In this document: one piece after another, positions 1 through 64,000 of the stretch
Layout of the letters: every line of letters starts with the position of its first letter
How positions within the stretch are numbered: position 1 is the first letter of the stretch
DNA from: Nitrosopumilus sp.
GTDB taxonomy: Archaea; Thermoproteota; Nitrososphaeria; Nitrososphaerales; Nitrosopumilaceae
DNA length: 64,000 nt
NCBI GenBank assembly: GCA_965207445.1
Contig: CBDBLX010000002.1
Span: 224,001-288,000, forward strand
Direction: 5' to 3'
Made by a program: the position numbers and the translations under genes
The notes under the pieces: generated by a model
Seen by the model: only the letters and a program-made list of their open reading frames with translations
Databases searched by the model: none
What the model was told of the DNA's origin: nothing

Positions 1-279
1 GTTTATTTTCGTCTCTTTGTTATCTAATCTGATTAGCGTCGCAGGACCGATCAGTCGCTCTAGGGGAATTTGGTTTATCTTTTTTCCATTTTTAGTAAAG
101 TGGTATGGCGCATCCATATGTGTTCCTGTATGCGTACTTGCAAAGAATAACTCTAGGTTGTAGCCATCTTGCTCAAGATCAGAGTATTTGATGAACTGTG
201 AAGGCGGAGAGCCTGGAAATGTTGGCAGTGTCTTTGATATTGGTAGTGTGAGATCAAATAGTCGTCTTCTTTTTTGCAT
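1..279 (-). CDS. Cyclase / kynurenine formamidase (KynB-like) metal hydrolase; runs off window start
   Basis: Manual translation MQKRRRLFDLTLPISKTLPTFPGSP...STHTGTHMDAPYHF contains the HxGTHxDAPxH motif. Not in the ORF track. Confidence 0.9.
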   Translation of the reverse strand, partial: MQKRRRLFDLTLPISKTLPTFPGSPPSQFIKYSDLEQDGYNLELFFASTHTGTHMDAPYHFTKNGKKINQIPLERLIGPATLIRLDNKETKIN

Positions 280-373
280 TATGTGGGGTTGCGCGTGGTC
301 TGTTAAATGTCATGTGTACTGTAGTTTACTGCATAATTTGTCACCAATTAGTCAAATTACACAACGAACAAAT

Positions 374-458
374 GTAGCCGTTCAGCCCCCCCGTGTACCT
401 GCGCCAGACGTTAGGCGGTGAATTTGTGCCTAAATTTGGGAAGGGGTTGAACGGTTAC
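374..458. mobile_element. MITE family A, copy 1
   Basis: Inverted ends GTAGCCGTTCAGCCCC...GGGGTTGAACGGTTAC; interior is the reverse complement of 3211-3291. Confidence 0.85.
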
Positions 459-525
459 TTTGCCAAATTACACAACAAACCACATGTCATGAAAAGTTAA
501 ATATGCTTTACGCGTTATTAAAAAT

Positions 526-783
526 GTGCCAACAGCATATGTTCTACTGAATTCTGATCTTGGATCAGACGAGTCAATAATTAACGAGGTAAAAGGAATA
601 CTAGAATCTGAAAAGATGACATTTGAGGTGCAAGGGGTATATGGTGTGTATGATATTGTACTAAAACTTACCGCAGATGACCCTGAAGAGTTGCGTAGAG
701 TAATTACAAACAAGGTAAGAAGGATAAACAAAGTCCAGTCAACTCTAACCATGATGGTAATAGAGGAACAAGAAGGTCTATAA
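526..783 (+). CDS. Stand-alone Lrp/AsnC ligand-binding (RAM) domain protein
   Basis: AYVLLN...VYGVYDIVLKL...VRRINKVQSTLT pattern. Confidence 0.9.
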   Translation: MPTAYVLLNSDLGSDESIINEVKGILESEKMTFEVQGVYGVYDIVLKLTADDPEELRRVITNKVRRINKVQSTLTMMVIEEQEGL

Positions 784-2025
784 CAACTGCTTTAGTGTCC
801 TGACTAACTCGTGTATCTGCGATTCGGTATTGTAAAAGTGAGGTGACGCGCGTACTATGTTTTGCTCTCCTGATTCACGTACAGCTAAAATTATGCCTCG
901 TTTCTCTAAATAGTCGACTACATATTGTGGGCTTTTTTCTTTTATAGTAAAGGATGTAATACTTGTGCGCATATCAGAATCTGGATGCATGTGAATTGTA
1001 GCATTGGACATGTGTTCTAACTCATCTTGCAGTAGTTGTGAGAGATTTTTGTTCTTTGCTCGTATCTTTTCTAATCCAATCTTTTTGATGTATGCAAGTG
1101 ATGACTCGAGTCCAACTGCACCTACGTAGTTTCTAAAACCTGTCTGAAATTTACTTGGTGTATCTTTGAAATGCAATTCTTCTACATTATTATTATTATT
1201 ATTATTATCATCATTTTTTGATAATGTGGCAGACTCGCCTCCGATCATAACTGGACTCAACGCATCTTTTGCATCATCATTGCAGTAAAATATGCCGGTG
1301 CCCATCGGACCGCACAGCCACTTTGAGCCATTAAAAGACATGAAATCACATCCAATCTCAAATACACTACATGTGTGTGCATCTGTACACCCGATTGTCT
1401 GTGCAGCATCTACAAAAAAACTGCAATTATAATCACGTATTACATCATCTATTTTGGTTATTGGTATAATGGTACCTGTATTGTACAGAGCATGACTTAG
1501 TACGACTAGTCTGGTGCTTTGGTCCATGCTATTTCTTAACTCGTCTATATCAAAGAGACCTGTAGGGTCAATACTGAGGTTTTTAATCTGTATATTTTTT
1601 TTCTGTCTCTGATATAGCCATGGATAAAAATTTGCATGATGCTCGTGCTCCATACCTCTGATGATAATATTGCACCTTTCATGTAATGATTCTAGTCCGG
1701 TGGCAACCATGTTAATGCCATCTGTTGTACTCTGAGTCAAGGCTATTTCATTGGGTTTACAAGATATAATTTCAGAGATCATACTTCTGACATTTTGCAT
1801 TGTTTTTGTGACAAACTCATCTGCTTGCATTGAGTCTGGCCCAATCATGTTATATTTGAACAAAAAATCTGACATGGCTTTTATACTCGAATCTGGCATC
1901 AGTGAGACTGATGCATTGTTTAGGTAAATTTTGTTGTCTGCATATGAAAACTCTTCAAAATCATTTACTAGATTGTTGTGCTGTGGTTGTGGTTGTGGTT
2001 GTGGTGTTTTGGCATCGATACTCAT
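778..2025 (-). CDS. Class V PLP aminotransferase, cysteine desulfurase (SufS)-like
   Basis: IYLNNAS, EHHAN, VDAAQ, GSKWLCGPMG, RASPHFYN motifs. Confidence 0.85.
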   Translation of the reverse strand: MSIDAKTPQPQPQPQHNNLVNDFEEFSYADNKIYLNNASVSLMPDSSIKAMSDFLFKYNMIGPDSMQADEFVTKTMQNVRSMISEIISCKPNEIALTQSTTDGINMVATGLESLHERCNIIIRGMEHEHHANFYPWLYQRQKKNIQIKNLSIDPTGLFDIDELRNSMDQSTRLVVLSHALYNTGTIIPITKIDDVIRDYNCSFFVDAAQTIGCTDAHTCSVFEIGCDFMSFNGSKWLCGPMGTGIFYCNDDAKDALSPVMIGGESATLSKNDDNNNNNNNVEELHFKDTPSKFQTGFRNYVGAVGLESSLAYIKKIGLEKIRAKNKNLSQLLQDELEHMSNATIHMHPDSDMRTSITSFTIKEKSPQYVVDYLEKRGIILAVRESGEQNIVRASPHFYNTESQIHELVRTLKQLL

Positions 2026-2067
2026 TATTATATCTAGAATTACATATGATAATGATGGATAAAAACC

Positions 2068-2697
2068 ATGACTGACAATAAAATGATATCATATACGCCA
2101 CAATCATTTATGAGTCAACTCACCGCACCAATCAGTATAATATTATGTACTGATGCTATCAAAAAGACACGTCTGTTTGGGATGCTGTCGGACTTGGCAC
2201 CAAATCGTGTGTTATACCTTGATACTGATATGTTGTATACTGGTTGTGTATATGCGGGACTTTACAAAAACAAAGATCACACAACCATTCATTGTCCTGA
2301 CCAAGATACATGGCACCGTACCGTCACTGACATCATACATCAAGCGTCTATTACAAAGACTGTTGTTATAATCGACTCACTAAATGGTGTCTATGAGTTG
2401 TTTGGCAAATCTGACTCTGCAATGTCTGCTAATACTCATATCATGTCAATTGCATCCCTTGCAAGACAAGCAGGTTCTTCTGTTATAGTGGGCGCAATGA
2501 TACGAAGAAAAAATAGCCGTAAAACAAGTAATAACACCTCCCACAATCATACCAATAATGACAAAGACACTCTCAAGGTATTTGAAGAGTACGTTTTGCA
2601 TCCTAGTGGACGTCAAATACCAAAAATAACACCACATCATACTTTATTCTTAGAGGGCACACGACTACATCCGTTGATTACAAATGTTCTTGTGTAA
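2068..2697 (+). CDS. Hypothetical protein with degenerate RecA/KaiC-like fold
   Basis: VLYLDTD and VIIDSLNG (Walker B-like); Walker A is not intact. Confidence 0.55.
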   Translation: MTDNKMISYTPQSFMSQLTAPISIILCTDAIKKTRLFGMLSDLAPNRVLYLDTDMLYTGCVYAGLYKNKDHTTIHCPDQDTWHRTVTDIIHQASITKTVVIIDSLNGVYELFGKSDSAMSANTHIMSIASLARQAGSSVIVGAMIRRKNSRKTSNNTSHNHTNNDKDTLKVFEEYVLHPSGRQIPKITPHHTLFLEGTRLHPLITNVLV

Positions 2698-2802
2698 TGC
2701 AATTAGTCGTGTATATAACACCGTTATAAAATGGCAAACGCCGTTATAGACCAATTATTTACAACAAGTCTTATTAGTAATGAATCGAGAATTAGAGTTA
2801 CA

Positions 2803-3102
2803 ATGCCAGTAGGAATTATTCCAGACATTAGCGAACAGATGTGTATAGGCTGTGCACTATGTGTAGAGATCTGTACATCCCTCGGACCTGATGTACTAAG
2901 AGTAAAACCCGTTGAAGGCTGGAAGAGAGGCAAGGCTTTTGTCTTTTATCCAGAGAGATGTATTTCTGATGGTGCATGCATTGGTGTATGCCCAACAAAA
3001 GCAATCTTTTGGATGCGACCGATGGACTTTACTGTCGGGCAGCCAGTTCCACTCTACAAGAATTCAGTCTTTGAGAAAGGTTGGACAGAACTGATCGATT
3101 AA
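2803..3102 (+). CDS. 2x[4Fe-4S] ferredoxin
   Basis: CIGCALCVEIC and CISDGACIGVCP. Start at MPVG (2803) preferred over the track start at 2731. Confidence 0.9.
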   Translation: MPVGIIPDISEQMCIGCALCVEICTSLGPDVLRVKPVEGWKRGKAFVFYPERCISDGACIGVCPTKAIFWMRPMDFTVGQPVPLYKNSVFEKGWTELID

Positions 3103-3210
3103 ATCAGTTCTCTATATTTTTTCTTTTTCTTATAATTATTATTATTATTATTTGTGTAGTATGTACACTTTGATAACATTGTTTATCTAAACATTATTTT
3201 ACTTTTACAT

Positions 3211-3291
3211 GTAACCGTTCAACCCTTTCGCAAATTTAGGCACAAATTCACCGCCTAACGTCTGGCGCAGGTACAGGGGTTGAACGGTTAC
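3211..3291. mobile_element. MITE family A, copy 2, with 9-bp target-site duplication
   Basis: GTAACCGTTCAACCC...GGGTTGAACGGTTAC flanked by CTTTTACAT at 3202-3210 and 3292-3300. Confidence 0.92.
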
Positions 3292-3306
3292 CTTTTACAT
3301 GTATAA

Positions 3307-4530
3307 TTATTTTCTGAGTTTAAATTTAGATGACCAACCTCTATTTTTTTTGTTACTATTGTCTGTAGAGTTTGATGATGATGATGGTTCGTGTTTGTCA
3401 TCTTCTACCTTGTCTGACTTTCGCATCTCGCCTACTGGCAGTCGCTGGAGCATCTCGTATGTTATGGTAAATCCTTTTCCGACCATTGTGGCATCTTTGG
3501 CATACTGTTCTTTGTTTGGTACCAAATCATCTGGCAAACTTCGTATACGTCTAGTCTTGAGATTAAAGAGGCGTATGACTTTGGAGTCCTCTAACTCTAC
3601 TTTGACATCTCCACTAAGCCCCTGTATGGAAAACTCTTCAAAGAATCTCATTGTACCGCCTTTTTTTAATTTGATTATACAATCATATGTGATCTTACCT
3701 CCATAAAACAATAATTCACGTGTTGATATTACTATATCTTCTTCTGCATTATATATGATTACTGTATCTGCGTTTAGTGATACTGTATTCTCAACATTTT
3801 CAACAATTATTTTTCCGTTTGGAGCTGAGATCTGCGTGCGTCGTTCACGAATTTTGTATACTCCTACTCTTCCTTCTATATCCTCTATTCTGTGCTTGCG
3901 GCCATACACATCTCCAATTACTACATTACCATTTTCAACTGTAAGGTGTGCTCCATTCTCTATCTTGTATTTATTCTCTAGTGGATCGACCATCTTAAAG
4001 TCACCGTGTGTGAGTCGTATGTGCGTTCGATACTCGTCTGCCATAGATGGACTGGTTATATTTCCCCTCATGATGATTGGGCCGTCATATGTTATACTAC
4101 CTGCCATAAAATTTCCTTTGATTAGTAATGCCCCATTTGCCTTTCGTTCAAGTTCGATCTCCCCTAATGTCTTTGATCCAAAGAGACGTGTTGCAGTTAT
4201 GTTTGCACGACATAATGCTGCTACCCACTCTTCGGCCGTTCTCATCTCTTTGTAGATCTGTTGTCCGAGTATCTGGTTTCTTCTCATAACGTCTGCATCT
4301 GTCTCATTTGCAAACACACGTGAGTTCTTCAGCCGTTCATCGTCTGTATCTGGATACTTTTTGCCCATCTTGAGGTCTTCGTATGCCTGCTTGATACGTA
4401 TGAACTGCTTGCCTTCTCCACCACGGTCTGAGTGTGACTGGAGCGCTAGCTGTCTAAATGCATCCCGTATCTGTTTTTCAGTAGAACCTTCGGGAATTCC
4501 AAGTATATCGTAATTTGACTCTATCACCAT
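3307..4530 (-). CDS. DnaJ-domain protein (HSD in place of HPD)
   Basis: YDILG...IRDAFRQLALQSHSDRGG...FIRIKQAYEDL at the N-terminus. Confidence 0.85.
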   Translation of the reverse strand: MVIESNYDILGIPEGSTEKQIRDAFRQLALQSHSDRGGEGKQFIRIKQAYEDLKMGKKYPDTDDERLKNSRVFANETDADVMRRNQILGQQIYKEMRTAEEWVAALCRANITATRLFGSKTLGEIELERKANGALLIKGNFMAGSITYDGPIIMRGNITSPSMADEYRTHIRLTHGDFKMVDPLENKYKIENGAHLTVENGNVVIGDVYGRKHRIEDIEGRVGVYKIRERRTQISAPNGKIIVENVENTVSLNADTVIIYNAEEDIVISTRELLFYGGKITYDCIIKLKKGGTMRFFEEFSIQGLSGDVKVELEDSKVIRLFNLKTRRIRSLPDDLVPNKEQYAKDATMVGKGFTITYEMLQRLPVGEMRKSDKVEDDKHEPSSSSNSTDNSNKKNRGWSSKFKLRK

Positions 4531-4989
4531 TTACAATATCAACAATTACTGTTTAGGGCTTTCATATTTGTGGTTTGTTTTAGATGATTTCTACCAATTA
4601 TCAAATTATAGCGATGTTCATAAATTCTGGTACAACTAAAAAATCATGCTAGGTAATTTTTAACAGACATCTTTGTATAGAAATACTCAGCAATTCAGAT
4701 TTGTCATATTTTTTAAAATATAGTGTCAAAAAATGTGGTATCGGGGCTTTATGATACACACGTGAGCTAACATGTGACGGGACATGCAAACATAGAGATG
4801 ATATGTGGTACTTTTAGCCTACACTATATTCACCTATTTTTGAATCAGCAGTGCTGGAATTTGCCTTTACAAATGGACACATGAGGCTTTTTGGCGGACT
4901 GCACTTTCAAAATTTTGTAAATTCATTCAAATATGTGATTGTCAACAAACTCGTACACGGTATTTAGATGGGTAATTTTGTAAGCAGTA

Positions 4990-5190
4990 TTCTGATTGCG
5001 TCATCAACTGCTCACTTGAGTATACTCATACCTCTTCTATCGGATTCAGATGCATGTCAAGTAGGGCCGAAAGATGATAATGCCATGTGTTCTAAAGAAA
5101 TTTTGTGCATTTTTAAAAGTGTGCCACGGCGCTTTGTCAAGCACCAATACCATTGCCCACAACCTTGTTGTAGACGTTCTCAATATGCTC
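4990..5190 (-). pseudogene. IS630-family transposase remnant
   Basis: Minus-strand fragments VLVLDKAPWH and LNPIEEV*SILK with stops and frameshifts. Confidence 0.7.
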
Positions 5191-5214
5191 TAAAAAAATA
5201 TCCTCATGAGGAAG

Positions 5215-6432
5215 TCATTCAACGCCGGTTGTCCGGATGCCACAGTACTCCCAGCTGCCCGAGTAACGTATTACTTTATCCAGAAACTCGATCTGTCCAG
5301 GTCGTAGATCCCAGATCTTTGCTGTGTCAAATGTTATTATGTCTTGGTTTGAATCTGCCACATAATAGATGTAATTCACGTCATACGTCCTCGTGCTCAA
5401 GTTCTTGATTCTGCCCTCCACATTGACATACTGGGATGAACTTTGCTCGCACTTTATGATATCAATATCCAAAATGTTGTTTTCAGTGGACGTGTCCGGC
5501 GGGCTTGGATCGCTTACATCTTTGGTAACCCGTGCAGTGGCCGATTCGATCGTTATACCGCATTTACTCCACTCTTTATCGACACCAGGAACTTTGTTGT
5601 TGGTATGCGCGCTTGTACCAGGAGACAGGTTCCACAACTCTAACATCTGGGAGCTGTTGATTATGGTGCCGTTTTCTGTCATGATGTGGACTTGATACTG
5701 AACATTGGATTCCTGAGACCCTGTGTTCTCTATAACGGCGGGTACGTGAACCAAACCGCCGGTTTGGCTACATTCTTTGGTTGTGGCTTTGAACAAAGAG
5801 GTGTCTACGTCAACAAGTTCATAGTCGAATAATGATGGTTCGCGTGAAACACCTTCGGCCTGGGGCAGTATATCCGGCGTGCCTGTGGTGGGTGTATTGC
5901 TTGTTAAGCTGGATTGGTCGAACATATGATCCCGTGCAAGCACTACGAACAAAGATCCAAATCCATCTTCACCCTCACAAACATCTTCAAACTTGACTAT
6001 TTCATCTAGGTTTTTGTCTGATATATCTGTCAGTTGGGCCAGGCCTTTTTCGAATATATTCCTACTCTCTGTGGTATGACTAAATGTTCCAAGTGCGTTA
6101 TCATTCATGTAGGTAAGTGTGTACACCATTCCCATACCCAACAAAACTCGTTCAATACTGTCTGTGCATTCACTGGATGTCGCGGTCGTACTCGCGGGCG
6201 GAGCCTCTACAGATATGATGCCCTCGCTGATCAGGTACTCTATCGTGCCCGCGTACGCGTCATCATCTATCAGGCCGTCTGCCCAGAACCCGGCCACGTC
6301 CTTTACCCAATCCGGGATCGCAGTTTGCGCGTACGCGGTTTCCACCGCCGCCTGTCCCACCATAACAGCCGCAACCATCATGATCGTCACGGTTTGTCTG
6401 TTTTGCATCACCGATCCGTCAATGAGTGTCAA
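5215..6432 (-). CDS. Secreted thaumarchaeal 'IPDWVK' protein with two C-terminal Ig-like beta repeats
   Basis: Signal peptide ending AYA; IPDWVKDVAGFW; duplicated IxN...L-x-PG...W..C.I modules. Start may be MQNRQ at 6408. Confidence 0.75.
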   Translation of the reverse strand: MTLIDGSVMQNRQTVTIMMVAAVMVGQAAVETAYAQTAIPDWVKDVAGFWADGLIDDDAYAGTIEYLISEGIISVEAPPASTTATSSECTDSIERVLLGMGMVYTLTYMNDNALGTFSHTTESRNIFEKGLAQLTDISDKNLDEIVKFEDVCEGEDGFGSLFVVLARDHMFDQSSLTSNTPTTGTPDILPQAEGVSREPSLFDYELVDVDTSLFKATTKECSQTGGLVHVPAVIENTGSQESNVQYQVHIMTENGTIINSSQMLELWNLSPGTSAHTNNKVPGVDKEWSKCGITIESATARVTKDVSDPSPPDTSTENNILDIDIIKCEQSSSQYVNVEGRIKNLSTRTYDVNYIYYVADSNQDIITFDTAKIWDLRPGQIEFLDKVIRYSGSWEYCGIRTTGVE

Positions 6433-6526
6433 TAATAAATGATCTATGAAAGAACAGTAGGCGGAAATATGCCTCCTACGGGTGGCAGCCAGACGTATGG
6501 ACGGGGGTCGAGTGGCTACGTTTAGT

Positions 6527-6574
6527 CATGATCTTTTATCTTATGTGTGCACTTCAAAAAAGTAAAACAGTTAC
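6527..6574 (+). mobile_element. MITE family B, right-end fragment
   Basis: CATGATCTTTTATCTTATGTGTGCACTTCAAAAAAGTAAAACAGTTAC matches the ends of 34284-34488 and 48325-48513. Confidence 0.8.
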
Positions 6575-6975
6575 ACATTTGGAGGGGGTGGGATATAACC
6601 TATGGCCTTTATAGTATCATTTATTATGTATGTATCTTTATCAGTTATAATATATGGTTTAGATTGATCACCTGCTGGCCCTGCAGTAGTTGACCTTGGT
6701 TCAGGGTCTGCATCTACTGGTTCAGGTTCAGTAGTTGGTTCATCTACTGGTTCAGGGTCTGGTTCATCTTGCGGCCCTGCAAGTGTTGTATACCCATTGT
6801 CTACAAGCCAAGATATTATATTCAAATAAGTTTCATCATCTATATCACCATTTGCCCAAAAACATGCTACTTCTTTAATCCAGTCTGGTATCTCTGCATA
6901 TGCAGTTCCTACAGTTGACAGACTTGTAATTATCATAATATTTGCAAAAATCGTTATTGTTTGTCTGCCTTTCAT
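6571..6975 (-). pseudogene. 3'-truncated secreted 'IPDWIK' protein
   Basis: Signal peptide, EIPDWIKEVACFW and a PEP-rich linker; the stop codon comes from the MITE-B end. Confidence 0.7.
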
Positions 6976-7132
6976 TCCATGTGTGGAAATTTGGTACTTA
7001 TGACTTTGAAATAATAAAAAAATCTAGTACAGTAGCATTCTGTACTATGCAATTGTCAGTTAATCTTATTATACACATCTATCTTATTAATTTTATTACC
7101 CCTATATTAAACACAATTAATTAATACAATTA

Positions 7133-7140
7133 TTTAAATA
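7133..7140 (+). promoter_or_regulatory. Candidate TATA box for the tRNA
   Basis: TTTAAATA ending 20 nt upstream of the tRNA 5' end; the region is very AT-rich, so evidence is weak. Confidence 0.4.
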
Positions 7141-7160
7141 TAATAATAGCTGGTAAATAT

Positions 7161-7233
7161 GGGCCAGTAGTATCATAGGCAATGCGTGTAATTGTCAGTT
7201 GTATGATCACGGGTTCAAATCCCGTCTGGTCCA
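7161..7233 (+). tRNA. Atypical tRNA: anticodon GTC (Asp) with Ala-like acceptor (G3:U70, A73)
   Basis: 73-nt cloverleaf: GGGCCAG/CTGGTCC, D stem GTAT/ATGC, anticodon arm TGTAA-TTGTCAG-TTGTA, T arm ACGGG-TTCAAAT-CCCGT. Confidence 0.8.
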
Positions 7234-7263
7234 CTCTATTTTGTCACTTCAGTAGTTCAAAAA

Positions 7264-7758
7264 GTGACGGTGTCACGAGACTTGGAGAAGAACGGACTCG
7301 TACAATTTGACATGTGGAACGAGGGTGAGTCTAGTTTCAACAGCAGACACAGGCTGCAGAGGTACGTGTTCTTGGCAAAGCGCTTTGGGCTTGACATGCA
7401 CTACGAGTATGACATGATGTGCTTGTACGGGCCCCCCCAGTCCAGAGCCTTGATGGGCGATTATCTCAAATACGCGGGAAACCACACGAGAAGCCCCGGA
7501 CGGCAGGATGATGACCGTCAGATCGTGATACGGCTTCCAGAGTCGTTTCGAAGTGGAGAGTTTCTGGACTTTGTCAGGAACAGGGACGACGATTGACTGT
7601 ACGTGGCCACTACTTTGATGGACCGCAGTGAAACTCTTCCTAACAGGAACGACTTGATCGAAAACGTCAAATGGACCACCCCCAGGTTTTCCATAGAGTA
7701 CATTGCAAACGTGCTGTATGAGCTGCAGGCCGCACATATGATAGACCTAAAACAATAA
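7264..7758 (+). pseudogene. YwgA/DUF4065 (Panacea)-like gene with in-frame TGA at 7594-7596
   Basis: RHRLQRYVFLA...YEY...LYGP motif; the frame continues *LYVATTLMD...IDLKQ to TAA at 7758. Confidence 0.6.
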
Positions 7759-7795
7759 CATGACTACAAATCTTCCGATAGTTCAGTCTTGTGTT

Positions 7796-8082
7796 TCATT
7801 CCTCGTCGTGGCAAAGTCGTAGATCATAGCCACAAATTCCCTTGTTTTTCAGCAATGTATTATCCGGCGTGAACAGGAATTTGGAGTAGGGATCGGCCAA
7901 GGCAAGGGCCAACAGCTCCGCGTCAACGCCCACCACCCTATTATCCACGTGTGTCAGCTCGGCTGCTATTTGGACGGATCTGTTTGATGGCGGCGCTGCA
8001 TGTTGGCGTCATTCCATAGTACTTTTTCATCAGGGACGCAAACTTTTCCAGCAGTCGATCCGGCCGCGTCCTGTCGCCGCAT
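7796..8082 (-). pseudogene. Frameshifted remnant of a PIN-like protein
   Basis: IAAELTHVDNRVVGVDAELLALALADPYSKFLFTPDNTLL resembles a PIN C-terminal half; GC-rich. Confidence 0.4.
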
Positions 8083-8122
8083 TATATAATAATTATAATA
8101 GTAATAGTAATAATAATATGAA

Positions 8123-9568
8123 TTAGGAATCTGCATACATTGAGATCTCCCATGGTGTAGGAGTTTGAGCAAATGATGAGTATTCTTTGGTTTTAAGATC
8201 AGTATACACATCAAGAAAATCTTTGGTAAATACATCAATCAAAAACTTATTGTCGCTTTGTAGTGCTTCAATTGCTCCTTTGAGTGATGTTGGCAACGAT
8301 CCAACATTATACTCGCGTCTTTTCTCTGGTGTGAGTTGATATACATTTTCTGCAATTGGATCGCCAGGGTCTAGTCTTCTTTTTATGCCATCAAGTCCAG
8401 CTAGTAAGAGTGCTGACTCTAACAAGTATATGTTAGCAGTCGGATCTGGAACTCTGTACTCTATTCTTTTACTTTCTTCTTGATGTTTTGTGTACATTGG
8501 AACTCTGACTGCAGCAGACCTATTGCCAAATCCCCAGCAGACATTAATCGGGGCCTCGTATCCTGGAATGAGTCGTTTATACGAGTTTGTAGTGGGGTTT
8601 GTAATTGCGCACAATGCAGATGCATGGTCTAGTATTCCACCCACATAATATCTGCCTGCTTGACTCAATTGTGCGATTGTATCATTCTCATCATACATTA
8701 CATTTGTATTCTTATTCCAGAGACTCTGGTGCACATGCATTGCAGATGCATTATCACCTACTATTGGCTTTGGCATAAATGTCGCTACTTTATTTTTACG
8801 TCGCGCCTTTACCTTTACAAAATTCTTTATCGTAACTACAGTATCTGCCATTTTAATCATTTCCCCATATTTGAGGTTGATCTCACATTGCCCTGATGTT
8901 GCAACTTCGTGGTGCTCTGCCTCTATTTTGATACCAAATGATTTGTATAATTCATGGCAGACATCTTTACGAAAACCATCTAGTGTATCCTTTGGCTGTG
9001 CTGGATAATATCCTTCTCGAACCTCAATTGCAGTACTAACATTACCCTTTGACCATGGTGACTCTTTTGATTCGATCGAGTATCCTGACCCGACACCAGA
9101 GTGTATTGCAGCGTACGGGGATGGGTATACACTAATCCCATCAAATACGAAAAATTCTATCTCTGGTCCCCAACTAGTATGAGAAAATCCAAACTCTGAG
9201 ATTTTCTTTGATGCTTTTTCTGCAATGCCACGAGAATCACGATTGTATCTGGCATCGGGGCTGGTACTTCCATCATATAGATCACATATTATGCGAGCAT
9301 TTTTTCTTCCACTCAGATCATAATCTTCTGGAAGAATTTGAAACGTACTGGGATCAGGTAGCATAACCATATCTGAGTCATTGACTGTCTTAAAGCCCAA
9401 GATGGAACTTCCATCTAGTTTCTCTAGACCATTTACAAAACTATCTTGATTTATTGCATAGTGTGGCATTCCTACCTTGTGCAGTTCACCAAATACGTCT
9501 ACAAACCAAAAATCAATAAAAGAGATCGATTTTTTCTTAATTATATCTAATACCTGCTCTGCATTCAT
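8123..9568 (-). CDS. glnA: Glutamine synthetase type I
   Basis: DGSSI, GPEIEFF, HHEVA, ATFMPKP, MHVHQSL, NSYKRLIPGYEAP, NRSAAVRVP, RIEYRVPD. Confidence 0.96.
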   Translation of the reverse strand: MNAEQVLDIIKKKSISFIDFWFVDVFGELHKVGMPHYAINQDSFVNGLEKLDGSSILGFKTVNDSDMVMLPDPSTFQILPEDYDLSGRKNARIICDLYDGSTSPDARYNRDSRGIAEKASKKISEFGFSHTSWGPEIEFFVFDGISVYPSPYAAIHSGVGSGYSIESKESPWSKGNVSTAIEVREGYYPAQPKDTLDGFRKDVCHELYKSFGIKIEAEHHEVATSGQCEINLKYGEMIKMADTVVTIKNFVKVKARRKNKVATFMPKPIVGDNASAMHVHQSLWNKNTNVMYDENDTIAQLSQAGRYYVGGILDHASALCAITNPTTNSYKRLIPGYEAPINVCWGFGNRSAAVRVPMYTKHQEESKRIEYRVPDPTANIYLLESALLLAGLDGIKRRLDPGDPIAENVYQLTPEKRREYNVGSLPTSLKGAIEALQSDNKFLIDVFTKDFLDVYTDLKTKEYSSFAQTPTPWEISMYADS

Positions 9569-9765
9569 AGAGCTATATCCATTACTCACAAATATACTCA
9601 AAAAATAACCATTAATAATACTACGGCGCAGTCATTATAATTTGATATATATATTAAATACATGTTTGTTAGAATATTTATGTATTTATATATATTTATA
9701 TACATATTTTATACCGCCTTTAGTTTGTTGCCACAAATGCATGGCAACAACAACAACAAAAAAAA

Positions 9766-9918
9766 TTAAAAATAGCGAGCTTGTGAGTGATGTACAACCA
9801 ATGCTGCTGTAGAGTGTTCTGGTACGATCTGACCTGACTCTGTGAGAGTCATTACATCTGGTGTATCACCCTCAAATCCTAACAATCCCTGCACCATCTT
9901 GTGTTGTATATCAGTCAT
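9766..9918 (-). pseudogene. metH: 3'-terminal fragment of cobalamin-dependent methionine synthase (activation domain)
   Basis: MTLTESGQIVPEHSTAALVVHHSQARYF* matches the MetH C-terminal motif. Confidence 0.75.
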
Positions 9919-10007
9919 AAATCTTGGTTCATACCGTTAAATTATTCAAGTGTTTGATCAAATTTTTTAAACCAAAATTATCATAGTATATAATTATAAA
10001 AATTTAA

Positions 10008-10036
10008 GTGTCCACTTCAAAAAGCAAAATAGTTAC
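10008..10036 (+). mobile_element. MITE family B, right-end fragment
   Basis: GTGTCCACTTCAAAAAGCAAAATAGTTAC. Confidence 0.75.
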
Positions 10037-10050
10037 AAAAGTGGGGGGGG

Positions 10051-10626
10051 TTACTGTATACCTCTGCTGTGTTTTATTTTAGAAACCAATTCATTTTTTT
10101 GTATGGTGTCGCCGGAGTATTGGTTTGTCGCGACGTTGCTGACGCTTAAGTCAAAAACTCCTTGCTTTTGCCCAATTACGAAATGATGGCCTTTGTAGGT
10201 GTATCCGTCGGAAATGTCGCTGATAAGAACTATTACTCTGTTGCCCTCCACGAAACTAGGGGCAAAATCCGTAGTCATTATCATCGTTTCGGTTTCTCCA
10301 CCCAGCATTCTTACTGAGATCTGGCTACCATTATAATTTCCCAAGAGATCTTCTTCGACGTTTATTATAATGTCCGTATACACCCGATCTCCATCAGACT
10401 CTTTTGGCATGTCTACTCTGATAGACGTGGTTTCTTTCACGGTTCCAACAATTACATATTCGGCCTTTTGTGTAAGTTCGTTCAGCGTGTGTTCATAGAT
10501 TGCCGCACTTACATGGGCATTCATTTGCTGATCCTCGTACATGGCAAGACTGCCAATAGTCAAGACGGCCGCTACAACGCAAGGAATTATGACGCGTTTC
10601 TTACTCATGTTCATACACCTACGCAT
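10051..10626 (-). CDS. Secreted or membrane-anchored hypothetical protein
   Basis: N-terminal hydrophobic segment; LNELTQKAEYVIVGTV...VRMLGGE...FVEG pattern; overlaps the upstream protease gene. Confidence 0.75.
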   Translation of the reverse strand: MRRCMNMSKKRVIIPCVVAAVLTIGSLAMYEDQQMNAHVSAAIYEHTLNELTQKAEYVIVGTVKETTSIRVDMPKESDGDRVYTDIIINVEEDLLGNYNGSQISVRMLGGETETMIMTTDFAPSFVEGNRVIVLISDISDGYTYKGHHFVIGQKQGVFDLSVSNVATNQYSGDTIQKNELVSKIKHSRGIQ

Positions 10627-11223
10627 ACCTAATGTCTATTGTGGTGTCATCGACAGGTTGTAAGCTTGACATGACTGCATTGCATATCGGATGCATTACT
10701 GAGTTGGGTGGGTTGTGGTTGTGGTGTTTAAGGCCAATGCTGTGACCCATTTCATGATTCATAATCCACTCTATGTCAATATCGCCCAGCGTACACTTAT
10801 TGCTGTCCCCGCCCCATCCTTCATCGGAGTCAAATCTGATTTCAGACTGGGCCATTCTGGTACCGATCTTATAAGAAATTTCATACGCTAGGATCCCTCC
10901 GGCTCCGTCTTGCGATTCAGACTGCACGTCAATGTGGTTGTTATAACAACTAAACCAACCATGCTCGTTAATCGTTACTCCGTTCATTTCGCCATTGTAT
11001 GTACTGCGCGATTTTTCCATTTCATCGATTACGTCATCACCGTTTCCGGTAGAGTCATTGAAATCTAGATCATCCAACGAGGATTCACTGTAACACATGT
11101 CAGTATCGGAGTGCCAGTAAGTCTTCCACGGTTCCTGCATCGGATGCAACATATGGAAATGTAACAGGACTGAAACACGGCAAATATGGCCGCAATTGTT
11201 GTTATTGTTTTTGCGTTTTTCAT
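10619..11223 (-). pseudogene. Matrixin/metzincin zinc protease, frameshifted after the signal peptide
   Basis: HEMGHSIGLKH plus the SVMHP Met-turn; the signal peptide MKNAKTITTIAAIFAV lies in a different frame. Confidence 0.7.
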
Positions 11224-12077
11224 AGTCATTACACACCATTGCATTCCTGCGTTATATAAGGAGGTCAACTTAGATCTGGGATGCCTTTCGGATCTCTTGC
11301 ATTAACTGTCGGTAACCGTGTGTTGTTCCGGTTTCGCCAAGATGCATCCTCATACAGATTTCAACTTAATTATGCAGTGCGACAGATTTACAATGACAAG
11401 TAACTACCATGTTTTAATTCCCATCAAAGCAGTCTTTTGATCAATCCGGCAATTGAACAGAAACGCATCCATTGTGAATAATTTTCCACCTGCAAGTCCG
11501 TCGTAATTTTCGTACCTTGCCATTACCCATAAACCATATAATAACATTCCAAAAAATATCAACAGTAATCAAAACTGCACGGCGTTGCTAGTTCTTTGGA
11601 GTCGTGTTTTTTATCACTATATATCCCATCTCTATTATCTGACGCCTGCGACAAGTCTCTGGGATGGTTTTGATGAGTTTACTTTTGCTAGTGATTTTCA
11701 TATTTGTGGCAAATGCTACATACTGATCAATTATTTCATCAGTTTTTTGGGCATTGTTTTTTTCTTGACGGCAAGTAGAGTGAACTTTACTGCTTTTTTG
11801 GTATGAACCACGCTCTTTGGTCACAATAATAAAATCACATATCTATATTTGGTCACATTATTATATACATATTAAATATCGTGTATACACTACATTTAAC
11901 TAGGAGTTATTTTTGAATGATCATATTAGTCATGGAGCTTGGTTCACACATTTCATCAAATGTTTTTTGTGCGATATCTTTTATGTGCATATGGAAAGTG
12001 ATGTATATGTAGACAGTTAATGTGACACGTATAATTTTTTATCATAAAAATCTCGAGATCACTATTCATCTGTACTG

Positions 12078-13445
12078 TTAGTTTGCTGCCACGAACTCTT
12101 TTTGTTTTGCAGTTTTTATCTGCTCTAGTTCATCTTCAAAAAAGAACTTTGCACCTTCAATAGGTTTTAGATCATCGAGCCATATTGCATTCTCATCATA
12201 TTTGGCAAAAAATGGTGTGTGAATCCAATCCGGATTTCTGCCTTGCAAAAATTTCAACATTATCATTTTTTGACCGCCAATAGTTGGTATACCTGCTACA
12301 TGGACTTTGCCTGGTGTTGCTGACATGCTAGGACCACGAACCGTCCTTGCAAGACCACTTACAGTAGAGTATGCTTTGCTAAATATTTCATATGCTTTTA
12401 CAAGAGATACTCCAAAGTAGTGCTGGGCGCCTGTATCCCTTACTACAAACATGTAATATGGAATGCACCCCATCTTGACTTGTTTTTCCCACATACGTCC
12501 CCACATGTTAGCATCGTCATTTATGTGCGTTAGTAGTGGTGATTGTGTTCTTATCTGGGCGCCTGTGGCTCGTACTCTATCTATTGCTAATTTTACTGCG
12601 CTAGTTGACATTTCATTTATGTGGTTGAAATGTGACATTATTGCCAAGTGCAGGCCACTATCTGTAATACGCTTGAATGTCTCTAACATCTCTTCTGCAT
12701 CAGAATCTGTTGTAAACTTGTAAGGCCAATATGCAAGTGCCTTTGTCCCTATTCTGATGGTTTTGAGGTTTGGTAACTTGGATTCTATAATAGTGTCTGC
12801 ATATTTTGCAAACATCTTTGCCTTCATTATCATGGGATCTCCTCCAGTAAACAAAATATCTGTAATTTCTGGATGCTCTGATACATACTGCGCTAATTGC
12901 TCTCCCTCTTTCATTGCAAACTTCATCTCATCCATACCGACAAATTGTGGCCACCTGAAACAAAAACTACAGTATGCGTGGCACGTCTGACTCTGACTTG
13001 GGAAGAATAGACATGTCTCTTTGTATTTATGTTGCATGCCATACAGTTTGGTTCCATCCTTTAATGTGGGAACGTTAAGTTCCATCTGCCCTGCAGGATG
13101 TGGGTTGAGTTGCAGGCGTATCTCATTTGCCACTTTTGCAATCTCGTCTTTATCTGCATTTTTGTTTAGTGTAGATTCCATTTTTTTATAATGTTCCGGT
13201 TTTAGCATTCCTCTTTGTGGAAATGTTAATACAAACATTGGGTCATTTGGCATATTGGTCCAATCTATGAGCTGTTCAACTACATAATTGTTGGCCTTGA
13301 ATGGTAGTACATTTCCTACCACTTCCATCTCTTGTTTCATCTGCTCTGGTAAATCCTCCATCTGTGGAAGTTTTCTAAAGTTAGTTAGTGTGTATGACTT
13401 GAGAGATGGAGCATTATCATCCCATACAGCTTCTTGAAGCGCCAT
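12078..13445 (-). CDS. KamA-family radical SAM aminomutase (lysine 2,3-aminomutase-like)
   Basis: HKY, CHAYCSFCFR, FTGGDP, IRIGTK, PYY. CAT at 13443-13445 and TTA at 12078-12080 show minus strand; the track label is wrong. Confidence 0.9.
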   Translation of the reverse strand: MALQEAVWDDNAPSLKSYTLTNFRKLPQMEDLPEQMKQEMEVVGNVLPFKANNYVVEQLIDWTNMPNDPMFVLTFPQRGMLKPEHYKKMESTLNKNADKDEIAKVANEIRLQLNPHPAGQMELNVPTLKDGTKLYGMQHKYKETCLFFPSQSQTCHAYCSFCFRWPQFVGMDEMKFAMKEGEQLAQYVSEHPEITDILFTGGDPMIMKAKMFAKYADTIIESKLPNLKTIRIGTKALAYWPYKFTTDSDAEEMLETFKRITDSGLHLAIMSHFNHINEMSTSAVKLAIDRVRATGAQIRTQSPLLTHINDDANMWGRMWEKQVKMGCIPYYMFVVRDTGAQHYFGVSLVKAYEIFSKAYSTVSGLARTVRGPSMSATPGKVHVAGIPTIGGQKMIMLKFLQGRNPDWIHTPFFAKYDENAIWLDDLKPIEGAKFFFEDELEQIKTAKQKEFVAAN

Positions 13446-13590
13446 TATAATACATGATGTGAACCGTTTGTTAAGTCTTTGGTTTACCTATAACCATTGT
13501 TTTGTAAATATTAGATAATAGCTTGGTTCAGTCTTTAATCTTCACTTTGTTTATTTATACATCATGCACAAATTTTCATATCCCCACAGA

Positions 13591-14088
13591 TCAAACTCCA
13601 GCATCAAGTAGAGCTGCGAAGAACAGTATTGCAACTGATATCACAACTGTAAGCTCGCCCAATATTATGATCTTTTTTCTTAGTCGCTGTATCTCTGTTG
13701 TTTTCATGGCCCCTGACATGATTTTTTCCTCTACATTCTTTGAGATGATCTTTACATGAAGTGCATATGTTATAATCAAGGCTATCACAAGTGATATCTT
13801 TATTACAAGAAATGTACCATAACTAGTAGCTGCTAAAAGATCTGGCCTACTTAATAATGCATGAGATGTGTACAGTCCGGTTGCCACAAGTATTGCAAGT
13901 GAGGGAACTGCAATTAGGTTGAACCTTCTTCCTACACGTATCATTATTTTCATTCTCTCTTCTACAGAGTCTGACATTGTCTTTAGAAGTGGTGAGAACA
14001 CTATACCGATGAATAGTGAGCCTCCGACCCAAATTGCAGCAGATACAAGATGCACCCATGTGATGATGGCTTGTTCTAGTGCTGACAT
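13591..14088 (-). CDS. CopD-like copper-resistance membrane protein
   Basis: WVHLVSAAIWVGG...RRF...TGL...YG..L.IK; four TM segments. Confidence 0.8.
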   Translation of the reverse strand: MSALEQAIITWVHLVSAAIWVGGSLFIGIVFSPLLKTMSDSVEERMKIMIRVGRRFNLIAVPSLAILVATGLYTSHALLSRPDLLAATSYGTFLVIKISLVIALIITYALHVKIISKNVEEKIMSGAMKTTEIQRLRKKIIILGELTVVISVAILFFAALLDAGV

Positions 14089-14191
14089 GTCACAATGCTG
14101 TTTGGGGGTCTTATCTATTAGTGGTTATCTTTTTTTTGTGACAAGGGGATTACTTGAAACCTTTTTTAGACGCGTAAGGGTTTGTAGCATA

Positions 14192-14692
14192 ATGGAACTT
14201 CAAAGCAAGACTACTGTCTATATTGCCATTGGTGGCGTTTTGGCGCTGATGGGTGGTATTGTATATTATGCAAGCTTGGATAATGTATCATTGGAACAAG
14301 CAGAGATTGAGCTTGGCTCTATCGAACTGCGAGATATCAATACAGTGACGAATCAAGCAAAGTTCACAGTAGCGTTTGTTGTATCTAATCCTAGTGAAAA
14401 GACATTCACAGTGGCAAGTATTGGATATGAATTGTATGGCGATGCGGTATTATTGGGATCAGGACAGTACTCTGTAATTGACATTGCATTGCCTGGCAGA
14501 GCCGTATTTTATCCTGGTGCTGCTATACCACTTGAGAGTACGTTTGTGCTTGATAAGAGTTCTGTTGACAGTCACATCTATGAGGCAATGATAAATGGTC
14601 AAATTTCTGACTTTGCAGTAGAAGGTATCTTGACTACACAGACATCATGGAGTACTATTGATAAAGAGTTCAGAATTAATTCTATTACATGA
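14192..14692 (+). CDS. Membrane-anchored LEA_2/WHy-like protein
   Basis: N-terminal TM; FVVSNPS...IGYELY; start at MELQ (14192). Confidence 0.7.
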   Translation: MELQSKTTVYIAIGGVLALMGGIVYYASLDNVSLEQAEIELGSIELRDINTVTNQAKFTVAFVVSNPSEKTFTVASIGYELYGDAVLLGSGQYSVIDIALPGRAVFYPGAAIPLESTFVLDKSSVDSHIYEAMINGQISDFAVEGILTTQTSWSTIDKEFRINSIT

Positions 14693-14982
14693 TATATTGT
14701 ATCAATTATGATTTATCAAAATACACACAACTATTTACAAACTATAACAAAATAGAATGATTAGAAAATTTAACATTAAAATTTACTGGTATTGTGTAGA
14801 TGCCACTTTATTTGAATTTTTATATTTTTAAATTCATTTTAACTAAATCCATTATAATTAGATTAATTATTTATATTTTTAAAAAAATATATTTTAAATG
14901 AAATCGCCGCTTAACATCTGGATTATAATTTTACCAAATTATCTTTAATTATAATTTGAGTGTAGTTTGATAAAACATCATA

Positions 14983-15040
14983 GAACCAGTTCAACCTCTT
15001 TCCAAATTTAGGCAGGTAAACGGGGGTGTTGAACGGTTAC
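14983..15040. mobile_element. MITE family A, copy 3 (internally deleted), with 9-bp TSD
   Basis: Ends GTTGAACGGTTAC; flanked by AACATCATA at 14974-14982 and 15041-15049. Confidence 0.85.
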
Positions 15041-15135
15041 AACATCATAGTATAAACAACCATTACTGGTCGTTATTTTTTAACATTGACAAACAAACAC
15101 ACAATAAAAATATAACAAATGTAGCATAATGAATA

Positions 15136-17901
15136 ATGGCAAAGACAAGAAAGACTGGTATTGCAGAGTCGACTACAAACACTACAACAAAGCGACCTCA
15201 TCCAAAAAAGGATCCTAATGAGCCAACAGTAGTAAACTCCAAACGGCTATGCATGAATCGATTCCAAGAGTGGTGGTCTACAGATGAATTATCTGCAATA
15301 ATATCACAGATCAACCCTGATATCATAATGATGTTTTCAGAGGACAATGAGGAAGTATTTAACTCTGAACGACTCTCTGAGATATTATATGATACTGTAG
15401 GTAGTCGTTTTTTGAGAAATATTGAAAATGATACTATGAAACGTAGACTGTTTTTAGACTTGGTACTTGCAACGGTGACTACAAAAAATATTATAGATCC
15501 TGATGTTATTGTAGAGGCTGCAAGAAACAATGCGCGCAAGTCTAGAAAAGATACTATAAATAAAATATCAGACATCTCCAATGCAGAGATAACCAACAGT
15601 TTAGGTCTGGCGCTTGCAAGCGTGTTGGGACTCCCACCTTCTGCTGCAGAAAAAGAACATGTAGAGACACTTCCGGACACTGAGGTGATTATCCCACATA
15701 CGCCACTCAATCCATTATATGATTACCAATTTACAACAGGAATTAAAGTGCGGCAGATGTTAGAGGGCACATTTGTTGAGCATGGAAAAGAGATAAAACG
15801 AAGAATGATCTCTGTTCCTACTGGTGCAGGCAAGACTCGTATGATCGTTGAGACCATAATAGAGTGGCTCAATGACGGTAAGCCTTCAAAAAATACACAA
15901 CAACGTGACTCTAGATTTGTACTCTGGATCGCACAATCAAATGAACTCTGTGAACAGGCATTTAGTACATTTAAGACCGTATTTGAGGATGCAGGCAGAC
16001 GTGGAACTACACTTCATATGCATAGATTCTGGGGTATAGGGGGAGCATTACCAACATTGGGTATGGATGATCTCCTTGATGAAAAGGGTATCATTGTTGC
16101 TACGATACACTCACTTTTCAAAATACTAGATGAGCCAGAGCAGCTTGAGACACTTGGTAAATTAACCTCATGTATTATTATAGATGAGGCTCATCATGCT
16201 GTTGCATCTTCTTATTCAGATGTACTCCGACACATGGGCTTTAACTGGGACAATAGAAAGATTGAGATCTCTGAGTGGGGTATAATACTCATAGGACTTA
16301 CTGCTACGCCATTTAGAGGTAAAGGTACTGGGGTTGATACTGACAGACTCAAAAGGCGTATGGGTGGTACGTATTTTCCTACCATTCCGTACTCTGAGGA
16401 GTTGAGGCGATACAAGCCACATGCAATAGTGGATTGTCAGGTTATGGCGTATTCCAAGGATCCTATTAAAATTCTTGGTGAGAGCTCGTATGATCGGGAT
16501 GGTCATATTGCAGATGAAGATTTCCATTGGGTACTCACACGTATATCTTCTATTGATGAGGAGTCAACTGATAATGTGACAGAGGATAATGGAATTTTGG
16601 TGTATGATGATAATGTAGTTGAAAATGTGCCTGAAGAAGATGAAGAAGATGAAGAAGATGAAGATGATGAAGATGATGAAGATGATGATAATGAAAGCGA
16701 AAAAGATGACTCGGAAGACAAAAGCTCTGAGAATAATAAAACAAAGACTGCAACATCTCCCCTTCCCACATGGAAGTATGATGGTCAGAAAAATATTATT
16801 CACACATTTAAAAAACCTGGCATATATGAGGTTGCATTAACTGTTCAGGATAATTTTCGTAATGAATCTACCACAACCACACAGATCAGAGTAGAAGCAA
16901 GACCTGTTCAAACCAAAATGACGCCTGAGGAGCGCCAACAAGATCTATATCACAGACTTATCATGCGAAATATCCTATGTGATGTGTATCACAAGGTGTT
17001 AAAGTCCGGCAGCTACGAATTAAGCGCACAAGATATGAAATACATGTCTACTTTTGGTGAGTTTCGTGGTGATACGCTAAGAGAGTTGGGCCGTGACAGA
17101 AATCGCAATGCAATGATAATTCAAGAGATCTACAAACTACATAAACTTGGCAAACAAAAGATACTGTTCTTTGGATGCAGTTTAGCCCACTCTAGGCAGA
17201 TTGCCATGTTGCTCAAGGTGATATATCACATGAAAGTAAAATTTGTTGACTCAAAGATGGACCTCGATTCTCGTGTTAATGCAATTGAACAATTTCGCTC
17301 AGGTGATCTAGAGGTGTTGTGTAACTTTGATGTTCTGACTACTGGTTTTGATGCGCCCAACATAGATTGTGTCTTTGTGGGACGGCCTGTCAGGAGTACA
17401 TTATTGTATACACAAATGATCGGACGTGGTATGCGCGGCTCTAAGAGTGGTGGGACTGAGAGTATGCTCCTAGTTGACATTGATGATAACTTTCAGCTTC
17501 GGCAAGATTTTGGCTCTACATCAATAGAACTGGGATGGAAGATATTTCGCAACTTTTGGAAAGAGTGGGTTGATCCATATGAAAATGAAGTTGGAATGGA
17601 AGATATAGAGTTTGATATGAAAAGCGCCAGTGAGATGCTTGCAGTAACGCACCAAAATGCACGCGGTGGTGTGATCGAAGATGACCATGATGCTGATGCT
17701 GATGATGATGATGATAAAGACGACAACGACGCAGATGACTTGGTATACTCGTGCCCCAAATGTGGCAAGCAAGCACAAGGAATATCAAACATACAAGAAA
17801 TGTTTGGCATTGTAGGGTCACCAGAATTATTAAAACAATGCCTAGAATCAAATGATCATTCCATGTTACCTAGTGAATGTATGGAGTGCAGAAACAAATA
17901 A
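15136..17901 (+). CDS. SF2 DEAH helicase (ResIII-like) with inserted PKD domain and C-terminal Zn finger
   Basis: PTGAGKT, IIDEAHH, GLTATP, LTTGFDAP, QMIGRGMR; PKD motifs SSYDRDG and HTFKKPGIYEVALTVQD; CPKC...CMEC. Confidence 0.9.
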   Translation: MAKTRKTGIAESTTNTTTKRPHPKKDPNEPTVVNSKRLCMNRFQEWWSTDELSAIISQINPDIIMMFSEDNEEVFNSERLSEILYDTVGSRFLRNIENDTMKRRLFLDLVLATVTTKNIIDPDVIVEAARNNARKSRKDTINKISDISNAEITNSLGLALASVLGLPPSAAEKEHVETLPDTEVIIPHTPLNPLYDYQFTTGIKVRQMLEGTFVEHGKEIKRRMISVPTGAGKTRMIVETIIEWLNDGKPSKNTQQRDSRFVLWIAQSNELCEQAFSTFKTVFEDAGRRGTTLHMHRFWGIGGALPTLGMDDLLDEKGIIVATIHSLFKILDEPEQLETLGKLTSCIIIDEAHHAVASSYSDVLRHMGFNWDNRKIEISEWGIILIGLTATPFRGKGTGVDTDRLKRRMGGTYFPTIPYSEELRRYKPHAIVDCQVMAYSKDPIKILGESSYDRDGHIADEDFHWVLTRISSIDEESTDNVTEDNGILVYDDNVVENVPEEDEEDEEDEDDEDDEDDDNESEKDDSEDKSSENNKTKTATSPLPTWKYDGQKNIIHTFKKPGIYEVALTVQDNFRNESTTTTQIRVEARPVQTKMTPEERQQDLYHRLIMRNILCDVYHKVLKSGSYELSAQDMKYMSTFGEFRGDTLRELGRDRNRNAMIIQEIYKLHKLGKQKILFFGCSLAHSRQIAMLLKVIYHMKVKFVDSKMDLDSRVNAIEQFRSGDLEVLCNFDVLTTGFDAPNIDCVFVGRPVRSTLLYTQMIGRGMRGSKSGGTESMLLVDIDDNFQLRQDFGSTSIELGWKIFRNFWKEWVDPYENEVGMEDIEFDMKSASEMLAVTHQNARGGVIEDDHDADADDDDDKDDNDADDLVYSCPKCGKQAQGISNIQEMFGIVGSPELLKQCLESNDHSMLPSECMECRNK

Positions 17902-17937
17902 TATGTGTGCATATATATTATATTCTAGATGATTGTT

Positions 17938-18459
17938 ATGGTACATGGTCTTTTGATAGGACGGTTTCAGCCATTTCATCTTGGACATCTTGCAGCATTA
18001 AAATTTGCATTAAATATGGTAGACTGTCTCTTTATAGGAATAGGCAGCTCTAACAAGCCAATTGAGGCCAAAAATCCATTTACTGCTTCTGAGCGCAAAG
18101 AAATGATTACTTTATCTCTTGAGCAGAATTCACTCTCTCGTATCTCCATATATGAGATACCTGATGTTAATAATCATGTAAAGTGGTTGAGTGTAATAGA
18201 CGAAATAGTACCTTCATTTAAGATGGTCTTTACAAACGATGATTTAACTCATCATCTCTACTCTCGCAGAACCGATGTTAAAACACTCAACATTCCATTC
18301 TCTAATCGTGAACAGTTATCAGGTACACGAATCAGATATTTGATAAAAAGAGATGCATTACAGAACTCTGGAGAACAAAGTTGGCGAGATTTGGTCCCAT
18401 CTGGAACTCTTAGTGTGCTCAACAAGTGTGATGTTCTCTCAAGGTTCTCAAATCTCTAA
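17938..18459 (+). CDS. nadM: Nicotinamide-nucleotide adenylyltransferase
   Basis: GRFQPFHLGH, IGSS, NPFT..ER, SGTRIR. Confidence 0.92.
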   Translation: MVHGLLIGRFQPFHLGHLAALKFALNMVDCLFIGIGSSNKPIEAKNPFTASERKEMITLSLEQNSLSRISIYEIPDVNNHVKWLSVIDEIVPSFKMVFTNDDLTHHLYSRRTDVKTLNIPFSNREQLSGTRIRYLIKRDALQNSGEQSWRDLVPSGTLSVLNKCDVLSRFSNL

Positions 18460-18493
18460 TTATAAATAAAGCACATTTGTATAATAATCAAAT

Positions 18494-19639
18494 ATGGAAT
18501 ATTTGGCAATGCTCCCTGGACCTACAAATGTCCCAAATAGGGTGATGAGGGCTATGCTTGCACCTGTGATTAATCATCGCAGTGACGATTTTGTCAAACT
18601 ATACACTGATGTTGTTGAAAAGACACAACAGGTATTTGAGACGACTAATGATGTGGTCGCATTGTCATCATCTGGAACAGGTGCTGTTGAGGCAGGAGTC
18701 ATTAATTTGGTTAAAAAAGGTGACAAGGTTATCATCCCTGTTAATGGTGAGTTCTCAAACAGACTTGCTCAATTAATAGAAGGGCAAGGTGCCAATACTA
18801 TCAGACTCGAGACACCACCTGGCCAAAATGCTACCTTTGAGCAAGTAAAAGAGGCATTTGATAACAATTCTGATGTAAAAGCATTTTATGTTGTACATAA
18901 TGAGACATCTACTGGCACTATGGTCAAATACTTGGATAGAGTATCTGATTTGACGTCTCGAAATGACACGTTTTACGTGGTTGATTCTGTATCATTGCTT
19001 GGTGGCGCAGAACTACCAGTTGACAAGTGGAATGTGGATATCTGTATGACTGGCGCTCAAAAGGCAATTGCAGCACCTCCCGGCATATCTCCTATCTCAA
19101 TAAGCCCAAGGGCCAAAAAGTATATGATCGAGAACCCTCCAAATACAATGTACTTTAATCTGGCACGATATTTCAAATATTATGAAGAGTCAAAGCATAC
19201 ACCATTTACACCTGCACTGCCGTTGATGTATGCGTATAGAGAAGCACTTACAATTCTATTAGAAGAGGGACTCTCAAATGTATTTAGGCGTCACAAGATA
19301 TGCTCTGATGCTTTGTACTCTGGTTTGAGTGCAATCGGACTGAGTCCCTTTGCCAAAGAGGAAGACCGCTCAATATCTATTGTAGCCTTGAATTATCTAG
19401 AGGGCTTGGAGGACAAGACTTTTCGCAATACTCTTGCAGAAAAATTCAGAGTACTTGTAGCAGGTGGTTTTGGGGATCTCAAGGGTAAGGTATTTCGAGT
19501 TGGCTGTATGGGTGAGGTTGGACCTTATCATGTTATGCGTACAGTATCTGCAATATCATCCACACTTGCGATGATGGGATATGATACTGACCCGCAAGCT
19601 GGATTGAGTGCTGCACAAAAAATACTGCAGACACTATGA
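18494..19639 (+). CDS. Serine-pyruvate / alanine-glyoxylate family aminotransferase
   Basis: MLPGPT, SGTGAVEA, HNETSTG, VDSVS, GAQKA, FRVGCMG. Confidence 0.92.
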   Translation: MEYLAMLPGPTNVPNRVMRAMLAPVINHRSDDFVKLYTDVVEKTQQVFETTNDVVALSSSGTGAVEAGVINLVKKGDKVIIPVNGEFSNRLAQLIEGQGANTIRLETPPGQNATFEQVKEAFDNNSDVKAFYVVHNETSTGTMVKYLDRVSDLTSRNDTFYVVDSVSLLGGAELPVDKWNVDICMTGAQKAIAAPPGISPISISPRAKKYMIENPPNTMYFNLARYFKYYEESKHTPFTPALPLMYAYREALTILLEEGLSNVFRRHKICSDALYSGLSAIGLSPFAKEEDRSISIVALNYLEGLEDKTFRNTLAEKFRVLVAGGFGDLKGKVFRVGCMGEVGPYHVMRTVSAISSTLAMMGYDTDPQAGLSAAQKILQTL

Positions 19640-19731
19640 GTATTGTAATTGTGATCTTTGGTGATAATTGCCGTACAGTGGCAATGATGTATCGTTAATC
19701 TTATTGTGCGTTTGATTTAATATGTGGAAAT

Positions 19732-20940
19732 TTGACACTAGTCGCATTGAGTTTTGAGAAAGGATCTTTGATCTATGTCGAATATACAGCAAGTTTACAG
19801 TCCGATGGCAAGGTAATTGAGACTACTAATCAGACTACTGCACAAGCTCACTCTATATATGACGAAGAGGCACGATACGGCAAAAAACTTGTATCAATAA
19901 AGGAGATCAATTATCCGGTACTTGATGCATTGGCAAATGAACTATTAACTATGTCAGTTGGAGAACAACGACTCATTGAGATTCCACCTGAGCGCGCCTG
20001 GGGTACACGTGATCCTAAAAAGATACGCATGTATTCAATAAGAAAACTTGGCAAAGATGCTGAGAAATACTCTGTAGGAGATGCAGTAGAGATAGAAAAT
20101 AAAACTGGTATAATCCGATTTATAAGCTCTGGACGAGTGCAGGTGGACTTTAACCACGAGTACGCTGGTAAGACGTTGATTTATGATGTTATAGTTAGAG
20201 AACACCTGATAACTGATGATGAAAAGATCAAAGCAATTCTGCGTACAAAACTAGCTGATAGTGGTGATGTGGAGCATGACCTAGACGACGATAATAATGA
20301 ACTTTTTGTCTCCCTTATTGGCGATGTGCTGTCCTTGCCAAATTTACAATCTGCAAAACGTCTTGTTGTACGTGATCTGTTTAAATTTATACCAAATCTG
20401 CACCTTATTAATTTCTTAGAAGGCTACACAAATCCATCAACACAAGGTGTACTCAATAATGCTTCTTCTATTTCAGACCAACTGTCCTCTTTGGATATGG
20501 GTAGTGATGATGATGATGATGAAGAAGAAGAAATTGATGATATCACTGATGGTGAAGTAGACCCGTACGTTGATGATGCTGATGATGATGATGCACTTGT
20601 TTCTGATGAACAGACAGATGTGCATGATAAAACTGATTCTAGTGTTGGTGGTAATGATGATGGTAGTGATAATGATGATGGTAGTGATAATGATGGTGGT
20701 GATAAAGCATATGAAGAAAATGATAACGAGGATAGTACTGAACATTCGATCTTTAATGATCAAAAAAACATTAATGATAATGTGGATGCTGACTTTGAAT
20801 CAATTATGGATGACAGCGACAACAACAGCGACAACAACAGCGACAACAACAGCGACAACAACAGCGACAACAACAGCGACAACAACAGCGACAACAACAG
20901 CGACACAAAAACAACAGACACAAACAACACCCAAAACTAA
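19732..20940 (+). CDS. Long-type archaeal FKBP peptidyl-prolyl isomerase with acidic low-complexity tail
   Basis: IPPERAWG, SGRVQVDFNHEYAGKTL; D/E/N-rich C-terminus. Confidence 0.9.
   Translation: MTLVALSFEKGSLIYVEYTASLQSDGKVIETTNQTTAQAHSIYDEEARYGKKLVSIKEINYPVLDALANELLTMSVGEQRLIEIPPERAWGTRDPKKIRMYSIRKLGKDAEKYSVGDAVEIENKTGIIRFISSGRVQVDFNHEYAGKTLIYDVIVREHLITDDEKIKAILRTKLADSGDVEHDLDDDNNELFVSLIGDVLSLPNLQSAKRLVVRDLFKFIPNLHLINFLEGYTNPSTQGVLNNASSISDQLSSLDMGSDDDDDEEEEIDDITDGEVDPYVDDADDDDALVSDEQTDVHDKTDSSVGGNDDGSDNDDGSDNDGGDKAYEENDNEDSTEHSIFNDQKNINDNVDADFESIMDDSDNNSDNNSDNNSDNNSDNNSDNNSDNNSDTKTTDTNNTQN
20815..20904 (+). repeat. 12-bp coding tandem repeat (AGCGACAACAAC) x7.5
   Basis: Perfect units encoding SDNN. 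Confidence 0.95.
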
Positions 20941-21078
20941 CATATTACTATACAACTAACAAAAACTAACTATACCTTAATTGAGCATACACAGTAATTT
21001 TTTTACCTTTATACTATCAAAAAATGCTTGAAACAAAGTTATTAAAAGGCTAAAATACACTGGCAAATAGGTGATTTT

Positions 21079-21717
21079 TTGTCACGAAATAGTATTGAAA
21101 ACAAGATATTACATGGAACCACGACTGTTGGCATACGTGCAAGCGATGGGATAGTTTTATGCGCCGATATGCGCGCCTCTGCTGGCTACTTTATTGCAAA
21201 CAATAACACAATGAAGATACAAAAAATAGATGACCATGCAGGTTTGACCCTTGCAGGTGGTGTTGCTGATGCTCAAAACATAGTTGACATACTACGATAT
21301 CATGCTGGATTGCACAAAGTTGAAAAGGGTGGATTTATCAGTATACATTCACTTGCACGACTATGTTCTCTGATATTTCATCAGAACCGTGGTTATCCAT
21401 TTATCGCAGATATATTGGTAGGGGGATATGATGATGAACAAGGCCCTGCTTTATTTAACATTGATATGTTTGGCTCAGTTGAACCAAAGTCCTATGTCAC
21501 AACAGGTAGTGGCTCTCCTGTAGCATATGGGCTCTTGGAAGCAGAATATTCAAAAGATATTACCGTATCTGAAGCAAAAGAAGTTGCTCTTCGTGCAGTC
21601 AAAGCAGCAATCGTTAGAAATATCGGGACCGGTGATGGTATCAACGTGGCTGTAGTTGACCAAAATGGATTCAAACTTTTGACAGATGAACAAAAGAAAT
21701 CAGTAATTAAACTCTAG
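21079..21717 (+). CDS. psmB: Proteasome beta subunit
   Basis: HG/TTTVG processing site, ADMRAS, TGSGS. Confidence 0.96.
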   Translation: MSRNSIENKILHGTTTVGIRASDGIVLCADMRASAGYFIANNNTMKIQKIDDHAGLTLAGGVADAQNIVDILRYHAGLHKVEKGGFISIHSLARLCSLIFHQNRGYPFIADILVGGYDDEQGPALFNIDMFGSVEPKSYVTTGSGSPVAYGLLEAEYSKDITVSEAKEVALRAVKAAIVRNIGTGDGINVAVVDQNGFKLLTDEQKKSVIKL

Positions 21718-21724
21718 TGATATA

Positions 21725-23683
21725 ATGCAAAAAAAACAAATGTCGACACCACCTCTATCAACAAGTGGTCCTCCACCTGACACACAAAGCGTAATGGCCA
21801 TCATATTGCAAAATATACCAAAAGAGGCCAACGTCACAAAGATCGAGTATGAGGGGCCCCGTATTGCACTATACTCTAATACGCCTAGATTTTTGTTAGA
21901 ACACAACGAACGTATAGCGCGCCTAGTTAACATTATCAAAAAACGCATCGTTGTTAGAACATCAGAATCTATTCGCAAAAGCGAAGATGAAGCTCGTAAA
22001 TTAATTGCCAAATATGTGCCACAAGAAGCAGGATTACAAGGTGCCATTTTTGATACCACAACAGGTGAAGTCTCAATTGAGGCAAAGAGGCCGTGGATCT
22101 TGCAACGAAAGTCAGATGATTTTAATCAATTTGATCTTATAGATAAGATTGGGTGGCGTCTTCGTATACGCAAATCCACTACATTACCATCACGAACCAT
22201 TCAGATGATAAATGCCACATTAAAACAATCATCTGCTGAGCGTAGTAAACAGTTCAAGCAGGTGGGTGATGAGATATTTCGGCCCCGACTATCACAGCGC
22301 ACAGAAGTATCTCTGTATACGTTAGGTGGCTTTGGCCAAGTGGGGCGCTCTTGCATGTTATTATCTACACAAGAAAGCAAGATACTAGTTGACTGTGGAA
22401 TAAATCCTGGTGCGCGTTTGGCAGCAGATGCGTATCCGAGACTTGACTCACTGAACCTCACACTAGGTGACTTGGATGCAGTTGTAATTGGTCATGCACA
22501 TCTTGATCATACTGGATTTTTACCTGTCTTGTGCAAATATGGATACAAGGGACCAATCTATTGCACTGAACCTACACTACCTATGATGAATCTTATACAG
22601 CTTGATGCCATAAAGGTGGCCACGGCCCAAGGAAGAGTGCCCATATATGCTGAGCGTGATGTAAAGCAGGTAATGCGGCAATCAATTACATTACCATACG
22701 GGACGGTAACTGATATATCCCCTGATATCAAGTTGATATTTGCAAATGCTGGACACATATTAGGCTCTGCTCTGTGTCATTTTCACATTGGAAATGGAGA
22801 ACACAACTTTGTGTATTCTGGTGATATAAAATTTGGAAAGTCTATACTCTTTGAGGCAGCAGACTTTAGGTTCCCGCGTGTTGAGACTTTGTTAATTGAG
22901 AGCACATATGGACTGCGAGAGGATATACAACCAAGTAGACAAGAGGTAGAGTCAGCATTCATCAATGCTGTAAACAATACACTTGCAGACGGTGGTAAGA
23001 TATTGATCCCAATTCCTGCTGTAGGACGTGCTCAAGAGATCATGATGGTAATTGATCATTATATGAAGTCTGGTGAGATGATAGAAGCACCCGTGTTTAC
23101 AGAAGGTATGATATCAGAAGCATCTGCTATACACGAGTCGTATCCTGAATATTTGGCACGTGAGTTAAAACAAAAGATACTAGAGACTGACGATAATCCA
23201 TTTGACTCTGAATACTTTACAAATATTGAACATGCAGATGACAGAGAAGAGCCGTTGCGTGAGGACTCTCCGTGTATAGTACTTGCCACTTCTGGTATGT
23301 TGGAAGGTGGGCCTGTCTTGGAATACTTTAGGAATATTGCACCACATGAAAACAACAAACTATTGTTTGTATCATATCAGGTGAATGGTACGATGGGTAG
23401 ACGTGTTCTTGATGGCTCACGACAAGTGACGATGGCAGGCAAGGCAGGCAAAGTCGAGGTTGTAACTGTTAACTGTGCAGTCGAGAAACTAGATGGGTTT
23501 AGTGGGCACAGTGATTATAATCAACTAATGGCGTTTGTACAAAGGATGCGCCCCAAGATCAGACGTGTGCTTGTAAATCACGGCGAACGTAAAAAATCAG
23601 ATAGTCTGACAGTTAACATACGTCGTAACTTTAGAGTAGCTGCTCATAATCCACAGATACAAGAAGCAATAAAGCTATTTTAG
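21725..23683 (+). CDS. fttA: beta-CASP ribonuclease aCPSF1 (FttA)
   Basis: N-terminal KH region, LGGFGQVGRS, HAHLDH, AGHILGS, FSGHSD. Confidence 0.95.
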   Translation: MQKKQMSTPPLSTSGPPPDTQSVMAIILQNIPKEANVTKIEYEGPRIALYSNTPRFLLEHNERIARLVNIIKKRIVVRTSESIRKSEDEARKLIAKYVPQEAGLQGAIFDTTTGEVSIEAKRPWILQRKSDDFNQFDLIDKIGWRLRIRKSTTLPSRTIQMINATLKQSSAERSKQFKQVGDEIFRPRLSQRTEVSLYTLGGFGQVGRSCMLLSTQESKILVDCGINPGARLAADAYPRLDSLNLTLGDLDAVVIGHAHLDHTGFLPVLCKYGYKGPIYCTEPTLPMMNLIQLDAIKVATAQGRVPIYAERDVKQVMRQSITLPYGTVTDISPDIKLIFANAGHILGSALCHFHIGNGEHNFVYSGDIKFGKSILFEAADFRFPRVETLLIESTYGLREDIQPSRQEVESAFINAVNNTLADGGKILIPIPAVGRAQEIMMVIDHYMKSGEMIEAPVFTEGMISEASAIHESYPEYLARELKQKILETDDNPFDSEYFTNIEHADDREEPLREDSPCIVLATSGMLEGGPVLEYFRNIAPHENNKLLFVSYQVNGTMGRRVLDGSRQVTMAGKAGKVEVVTVNCAVEKLDGFSGHSDYNQLMAFVQRMRPKIRRVLVNHGERKKSDSLTVNIRRNFRVAAHNPQIQEAIKLF

Positions 23684-23962
23684 GTCATACTGAGGCTTCC
23701 ATATCTTGATGTTTGAGGGTGCTATAATGATACGCTCTTCCCCTAACCTTGCAATGTCTGCATTGTGTGCTTTGGCAGTTGTGTATATTGCATCTATGAT
23801 CTCTCGGAGCTTTCCTACATCCTTTTGTGCTAGAGGTGTGACTCGAAGTATCAATATGATATTCTTTTTAATGTCCTCTTTGATTGCATGAATGTCACTT
23901 GGATCCTTGAGACTCATTGCCTTTATGTAGGTGGGATTGTTCTGTTTTTGCACACTATTCAT
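23675..23962 (-). CDS. SepF-like (DUF552) protein
   Basis: IKEDIKKNIILILRVTPL...DIARLGEERIIIAP. Confidence 0.75.
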   Translation of the reverse strand: MNSVQKQNNPTYIKAMSLKDPSDIHAIKEDIKKNIILILRVTPLAQKDVGKLREIIDAIYTTAKAHNADIARLGEERIIIAPSNIKIWKPQYDLK

Positions 23963-24001
23963 GTCCCTTGCTGTGTAAACACTTTCTATAATTGTTGTGT
24001 T

Positions 24002-25153
24002 TTAGAGAATCTTGAATTTTATGTATGATTCTTCAGTAGCTGGTGTTGCTTGTATATGTTGTATTGTATGGTTGCCATCTTTACCCCCCCCTACATGCTT
24101 GACTGTTACAGTATATGTTGTGGTAATGTTCTTTGGGGCATCGGAATATCGAAGGGTAATTGATGCAGTGAATTTGATAATATCATCTTGAATTTTACTA
24201 CTGCTACGTATTATCGACACAGGTCCCGTAAAGTCTTTTGCTTCTAGTAATATGTCCCCTGGCAGTGCTATTGCTTCGATGAGATCATTTTCATCTTTGT
24301 TTCTACCCACCACCATTTTGGTTTGCTCATCGAATCTAAAGTGTCTACCTACTTTTAACAAGTCAATGTCATTTATGGTAGGCATCTCTGTGTGATCAAA
24401 CAGATCCTTTGCTTTTATACCAAATTGTGGTTCTGTTAGCAAGCAACCACCGCCTGCATTGGGAGGATCTTCAATGTTAAACTCTTTTGCCATCTGGAGT
24501 TGGGTACGTCTTGTTCGCCCTCTTATCTTTCCCATGTCTTCTCGTTTGATGAGTCCCTCTATCTCTGGATCGGTCTTTGGCAACAGCGCTGCTGAAAGTG
24601 GTCTTACTATCTTACCTTGTAGTTGAGACTCTTTTTCTATTGTGCGTAGTGCAGGTCCATGTTGACTCATAGGGCGCTGTCCTAGTACCTCACCTGATAT
24701 CACAAACTCAGCACCAATCTCATTCATATGCTCTTTGGCAGCATCAAACATCATGGAACGGCAGTCAATACATGGGTTAAACCCCGCACCTCTCCCATAT
24801 TTGGGGCTCTTTAACATCTTGATGTATTCGTCTCCGAGATACACTGTCTTTAGGTTTATTCCAAGATCATCTGCCCTCTCTCTGATCTCAAAACCACACC
24901 CCCTCCCGCAATCAAAGTCACAAAATGGTGTCTTAATTGCCACAGCAGATACCTCAAAGCCTTGCTTTTGCATCATTTTAACTGCAAGTTGACTATCAAG
25001 TCCACCTGAGAGTAGAGCCACTACCTTTTTCTTTTCTTTATTGCTGTTGCTATTATCATTATCATGATCACTATAATTATGATCACTATAATTATTATCG
25101 TTGCTCTGTTCACTGTTTGTAGCTGGCATCACATCTGGCATCACATCTGACAT
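24002..25153 (-). CDS. PP-loop ThiI/MnmA-like tRNA-modifying enzyme with C-terminal DUF814-like domain
   Basis: SGGLDS, NPCIDCR, GEVLGQRPMSQ, GGCLLT, VGRHF, VGRN. Confidence 0.85.
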   Translation of the reverse strand: MSDVMPDVMPATNSEQSNDNNYSDHNYSDHDNDNSNSNKEKKKVVALLSGGLDSQLAVKMMQKQGFEVSAVAIKTPFCDFDCGRGCGFEIRERADDLGINLKTVYLGDEYIKMLKSPKYGRGAGFNPCIDCRSMMFDAAKEHMNEIGAEFVISGEVLGQRPMSQHGPALRTIEKESQLQGKIVRPLSAALLPKTDPEIEGLIKREDMGKIRGRTRRTQLQMAKEFNIEDPPNAGGGCLLTEPQFGIKAKDLFDHTEMPTINDIDLLKVGRHFRFDEQTKMVVGRNKDENDLIEAIALPGDILLEAKDFTGPVSIIRSSSKIQDDIIKFTASITLRYSDAPKNITTTYTVTVKHVGGGKDGNHTIQHIQATPATEESYIKFKIL

Positions 25154-25359
25154 GTACTAGCATGATTTGTGTCCTTTATACAAGCTTTGAAATGTGTATT
25201 TTTTTCAGATAATAGTTAATACAGAGAGCTACCTTTGATTCAAATCCAAACTCTTATTCACGCCAAACAATACCAAAAAAATCTAATTGTAAACTATGGT
25301 TTTAACATGATGAGGGATAAAATACAAGATTAATACCATTCAATATTTGCATACCATAC

Positions 25360-26439
25360 ATGAACAAACGAGATCAAATTCTTTTAAATCATGCAGACAA
25401 AATTAACTGTGATACACTAGTCGCATTCAAACCAGAGAACATATTTTACATGACAGGTTTTTGGGGGGAAGCAGTTGCCATACTGCACAAAGGACACCCT
25501 ACTGTGATTGTGGCACCTGAATTAGAAGTATCTAGAGCAAAATCAGAATCAAAGGACTGTGATGTTCTTGTAGCTGAGCGCAGCATGCAAGGATTGTCTA
25601 CAAGCGTCGTCAAGATTCTCAAAGAACGTACCTGCAAAAATATATGCACTGATTGTGACGATTACCAGTCCGTGACATATATGAAGCGTAAATTCCCAAA
25701 AATAAAACAGAATAAAGACACATTTTATTCTGCAAGAATGATCAAAGATGAATCGGAGATACGCACTTTAAAAAAAGCATCTAAAATAATAGATAATCTA
25801 TTTGATATATGCACACACAAACTACACGTGGGCCAAAGAGAGTCAGACATGCAGTCAATTTTAATGGCAGAAGCATCCATGTTAGGTGCATTTGATACTG
25901 GATATGCCTCTACACTAAACCCCCTCATTATTGCAGGTGGTCCCAATGGAGCTCTACCTCACGCTCAAGTATCGCAACGAAAGTTCAAGAAAGGGGATCT
26001 TGTTGTAGTTGATCTAACATTGAGATATGATGGGTATGTATCTGATGCAACTCGAACGTTTGCCATGGGTAATACAAACAATAAAGCACGCATCATATAT
26101 GATATTGTGCACGAGTCCCAAAAGGGTGGACTAGACTCTGTACGCTCAAATGCATCGTGTAAGTCTGTGGATGATGCGTGTCGTTCTTTTATCGACTCTC
26201 GTGGATATGGCAAGTACTTTGTTCACTCTACCGGACACGGCGTCGGACTAGAGGTTCATGAGATGCCTATAATATCACAAAAATCACAGACAAATTTACA
26301 AAAAAATATGGCAATAACTGTTGAGCCGGGGATATATGTTCCTGGTAAGCTTGGTGTTCGAATTGAGGATACGCTTGTTGTGCGTGATAGAAAACCTCTC
26401 ATACTGCATAAATTTACAAAAGAATTGATTCATGTGTAA
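25360..26439 (+). CDS. Xaa-Pro aminopeptidase (M24B)
   Basis: PH, D...GYVSDATRT, HSTGHGVGLEVHE, TVEPGIY, GVRIED. Confidence 0.94.
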   Translation: MNKRDQILLNHADKINCDTLVAFKPENIFYMTGFWGEAVAILHKGHPTVIVAPELEVSRAKSESKDCDVLVAERSMQGLSTSVVKILKERTCKNICTDCDDYQSVTYMKRKFPKIKQNKDTFYSARMIKDESEIRTLKKASKIIDNLFDICTHKLHVGQRESDMQSILMAEASMLGAFDTGYASTLNPLIIAGGPNGALPHAQVSQRKFKKGDLVVVDLTLRYDGYVSDATRTFAMGNTNNKARIIYDIVHESQKGGLDSVRSNASCKSVDDACRSFIDSRGYGKYFVHSTGHGVGLEVHEMPIISQKSQTNLQKNMAITVEPGIYVPGKLGVRIEDTLVVRDRKPLILHKFTKELIHV

Positions 26440-26475
26440 TATTGTTGTTAATCTGATTATTTATTAAGTTATATT

Positions 26476-27114
26476 TTAATCATAAAAATTCACCAAATCT
26501 ATGATATATTTGGACTTTACATTATCTGAAGTTATTTTACCCGAGTCTGTATTTACTATCCAAAAATATTCTTGATTTCCATCTTTAGAGTTGATATTCA
26601 TTGTAACATTGTATGTGTTTGATGATACATTTGATGATACATTTGATGATACATTTGATGGCGTATTTGATGGTATATTATTGGATGTATCATATATGAC
26701 AATGTCAATTGTTGTCTCTTTTTCACTAAACACTCTGTCACCTAATTCCTCTGTAACCAATTGCGATATGGCTTCTTTGATGGTGTATCCTGTTTCATCT
26801 GGGCCATTATATGACATCAGGGCATCTAGTACAATTTGGTCATCTGCCTCTAGTACTGGTAGTACGTCATCTATACTACCCTTTGTTAATTCTGGTATGA
26901 CAAATATCAAAAAGAGTGCAACTAGTCCCAAGTATATGGGTGCACGTTTTTTGAGAAATGACTTAAAACTTGAATCTGATGATGATGATGATGAGGACAG
27001 CAAATTTTTATCGCTTCTTTTACTATATTCGTCTTGATGTTTTTTATTGCTCTTTTTTCTCTTGTCTCGGGCCATATATGGTATACTTTGTCCCTTGTTA
27101 TCAACGCATCGCAA
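26476..27114 (-). CDS. Hypothetical single-TM protein
   Basis: Long ORF, TM segment IYLGLVALFLIFVIP; start may be MARDK. Confidence 0.7.
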   Translation of the reverse strand: MRCVDNKGQSIPYMARDKRKKSNKKHQDEYSKRSDKNLLSSSSSSSDSSFKSFLKKRAPIYLGLVALFLIFVIPELTKGSIDDVLPVLEADDQIVLDALMSYNGPDETGYTIKEAISQLVTEELGDRVFSEKETTIDIVIYDTSNNIPSNTPSNVSSNVSSNVSSNTYNVTMNINSKDGNQEYFWIVNTDSGKITSDNVKSKYIIDLVNFYD

Positions 27115-27934
27115 CTAGTACCAGCACTTGCCATGGAAATGTTATGATGCCATTTTCATCAGTGTATGGCTTGGTGTTGCATTTGATCTCTTCTCTGAAT
27201 TTTTTCTTCTTTGTCCTTCCTAGAGCATCAATCTTTTCTTTTAATGGTTTTGAGACATACCTCTGATAATCCCTCCAGTAACTCTCAAATGTACCTGGAC
27301 TATACTCAAAGGTATAATCTTTAATTGCAACATTTGTAAATCCTGCATTATATACTACCTTTTTTAGCTCTTTTTTTGTAGAGTATCTGTCTAATTGAGG
27401 CGTATCTTTTGGTATGTAATCTTTGATGAATTTCTCTGCTGCATCTAATATGGAGCCATAAAATGGTGCCCTGTCTCTGCTACCATGCACCACTATACCT
27501 ATCTTACCTGTTTTCTTGAGGTTGCGTCGCATATTTTTGAGCGCCCTTGTTGCATTAGGAAAAAAGAACAGTCCATACTGGCATGTTATTACATCAAACT
27601 TTGTTGCAAATGCCATATTCTCTGCATCTGCATTTACAAACAGGATGTTGTGTGCATTTTCTTTTTGCGCTATTTTGATTGCTGATATTGACATGTCAGC
27701 TCCCACTACTAGTCCGTTATTTGATGTTGTATGGTTTAGCATTTTTGTGACCATACCTGTTCCACACGCAACATCAAGTATTGTATCGTCTTTGTGTACT
27801 TTGAGATCTTGTAGTAGTTTTTGTGTACTCTGAAGTGGACCGTGCATTTTAGATGCCCACCTTTTGTGGTATCTGGGAGCTAATTCGTTCCATGTGTTCA
27901 TGTTTGATTTTTTGTATGTGTTATGCATGATCAT
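27101..27934 (-). CDS. Class I SAM-dependent methyltransferase (UbiE-like)
   Basis: ILDVACGTG, GADMS, DAE, FDVITC. Confidence 0.9.
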   Translation of the reverse strand: MIMHNTYKKSNMNTWNELAPRYHKRWASKMHGPLQSTQKLLQDLKVHKDDTILDVACGTGMVTKMLNHTTSNNGLVVGADMSISAIKIAQKENAHNILFVNADAENMAFATKFDVITCQYGLFFFPNATRALKNMRRNLKKTGKIGIVVHGSRDRAPFYGSILDAAEKFIKDYIPKDTPQLDRYSTKKELKKVVYNAGFTNVAIKDYTFEYSPGTFESYWRDYQRYVSKPLKEKIDALGRTKKKKFREEIKCNTKPYTDENGIITFPWQVLVLVAMR

Positions 27935-29345
27935 TATTCTTGTGATTCTTTATTTTAGAGTACTCTTGTTCTATTGCATTTTTAATGAATTTTACAACAT
28001 GCTCTTTTTTGTGCCAGCCAGACTCTTTTACATCACTTTTTTTGGGACCCGTTATTGTAATTACATTATTCATATTAGGATTTTTTTGATATTTTTTGCC
28101 AATGTCATTTGCAATCATCATATCTGCGTGATATTTGGTCATTGCAGTACGTGCAGATCTTATCAGTGATGTGTTTGATACGTTTGCTTCTGCTTTAAAT
28201 CCAACCAAAAATACATCCTTTTGAAGATTTTTTATAGTTGATATTGTCTTTGGTGTCTTTTTGAGGTGAATCATATATTCTGACATGTCACTTTTTATCT
28301 TTGTGTGCTGTTTATGAGTTGATACTGGCGTGTAATCCGATATGGCTGCTGCCATTATAACTATATCAAATCTTCTCTTTTTGAGTTCTGCATGTATTGC
28401 ATTGTGCATTTGTTTGCTTGTCTCTACTTTGATTATCTTGGCGCCTTTGGGTGGTTCGTGTCGTCCTGGACCATATATTATGGTCACCTTGGCTCCTGCT
28501 AATATCATGTGAGATGCTAGTACAACACCTGTCTTACCTGAGCTGTTATTTGTGATCATCCGAACTGAATCGATATACTCTACTGTGGGGCCTGCGCTCA
28601 ATAGTATATGTTTGCCATAAAGAGGTGAGCTTTTTGGAGCAAATTTTGAGATGATCTGTTCTAGTACGTATTCGGGTTCTGGTGCCTTTGCTTTTCCCTC
28701 TATTATCTGGGGGCCAATAAATGTGACTAATTTTTTCTTTTTCTTTTTGCTACCACTATTGTTTTTTTGACTGTTGTCACCATTACTACTACTACCACCA
28801 CCACCATTACCATTACCACCACCAAGAAATTCAATATTTCGTAGCACTGCCGGATTCTCATACATTGACTCGTGCATTGCAGGGCATATCACAATCGGAA
28901 TCTTTGAGCCAAGCGCTACTGTCAATACAGTTGACACGGGAGCATCATCCATACCATTTGCTAGTCTGCCTATGGTATTTGCAGTAGCAGGATACACAAT
29001 CACAATATCAGACCTGTTATAGTCTGCAAGCCTAATGTGCTCTAGATCACCTGTCAGATCTGTTATTACATCATTTCCTGTTGCCCATTTCAGATACGCG
29101 GGTCGAATCAGTCTAGTTGCAGCCTTGCTTGCAACACACGTGACACTAGAACTTCCATGTCTCATCAAAAGTCGTGCTAGCTCGATTGCCTTGTATGCTG
29201 CAACACTTCCTGATATGCATAGTACTATTCTTTTACCACTTAATTCTGTACCACTTGCAGATACAATATCTAAGGATGGATGCTTTTTGTTCTTCACTGT
29301 TGTGTTTAAGATATCTGTTCTCTTTTTATATGTCACTGTAATCAT
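27921..29345 (-). CDS. coaBC: Phosphopantothenoylcysteine decarboxylase/ligase
   Basis: GSVAAYKA, PATANTI, PAMH, AGPT.E, N.SSGK.G, AAAISD, VGFKAE. Confidence 0.95.
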   Translation of the reverse strand: MITVTYKKRTDILNTTVKNKKHPSLDIVSASGTELSGKRIVLCISGSVAAYKAIELARLLMRHGSSSVTCVASKAATRLIRPAYLKWATGNDVITDLTGDLEHIRLADYNRSDIVIVYPATANTIGRLANGMDDAPVSTVLTVALGSKIPIVICPAMHESMYENPAVLRNIEFLGGGNGNGGGGSSSNGDNSQKNNSGSKKKKKKLVTFIGPQIIEGKAKAPEPEYVLEQIISKFAPKSSPLYGKHILLSAGPTVEYIDSVRMITNNSSGKTGVVLASHMILAGAKVTIIYGPGRHEPPKGAKIIKVETSKQMHNAIHAELKKRRFDIVIMAAAISDYTPVSTHKQHTKIKSDMSEYMIHLKKTPKTISTIKNLQKDVFLVGFKAEANVSNTSLIRSARTAMTKYHADMMIANDIGKKYQKNPNMNNVITITGPKKSDVKESGWHKKEHVVKFIKNAIEQEYSKIKNHKNNDHA

Positions 29346-30307
29346 CTATCTATATTGTATTTCTTTTGAAATAATTGATACTCTTCGTTTTTCATACTAA
29401 ACTCGTTGTTTTTTGTGGGAAACTGACCGCTCTTAACATCACTTACATATGATGCGACCACTTTTGTGATATCATCTGCCAAATTACAATATCTCTTTAC
29501 AAACTTTGGTTTCAACGCATCGTACATTCCAAGCATATCATGTATTACTAGTACCTGCCCGTCGCATTTTGCACCAGAACCTATTCCTATTGTGGGTATG
29601 CTCACTGATTCTGTAATTGCTTTTGCTACCTCATGAGTCACCATCTCAAGCACTATTGCATATGCACCTGCCTCTTCTAATGCTATGGCATCTGATACAA
29701 GTCTTTTGGCCTCTTGTGCTGTTCTTCCCTGTACTCTATACCCATCTACAAGTGTTGCTGTTTGTGGTTGCAGTCCAATATGTCCCATTACGGGTATTCC
29801 TGCATCTACAATGCCCCTTACCCTTGATAGTACTGTCTCTGCCCCGCCACCTTCTACCTTTACAGAGTCTGCTCCTGCTTTGATGAGTATTCCTGCATTC
29901 TTGATTGCATCTGTGGTACTTGTTTGATATGACATAAATGGCATATCTGCGACTATAACAGCACTCTTTCTTGCTCTATACACTGCACTCACAAATATAC
30001 ACATATCATTGACAGTCACGTGCACTGTACTGTCGTATCCGAGCATCACCATGGCGGCACTGTCCCCTACCATCAAGATATCAACTCCGCCTCTATCACA
30101 CAACGATGCAAGTGTATAGTCATAACTTGTGACTATTGCTATGGGCTCGTGTTGGGCCTTTTTTTTGAGAATATCGCGTATTGTTTTTCTTTTTGCTGCT
30201 GTTGCTGCTGTTGCTGCTGTTCCTGTTGCTACGTTTGTTGCAGTGTTGCCTGCAACAGTGTTTGTTGCAGCATCACTTACTGCATTACTTGTTACATCAC
30301 ATGTCAT
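29342..30307 (-). CDS. panB: Ketopantoate hydroxymethyltransferase
   Basis: TSYD, VGDS, ADMPFMSY, VKVEGG, GHIGL.PQ, IGIGSG, DGQVLV. Confidence 0.96.
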   Translation of the reverse strand: MTCDVTSNAVSDAATNTVAGNTATNVATGTAATAATAAKRKTIRDILKKKAQHEPIAIVTSYDYTLASLCDRGGVDILMVGDSAAMVMLGYDSTVHVTVNDMCIFVSAVYRARKSAVIVADMPFMSYQTSTTDAIKNAGILIKAGADSVKVEGGGAETVLSRVRGIVDAGIPVMGHIGLQPQTATLVDGYRVQGRTAQEAKRLVSDAIALEEAGAYAIVLEMVTHEVAKAITESVSIPTIGIGSGAKCDGQVLVIHDMLGMYDALKPKFVKRYCNLADDITKVVASYVSDVKSGQFPTKNNEFSMKNEEYQLFQKKYNIDR

Positions 30308-31212
30308 ACATCTCTTACCCCTGCAATATCATACTGATGCTTTTGCAAATTTGCACCAATCTGTTTTATAGCCGATTCTAAATTTACCACATTGTCAAAA
30401 TCTGCTTTAATGCGCTCCAACTCTGTGTTTGTTGCATTCATTAAATTGTAACACTCTTGTGCCAACACATCAGATGCCCTAGTTATGTTATCTATTATAC
30501 TAATGTCTGCTGTCTGTGCAGTTCTAGATAATGGATTGAGATCAAATGCAATTACTATTCTTTCTTTTGATCTTTTGAGGGCCGCTGTTCTATCGCCGTC
30601 TTCTAATGGTACAACTACTACATCTGATATCATAATGCCCTCTGCATCCACATTTCTGCGTGCCGAATCTATACCGCTCAAAAATTGCATATCTCTTTTA
30701 TTGGTGCCAAGTACATCAGAGGCTCCACACCTACGCAAATGTTGCGCAATTGCTTTTCTTCTTTGTTCATTATCATAAAAGAGGTTTATCTCTAGTGTGG
30801 CTTTGGTATATTTTGCAATCTTTACTAGTTGTTCTGCACACAGTGCAGCCGCATTACCATTTACAGATATGACTGGACTCTTTGCCATGTGTAGTGTAGC
30901 TGCTGCTGTAGTACACGCTCTTTTTGCCATATCACTAGTATGTTCTCCTAATATGTAATCAAATGCCTCACCTCTACCGTGTGCAAGTAGCCCTTCTGTT
31001 GCTACTAGACCTGATTCGTATCCTTCAACGAGTTTGTGGCGGATGTGTAGAGACTCTGCTCTTGGATGAGAATTTGGTATTGTTGTTGTTGTTAAAGTGC
31101 TCTGTGCAATGATGGCGTCTACATTTGTTTTCATTGATAAAGTATGTTTACTTTTTTTATTGTTATTATTATTCATATTATTATCACCTCGTAAGTCTGG
31201 CACCTTTTTCAT
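30304..31212 (-). CDS. Archaeal phosphopantothenate synthetase (PPS)
   Basis: SHPR, AHGRGEAFDY, ISVNGN, VPLEDGDR, DLNPLSRT. Confidence 0.94.
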   Translation of the reverse strand: MKKVPDLRGDNNMNNNNNKKSKHTLSMKTNVDAIIAQSTLTTTTIPNSHPRAESLHIRHKLVEGYESGLVATEGLLAHGRGEAFDYILGEHTSDMAKRACTTAAATLHMAKSPVISVNGNAAALCAEQLVKIAKYTKATLEINLFYDNEQRRKAIAQHLRRCGASDVLGTNKRDMQFLSGIDSARRNVDAEGIMISDVVVVPLEDGDRTAALKRSKERIVIAFDLNPLSRTAQTADISIIDNITRASDVLAQECYNLMNATNTELERIKADFDNVVNLESAIKQIGANLQKHQYDIAGVRDV

Positions 31213-32200
31213 CGATCTTTGTTTTGATGATTACTTTTGCATCATAATTGTCTAGTATCTGTTGTGCCCTCTTTTCAGCAGTACTGCCAGATTTAATCAT
31301 GCAGAATATGGTCTCACCAAACAACGCAACGCCACATTTTATATGAGCATTTTCAAGATGATTAATTATATTTTGCATTCGCTCAGTTATCACTCCAACA
31401 TATTTTGCAAACTCTAGTGACATTGTCTGAAAGTCCATATAGTTTTTTGATACACATAGATCATTTGTCATCTTTTCTCCCACTCCGTTTATCTTTGAGA
31501 GATGTTGTGTAAGAAACTGCCTTGTAGAGATTGGTGCCAAGCATATGATAATTATGCTCAGATTTGGTGTTTTGATGGTCTGTACTCTACCAACTCCCGG
31601 TGCACCTGGTTTGGTACGTATCTCAAATCCGCCATGATATGCTGCAAGTACATCACCTAGTCCAGTTTGGCACTCTATCTCTGAGGTGTGCGCAATGCCT
31701 CCGATCTGTGTACTTGTCATATGTGTCTCTAGTGCATCATCAAGTGCATATGCAAGTGATAATGCAATTGCACTGCTACCACCAAGCCCATATCCTATTG
31801 GTATTGCTATTTGATGATTTACATTTACTATAACGTTTGTTCTCTTTGATAATTTTAGGAATTTTTCAATCACGTTTTTAGAAATCCCCATCTGCTGTGT
31901 ATTGTCGTCTTTGGTGTGTGATTTTGAAGATGGTGCTGTTGCTGCTGTTGTATGTGCTGTTGCTGTTGCTGCTGCTGTTGTAGTATATGTTATCGTATAT
32001 GGCAGAGATGTCGCATCATCACGTGTCTTTTCTATAATTGAGACACTAGTAGTGACACCCAAAACAACTGAAAAGCCTGCGCCAGTGGACCCAATCTTTT
32101 GTGTATCATGTGTGGTATCATTGGTGCAAGTATTGAAGAATCCTGTTATGTGTGCAGGGCAAAAGGCCTTTGACCTCTTGAGTATGCGTACCATCTGCAA
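31184..32200 (-). CDS. Pantoate kinase (PoK, GHMP family)
   Basis: PAHITGFF, GSTGAG, PIGYGLGGS, TGLGDV, PGAPG; first gene of the CoA operon. Confidence 0.93.
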   Translation of the reverse strand: MQMVRILKRSKAFCPAHITGFFNTCTNDTTHDTQKIGSTGAGFSVVLGVTTSVSIIEKTRDDATSLPYTITYTTTAAATATAHTTAATAPSSKSHTKDDNTQQMGISKNVIEKFLKLSKRTNVIVNVNHQIAIPIGYGLGGSSAIALSLAYALDDALETHMTSTQIGGIAHTSEIECQTGLGDVLAAYHGGFEIRTKPGAPGVGRVQTIKTPNLSIIIICLAPISTRQFLTQHLSKINGVGEKMTNDLCVSKNYMDFQTMSLEFAKYVGVITERMQNIINHLENAHIKCGVALFGETIFCMIKSGSTAEKRAQQILDNYDAKVIIKTKIDEKGARLTR

Positions 32201-32259
32201 TTGTTTAAACTAATCGTAAAATATAAGAATATGGCTTAAATTATTATAACTAGTTTAAA

Positions 32260-33387
32260 TTGACTAAATTTACACGTCGTCTTCAGCAGATAGGAAATAG
32301 TTTGTTAGTCTCTCTACCAAAAGAGTGGATAAATTCACACAATCTCAAAAAAGGAAGTCAGGTAGACTTGGAGACTGCTGGACAGAACTCACTATTTGTA
32401 TCCGTATCTGGGGATGAGCATCGTGAGACTAGCGGATTGTATGACTCGGATTTGGTGATATCGTATCCACTTCCTGCAGAAGAGAACATTGTAGCAAATA
32501 CAACTGGGGCATACCTACTTGGCTATAATGTGATACGTATAGAATCTGCAGGTAGTGGTAGAATTATTCCAATTACTGATCGTGAGGAGATACGCAACTC
32601 TATGAGGCGGTTGGTAGGTATGGAGATTATTGAAGAAGATGCGTCACATATAGAGATACAGTTTTTACTTGATGCTGCTACACTGAATCCTCCAAAGATA
32701 CTCAAGCGTATGTCATCTATTGCAGTTGGTATGTGTGAGGACGTGACACGTGGGCTGATATCTAATGACAAATCAAACCTCTTAACTATACAGAATAGGG
32801 ATATAGAAGTTAACAGGCAGTACTTTTTACTTGTGCGATTGCTTCGTAGCACACTTACTGATAGAAAGCTTGCAGGCGCGTTTAATCTTGGGAGTATCGA
32901 TATCTTGGATTATAGGGTGGCCGCTAACTTGCTTGAGAATGGTGGTGATTTTATCGTTGAACTAGCGCAACAAGTGATGCAGTCATCTCTTTCTGTAGAG
33001 CACTCTAATGTGATATTTGAAGTCATGCAAGACTTTGAGCGAATGGCAAGTATTGCAATTGATGCATTTACCAAACCTGATAGATTACTTGCAATAGAGT
33101 CAATTGCGATCCATCATAAACTACAAGATAAACTAGCGAGTCTACGCGCAATGTCATCTAGACAAGACCGCAATGATGTTGTTAATCATCTAAAAGATCA
33201 TAATAATAATAACCATAATACTGACCACACCAATGACCATGATACTGACCACAATAACAACAACAACAATAATAATAGTGGACAACTTGCAGTTGATTTT
33301 ATTGATATAATTCACATGTATGAAAAGATTGCTCGGTCATGGGCCGATGTGGCAGACTTGGTAAAACCAATCTACAATAAAATGTGA
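32260..33387 (+). CDS. AbrB/PhoU-domain phosphate uptake regulator
   Basis: RRLQQIGNSLLVSLPKEW; GAYLLGY; GMEIIEE; PhoU-like helices. Confidence 0.9.
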   Translation: MTKFTRRLQQIGNSLLVSLPKEWINSHNLKKGSQVDLETAGQNSLFVSVSGDEHRETSGLYDSDLVISYPLPAEENIVANTTGAYLLGYNVIRIESAGSGRIIPITDREEIRNSMRRLVGMEIIEEDASHIEIQFLLDAATLNPPKILKRMSSIAVGMCEDVTRGLISNDKSNLLTIQNRDIEVNRQYFLLVRLLRSTLTDRKLAGAFNLGSIDILDYRVAANLLENGGDFIVELAQQVMQSSLSVEHSNVIFEVMQDFERMASIAIDAFTKPDRLLAIESIAIHHKLQDKLASLRAMSSRQDRNDVVNHLKDHNNNNHNTDHTNDHDTDHNNNNNNNNSGQLAVDFIDIIHMYEKIARSWADVADLVKPIYNKM

Positions 33388-33388
33388 T

Positions 33389-33919
33389 TTAATTAACTGA
33401 CAACTTGTTTTTTGCAGTATACTTTAGTACTGCACATATGGTCTTTGAGTCTTGTATCTTACCTGTGTTGATCATCGATAGCACTCTTTTTAGACTCATC
33501 TTTTGTATAGTAATGTATTCATCATCATCCAAGTTTTGACCATCTTGTAATTGTACAGTTTTAGTAGCAACATAGCAGTGTATAATCTCAGTGCTATACC
33601 CAATAGATGGATAAAACGATACTAGATGTTTCATATTTTTTGCAGTGTATCCTGTCTCTTCTTCTAGTTCTCTTTTGGCACACTCAAATGACTCTTCTCC
33701 TATCTCTAGTGTGCCTGCTGGTATCTCTAGTGTGGACCCACGCGGGAACCTATCTTGCTTTACCATGATAACTTTACCATCTGGTGCAAATGCCAGTATG
33801 GCAGCAGCTCCTCGATGCTCTACAATCTCACGTTTTGTCTTTTTTTTGTGTCCAGGTAATATTCCCTCATACACGTTTAGATTAATTATGTGACCTTTGT
33901 AGATCTCTTTCTTTTTCAT
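33389..33919 (-). CDS. NUDIX hydrolase (ADP-ribose pyrophosphatase-like)
   Basis: Nudix box EIPAG...AKRELEEETG. Confidence 0.93.
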   Translation of the reverse strand: MKKKEIYKGHIINLNVYEGILPGHKKKTKREIVEHRGAAAILAFAPDGKVIMVKQDRFPRGSTLEIPAGTLEIGEESFECAKRELEEETGYTAKNMKHLVSFYPSIGYSTEIIHCYVATKTVQLQDGQNLDDDEYITIQKMSLKRVLSMINTGKIQDSKTICAVLKYTAKNKLSVN

Positions 33920-34283
33920 TGTTATGCGTGATATGATATGTTATTTATTAGATAAGTTTTGGGTTGTGTTTTCAAGTGTTGGGCTTGTTCAAATCTTACA
34001 CTGACGTGGTATGCAAAGTTACTAGAACTTGATGTTTTATAGACTACATAGTGTTTCAAATAAGGAACAGAAAATTCCATAGACAAACATCGATGGATCA
34101 AGAACAATAAATGAATATAAAAGACCAAAATTTTTGGATCGTCGTTTAATTACTAAACATAACAAGCAACGACGTTGAGCCATATTGTAGTTTGTCTCAT
34201 AATTTCTCAATCACTCTAACAGAGGAGAATTTACGACTAGATGTGCCATACAGTAATATGAATTTGGTCAAAAGGTGTGAACC

Positions 34284-34488
34284 AACCTATTTTGATATGC
34301 TGTGCAAGGGATACAAACCTGGCTAAAACTACAGAATCATCTGTGTGCCCATCTGTGTATTGTAATCAACTACGCGTTATTATTGCCAATTATTCATATA
34401 TGAATATACAATGCCGAGATCATTATAATCAGAAAAATGCGCATGATCTTTTACCTTATGTGTGCGCTTCAAAAAGCAAAATAGTTAC
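34284..34488 (+). mobile_element. MITE family B, about 200-bp copy
   Basis: Closely similar to 48325-48513; left AACCTATTTTG is an imperfect inverse of right CAAAATAGTTAC. Confidence 0.85.
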
Positions 34489-34743
34489 GACATAAGACGC
34501 GCTCTACAGAAGGCAGTGAAAAACGGCAGCATCTGGCAGAGTATTGACCACGTCATTGGGTGCCCTATCTTTGTAGAATCACACGTACATAATTTGATTC
34601 AACTGGCGGACATGATCGCATATGTAATGCTCAAGCACTACAAGGGCGACTCGGAATTCGAAGAGTTGTTTGAGCTGTTAAAGTCGAAAATGTACCGAGC
34701 CGACGGCAAATTAGACGGGTTTGGTCTCAAGGAGTTTCCTTAA
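34489..34743 (+). pseudogene. C-terminal fragment of a DUF3800 protein
   Basis: PIFVESH...LIQLADMIAY...GFGLKEFP; the 5' part is replaced by MITE-B. Confidence 0.8.
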
Positions 34744-34754
34744 TCATATGATCG

Positions 34755-34820
34755 AGAAGCAGGTCCGCACAGTTGCGGGGGAACTACTTCCCTAAAGCCA
34801 CACGCTTGTGGCTCTGACTT
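34755..34820. ncRNA. Candidate DUF3800-associated structured RNA
   Basis: Three adjacent perfect hairpins: CCGCA-cagt-TGCGG, GGGAA-ctac-TTCCC, AGCCACA-cgct-TGTGGCT. Confidence 0.55.
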
Positions 34821-34994
34821 TACTATCTATTAACTACGTTATAAAATGATTGCTGCATTTTTTATTTTTTTTAAAAAATTAGAGAATTGAATAATTAATA
34901 CTATGATTAAAACAATCTTTCATTGGCTTGTGTATAGTCAAAATTATCAATGATTATATACGCATTTTTAACAGATCAACGAACTTGTCATAAA

Positions 34995-35936
34995 TTACTT
35001 TACATGCAATCTTGAAGATTTTGTTTTCTCATTGATTATATCATATAGCCACTCATTATACATGAATATCTTTTTTGGTATGAACAAATCTGTCTGACTC
35101 ACAATATCTATATCTCTGACTTGCTGTGTAATCTCATCCATTTCAAATATTGTCTTACAGTACATAAACAACACAACCTGATTTTTTGCCAAAAATGGTA
35201 TTTGTAAATAATATTGTGAAAACTTTTCATTTATTTTTACTATATCATCTGTAGATTCATGTTTGGTCCATACTAATATGGCAAATGGTATATATTCATA
35301 CAATTTTTTAGGATCATACGTTAGTGTGAACTGTATATCCGAGTTATCATACAATTTGTCTCGACATCGAGAAATAGTCTTTACAGATAATGCAGTATCT
35401 TTTGCCATTGTGTGTGTTTTTTGTCGTGGTGATGTGATGAGTTTTTTGAGAATCTCAAAGTCTGTTCTTGTAAGTTTGTTGTGTGATGACGTATTTGATG
35501 ACGTATTTGATGTACTCTGCGCCTCAAATATACTCAATATACGAACGTCTTTCATCAACGTTTTTGCTAGATCTATTTTCTGCTCTATCTCATCACCCCT
35601 CACAACTACGCCACATACCGTAACACCCCCTACGCATGGAACCATAAGATATGGTTTGCCTACCAATTTACATTGTTGTAATATGTTATCAGTATCTTGA
35701 CCAGTCACTACAACATACAACACACCAAATCCAAACAGTGGTGGTTCTACCTTTAAGACGTATTGCTGTATGATACCTGCATCTTGCATCTTTTCTCTTC
35801 GAGATTTTACTGTCCCACCTGACATCTTTAACTTTATGCCGATACTGCGGTCAGACTCTCTGCAGTTGTCCAAAAGTATACTGAGAATCTTCATATCAAA
35901 ATTGTCCATTATATAATGTAAAATCGATTTGCACAA
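34995..35936 (-). CDS. Lrp/AsnC-family regulator with two winged HTH domains
   Basis: MDNFDMKIL...LDNCRES and LTRTDFEIL...PR HTH units. Confidence 0.85.
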   Translation of the reverse strand: MCKSILHYIMDNFDMKILSILLDNCRESDRSIGIKLKMSGGTVKSRREKMQDAGIIQQYVLKVEPPLFGFGVLYVVVTGQDTDNILQQCKLVGKPYLMVPCVGGVTVCGVVVRGDEIEQKIDLAKTLMKDVRILSIFEAQSTSNTSSNTSSHNKLTRTDFEILKKLITSPRQKTHTMAKDTALSVKTISRCRDKLYDNSDIQFTLTYDPKKLYEYIPFAILVWTKHESTDDIVKINEKFSQYYLQIPFLAKNQVVLFMYCKTIFEMDEITQQVRDIDIVSQTDLFIPKKIFMYNEWLYDIINEKTKSSRLHVK

Positions 35937-36025
35937 TATAGAAATTACTATTATGGGTAAAAATTGTCCATTATGATGAAATTTAGTAACATAGACATTA
36001 TATATGCGACTATACTATACGTTGT

Positions 36026-37213
36026 ATGAATTACAAGGTACGACTTGCCAAACGAATGCTGTTTAATCGCAAAGGCAGCTTGATAGGTGCTGTACTGGCA
36101 GTCACGATTGGCATATTGGTGATTCATGTTAACTTTGTAATATTTCAGGGACTCTTTGATGCTATTGTGAGGGATATCGGCGACTATCGTACAGGTGATG
36201 TTATCATAACTGATGAGGATAGTTTTATCGAAAAGTCTGATCTAGCCGTTACGAGCTGGTTTGAGCGCATCCCGTCTGTAGAGGCGGTCGCGCCTAGATT
36301 ATCAGGCTCGGCCGAGATTAACATTACAAAAAATGGACGGGTTATTGAAGAGACCCGAGTGCCCGTTGTGGGAGTTGACCCGTACAAAGATATTCGAGCA
36401 TCAACTGTTCATACAACTATCTCTGAAGGTAGTTACGTATTTGCGCGAAACTCTATAGTTTTGGGATCAAATGTGGCACGGGACTTGGGTAATGCAACAG
36501 TTGGTGATACACTCAAAGTTATGATTACTGATAGATGGGGTGAGGAACAGATACGTCGATTTATAGTATCTGGTATTGCAAGCTCCCCTGGTGGACAAGG
36601 ATTTGATTTCAGTGTTGTTATGCATATTGACACACTGCGAGATATGATGGCACGTGACGGTGAGACTGGTTCGTTTATGGTGCGAATGGCAGACAAGTCA
36701 CAGGCCTCTGATGTTAGGGATCTGTTTTTGCGATCTTTCCCAAATGATGACTTTTTGGCAGAGACGATAGAAGAGGCATCAGAAGAACAATTGCAGGGAT
36801 TCCGATCAGGTATTGCCATGATAAATATGATCGGTTATTTTGGTATGATGTCATCAGCGTTTGCTATCGTAACTATACAAATGATGATTGTAAATGGCAA
36901 GACACGTGAGATTGGTATTTTACGAGCACTTGGCGCAAAACGTCGTGACATTTTGGTGATATTTATCATGCAAGGGATGTTGATTGGAGCAATAGGCGCA
37001 GGGGTAGGAACTGCTGCTGGTCTGTCATATACTGTGTATGCCAAGGAGACTAAAATGTCATTTAACAATAGTCTACCACTAGAGGTGAGTTATGATTGGC
37101 CAAAGATTATTCAAACTGCATTAACATCATTTGTGCTTGCAATAATTGCGTCGTTGTATCCGTCATATAGGGCGACTAGACTAGTACCTGTGGAGGCGAT
37201 ACGAGCTGTCTAA
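36026..37213 (+). CDS. MacB/LolE-type ABC permease
   Basis: REIGILRALGA; LYPSYRA...PVEAIR. Confidence 0.93.
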   Translation: MNYKVRLAKRMLFNRKGSLIGAVLAVTIGILVIHVNFVIFQGLFDAIVRDIGDYRTGDVIITDEDSFIEKSDLAVTSWFERIPSVEAVAPRLSGSAEINITKNGRVIEETRVPVVGVDPYKDIRASTVHTTISEGSYVFARNSIVLGSNVARDLGNATVGDTLKVMITDRWGEEQIRRFIVSGIASSPGGQGFDFSVVMHIDTLRDMMARDGETGSFMVRMADKSQASDVRDLFLRSFPNDDFLAETIEEASEEQLQGFRSGIAMINMIGYFGMMSSAFAIVTIQMMIVNGKTREIGILRALGAKRRDILVIFIMQGMLIGAIGAGVGTAAGLSYTVYAKETKMSFNNSLPLEVSYDWPKIIQTALTSFVLAIIASLYPSYRATRLVPVEAIRAV

Positions 37214-37979
37214 TTATGGTAGTGGTGATTATGATGGCAGTTATGATGGCAATATTGTACTGCAAGTACAAAATGTCTCAAAGGTGTATGGTGAGGGGGA
37301 CAACAAAGTAAAGGCGCTTGATAATGCATCTTTTAGTGTGTATAGAGGAGAGTTTGTGTTGATTGTGGGGTCGTCGGGTTCTGGCAAGACCACTCTATTG
37401 AATATGATCGGATTACTCAGTACACCATCAAGTGGGAGTATTATAATTAATGGTGTTAACGTTACAAAACTCAAAAGTACAAAGGCTGCTGTCTTTAGAA
37501 ACAAACAACTAGGGTTTGTAGCTCAGTTTGCAAATTTATTATCAGACTTGACTGTAATTGAGAATGTCATGTTGCCTCGACAGATTGCAGGCGGCAAACT
37601 GAATCCGGGTAGCAGACTACTCAAAAAAGAAGCAATGGTAATGCTCAAAGAAGTAGGCTTAGAATCGCAGGCAAACAGACGTGCCAACAAGGTATCGGGA
37701 GGTCAAGCACAAAGAGCAGCTATTGCACGGGGATTGATAAACAAGCCTTCTATTGTACTTGCAGATGAGCCTACTGGTAATTTAGATTCTGTGACATCAG
37801 AGTCTGTGATACGATTGATGAAGTCTACTGCTAGGCAGTTAAATCAAACATTCATTATAGTGACACATGACAGACAGCATTTCGGTGACGTTGATCGTGT
37901 AATTACAGTTAGTGATGGCAAGATATCCGAAGAGGCATATTCAGAAGAGGTACCATATGTAAAGGGAGTGCAAGTTTGA
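37206..37979 (+). CDS. LolD-type ABC ATPase; start probably non-canonical (CTG at 37206)
   Basis: GSSGSGKT, VSGGQAQR, LADEPTGNLD. IVLQVQNVSK lies in frame upstream of the track start at 37284. Confidence 0.9.
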   Translation: MSNYGSGDYDGSYDGNIVLQVQNVSKVYGEGDNKVKALDNASFSVYRGEFVLIVGSSGSGKTTLLNMIGLLSTPSSGSIIINGVNVTKLKSTKAAVFRNKQLGFVAQFANLLSDLTVIENVMLPRQIAGGKLNPGSRLLKKEAMVMLKEVGLESQANRRANKVSGGQAQRAAIARGLINKPSIVLADEPTGNLDSVTSESVIRLMKSTARQLNQTFIIVTHDRQHFGDVDRVITVSDGKISEEAYSEEVPYVKGVQV

Positions 37980-39449
37980 ATGGTGTCTGAGTTATCAAAT
38001 ATGATGGCACACTCAAATCGTGCTTTGTGTGTGATGGCTACTATAATGGTGATTAGTGTTCTTGCTACTAGTATATTTGCGCAAAGCAATGGTATGTGGA
38101 CCCAGTCACAATTTGTGTATGCACAAAATAGTGGCGGCGGGTACTCAAACTCACCATTTGAGCGCGACTTTGGTGATGTGAAATTTCTTGATGCGTATTT
38201 TGGCACACTAGATGAAAAGATCGAAGTAGAGGCAGGTGACAACAACATACCATTTACACTGCTGTTTGCCAACGTAGGGACACAAGACATCACTGGAATA
38301 AATGGTCAACTCTCACTTCCCTTTGGATTTATCCCCCCTGATGGCCCTGGTACTGTCATATATGCGAACAGTGACACAAACGCCCTTGCAGGCGAGACCT
38401 TTGTACTCACATTTTATGTGAATATTGGAGAGAATACTGATATTGGATTGTATCCGGCAACTGCCAAGGTTGATTATTCACGTTTGCGCGAGTCTGGTGT
38501 ACGTACAGAATTCGTTAATTTTGACTTTAGGGTCACAGGTGACACGGTTGTAAATGTTAAAGCACTAGACCCATTTTTGACATCACTGCGCACGAACAAT
38601 GTTATAATTGAGATTAATAATGGTGGGACTGCTCCTCTTGCAGGTGTTGAAGTTTTAGCTGCAAATACGCAGACTGAGCGCGCCTCGACTACGGCCTCGA
38701 CTACAAATGTTGAGAATGTTGTACTGTCACAGTCAAGTTGGGACTTGGGCCAGATTGAATCTGACACTACACAGATAATTACAACTACTGTGTATGTTCC
38801 AGAGAACTTGAGCGGTGAGACTTTGAGGATACCACTTGAGATCTCGTATTATAATGCGCACGGTGACAAGATTACAATCTCAAAAATTGTGGACTTTTTT
38901 ATTAAAGGATTGATCGATCTGACAGTCTTTAATGTAGATGTGATAGAGATATCTGGTTCTCCTATGATAATCGGTGAGATCATAAATGAGGGAAATGAAG
39001 ATGGACTGTTTGGATTTGTCCATGTGACGCCGCTTGGAGACTCTAATTTAGAGCCAGTATCGCAGTTTATAGATGAGATAGAGATAGATGCACCCGTGCC
39101 ATTTAACATACCTGTGACGTTTGATGGGACTCCTGTGTATGGTGCACATGATATTCGTATTGATGTCAGGTATAAAGACAGCATAAGAGACGAACACATA
39201 CTCACATATGATACTCAGGTTATGATACCGGAACCTCCGCCACCAGAACGTGGACCATTTGATATTTCAGTGTATAATGATGATGGTGATGATAATGGTT
39301 CTGAGTTGATTGGCAATGTCTCAACACCATCATCTTTGCAGAACATGCTAGTTGCAGGTATACTTGTGTTGGCTGTGGTTGTGGGGGTGATAGTGTGGAG
39401 AGTATCATCGCGCAGACGGCAACGACGTGATGAATCTGATGATGACTGA
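37980..39449 (+). CDS. S-layer-domain (COG1361-like) exported protein with C-terminal TM anchor
   Basis: Signal peptide, repeated Ig-like N-x-G modules, TM followed by basic tail; in the ABC operon. Confidence 0.8.
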   Translation: MVSELSNMMAHSNRALCVMATIMVISVLATSIFAQSNGMWTQSQFVYAQNSGGGYSNSPFERDFGDVKFLDAYFGTLDEKIEVEAGDNNIPFTLLFANVGTQDITGINGQLSLPFGFIPPDGPGTVIYANSDTNALAGETFVLTFYVNIGENTDIGLYPATAKVDYSRLRESGVRTEFVNFDFRVTGDTVVNVKALDPFLTSLRTNNVIIEINNGGTAPLAGVEVLAANTQTERASTTASTTNVENVVLSQSSWDLGQIESDTTQIITTTVYVPENLSGETLRIPLEISYYNAHGDKITISKIVDFFIKGLIDLTVFNVDVIEISGSPMIIGEIINEGNEDGLFGFVHVTPLGDSNLEPVSQFIDEIEIDAPVPFNIPVTFDGTPVYGAHDIRIDVRYKDSIRDEHILTYDTQVMIPEPPPPERGPFDISVYNDDGDDNGSELIGNVSTPSSLQNMLVAGILVLAVVVGVIVWRVSSRRRQRRDESDDD

Positions 39450-39452
39450 TAT

Positions 39453-39600
39453 TTTGTACGTAATGGTTTGTACGTAATGGTTTGTACGTAATGGTTTGTA
39501 CGTAATGGTTTGTACGTAATGGTTTGTACGTAATGGTTTGTACGTAATGGTTTGTACGTAATGGTTTGTACGTAATGGTTTGTACGTAATGGTTTGTACG
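39453..39600. repeat. 14-bp tandem repeat (TTTGTACGTAATGG) x10 plus a partial unit
   Basis: Perfect units, no spacers. Confidence 0.97.
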
Positions 39601-39760
39601 GTTTGTAGATGTAGTACTATTACTAATTACAATTTGGTCGACCATGTTACAAATCTGTGCATAAATTTTTCTAGCTAATTATTGGCACATATTACACAAT
39701 TGTAAATGGTAATATAACAACTAAACCGCATGACTGATTAATACAACAATTATTGTAATT

Positions 39761-40027
39761 TTGTTGGAGACTCACAGATTATTGACGTTTGTAGGCGCAG
39801 TACTACTTGTTGTCACGTTTTTTCTCAATAATAGTTATGTTGAGAATAATTCTATTTCACCTGACATTGATAAGAACATTAAAAGTGACACTGTAAATGA
39901 TTTGACTAGTGATACCATTGAAGAATTCAATTATGCATATGTGACTGGAGCTGTGATGATTGGAGCATTTATTGCAAGTTTTGTCTTTTTTACCAAAAAC
40001 AAGGCAAAGCGTGGACTTTTATCATAA
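39761..40027 (+). CDS. Small two-TM hypothetical protein
   Basis: Two hydrophobic segments and a basic C-terminus. Confidence 0.55.
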   Translation: MLETHRLLTFVGAVLLVVTFFLNNSYVENNSISPDIDKNIKSDTVNDLTSDTIEEFNYAYVTGAVMIGAFIASFVFFTKNKAKRGLLS

Positions 40028-40245
40028 ATTGCAAAGTTACCTGACAGTTGACTCTATTGTTAGAGTCTATTTTTAATCTGTATTTTATAAGATTATATTA
40101 CAATATATTTAGGAAAAATAATTTTTATGTACTTTTATATATTTTTGTTAAAATCAACAGTTGTATCATATTGTAAATAATTTTTAATCTAACAAAAAAT
40201 TTTATATGAATATATTAATTTAATTTTATAAAGGGGTTACGTTAA

Positions 40246-41427
40246 TTGTTTGTAATGACAAAGACCGATGTTGCAACAACTACTACAAGGCGAAAAATGG
40301 AGCTGGCCCCCAGTGTGCTAAAGTGGGCACGCGAGCGTGCAGACTTGAGTATTGATGATTTGGCAAAAAAAATCCGCACAAAACCACAGCGAGTAGAAGA
40401 ATGGGAAGCCACCGGACAGTTGTCACGAAATCACGCAGAAAAGCTTGCTCGATATACCCATACACCATTTGGCTATTTATTTATGAAGAAACCAATAATA
40501 GAATCGCTACCAATTGTGGATTTTCGCACGCATAAAGACTATAACCAACTGCAAATTATTGCAAGCCCAGGACTATTGTCTACAATATACCATATGCAAA
40601 ACAGACAAGAATGGATGCGCAGTTATATGCTAGAGTTTGATATCAAACCTCCAACATTTGTGGGACAGTATAAAAACAAACCCATACCTGTTGTATCTGA
40701 TGCAATGCACAAAACCTTGGGCCTTTGTAAAGAATGGTTCTCTGAGCACTCTACGTTGGACCGTGCATTTTCTCATCTGATCGGACGCATTGATGAAATA
40801 GGTATAATGGCTATAGTAGATGGCACAGTCAGAGGTAATACACACCACAAACTAGATCCTAATGAGTTTCAAGGGTTTGCGCTAGTAGATGATTATGCTC
40901 CGCTAATATTTGTTAATGGTGCAGATTACAAAGCCGCACAGATGTTTACTGTTGCACATGAACTTGCGCATATATTTATTGGTGCAGAGGGACTTTCATC
41001 GCTGAATAAAACTCTGCCACTATTTGATAATAAAGTGGAGAGGCGGTGCAATAAAATTGCCGCAGAGTTTTTAATTCCTAGTGATGCATTATTTGATTTT
41101 ATGTCCAAAAAAGAGCATGGGGATAATAGCGCGGCCAAATACTATAAGGTTAGTCGTATAATGACTATGAGGCGTATGTCTGATGCAGGGGTTATCGGCA
41201 AGAGGGGTTTTGATATAATTTATTCTAACTATGCAAAACATCAGCAACTTATACGGAAAAAAAATGGCGGCAACTATTGGCACCCGATAAAATATCGTAT
41301 AGGTGAGAGATTTGGAAAAGCAATCGTGCTAGCCGTAGCAGAAGGTCGACTGTCTTATACTGATGCGTACAGTTTGACAGGCATACGTGGTGGTGCATTT
41401 GAGCGATATGCACAAAGGATGTGTTAA
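40246..41427 (+). CDS. XRE-HTH plus ImmA/IrrE zinc metallopeptidase
   Basis: LKWARER HTH; FQGFAL; FTVAHELAH; ERRCNKIAAEFLIP. Confidence 0.92.
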   Translation: MFVMTKTDVATTTTRRKMELAPSVLKWARERADLSIDDLAKKIRTKPQRVEEWEATGQLSRNHAEKLARYTHTPFGYLFMKKPIIESLPIVDFRTHKDYNQLQIIASPGLLSTIYHMQNRQEWMRSYMLEFDIKPPTFVGQYKNKPIPVVSDAMHKTLGLCKEWFSEHSTLDRAFSHLIGRIDEIGIMAIVDGTVRGNTHHKLDPNEFQGFALVDDYAPLIFVNGADYKAAQMFTVAHELAHIFIGAEGLSSLNKTLPLFDNKVERRCNKIAAEFLIPSDALFDFMSKKEHGDNSAAKYYKVSRIMTMRRMSDAGVIGKRGFDIIYSNYAKHQQLIRKKNGGNYWHPIKYRIGERFGKAIVLAVAEGRLSYTDAYSLTGIRGGAFERYAQRMC

Positions 41428-41431
41428 TTAG

Positions 41432-41932
41432 ATGACATCTGTCAAAGATGTGTTTGTGTTAGATGCAAACGTATTCATCAATGCCAACAACACGTATTAT
41501 GCGCGGGATATATGTAATAAATTCTGGTTACACCTTACATCTTACAACAAACAAGGGACAGTGTGCAGCATAGATAGAATATATGATGAATTAGATGGTA
41601 GACAAGATGATCTTAATAAATGGGCCACAGAGAACAAAGCAATGTTTGTATCGACACATGATCTACATATAGAACAAAACTACGGTAAAATAGTGACTTG
41701 GGTTGGCAGCAAGCAATATTTGGCTGCTGCGGCAAAAGATGAGTTTTATCGTATAGCAGATGGTTGGCTTGCCGCTTATGCACTTACTACTGGGTATACA
41801 CTAGTCACACATGAGAAACCTGAACCAAAATCACGCAAGCACATAAAACTACCAGATGTTTGTAAAGAGTTTAACATATCATATACAGACACGTTTACTA
41901 TGATGCGCAAGATTGGAATGCGTCTATGTTGA
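41432..41932 (+). CDS. DUF4411-family PIN-domain protein
   Basis: LDANVFI, FW, ADGWLAAYA, LVTHE, IKLPDVC. Confidence 0.9.
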   Translation: MTSVKDVFVLDANVFINANNTYYARDICNKFWLHLTSYNKQGTVCSIDRIYDELDGRQDDLNKWATENKAMFVSTHDLHIEQNYGKIVTWVGSKQYLAAAAKDEFYRIADGWLAAYALTTGYTLVTHEKPEPKSRKHIKLPDVCKEFNISYTDTFTMMRKIGMRLC

Positions 41933-42052
41933 ATATTATTATTGTATTATGCCTAATTTTTGCTAGGAATTGAACTTAGAATTATGGCGTACACAAACAC
42001 CACACATGTGATCAAAATTTAAGGTTATAACCTATATCACACATATCTCAAC

Positions 42053-42523
42053 ATGGCATCAAAAGAGATACGTGTCCCAAAAGAGGTTCGAGAGATTATG
42101 CCTAATTGGGCGCAAGAAACGATTCTGGGATACCCGCAGGGTTCTATCAAACAGTATCGTTATGGTACTTTGCACATACGTGAATATGACTCTGAATATA
42201 TAGTACATACTGATAAAATAGACCCGCGCAAGGATGCACTTGGCCATTTATTGCATGATGCACCAGAGATATTGGCTGGAGTTGCAGGTGGACTGATTGC
42301 TGGAGCATATGTAGCATCAAATATGAAAAACACCAAAAATAGAAAAAAAAAGAAGAAAAGTTACACTGATGTCATATTTACTGCTATATCATCTGGATAT
42401 GTTTCATATTTTACAGCAAAAGAGATTCGCAACTATCTATCTACTCGTTATCACAATGATGACCCCCATCATGATAACCCCCATCATAATAACAAAAAAC
42501 ACAAAAGGACAAGGAATGACTAA
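42053..42523 (+). CDS. Hypothetical protein
   Basis: QYRYGTLHIREY...H.D.IDPR.D.LGHL..DAPE; abuts the ABC1 gene. Confidence 0.75.
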   Translation: MASKEIRVPKEVREIMPNWAQETILGYPQGSIKQYRYGTLHIREYDSEYIVHTDKIDPRKDALGHLLHDAPEILAGVAGGLIAGAYVASNMKNTKNRKKKKKSYTDVIFTAISSGYVSYFTAKEIRNYLSTRYHNDDPHHDNPHHNNKKHKRTRND

Positions 42524-44127
42524 TGTCAGTAAATCTACGTGCCATTGGAATACTGATAAAATTAATGCCATCATTTATTGCGTTGCGCCGCGACAGACGC
42601 AAGTGGGCCTCTATCTCTGCATCCAAAAGATCATCTGCGCCGCAAAATCACGCCCCCATTGATGTTTCAAAGTTCCAATCACATGCGCGTCGTATGCTCG
42701 ACACATTTGTGTCACTTGGTCCTGTTTACATAAAACTAGGTCAATGGCTTTCGTCTCGCGCAGATATACTACCGCATCCATATCTAGAAGAGTTGGCAAA
42801 ACTTCAAGATGATGTACCTGCTGCGCCATTTGAGATGGTAAAGCCAATTCTAGAAAAGAATTTGGGGCCATTGAATGAAACATTTGATGAGATTAACTAT
42901 GAGTCGATATCTGGCGCTTCTTTGGGACAAGTATACTTGGCCACATATGATGGAAAGCAGGTAGCCATAAAGGTAAAGAGGCCTGAGATTGAAAAGGTTG
43001 TGAGCCTTGATCTCAAAGTGCTCAAAAAAGTCCTACCTATTGCACTACGTTTTGTGGATCCGAATCTACGATATTCAGCAAAGGCAATGTTATCGCAATT
43101 TATCGAGAGCATATATGAGGAGATGGACTATACGGCTGAATCTGCGAATCTAAAGCGAATAAAAAATGATATGCAAACTAGTGGTCGTGACGTTGTGGTA
43201 CCATCTGTATATGATGATTTATCCTCTAAAGATATACTCACAATGGAGTACATACCTGGTATCAAAATAACTAACATCAAATCATTAGATGAACTAGGTA
43301 TTGATAGAACTAAACTAGTCATTGATGTTCACAAGATATTCTTTACCATGTTGTTGAGGCACTCGGTATTTCATGCAGATCCGCATCCTGGCAATATCTC
43401 TGTTGCAGATGACGGTAGACTGATCTTATATGACTATGGAATGGTCGGAAGACTTGACAATGAGACTCGCATGAAACTAGTCAGGTTGTATCTGGCACTA
43501 GTCGAAAAAGATTCATCAAGAACAGTTAATGCGATGGATGATCTAGGAATGCTGATACCTGACTTTGATCGTTATGTGCTTGTAAAGGGGATAGATATGA
43601 CCATTGAGGCCATGCATGGACGCAAGCCTGATGAGATGGAAGTCGACAGTCTGATGGAACTTGCAAATAGGACGATGAGTAGATTTCCGTTTATACTTCC
43701 AAAGAATCTTGCACTGTACATGCGCATGGCATCTATAATTGAAGGTATATACAAGACACATCAGGTAGAGTTCAAGTTCGTACGCGTATTACGTGAGATA
43801 CTCGAAGAAGAACAACTGATCAAAGATGCGTATGTAGAAGAGATAAAGCACTCTATTACAAGATTTGCAAAATCAATTGATGATGCTATACATTTAGCGC
43901 CAGAATTAAAGCGTCATTTAGATGAGACTCGGTCTGCACAATATCAGATGCGACGACGTAATAGTTCTGGTATCATACTGTTATCGGGTGCTATCTTTTC
44001 TGGTATGTTGTTTGTTGGTTCTACTGTTTTGATGGCAACATCTGCAACAGATATTGGAGTTGTGGGTATGGTAGGCTCGTTTGTATCAATGGGAATATTC
44101 TCATTGTTTGCCAAAACGAGGCGTTAA
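42523..44127 (+). CDS. ABC1/UbiB atypical kinase
   Basis: IKLGQ, LQDDVP, ASLGQV, VAIKV, EMDY, HADPHPGN, DYGM. Confidence 0.94.
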   Translation: MSVNLRAIGILIKLMPSFIALRRDRRKWASISASKRSSAPQNHAPIDVSKFQSHARRMLDTFVSLGPVYIKLGQWLSSRADILPHPYLEELAKLQDDVPAAPFEMVKPILEKNLGPLNETFDEINYESISGASLGQVYLATYDGKQVAIKVKRPEIEKVVSLDLKVLKKVLPIALRFVDPNLRYSAKAMLSQFIESIYEEMDYTAESANLKRIKNDMQTSGRDVVVPSVYDDLSSKDILTMEYIPGIKITNIKSLDELGIDRTKLVIDVHKIFFTMLLRHSVFHADPHPGNISVADDGRLILYDYGMVGRLDNETRMKLVRLYLALVEKDSSRTVNAMDDLGMLIPDFDRYVLVKGIDMTIEAMHGRKPDEMEVDSLMELANRTMSRFPFILPKNLALYMRMASIIEGIYKTHQVEFKFVRVLREILEEEQLIKDAYVEEIKHSITRFAKSIDDAIHLAPELKRHLDETRSAQYQMRRRNSSGIILLSGAIFSGMLFVGSTVLMATSATDIGVVGMVGSFVSMGIFSLFAKTRR

Positions 44128-44139
44128 CTGCGGGGTGTA

Positions 44140-44607
44140 CTAGTCTATTGGAATCACTAGCCCGCGGCGTTTTCTTATTGGTATTGTAATTAAAAGTACC
44201 CCATTGTCGTATTTGGCAGTAGTAGATTTGCGTGTATCCTCGTCGTTTTTCCCCTCTTCTTTTTTTGATGCACCATACACAGAAATAGGAAGCCGTATCT
44301 TTTTGTCTATGAAATTGGGACGTTGTGCGCATATTATCTTGTAATCGTGATTACTATTATCGGCATTGTCTTTTGCAGCATCGGACATATCATCCACTCT
44401 TTTTTTGCGTGCTTTGATGTGTAATATTTTGCCTCTCTGTGTTATATCGATGTCTTTTTTATCAAATCCTGGCACATCTACTGTTACTAAAAGATAATCG
44501 TCTTTGATAGTCATATCAACTGGTGGCAGTACAAACTCGTAAAACTCCCTCGTCTTACTCTCAATCTCTTTTGCCATCTCTTTTGCCATGTTCTCTACTA
44601 GTCTCAT
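44140..44607 (-). CDS. Small heat-shock protein (Hsp20)
   Basis: PPVDM, DVPGF, AKYDNGVLLITIP. Confidence 0.92.
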   Translation of the reverse strand: MRLVENMAKEMAKEIESKTREFYEFVLPPVDMTIKDDYLLVTVDVPGFDKKDIDITQRGKILHIKARKKRVDDMSDAAKDNADNSNHDYKIICAQRPNFIDKKIRLPISVYGASKKEEGKNDEDTRKSTTAKYDNGVLLITIPIRKRRGLVIPID

Positions 44608-44657
44608 TATTGAAACTATGATTTTTTAGTTATAAGTAGTTGATTGTACAGTCGTAC

Positions 44658-44733
44658 GTAGCCATTCAACTCTATTTTCAAATTTAGGCACAAATTCACC
44701 GTCTAGCGTCTGGCGCAGGGTCTGAATAGTTAC
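44658..44733. mobile_element. MITE family A, copy 4, with 9-bp TSD (1 mismatch)
   Basis: GTAGCCATTCAAC...TGAATAGTTAC flanked by CAGTCGTAC and CAGTCGCAC. Confidence 0.85.
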
Positions 44734-44954
44734 CAGTCGCACGTATAATAAAACTATATTTTTAAAATAAGTAATACTTGCAAATAATAAGGGATGTAAA
44801 TTAAATACATCTTTAAAATTGCGTATCTTTTGTATATCTACTTTTTAATATACGTGTAATAATTTCTGTTTAATTTTGCATAAATATTGCCTATAATAAT
44901 ATGTACATTTATATAGATTATTATGAAGTGACATATGGGCAACAATGATTAGGA

Positions 44955-45530
44955 TTGATTATAGCAATAGAAGGTATCGACAAAGCCGGCAAACAGACAC
45001 AAGCAAGCGTATTGAGCATTGCACTTGAAAAACAGCATTTATCATCAAAAATATTACATTTTCCAGATTATAGTACACATGTAGGCAAAGAGATAACTCG
45101 ACACTTGAAGACTCGTAGTAATATGCGTGTATTGCATTGTCTGCAGGCAGCAAACAAGTGGGAGAGCCTTGATGTAATACAGGATGCATGCCAAAAATAT
45201 GATGTGGTGATAATTGACCGCTATTTGACATCTAATATAGTGTATGGTATGGCAAATCAATTAGATAAATTGTGGCTTGAGAACCTTGAGCGTGGATTGC
45301 CAAAAACTGATCTTAACATTTTACTGGATATATCAGTAGATGAATCATTTAGACGATCGCCTGATAATCGTGACAAATTTGAGGAAAATCGAAGCTTTCT
45401 TGAAAGAGTACGAAGCGAATATCAAAAGATGGCAGAGAGTGAAAGATGGTTGATCGTTGATGCAAATAGGACAAAAGAAGAAATACATCAAGACATTTTT
45501 CAATATGTAATTTCAAATGTGATTAAATAA
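44955..45530 (+). CDS. tmk: Thymidylate kinase
   Basis: IEGIDKAGKQTQ, FPDY, IDRY..S..YG. Confidence 0.94.
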   Translation: MIIAIEGIDKAGKQTQASVLSIALEKQHLSSKILHFPDYSTHVGKEITRHLKTRSNMRVLHCLQAANKWESLDVIQDACQKYDVVIIDRYLTSNIVYGMANQLDKLWLENLERGLPKTDLNILLDISVDESFRRSPDNRDKFEENRSFLERVRSEYQKMAESERWLIVDANRTKEEIHQDIFQYVISNVIK

Positions 45531-45560
45531 TATATTCTATTTAAATACATAATTTATTAC

Positions 45561-45600
45561 ATATAATTACATATAATTACATATAATTACATATAATTAC
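45561..45600. repeat. 10-bp tandem repeat (ATATAATTAC) x4
   Basis: Read directly from the sequence. Confidence 0.9.
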
Positions 45601-45767
45601 AGTAAGTATTCATCAATTTTTTGTAGATTTCTACTAGTTCAATATTGTGCTAAAATGCACTGTCGCCATACATTAACTTTGTATTTTAAAAGATGTAAAT
45701 ATGTTTGTACTAGAAAAATAAAACTCACAAGCATATATAATTACTCACTCATTCTCTAGTCCACATT

Positions 45768-45951
45768 ATGTCTACAGTACAGCGCGCGTCAGTCATACAC
45801 ACAGAGAAATTTACCGTATTTGGAACAACTCAAAGTAAAAAATTTCAAAAGTTTAAAGGAACTAGAGATTATGTTTGAGCATTTCAATGTGTTTGTTGGG
45901 GTTAATGCATTAGACAAGTCTAATTTTGTGTTAAACAAGCTCCACGACTGA
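45768..45951 (+). pseudogene. N-terminal remnant of an ABC-class (AAA_15/AAA_21-like) ATPase
   Basis: LEQLKVKNFKSLKELEIMFEHFNVFVGVNALDKSNF with decayed Walker A, then a stop. Confidence 0.7.
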
Positions 45952-46586
45952 TATGATTATTCAAAAATAACTCCTAGCTAAATGTATTGCATGCACGATA
46001 CTTGATATGCAATGAAGGATGTGACCAAATACAAGTATGTGATTTCATTAGTGCATCCAAAGAAATTGATTCACACTAACACTCACGCGTACGATGTACA
46101 GGAAAAATATCGAGAAACTTGGTGCCGTATGTGACTCTGACCAAAATACCCTCCAGTCTGTTGACATGCAGGACATACGATACTTTATGGTAAAGGGGGC
46201 ACGTGTAACGGAATGGGTGGTAATGAAGCGCGCATTGACCTGACTGAAGCGCTTGACAAGATCGACTGTCTGGGACACGGTGTCTACGACCATTTTATCG
46301 GCTTTCGTAACTACCCGACCCGTGAGATGGTGCAGTTTGTACACTATGCCGAGATTAACTGGTATGCAGACGTCCCAATATGTCAAGATGGCAACGAGCA
46401 CCACTGGGACGGATACGTGTTGGGGGTGCCATACGGATAGTATGAACGCGGTAAAAACCAACTGTCAGGATGTTCTTTGAGGGCGCGTGGTGGTTTTACT
46501 TTCTACCGTTTAAGATGAACCGGATGCCCGTTGAAATAAGAAACACACGTGGCGCCTGAGGACAATTCTTACTTTTCGAGTATTTT

Positions 46587-47273
46587 TCAATCCCAACTTG
46601 TCGCGTCAAGTTCTATTACTGATCTCTTGATCCGACTGGCAACTTTTCTGTGTAGGTTGTTGAATTCCCGGTAATTTTTAAGGTTCTTTTGACGTGCAAG
46701 GTGTTCGTATTCACCATACTGGTCCAGAATTTCAACAGATATTCTGTTGTATACACTGAATTTCTGTGGATAGAGGGCGGCGGCAAGGCCGGAAATGAAG
46801 GCGGGGCCAAATGTCCTGCATGTGACATCTTTTTCTTCAAACATCTCTAGTTTGCTGTAAAGTTGGGCATCGTTGTAGTTTTTATGATTATAGAGTGCCT
46901 CAACCACATCCAAGAATGTGCTGCGCGCCTGCTCGCCATATTCCTTCACAATGGTTCGACTCAAAGATTTGTATCGGCCATGTTTTGAGAGGGTCATTAT
47001 GTTGTTCCTTAGGGGTTCTTCCAAGTGTAGTTCAACCAACACCTTCCCTAATGTTACTTTTTCGCCAGTCACATAATCAAATATGTTAAGATATGCACGT
47101 ATCATGGAGCGGAACTGTTGTCCGTCTCTTTCCAATTCATCACTGTTCTCCATAACATACCTGTCAGTAAACAGACGGATAACTTTGTTTGATCGTTTGA
47201 TTTCTTCAAGGCGATCGGGGTCTGTGTGGCCTTGTTTGTAGTCCTTACAAAGAGCGTCAAAGTCGGACGTCAT
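46587..47273 (-). CDS. Hypothetical protein, possibly restriction-associated
   Basis: FISGLAAALYPQKFSVYN...ELD pattern resembles domains in McrB-associated proteins. Confidence 0.55.
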   Translation of the reverse strand: MTSDFDALCKDYKQGHTDPDRLEEIKRSNKVIRLFTDRYVMENSDELERDGQQFRSMIRAYLNIFDYVTGEKVTLGKVLVELHLEEPLRNNIMTLSKHGRYKSLSRTIVKEYGEQARSTFLDVVEALYNHKNYNDAQLYSKLEMFEEKDVTCRTFGPAFISGLAAALYPQKFSVYNRISVEILDQYGEYEHLARQKNLKNYREFNNLHRKVASRIKRSVIELDATSWD

Positions 47274-47374
47274 GCATGCAATTTCTAGAAGATAATATTT
47301 AACTCTTAGTCGATAGAGGAGGTTGGTGCATATCTATTCACAACCGTAAAATAGCGTCACCTGCGTACCAAACT

Positions 47375-48061
47375 GTGAAAAACCACAACAGCGCGAATCG
47401 ATGGATATGCGCGATCATTGTGGTGTCTTTCGTTGTGCTTGTCTCGGTTTTCTTTTGGCCGTACATGTGGCAAGGTGAGATCCTGGGCAAGTGGGCGTCC
47501 ATAGTGACCATTCTCTCACTGGTTGGCGTGCCCATTGCCTATTTTGTAAAACAAAATGAAAGGGAAAATGAGAGGGAGATGGAAAGGGAACGGGAAAGGA
47601 AGATGGCCGAAACCATGGAAAAGGAAAGGAAGATGACAGAAGTGCTAGAAAGGGAGCGCACGTCAAAAAATCTGTACGGGGAATTATTCGATACTTTGTC
47701 CGCCATAAAAGGCGACACATTCCCAAAAGATCTGCTTGATGTGGAATTCAACGGCAAAACCCTTACATTTACAAACAGATTTCTTAACCACGACATATAC
47801 GACAGCCTTATCTTTTCGGGAGGAATAAAATTTCTCGATTCTGAGTTACACCAGAAGACACAAAACATATTCAACATGATTAAAAACCACAATCATTATC
47901 TGAGGCTGACCATAGAAAATAGGGGCAGAGATGAAAAGATTTCGAGAGCCACGATGCAATATTATGTACTCTTAGACAAATACGAAAGGCGGTTACTGGA
48001 TGAAATTCCGTTCATGATGACCCATTTGGAAAAAAAGTTTGGGTTCAAATCACCTAACTAG
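47375..48061 (+). CDS. Hypothetical two-TM protein with coiled-coil repeats
   Basis: Two TM segments followed by ERERKM-type repeats. Confidence 0.7.
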   Translation: MKNHNSANRWICAIIVVSFVVLVSVFFWPYMWQGEILGKWASIVTILSLVGVPIAYFVKQNERENEREMERERERKMAETMEKERKMTEVLERERTSKNLYGELFDTLSAIKGDTFPKDLLDVEFNGKTLTFTNRFLNHDIYDSLIFSGGIKFLDSELHQKTQNIFNMIKNHNHYLRLTIENRGRDEKISRATMQYYVLLDKYERRLLDEIPFMMTHLEKKFGFKSPN

Positions 48062-48324
48062 CGTTGGAACGTCCCTTGGACTGGGTGATACGGGGATCGT
48101 CGATGACAGGCGCGTCTTGACTACCTGTCAGCGCCCTCGAATCGTCCAAGGCCTTGCTAGGCTGATCTGGGGCGTCTATACTGTTCTTTAGAAGGTTCAT
48201 GTGTCTCTTACGTCTGCCTACAATTTAAGAGTTTGAGAGGCGGGTGGTGGAAACAGAACGTCTCGTGGTATGGAAGTCAACTCAATATTATTCACACTAC
48301 TTGCAACAGGTAAGATCAGAGGCG

Positions 48325-48513
48325 AGAGCTCTTTTGATATGCTGTGCAAGAGATGCAAACCAGGCTAAAACTACAGAATTATTTGTGCTCATCTGCGCGT
48401 TATCATTACCAATTGATTATATGTAAATATACAATATCGAGATCACCACGATCAGAAAAATGCGCATGATCTTTTACCTTGTGTGTGTGCGCTTCAAAAA
48501 GCAAAATAGTTAC
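48325..48513 (+). mobile_element. MITE family B, about 190-bp copy
   Basis: Closely similar to 34284-34488; ends CAAAATAGTTAC. Confidence 0.85.
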
Positions 48514-48575
48514 CATCCCTCCGTTCAAAGTGCCTGTTTAGTAAACAAAAAATAACAAATAAATCGCATCATTGT

Positions 48576-49874
48576 ATGAGTCCCTCACAACATCACACCT
48601 CTGCAAAACACAAAAAACACCTAGACATACTTGACCCTGTACATGAATATATCAAAGTACTAGATCATGAAATTGCCATTATAGATCATCCGCTGTTTCA
48701 ACGATTAAGGCGCATACGTCAGTTGAGTGGTGTGTATCTTACATATCCATCTGCGCAACATACGCGCTTTGAGCACTCATTGGGCACGATGCATATTGCA
48801 GACCAAGCAGGACGTACACTAATTGAAAAGTCGATGATGAGCACAGATGAACTATTCTTGTTACGCTTGGCGGCTTTACTGCATGATGTAGGACACGGAC
48901 CATTTTCTCATTTATTCGAAGAAGTACTGCGACGCAGTCACACCTCACACGAAGAGTTTGGCAAGCGACTCATACACGAATCAGAGATTGGTGATATCTT
49001 ATCTGAGAATGGTTATGACAAAAGAGTGATTACTGATATTGCATTTGGCACATCAAAATACCAATATATGAATAGTATAATATCTGGTGTACTAAGCGCC
49101 GATATGATGGATTATCTGCGTCGTGACAGTTACTTTACAGGCGCTCAGATGGGACGCACAGAACATCAGCGAATAATTCAAGCATTTGTGGTTCACAAAA
49201 ATGAACTGGCAATTGATCAATCTGCTCTGTATTCGTTTGAGTCTATAATGCATGCACGATATCAAATGTTCAAGGCAGTCTACTTTCATCGCACAGTCAG
49301 AGCTGCTGATGTAATGTTGCTAGAGGCACTCAGACTGTCTGATGATGTACTCGGATTTACCAAATTTGATCTACAAAAGATACCCAATCTGACTGATGAG
49401 CCTGTTTTATACATGATGGCAACTACTAATATTGCACAACTTGCAAGGGCACGCTCACTTGCAACAGACTATCAATATCGTCGTTTACTCAAATGTGCAT
49501 TTGAGCATATTGCAATGAGCAGACAAAAATTACAAGGCATTGACCCTGAGCGTTTGCGCTCTACCATATCTGATGCATCAGGTGTTCCTGAATCAGAAAT
49601 ATTCGTTGATAGCTCGGCTACCCCTTCTATACCACTTGCACCATCAAAAAATGAATCAAGTCACATATTTGTCATACCCCACAAACATCACACTGATGAT
49701 CGTATAGATGGTACACATTATAATGACATACAAGCTCAAAAGATGCCAATATCTGATATTCCATCTGTGAATGCAATCTCTGGGTTTATGAACATATTAC
49801 GAGTTTACACTACACCCAAATATCATAACAATGTTGAAATTACAACACAAAAGATACTAGATGATATATCATGA
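48576..49874 (+). CDS. HD-domain phosphohydrolase (SAMHD1/dNTPase-like)
   Basis: [47 protein letters not shown]. Confidence 0.93.
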
Positions 49875-50647
49875 CTGCGACCACTACCACTACCACAAAA
49901 ACAACAACTACACATCAAGGCAAAAAAGATCGCCCCATTATCGTACTCAAACTATCTGGTAGAGTGTTTGATCCGGACAATACTCGTGCACTCAAAGACT
50001 ATGCCTCTTTTTTTGTAAAGATAAGCAAGGTATGTCAACCTGTTATCGTTGCAGGTGGGGGTACGACTGCACGACGTTTCATATCAGATGCACGTTTTTT
50101 TGGTGCAGACGAGTCTACACTTGATGAGCTTGGAATCGAGATATCACGATTAAATGCCAAATTATTGATTTATGCTCTGGGGCGTTTTGCGTACTCGCAC
50201 CCCCCTGCTACTCTTCAAGAGATACGTCATGCAGTAGATGAAAATTTGATAGTGGTTACGGGTGGATTGCACCCAGGTCAGTCCACAAATGGTACTGCTG
50301 CTCTAATTGCAGAAAAGGTAAATGCAGAGATGTTCATCAATGCCACTGATGTTGATGGCGTATATGATAAGGATCCGAACAAGTTCAAACAGGCAAAAAA
50401 ATTCAAACGCATCGAACTCAAAGCACTCAAGAGCATGCTAGTGCAAGAGGACTCTGTGGCAGGTGGGTATGACTTGATGGATATTGTGGCGCTCAAAATT
50501 ATAGAGCGCTCTAGAATAAAGACACGAATAATCAAAGCAGACATTAAGATGATTCAAAGCACGATACTCAAAGAACACGCCAGTTATGGAACGGAGATTG
50601 TTTTACCAACTACTATTACCACAACTACCACAACAACAACTACATAA
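49871..50647 (+). CDS. pyrH: UMP kinase
   Basis: [33 protein letters not shown]. Confidence 0.94.
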
Positions 50648-50996
50648 TATCATCTGCATTAATGGTCCGTCTAGTCTCTGACCATATTTGAATTTCAGCT
50701 CCTGAATACTTGTCCATCCCATCTCCTATCAGTTTTTGATATATTTTGGATGCCTCTTGTATTGTAGTGGCTTTTGATTGTGCCTTTGTATACCCATCAG
50801 CATCAGTTATGATGGCAACAAACCCGTCTGCTGACTCTACCACAGCTGCCATCTCTTCTTCACCCACTGGCTCAAATACACCGCCGATCTTTTTTGTTGT
50901 TAATGTGAGCATGGCAAATCCTGCTGCATCAAACATCTTCAACTGTGACTGGTTTGCCCTTTGTTTGCCCTTTTGGACTGCTTGAAAGTATTGCAT
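50640..50996 (-). CDS. Hypothetical protein
   Basis: Clean 118-aa ORF with host-like codon usage. Confidence 0.7.
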
Positions 50997-51050
50997 GATA
51001 TTATGGCAAATATACTAATGTTATAATAACCAAACATTACATGCATTATA

Positions 51051-51620
51051 TTGAATCCCAAAATCTTTGTAGGTGTAGCAGTTGTAGCGATGGTAGCCAT
51101 AATCGCTAGCATACTAGTCGTAGGGCCCACAATGATGATAGTAGATGATAGTAGTCCGTTTGGTACAGATAGATCTCTGTCTACTGCTGAGCAGATAATT
51201 CCACTTCAAGTGTCATTAAATGATATTCAATTGGAGCGTATATCTGATCGTTCTGCGACACTAGAGGTATCATTTGTACTGTATAATCCCAACCCACGCT
51301 CGATGATCGTTCAGACACTTGACTATCGACTCTTTGAGCACAAATACCATGATGATGATGAGGGCGCACTTGGGGGAGGTCAAATCGGTAGCAGACCTGA
51401 GGGAATGGTAGAGTTCAGTTCCAACTATTACACACTGTTATCTGATTCGTCAATTATACTTCGAGATACTGTTAGACTCTCAAACACTGGTAGCTCAGAA
51501 TTTTGGAGTGCACTTGAGGCAGGTGATGTGTCGTGGCGTGTGGCAGGTGACGTCTTTTATAATTTGAGTTCAATGACTAGTGGACAAGAAAACCGACTGA
51601 CCTTTGATATTACGCCTTGA
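51051..51620 (+). CDS. Membrane-anchored LEA_2/WHy-like protein
   Basis: N-terminal TM; FVLYNPN...LDYRL; same architecture as 14192-14692. Confidence 0.7.
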   Translation: MNPKIFVGVAVVAMVAIIASILVVGPTMMIVDDSSPFGTDRSLSTAEQIIPLQVSLNDIQLERISDRSATLEVSFVLYNPNPRSMIVQTLDYRLFEHKYHDDDEGALGGGQIGSRPEGMVEFSSNYYTLLSDSSIILRDTVRLSNTGSSEFWSALEAGDVSWRVAGDVFYNLSSMTSGQENRLTFDITP

Positions 51621-51711
51621 TGTATCATAAAATTTTAAAATTATGATATTTTCATTATAGCAAAATCTTCATGCCAAAGTTATAAAAGCACTAAAAAACG
51701 ACTTTATTCAA

Positions 51712-51822
51712 ATGGCAGAAGCAGGAATGGCCGCATTTGGAGCAGCAGCAGGCGTTGCAATTGCACTTGCAGTAGTATGTTTTGCACTTCGCGGTAAAGG
51801 GCATCCAGAGCCTATAGAATAA
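51712..51822 (+). CDS. 36-aa single-TM small protein
   Basis: MAEAGMAAFGAAAGVAIALAVVCFALRGKGHPEPIE; TTATAAAA about 25-30 nt upstream. Confidence 0.7.
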   Translation: MAEAGMAAFGAAAGVAIALAVVCFALRGKGHPEPIE

Positions 51823-51882
51823 ACGATAAGAAGAATCTTGTCACTTTTTCAGCTACTATATAGCGTATGCTATGCTCGTTTG

Positions 51883-51981
51883 GTAACCATTCACCCCACC
51901 TTTTATGTCGACATCAGATGTTAGGTGGTGGTGGTAGTGGTGGTCATTTTATACCTAAATTTGGAAATGGTTTAAACTTAC
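51883..51981. mobile_element. MITE family A, copy 5 (degenerate)
   Basis: GTAACCATTCACCCC...CCTAAATTTGG...TTAC; flanks CTCGTTTG and CTCGCCTG. Confidence 0.65.
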
Positions 51982-52035
51982 CTCGCCTGTGTTTCGTTGT
52001 TATGTGTGTCTGTGGCTTTTATTGTTTGAATTGTG

Positions 52036-52719
52036 TTAGTCTTTCTTACTTGCTAATCCAAACATCTCATTTAATGATAATTGTTTTGTATTTCGTCGTG
52101 TGGTATAACATCTCTCATAATATTGACAGTCTGCACATTCTGATGATGGCTCCAAGATGGGTGTCTTGTCTTCTTTAAGTAAATTTGATAGTACGCGTGT
52201 CCTTCTTATGGTCTCCCCGAACATCTTTTTGTTGCGTGCAAGCGAAAACATTGTTTCTTTGCGGTCACCTGACATGTAAACTATAATCCCACTCTCTTTG
52301 TCGTACATCCACATACATGCATTTAGGTATAACACGTCTGCTGCATGTGGACTCTCTATCTCATCTTCTAATTCACTCTGAGTGTTAAATGTGACAGGAA
52401 AGGGCCTAAACAACACCACAACATCATCTGCAATCATGTCTGCTCTACCTTCTAGTGTAACATCATCTGCAATCTCAAATGTCTTTGGTTCGCATCCATA
52501 TTGCATCTTGCGCAACAGTCCTGATAAAAGATCATTAAAACCACGCGTCTCAACATCTCTTTGATCCGTTCTATCATAGTATGATCTGCGCATGCATCCG
52601 ACTATCTCTTTTAGATGTATCTTGTTGTTGTTTTTGGTATCTATTGCAGTATCCAACTCTCGCCTAATCGAGTCTATTGCATTTTGAACTATACTGCGAT
52701 AGTCCCTATCACCCATCAA
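52036..52719 (-). CDS. Solo Cas4-like PD-(D/E)xK protein with Fe-S staple
   Basis: CMRRSYY, GRAD, and C-terminal CADCQYYERC. Confidence 0.8.
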   Translation of the reverse strand: MMGDRDYRSIVQNAIDSIRRELDTAIDTKNNNKIHLKEIVGCMRRSYYDRTDQRDVETRGFNDLLSGLLRKMQYGCEPKTFEIADDVTLEGRADMIADDVVVLFRPFPVTFNTQSELEDEIESPHAADVLYLNACMWMYDKESGIIVYMSGDRKETMFSLARNKKMFGETIRRTRVLSNLLKEDKTPILEPSSECADCQYYERCYTTRRNTKQLSLNEMFGLASKKD

Positions 52720-52940
52720 TGTTTTTTGTATATTGTCATTGTTCTTATAGTTTGGTGTTGTGTGTGTATGTAAAGTATAATTATTTATTAATATTTATTC
52801 ACTAATAATTATATGAACTTTATCATTTGAATTTTATTCTAATTTTTAAAAATAAAAAAAGTATTACTTTGATTGCTTATATGGATTTTTTAAATTATAC
52901 TTGTCTCTATAATCTTTTTTTGACTGGTGTTTGATGCATC

Positions 52941-53019
52941 GTAACCGTTTAATCCTCGTGCCCGCGCCAAACGTTTCGATAAATCTATGCCTAAATTTGG
53001 CAAGAGGTTGAACGGTTAC
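52941..53019. mobile_element. MITE family A, copy 6
   Basis: GTAACCGTTTAATCC...GCCTAAATTTGG...GGTTGAACGGTTAC. Confidence 0.85.
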
Positions 53020-53289
53020 GATTGTTTTACACAGGTTCTCTTGCAAAATCGGTGTTTATATACTTTTTATCTGAATTTGGTATTTGATAACGTTTTTATA
53101 CTTTTTTGTATGACTATGACGATAGTTTGAATAAGGATAGTTAGAGGTATCAAAAAGACAAACGAGAGTGGTTCATCTTGAAGATTGATTGTCACCGTGA
53201 CATACAGATGTAGAGTGTTTGTGTATATGATGTGTAATGTACAGAGTCTGGCTCAGGCAGAGGCGTATGGAAATGAACGTTATCCAAGC

Positions 53290-54230
53290 ATCACAACTAT
53301 CTGCAAGATCAGAGTCTTTTACTGGTATAATGTCAATTCCAATTGCCTTGGCAGGCGTCATGTTGTTTTTGAGGCTTGTGTGTTTTCTAAAAAAGTTATG
53401 ATATACTATGCAGACGTAAGAGTCCGGGGTCCTCTGATTTTAGTCCACGTACACACTTGAGTCTATCCTCAAATTCTCCATTGAGTCGTTCGTAGACGTT
53501 ATTTTGATTAAAAAGATTCTGTATGTGTATCTCACGTATGTGTACAAACACCGATCCCGCCCGCCTAAAGAATACTTTTCTGGCAGGCTTTATGAACTCC
53601 TGCAGTCCGTCACTTACAAGTATTGGTAGCCTACGCGTACGGGCAGCAGCCATTTGAAACAGGTTAGTGGGATCAGATCCCTTTTTCTTCTTGAGGATCT
53701 CGTTAAAACAAATCGGCTTGCGCCATCCATTACACCAAACAAATATCTGGTCAGTTTACGTATTTTAAATTCTAGGTCGACATGCCACTGAAACCATGCA
53801 TCAAGACACAACAAACTTACCGTAGCATGATTCGCGAATATCATCAGTCCACCTATGTATTGTAGATGGGTTTATGATGATCTCATCCATTGCAAGCTGC
53901 GCACATACTTCTTCTGAGACATTTTAGTTGCCATCATGGACAACGCTTTTGCTATTAATGCATCAAAATGCCGCCCCTTGAACCCTTCCATTCCAGAGAA
54001 TGTACGGCCACATTTTTTGCACATGTATCGCCTCACAGATCTTTTTCTCTTACACTTGCGCTCTCCCCATCCTTCTTTGGATTGCATTTTGGATACTGAC
54101 ATCTCAATTTTTTGCGCCTAATCTGTATCCTTTTTCTACGCCCACACCACCACTTTGTCTAAGATCTTGTATACCCCCACCACATGCTTGCATATCTTTT
54201 TTCCATTTTGATTGGCCTCACACTGACATC
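53290..54230 (-). pseudogene. IS6/IS240-like DDE transposase, multiply frameshifted
   Basis: Fragments in different frames: RYMCKKCGRTF, YLFGVMDGASRFVL, LVSDGL, NNVYERLNG, TPA..IGI. Confidence 0.85.
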
Positions 54231-54695
54231 TCATTCCAAGTGAACTAAGCGACACCACATACAATAGACCTTGCACAGTTTGCGATGCGACTGATCGAGC
54301 TCAGTGTAGTTATGGCACTGCAATGCATGCAATCTGAATGCCTGCTTTCTTAATTGCATCAATCTGACTGGAGCGTCTGCTTGCAGGCTTTGGGTTGTCA
54401 TTTTCCAATGTTTTTGATCGTTTCGCCTACCGCCTTTTCTTCCTGAACGTTTCATTATACATAATCGATATATAAGCATGCGCAATCCGATGCCTAACAT
54501 GTACTGGAACAACAAACATGCAATGGGCTGCCAATGGTTCCAAGTATCCATAACCCACAACGTACTAGTTACTCGTACATGGTCCTTGCCAAACTTTAAC
54601 CCAGAGGGTTTGAAGTTTATCATACGTGGCGACAAAATACTAGTTACGTGTCCGGATTGACTTGCCACCAACCGCGTTTTACACACTAACTTTTT

Positions 54696-56381
54696 ATGTC
54701 AAGCTGGCGTGAAATCCACAACATGATTCCAGTGGTCATAAAAAAAGGGCACATCCGAAAAGCCATGCAGAGAATAACCATTGATGGGTTTCCAACTCGA
54801 CGCAAGAGCAGAGATTACTGTCTTGTAGCAGACGGTAGGTGCTTTCCGCCGAAATACACGATCGCGTTGGCCCATGAGATCGCCACAGGAGATTTTCTGG
54901 ACTCGGAAGAATTCTCCGGAGGTGACGAGTCTGAGCGCTTTCTTAAGGGTCACGGATTTGACGTAATCGAATGTAAATGTGGGGGGTACCATCGAGATGC
55001 CAGTTCTGCATCTATGGCACAGCAGGACTCGACGCGGCAGGATGTTGGCCCAGACGGCGATCGTAGCAGACGCGCCTCAGACAGTTCCGGTGCAACCATT
55101 CGTCACACGTCCGGTCGGACGGAATCAACCCTGCGCGTGGCACTGGTGTTCCCATCGCTGGATTCGGACTGCAGCTGGCTTCCTGACGCAGACGCATTTG
55201 CCTGCGAGAAGATGGACTTTGTGCTCTTTCCAGAGGGATACGTTGATTCGTCTGATAAGGAGACACTCGAGAAACTGAAGAGACTTGCGTCTAAATTGGA
55301 CGCGCCATTGCTGGTGGGAGCAGGTGACGATGAGCAGACTCTTCTTCGTTTTAATCCAGACGGTTCCGAACCATTTCTTTTGTACACAAAACACTCCACC
55401 GCCGGTGTGATTGCATTTGAGAAGGACGACTGGAATCCACGTGACTGCCTGAGCACGTTTGAGTTGGGTGGCGTAAAGGCCGGGGCGACAATCTGCCATG
55501 ATCATTATCTGGGGATGCTCCAGCGCTATCTGTACAAGAACGGCGGCGCGCGTCTGTGGCTGAACCCGAGCGGTACCAATGTGCTTGATGCCAAGTGGGC
55601 ATCACTCCTGCGGCTGAGGGCGGTGGAGAATCGACTCTTTGCTCTCTGCACGCTCCACGATGACCAGGAAGCACGGACGTATACTCACCCCTTTGCGTTT
55701 TCGCCTGATGGCAACGAACTTTGTGCCCGGAGGGCCGGTTCCGCAGACAGTCAGCCGATCTCGGACTGTACGGAGGCCGATGTCGTCTATATCGTCGATC
55801 TCGACACCGCCTCTGCTGGCAAGTCGATCGACTGGTCGAACCTTCCGTGCGCCAGCAAGGCGCAGAGGCAGAATAAGAACCCCCAAAAGCCCGTTCGCGT
55901 ATCGCTGAAGAATGGACAGCCGATGGTGTGTGTAGCAGGGGGACGCTGGCATAATAGCGCAGATGACTGCTGCATTCAGACGGAGCATGGCGGGGTATAC
56001 GTGGGCGTGATACGCGGCAAGCGCATTCTGGATGCCGCCGCACGCTTTTGTGTGATTGACCGTGCGTATGATATGAACTGCCGCCCGATCATCTGGAACC
56101 ACTGGAATCATCGTCTCCCGACAGACTCGGATCGCCTAGCAAACCTCATGATGGGAATGGCAATCGAGTGCTGTGCGCCGATAATAGTTTCAGACAAAGA
56201 CAGGATTCACGAACTGGTGGAGTTGTCTAACAGTAACAAGATTCCAGTCCGGAGAATTGTTAAACGGTCCGAACCCGCTGTGGTCGATGTCGGACGTGCG
56301 TGGGGCCTACCTAGCGCACTCAAGATGGCCACCGAAAATACACCGGAGGCATATAAGCGGTATCGGAGTCTGGCCAAGTGA
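54696..56381 (+). CDS. Fusion of a type IV restriction-like N-terminal domain with a carbon-nitrogen hydrolase (nitrilase) domain
   Basis: YCLVADGRCFPPKY...FSGG...FL..HGF head; triad motifs LFPEGY, YTKH, TICHD; GC-rich. Confidence 0.8.
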   Translation: MSSWREIHNMIPVVIKKGHIRKAMQRITIDGFPTRRKSRDYCLVADGRCFPPKYTIALAHEIATGDFLDSEEFSGGDESERFLKGHGFDVIECKCGGYHRDASSASMAQQDSTRQDVGPDGDRSRRASDSSGATIRHTSGRTESTLRVALVFPSLDSDCSWLPDADAFACEKMDFVLFPEGYVDSSDKETLEKLKRLASKLDAPLLVGAGDDEQTLLRFNPDGSEPFLLYTKHSTAGVIAFEKDDWNPRDCLSTFELGGVKAGATICHDHYLGMLQRYLYKNGGARLWLNPSGTNVLDAKWASLLRLRAVENRLFALCTLHDDQEARTYTHPFAFSPDGNELCARRAGSADSQPISDCTEADVVYIVDLDTASAGKSIDWSNLPCASKAQRQNKNPQKPVRVSLKNGQPMVCVAGGRWHNSADDCCIQTEHGGVYVGVIRGKRILDAAARFCVIDRAYDMNCRPIIWNHWNHRLPTDSDRLANLMMGMAIECCAPIIVSDKDRIHELVELSNSNKIPVRRIVKRSEPAVVDVGRAWGLPSALKMATENTPEAYKRYRSLAK

Positions 56382-56422
56382 CCCCGCGCCGCGTCAAAAG
56401 TGTTGACCCGTCCGTCCCAATC

Positions 56423-56505
56423 TACGTCAGTAGTTTGCAATGTGCTCAATTTTAATGATCTTATTTTTAATTATGCTTTGGCATATTGTAGATTATCAAA
56501 TAAAA
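56423..56505 (+). repeat. Repeat family C, copy 1
   Basis: TACGTCAGTAGTT...CAATTTTAATGATCTTATTTTTAATTAT...GTAGATT, shared with 61913-61990. Confidence 0.85.
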
Positions 56506-56618
56506 TCATATAAAACACATTGTGAACTATTGATTTGATTAAAGTAGATGTTGTTGGTATGTTAAAATCTATTACTTTAAATTAAAAAACATATATTGTA
56601 ATATAGTGTTATAATATT

Positions 56619-57491
56619 ATGTGGCAAACACCTACTGGTATAGATAGGCCATCATCAGATACGTATGTGCAAAAGATATCACAGATGCCAGAGAATTATC
56701 GTGTACTTGAGCGAATACCACTACATCATGAAAAAATTCCAATAACATTTGAGTCTCTACAAAAGGATGATGCAACTACCATAATTATTGTAGATTTGGA
56801 GACTACTGGAATGGAATTTGATGATAAAATAATTGAGATATGCATGTTAAAATGTACGTATAATCAAGACGGACAATTATCAAGTATAGATGAGATATTA
56901 AGTATGCTCCAAGACCCGGGTGAGCCTATACATGAGAATATAACAAATTTGACTGGCATAACAGATGATATGGTGCAAGGAAAACAGATTGACTGGGATA
57001 TGGTACAAGATATGTTGAAATGTGATGACATGTCTGCTGTAGTCGCACATAATGCATCATTTGATCGACCACGTTTTGAGAAAATGTGTCCAAATGACTT
57101 ACCTTGGAGATGTACAGTACAAGAGATCCCATGGCGAATGTTTGGACATAACACATCAAATCTAGGTGACATTATGATGCGTGAAGGGTGGTTTTTTGAT
57201 GCACATAGGGCCCACAATGACTGTCTGGCAACTGCGTGGATGTTACATGTGATACCTGGCACCTTACATTCACTGTTAGAGCCTAAATGGAAGATCAAGG
57301 TGTTTAATGCATTTGATATAAAAGATCAATTAAAAAGTCGTGGGTACAAGTGGTATAACCCTGAAAAGTATTGGTGGACATACACATCAGATTATGAATA
57401 TGAGTATGAATACTTGGAAGACTTGCAATCAAATTATATGGTCAAAAAACAAAATACTGATCCGCGTAAAATGTACAAAGAGTTTAAATGA
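56619..57491 (+). CDS. DnaQ-like DEDDh 3'-5' exonuclease
   Basis: DLETTG, LTGIT, AHNASFDR, HRA.ND; C-terminal KDQLKSRGYKW. Confidence 0.92.
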   Translation: MWQTPTGIDRPSSDTYVQKISQMPENYRVLERIPLHHEKIPITFESLQKDDATTIIIVDLETTGMEFDDKIIEICMLKCTYNQDGQLSSIDEILSMLQDPGEPIHENITNLTGITDDMVQGKQIDWDMVQDMLKCDDMSAVVAHNASFDRPRFEKMCPNDLPWRCTVQEIPWRMFGHNTSNLGDIMMREGWFFDAHRAHNDCLATAWMLHVIPGTLHSLLEPKWKIKVFNAFDIKDQLKSRGYKWYNPEKYWWTYTSDYEYEYEYLEDLQSNYMVKKQNTDPRKMYKEFK

Positions 57492-57816
57492 CTTTGGATG
57501 CAGCATGATTGGTTATGTCAAAATTCATCGCATAATCAAGTTATCATTTCTGAAAATGTTGCTGTGTAAATTCTTGGAACATGTCTAGTCTTAACATTTA
57601 GCACCTGAGCCGGGTAGCAAATTTTGAAATGTTTTTTCATTATTTTCTATGTCATTAACTAGTGTATAACATACTAGTAAAAATACATTATTTAATAAGA
57701 GATGCACACACCATGCAAATTTGTATAATTAGTTAAATATGTACATAAAGACACCAAAACATCTCTTTTCACCCAATGTAAAAAGTCTTATATAATGAAA
57801 AACAAAATTACAAACA

Positions 57817-59481
57817 ATGAGCTTAATTCAGATCTCTAACCAATCTACGAAAAATTTAGGGAAAAAATCTACTATACGATTTACTCAATCAATATGTCCT
57901 GAATGCAACATGATACTTGATGCTGAAGTATTTGAGCGAGAAGGCAAGGTATTCATGACAAAGACATGTCCTACACATGGTGAGTGTGAGGAGTTATACT
58001 TTGGTTCTTTTGAGTTATACAACAAATTTAGCACATACTGGCAAGATGGCAAGGGTGCACATGCCCCCAATGTTATGATTGAAAAGTGCAGTTGCCCAAA
58101 TAACTGTGGACTGTGCTCTAATCACTTGTCTCATAGTGGTCTTGCAAACATGATAGTCACAAATAGGTGTGATTTGACGTGTTGGTACTGTTTCTTTTAT
58201 GTCAAAAAAGGTTTAGAGGGTGCATACATGTATGAGCCATCACAAGATCAAGTTAGAGCCATGATGAAGACACTGAGGGCAGAGCGTCCAATACCTGGCA
58301 ACTCTATGCAGATTACAGGTGGTGAGCCAATGTTGCGTGAGGACATTACAGATGTTATCAAAATAATGAAAGAAGAGGGAGTCGACCACATACAGATGAA
58401 TACAAATGGTATTAGACACGCAATGGACCCCGAGGCAGCACGCGATGTGAGGTTGGCAGGGTGTAATAATCTATATCTTAGTTTTGATGGTGTGACTGCT
58501 CGCACAAATCCTAAAAATCATTGGGAAATTCCATATGCACTTGATAGTTGTCGCAAGACTGGTACAACTGTGGTGTTTGTTCCAACAGTAATAAAATCAA
58601 TTAACGATCACGAACTAGGTGGTATAATTAGATATGCCCAAAAGAACATGGATGTTGTTCACGCAGTAAACTTTCAACCCGTATCACTTACAGGTAGAAT
58701 GGGTAAAACTGAACGTGACAAATACCGTATCACCATACCTGATTGTATACAGCGAATAGAAGAGCAGACAAATGGTGAGGTTACAATAGATGACTGGTTC
58801 CCAGTTCCATCTTGCATGCCACTGACAAATGTGATCGAGGCATTCTCAAGCAAGCCAAAGTACGAACTATCGATACACTTTGCATGTGGTGCTGGTACGT
58901 ACATATTTGAGGATGAAGATACTAAAAAGTTCGTACCACTTACAAAGTTCTGTGATATACAAGGTATGTTAGAGTTGTTTGAGGACAAGGCAGAAGAGAT
59001 CCGCTCAGGAAAGAACAAGTACTTTACAATGCTAGAAGTGGTTCGCAAGCTAAAATCATTTGTTGACACAAAGAAACAACCTGCCGGCTTGGACTTGGCA
59101 AAGATGTTTGGCAATATACTGATGAAACGCTCATTTGATGCAGTTGGTAGCTGGCATGTAAAGGGGTTATTTTTGGGTATGATGCACTTTCAAGACAAGT
59201 ACAATGAGGACTTGGAGCGTCTGCAGCGTTGTGATATTCATTATGTGACACCTGACTTGCGTATCATTCCATTTTGTGCATTTAATGTAATTCCCGAGTG
59301 GTATCGTGATCGTATACAAAAGAAATATTCGATTACAGTAGAAGAATGGGAAGAGCGTGAAGGCGTAAAGTTGGAAGATGGCTTGTATCGTGGATTGATG
59401 AGACGTGGTGCAGGTGATGAGCTAGCAGCAGGGTGTGCAAAATCTGAAATGTTCCATCAGGCGTCACAGGCTTTGATGTAA
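57817..59481 (+). CDS. tes: Tetraether lipid synthase (radical SAM, GDGT-MAS)
   Basis: N-terminal CPEC...CPTHG, CPNNCGLC, CDLTCWYC, VNFQPVS, RCDIHY...IPFC. Confidence 0.92.
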   Translation: MSLIQISNQSTKNLGKKSTIRFTQSICPECNMILDAEVFEREGKVFMTKTCPTHGECEELYFGSFELYNKFSTYWQDGKGAHAPNVMIEKCSCPNNCGLCSNHLSHSGLANMIVTNRCDLTCWYCFFYVKKGLEGAYMYEPSQDQVRAMMKTLRAERPIPGNSMQITGGEPMLREDITDVIKIMKEEGVDHIQMNTNGIRHAMDPEAARDVRLAGCNNLYLSFDGVTARTNPKNHWEIPYALDSCRKTGTTVVFVPTVIKSINDHELGGIIRYAQKNMDVVHAVNFQPVSLTGRMGKTERDKYRITIPDCIQRIEEQTNGEVTIDDWFPVPSCMPLTNVIEAFSSKPKYELSIHFACGAGTYIFEDEDTKKFVPLTKFCDIQGMLELFEDKAEEIRSGKNKYFTMLEVVRKLKSFVDTKKQPAGLDLAKMFGNILMKRSFDAVGSWHVKGLFLGMMHFQDKYNEDLERLQRCDIHYVTPDLRIIPFCAFNVIPEWYRDRIQKKYSITVEEWEEREGVKLEDGLYRGLMRRGAGDELAAGCAKSEMFHQASQALM

Positions 59482-59726
59482 TTATTACCAGTACCAAAGT
59501 GGTTATTTATTATACAATTTGATTTTGTTTTAAATGTGACGACGACACTAGTAATTTTACCCGTTTCTGAGAATTTGGTGCCCTATAGGGTCTTTTATGT
59601 TACTAGTATAAAGTCGGCAACAGATGCAAAGGTGACAATATCAGTCTACATATGGGACACATAAGATCCTCCACCACTCCTTTTAACACCTTTTACACTA
59701 CAGTCGTTCAAAAGTATACTGATATG

Positions 59727-59816
59727 ATTAAAGATCCGATATTTTGATTTATAATTATCTCGAAGTTGAGCACATATTATGAATACAAAATATTAGAAAA
59801 CTATCGGATCTTTAAT
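59727..59816. repeat. 15-bp perfect inverted repeat with 60-nt spacer
   Basis: ATTAAAGATCCGATA (59727-59741) and TATCGGATCTTTAAT (59802-59816). Confidence 0.85.
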
Positions 59817-60192
59817 GAAACTATTAAGTATTCACTCTTAGTTGACCACCACCATCATCATTGTGGACATTGAACTAACTGCTCCATGACATAAAGTACA
59901 TGCAGGCGTTAACAATGTTTTACTTTTAGAAAGCATTCTTGCAAAATCAAACATAGTATCTTTTGCAAATGTGGATAAATCAAAATCCACTTTTATCCTG
60001 CCTTGGAGTTGATCTGGCAGTTTGGAACCAAACTTTGTGTGCTTGGGATACCTACTACAGACTCATGAGAGATAGCACCTGCTCACCTCTTGGCGCCACA
60101 GCGCTCTAGTCACCACTTGTTATTCACACATCTAAGAGAATTGGTGGAAACCCAACAATTACGCTCACAATAACATCAAAAGACAAAACTAG

Positions 60193-61872
60193 TTAACCCG
60201 ATTTGCACCTATCCCACTCTTCACATACCCATTTGAAGATTTTTTCGCCGCGTTTAATCACTGATTTTTGGTTCCATTTAGATAGGTGAGGTATTATATC
60301 ATTTGCCATTTTAAAACCAGTTCCGTAATATTCGTCTCTTTTTTCTTGTGGCTTTTTCTTTCCTAATTTACTATTTTTTCCGGGGGACAACAAAAACAAG
60401 TTTCCAGGCCAATGAACGTATAATTTTTCGGAGCTTCGAGGCAAAATGTGCTCGATAGTTTCCGTCGCGCCTTTTTCTAGAATAAGATTCAAGTTTTTGC
60501 TGTCAAATACATTTCCAGCTTTGTTTGTCAAATATTCTTCATATTTATAAAGTAAATAATGGATCTGTGGTATATCCCACTCATCTTTTACACTTTCCTT
60601 GATCATTTCATATACGTCGTGACCTTCGTAGCCTTCGTCATGAAACTGACGCGCAATAGTTCTCAATCTACTTTCAATCTCTTGTGCAGATATTTTTTTA
60701 TTAACGATGTCACAAGCTAGCTCCAAAAATTCTTTTAAAAAGTTCTTAGATTGAGGGTACCAACAAACTCTAAACATGATAAATCCAATTTTTAAGCACA
60801 GATCACACAAGTCATGTTTTTTATCGTCTGAAAGGTCATCTTGTAGTTTTATGGCGACAAGCACATATTTTGTAGGTTGTTCTGGGCATGCTGCAGAGTC
60901 AGGTTTGTCATTTTCTATTTCATAAAGCGCCTTGGCGACTGCCTCAAGACGGCCCACGGTTTCAAGAATTGCTTTTGCCCCACCTCCCTTAGATTCGCAT
61001 AGTAGGAATTCCCGGGCTTTTTCTTCCGAAAGAGGCCTCTTAGCATTCTGATACAAAGTTGCCGTAAACTTTAGTATGTCAGATTCTAAATCTGATGTCC
61101 CAATACTGCGATAAATGCCAGACCAACGATTGTGCACTTCATTTATTGTGCGTCTGTCTTTATTCTTAAATAACATCTGCATGAGATTGGTTTTTAACAA
61201 GTCAAACTTTGAAACTGCTCGTCCTCTATTGTTCAGTCCTTCAAACACGTAATATGTCAAAGCTTCATCTTGCAATTCTTGATAAACAAAAAAAACTCTG
61301 TTGTTGATGTGATTGACAAGATCGGGTAGTGATTTTCGGTTGCTTTTGTATTCTCTTACAAAGTTCTCACATTCCCTTATTGCGTTTATCAAATTTTTTT
61401 CTGCAGATGTTTCGGGTGGATCTGTTGCTTTGTATTTTCCATGCCGAATATAATCGGAAAAGTGGTTTTCAGTATCATGGTTGGTTTGTAATAATGTGGT
61501 GGCATCATTTGTCATTATTAACATTCTTTCAAGGTCGGCCTTCATCTCCTTTTCATCTGGATTGTTCTCGTCAAGTTCGTTGATGATTGCTCGATAAAGA
61601 ATAATCAGAGTTGTAATTCGCTGTTGACCATCTACAATATCTACTACCTGGTATTCTTTAGCCCTTATTGTCGTTGTCTTGGTTTTTAATACCACAATCG
61701 TTGACATCAAGTGTTCTCGATTCTCATCCATGCTGTTTTTGATGTCATTAAAGAGATCAATTCGTTGCTTTGTCTCCCAACGATAAGCTCGTTGATAGTC
61801 AGGAACCTCGTACAGGCGCCCGCTGAACAGCTTGTCAAGACTCAACAGATCAGACTTTATTGCCATGTTCAC
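60193..61872 (-). CDS. DUF262 + DUF1524 (GmrSD-like) modification-dependent nuclease
   Basis: VPDYQRAYRW, VDGQQRITT, FEGLNNRG; HNH region IEHILP...GNL...NS. Confidence 0.9.
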   Translation of the reverse strand: MNMAIKSDLLSLDKLFSGRLYEVPDYQRAYRWETKQRIDLFNDIKNSMDENREHLMSTIVVLKTKTTTIRAKEYQVVDIVDGQQRITTLIILYRAIINELDENNPDEKEMKADLERMLIMTNDATTLLQTNHDTENHFSDYIRHGKYKATDPPETSAEKNLINAIRECENFVREYKSNRKSLPDLVNHINNRVFFVYQELQDEALTYYVFEGLNNRGRAVSKFDLLKTNLMQMLFKNKDRRTINEVHNRWSGIYRSIGTSDLESDILKFTATLYQNAKRPLSEEKAREFLLCESKGGGAKAILETVGRLEAVAKALYEIENDKPDSAACPEQPTKYVLVAIKLQDDLSDDKKHDLCDLCLKIGFIMFRVCWYPQSKNFLKEFLELACDIVNKKISAQEIESRLRTIARQFHDEGYEGHDVYEMIKESVKDEWDIPQIHYLLYKYEEYLTNKAGNVFDSKNLNLILEKGATETIEHILPRSSEKLYVHWPGNLFLLSPGKNSKLGKKKPQEKRDEYYGTGFKMANDIIPHLSKWNQKSVIKRGEKIFKWVCEEWDRCKSG

Positions 61873-61912
61873 ATGGACATATTTTGAATATTTAAGTCTG
61901 ATGTGTGATATG

Positions 61913-61990
61913 TACGTCAGTAGTTCACAATATGTCCAATTTTAATGATCTTATTTTTAATTATATAGTGCGGTAGATTTACAATTAAAA
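61913..61990 (+). repeat. Repeat family C, copy 2
   Basis: Direct repeat of 56423-56505. Confidence 0.85.
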
Positions 61991-62231
61991 ATAACCACGA
62001 CTGCGTATCGCAAAATTTTTTGTACTAACACGGCATATTTACCAATTACAAATTAACAAGTACTAATTTCTTGGGCATGGTACACATACTGCACTTGTTG
62101 CAATGCACATTTGAAACGTTTCTATTCATATTAAAAACAGATGTAACGTTTTCAAAATACAATATTTTTGCATATGATCTTTTCAGGCATAAAATCGTGT
62201 AAAATTGGTGTACATGGACTTATGCTCGTCG

Positions 62232-62358
62232 CTATAACTGTTTGAGATTTTGTAATCTTTTAAACGCATCAGAATCTATGATATCAATTTCTTTTTTTGA
62301 TGTTTGAACAAATCCATACAGCGGGTCACGGATAGATTTGTACCCAAAGTATCGGCTA
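62232..62358 (-). pseudogene. N-terminal remnant of an HD-domain phosphohydrolase
   Basis: KSIRDPLYGFV...EIDIIDSDAFKRLQNLKQL* parallels the N-terminus of 48576-49874. Confidence 0.75.
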
Positions 62359-62904
62359 TCACTGTATGTTGTTGACAAGATTCAGTTGCCTCAACAAGTC
62401 AAAACCTTTTTTCATGTTGTTTTTAGAAATTTCCCAACCAAATGTATCACCCAGTGCAACAAGTTCACTTTCTGAATATTTTGTAATTTCCTGCGATTTT
62501 TGCATATAATGTAATTTGGCAGCAAAGGACATAGAGTCTGGATCTAGGTTACAATGTTGCTTGCATGTTTTGACTAGCGATTTTACACTTTTAAAAATTA
62601 TAGCAAACTCTAATGTAGTCTTTTTAACAATTTCCTCACCCTTGGGAGCTATTTTGTATGTGTAGCCTGATTTTACTCTATCTTCACTCAGAATACCATA
62701 GAACACCATACGTCCTAGAGAATTTGCTACACTTTTGTTAAATGGGCCATAAAAATATGCGAAATATGGTTCTGATAATTTTATTTCTGAAATTTTGATT
62801 GTTTCAAAGTAGATTAATTTTTGCAGGACCGTTCTGCCTGTGATCTCGCCATTGTTTGCAGATAATGTTAGACATATGGCATCAAAAGCATCAAGGTGAT
62901 TCAA
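62359..62904 (-). CDS. YwgA/DUF4065 (Panacea)-like protein
   Basis: ITGRTVLQKLIYF...YFYGPF motif. Confidence 0.75.
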   Translation of the reverse strand: MNHLDAFDAICLTLSANNGEITGRTVLQKLIYFETIKISEIKLSEPYFAYFYGPFNKSVANSLGRMVFYGILSEDRVKSGYTYKIAPKGEEIVKKTTLEFAIIFKSVKSLVKTCKQHCNLDPDSMSFAAKLHYMQKSQEITKYSESELVALGDTFGWEISKNNMKKGFDLLRQLNLVNNIQ

Positions 62905-63132
62905 TACATGTTAGATTGTGTAATATTATTTATCTTATTTGTATAAAGGGAGGTTGGTGCGTAATTGACATTTGGCCTGCCTGTGACCCGTCTGTGAACT
63001 TGATTTATTGCACATTCAATCTACAAAAGACTGGAATCTATCTATAGTGCGTTTCGTTTTTGAATATGCATGTGTGTTTTGGCAGACATGGATTATAGAA
63101 TATGAAACGTGCAAGTGTGATAGCAGTCACTA

Positions 63133-64000
63133 TCATTGGTATGATGGAATTTTTTGCCCTTTTTCATGAGCGCAGATAAATCTGTTCAGGACGTTGATGT
63201 TCCATGCAATCGATAGTATTTTACCAAACCGCTTTTGATTTTTGGCCAGACGCATACGACAGTGTAGCCTGTGATTCTTTGTCTCTTCTGCTCCAAATAT
63301 TGCCTCGATAAGTGCGCGTTGTTTGTATGCATCTTGGTCAAAGATCTCCGCTGCTTTTTTTCTGCTTGGTTTACCACGGTTTGTATGACCTGCGCCATCT
63401 GTATGATTGCGCTGCTTTATGTTCGGTTTCATGTTTGCATTGAATATTATCTCACAGTTTTGATCCGAGTCATAGCCCTTGTCTCCGTTGAATAAGCGTT
63501 CTTCAATCTGTGTATAGTTTTTTACGAGAAAGCTGACCATATATGGAAGCATTGACGTGTCACTCACATTGCTTGGAGTTGTGTATGATGCAAGTACGAT
63601 CTGGTGTCCTGTTATCGCAGTAATGTGATATTTTAGGTACATCTTGATGCGTGTCGGCTCAAAGTCTTGTAGTACATGATTAGGTCTTTCTTGTTTTTCG
63701 TACCTGTCAGTCTCTACCCCACTACTGTCTATCCCAATTGGAGCTGTAGGTTCTTGTTTTACGTCTTGTTTATCGCTCTCAAAATCCTCGGATCCGTGCG
63801 TAAGTATGGTCTCTTTACCTTTTATCGGTACCGGATCTGTCCCCGATTTTTTAAGTTCAGTTAGACACATATTGGCAGTATATGCCAAAATAGAATCAAG
63901 CCAGTCAAGATCAATTGTTTGCATATGTTTGGTTACCCAACTATAATCAGGCTTCGGCTCGTCAACCCATTCATCATGCATATGTCCAAGATCATTTACC
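63133..64000 (-). mobile_element. DDE_Tnp_1 (IS5/IS4-superfamily) transposase; frame open to the window end
   Basis: GIDSSG, KYH, GDKGYD, YKQRALIEAIFG. Confidence 0.88.

Follow-up and report, generated by a model that had tools for sequence, protein, structure and literature searches.

The window, that is, the whole analysed stretch of 64,000 nucleotides from Nitrosopumilus sp. (contig CBDBLX010000002.1), carries on its forward strand a gene for a 561-aa protein composed of a ScoMcrA_N head, a nitrilase-superfamily domain and a truncated second nitrilase-fold domain. The gene, its domains and the elements that flank it are located at the following window positions:

53034..54675, minus strand: degraded insertion sequence (IS), presumably IS6-like by its end sequence, with 7 other near-full copies in the genome and a 10-base target duplication
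54691..54698, plus strand: TTTTTATG box, a possible archaeal TATA box
54696..56381, plus strand: head + nitrilase + half-nitrilase gene, 561 aa from the first ATG; likely start at 54723, giving 552 aa
54723..54986, plus strand: ScoMcrA_N head (PF26345), residues 10-97, by Pfam and fold match
54987..55127, plus strand: disordered linker, residues 98-144, the site of a ~200-aa Vsr/AbaSI-like nuclease in long relatives
55128..55850, plus strand: nitrilase-superfamily domain, residues 145-385, with E180 (55233), K232 (55389) and C267 (55494)
55878..56378, plus strand: second nitrilase-fold domain, truncated and non-catalytic, residues 395-561, with an RAxE helix (here MAIE) and a basic K515/R519/R520 loop
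56420..56540, no strand assigned: dispersed genome-wide repeat (repeat C of the initial annotation) with ~60-100 BLAST matches, not gene-specific

The gene is present in the genome as a single copy. Translation probably starts at ATG 54723 (MIP...), which is shared by most homologues, and the TTTTTATG box, located approx. 25-32 bases 5' of this codon and conserved at three nuclease-less loci, is a possible archaeal TATA box. As had been noted earlier, the gene is far more GC-rich than its host (54.6% vs 39.6% for the genome); an equally high GC content is found in 15 of 859 long frames. Moreover, the gene is absent from all 250 other sampled genomes of the host family (Nitrosopumilaceae), which, together with its GC content, points to horizontal acquisition. 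The closest named relative lies in a Nitrosopumilus genome, and this, like the tetraether lipid synthase gene mentioned below, fits a Nitrosopumilaceae-like archaeal host.

The setting originally described for the gene, between a dead transposase and a repeat and close to DnaQ-like and GmrSD-type genes, is borne out: the degraded IS lies upstream, the repeat downstream, and both genes are nearby. At locus L001, which encodes the other archaeal short form, the neighbours scanned include neither a DnaQ-like nor a GmrSD gene. The IS was considered as a carrier of the gene and rejected because contigs in all four sequencing runs of one sample join position 53023 to 54676; as these contigs run across the site, the IS is a later, polymorphic insertion. 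The flanking repeats were likewise rejected as cassette ends, since they are dispersed throughout the genome and belong to different families. The window holds several further elements. A miniature inverted-repeat element of approx. 80 bases (52941-53021) has perfect GTAACCGTTCAAC-type ends and 129 BLAST matches in the genome, often with 9-base flanking duplications. The GmrSD-type gene (60193-61872) matches PADLOC HEC-06 at 1e-53 and is flanked by two different dispersed repeats, and 1.4 kb downstream of the 561-aa gene there is a gene for a tetraether lipid synthase. A 181-aa protein (62359-62904) gives weak matches to LmuC and DarG models and is a possible antitoxin or defence accessory protein. 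A 228-aa frame (46587-47273), for which no Pfam, PADLOC or NCBIfam match was obtained, has a C-terminal motif that we take to resemble domains of restriction-associated proteins.

The head was proposed in the initial annotation to be a DNA-binding domain of the ScoMcrA/McrB type, and the ScoMcrA part of this assignment stands. In the predicted structure, the head superimposes on residues 5-100 of ScoMcrA (PDB 5ZMM) with a Z score of 8.0 and an rmsd of 2.8 over 70 residues; a sequence-profile search of PDB with the head gave no match, and the link to ScoMcrA thus comes from Pfam and fold. The McrB part was not recovered, as domain and fold searches found no McrB-type AAA+ GTPase domain in the protein. 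The accessible part of the ScoMcrA structure paper describes the N-terminal domain as small and flexibly attached and assigns it no function (PMC6224610); the label "DNA-binding" is an unproven guess and is not retained here. ScoMcrA is a type IV restriction endonuclease; the 561-aa protein shares its head but has a nitrilase instead of the sulfur-binding, SRA and HNH domains, whereas the long relatives possess a nuclease that is Vsr-like rather than HNH. In particular, neither a modification reader (SBD or SRA) nor a nuclease was found in the 561-aa protein, whose ordered parts all have head or nitrilase folds. Among distant family members, the head recurs on some (e.g., P0225 and P0248) and is missing from most.

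The head is followed by a linker whose predicted structure has a pLDDT below 50 at residues 101-142, and then by the nitrilase domain, which matches CN_hydrolase (E 1e-7), adopts the nitrilase alpha-beta-beta-alpha fold (Z ~19 to nitrilase-family amidases) and contains the Glu-Lys-Cys triad. The CN-hydrolase with an intact triad that had been read from the sequence is confirmed by conservation: none of the residues E180, K232 and C267 varies in the 32 short forms or the 35 genome-derived cores compared, and 50-52 of 52 distant relatives keep them. E242 is a possible fourth catalytic residue. The domain is acidic, with 23 K/R vs 37 D/E. Among solved structures, metabolite-repair amidases such as Nit1 and Nit2 come closest to it; fold and triad are shared with these and related branch amidases (NitFhit, mouse Nit2, S. 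aureus 3P8K). However, identity to the Nit1/Nit2-type amidases is only ~20%, the 561-aa protein has a Cys-His-Asp motif and an extra half domain, and its family is distributed in a mobile manner without a metabolic operon. Models of named metabolic amidases (deaminated-glutathione amidase, Lnt, NAD synthetase, AguB) score at best 20 bits, against NCBIfam cut-offs of 133 and 500.

The C-terminal domain lacks the triad and aligns to the second half of the first nitrilase domain. The degenerate internal repeat suggested earlier is not significant in a shallow profile of 35 sequences (score 16.8, inside the shuffle range); with a 52-sequence profile it becomes clear (probability 89%, score 42.6 vs a best of 12.7 in 40 column shuffles), and the fold of the isolated domain agrees. 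When folded alone, the C-terminal domain reaches a pLDDT of 91.7, and nitrilase-family chains account for all 21 matches at Z ≥5. The RAxE helix forms the dimer face of nitrilases; because this helix is retained, the half domain may be a built-in partner for the nitrilase domain. R488, nearly invariant across the family, is replaced by Met in the 561-aa protein, hinting at relaxed constraint.

The initial annotation raised the concern that the fusion might be unique to this assembly. A chance fusion or mis-assembly was rejected: 387 homologues were found among 7998 candidates, and public contigs cover the gene. The usual form of the protein is longer, at ~760 aa, with a Vsr/AbaSI-like nuclease between head and nitrilase; among the best 120 of the 387 homologues, the ~200-residue insert is present in 86 and absent in 34. 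The insert is likely a Vsr-type nuclease, as it carries invariant motifs (D..EFDE.QHF and DEQRAWYD) and, at E 0.004, aligns with the catalytic core of the modification-dependent enzyme AbaSI; matches to DUF7255 are weak. Differences from the AbaSI/PvuRts1I endonucleases are that an SRA reader was not detected and that the 561-aa protein is devoid of any nuclease. No longer fusion, of 801-2285 aa, scored, which is weak evidence. Among viral contigs, phage records and plasmids, no family member was found, the one weak match being an ordinary nitrilase, and a viral fold library yielded one ordinary CN-hydrolase and nothing else.

Genome-derived homologues were collected at 57 loci from many bacterial phyla and two archaea; many of the lineage names presumably denote marine sponge symbionts. 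Thirty-two loci contain intact four-domain genes, and the nuclease is encoded in the gene or an adjacent frame at 48 of 57. There are two intact short forms, 13 split genes, some of which may be assembly errors, and three fragments. When 34 genomes were searched for a Vsr-like nuclease, it was present in 30 and missing in four nuclease-less ones; it was not found elsewhere in the genome that carries the 561-aa gene. In three genomes (G284, with two extra copies, G270 and G276), the Vsr-like nuclease is additionally encoded apart from the nitrilase, in stand-alone frames or in frames separated from it. In a quick-search, unrooted tree of 89 rows, in which the long forms of the best 120 were subsampled to ~45%, the 561-aa protein falls into a 17-member nuclease-less clade (SH-aLRT 100), and the nuclease-less state needs at least four changes. 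Since nuclease-bearing forms are placed both beside and outside this clade, the absence is read here as a probable loss. Relative to the other archaeal short form, dN/dS is 0.33 overall, with 0.22 for the head, 0.30 for the nitrilase and 0.45 for the half domain; judged by sequence comparison, the nuclease-less clade is under purifying selection. The initial annotation missed that the protein derives from a nuclease-nitrilase family, in which nitrilase plus half-nitrilase is constant, and is itself without the nuclease.

The family extends well beyond these close relatives. When 1.84 billion representatives were searched with a profile, 658 matched, 192 of them below 1e-10, and many distant members, including named Bacillota, have only 410-460 residues and consist of the nitrilase and half domain alone. 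At 20 distant metagenome loci, ten genes are directly preceded, often with touching stop and start codons, by a ~350-residue duplicated protein (six of these upstream proteins built the profile, and four are independent), five have a fused or adjacent Vsr-like nuclease, four lie at a contig edge, and one has neither; a nuclease-like partner is thus present at 15 of 16 informative loci. In Bacillus wiedmannii (P0305), the tandem partner is fused to the nitrilase. It carries D..ExE..K-type motifs in both halves and is predicted to be a nuclease, with structure matches to Mrr-type nucleases that remain under the naming bar. A third partner, HSDR_N_2, is fused C-terminally in two proteins, P0239 and P0321. 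The family core, nitrilase plus half-nitrilase, is therefore fixed; the ScoMcrA head is optional, and three unrelated nuclease-like partners are exchanged across bacteria and archaea. The ~350-aa tandem partner (L066:4113-5162, L062:5949-6998, L063:2486-3430 and the N-terminus of P0305) is unannotated: it consists of two restriction-fold-like halves (internal repeat probability 98%), is translationally coupled to the nitrilase, and matches no Pfam, PADLOC or curated NCBIfam family. Directly upstream of one partner-nitrilase operon, two dynamin-like GTPase genes lie on the same strand (L062:1918-5902).

A defence-type setting had been suggested from the neighbouring genes, and a controlled comparison upholds it. 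Up to three frames per side were scanned at 43 of the 57 loci (243 frames; the 14 dropped loci were repeated contexts or fragments), and six frames were taken, as controls, in each of 40 arbitrary stretches drawn from 30 of the same genomes (236 frames). Defence or toxin-antitoxin neighbours were found at 22 of 43 loci vs 7 of 40 controls (p 0.002), with classes assigned by hand rather than blind and with related genomes that are not independent. Counting only strict defence domains, the numbers are 19 of 43 vs 4 of 40 (p 0.0006), and for mobile-element genes 13 of 43 vs 5 of 40 (p 0.06). The defence neighbours include DruA, ThsB, type I and ISP restriction enzymes, Mrr, SIR2, Schlafen and AbiEii; at 11 of 43 loci, Pfam identified neither defence nor mobile-element neighbours. 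Beside the close family, no conserved neighbour gene or operon was found, only lineage-specific synteny, nor was there a conserved metabolic or repair operon. A link to 7-deazaguanine modifications, which had been offered as a possible substrate, finds no support in the scanned neighbours, as neither Dpd nor Que genes occur among the 243 + 59 frames. In PADLOC-DB 2.0, P0001, P0039, P0094 and 11 of 12 distant members have no match; the remaining distant member, P0321, matches through its HsdR-N part only.

According to the accessible part of the literature, DRT1 is the only characterised defence nitrilase; it acts by abortive infection, and its substrate is still an open question (PMC13275509). 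DRT1 and DRT11 are class 3 UG reverse transcriptase-nitrilases, and they share with the 561-aa family an intact-triad nitrilase in a defence setting. The family differs from them in having no reverse transcriptase or PADLOC match, in its nuclease partners and in its built-in half-nitrilase. In particular, no fused or adjacent reverse transcriptase was found, the sole one among the scanned neighbours being that of a group II intron at L037. Among the PDB sequence and fold matches of the protein, DRT1 did not come up.

A defence role of some kind is considered probable. Tentatively, the protein is viewed as a defence amidase that is coupled to cleavage and acts on foreign DNA or its nucleotides, at an amide or acyl group, with the short form using other nucleases of the host. 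In modification-dependent restriction, the specificity module stays while the cutter is exchanged; a DNA-acting amidase is favoured here because the amidase and its half partner remain constant while the nucleases swap, as specificity modules do. Amide-linked phage DNA modifications do exist, as stated in the accessible part of PMC12783734. The steps that we infer beyond architecture, selection and context would be as follows. An amide or acyl group that chemically disguises viral DNA or its nucleotides would be hydrolysed by the nitrilase, after which nucleases could cut. The half-nitrilase would replace the dimer partner and yield a one-site enzyme that needs no oligomer switch, which would be suitable if the substrate is not present in uninfected cells. 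Loading on DNA may be aided by the head and by the half domain's basic loop and, for the nuclease-less form, cutting would fall to the host's other restriction enzymes. Several features count against this reading: the catalytic domain is acidic, R488 is Met, this copy has no nuclease either in the gene or elsewhere in the genome, and the head has no assigned function and is missing from most distant members. Further points against it are that DRT1 works by abortive infection and that the tandem partner is identified as a nuclease by motifs and by structure matches under the naming bar. The more specific proposal of an "unmasking" amidase, which would strip viral DNA of its amide or acyl disguises before interchangeable nucleases take over, is rather doubtful.

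The acidic catalytic domain would suit, instead, an abortive-infection effector like DRT1, the main rival, whose amidase would on infection deplete an essential amide-bearing metabolite or generate a toxin, with the nuclease as an optional second effector. The defence setting fits such an effector equally well, persistence without a nuclease is expected of an autonomous effector, and, in the accessible parts of the corresponding papers, DRT1 and DRT11 need the nitrilase for abortive defence (PMC13275509, PMC13436386). However, this explanation is unlikely: neither the gene nor its surroundings contain a conserved sensor or a reverse transcriptase, an enzyme that drains a metabolite has no need of near-obligate coupling to three different nucleases, and with its half partner built in, the protein would lack the oligomer switch that DRT1 uses. 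Kinship with Nit1 and Nit2 and the 11 of 43 loci without defence or mobile-element neighbours would be more readily expected of a DNA-repair or detoxifying enzyme that is not anti-viral and clears adducts of the amide or nitrile type, or natural products, with the Vsr-like nuclease serving repair; Vsr-fold nucleases do work in repair. Against such an enzyme, no conserved metabolic or repair operon is found; moreover, defence neighbourhoods are enriched, the partners include restriction-type HsdR-N domains, and all NCBIfam amidase cut-offs are missed widely. This reading is improbable.

The short form might also be a slowly decaying or regulatory remnant (e.g., an orphan antidote) without defence activity of its own, given that the nuclease is gone and is not supplied in trans, that R488 is Met and dN/dS of the C-terminal domain is 0.45, and that many relatives are broken (13 of 57 loci split, three fragmentary). 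Decay is at odds with the intact triad, with the lower dN/dS of the catalytic domain and head, with the conserved TATA-like box upstream, and with a nuclease-less state that requires at least four tree changes and forms a deep 17-member clade; a remnant is therefore given as little credence as a repair enzyme. The preferred reading remains a defence amidase coupled to cleavage.

Literature searches found no paper on the nitrilase plus half-nitrilase family, which may still be present in a candidate table of some supplement. New from the window are a nuclease-less form under selection, a controlled neighbourhood test, and the finding that nuclease partners are exchanged throughout a wide family. 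In the accessible parts of the papers found, defence nitrilases always occur with reverse transcriptases and their substrate is open (PMC13275509). The present family provides a small test case for defence nitrilases without a reverse transcriptase, and natural controls are provided by members that have or lack the nuclease, that have or lack the head, or that carry one of three different nucleases. If the metabolite drain were true, the family could reveal the target of defence nitrilases. If amide removal from DNA were true, it would represent a new counter to phage DNA hypermodification as well as a base-mapping tool. Unmasking, if true, would be a new class of defence and would mean a nitrilase-fold enzyme acting on DNA, for which no precedent was found in the literature; through the archaeal form that lacks the nuclease, modified viruses would again become sensitive to the ordinary restriction enzymes of its host.
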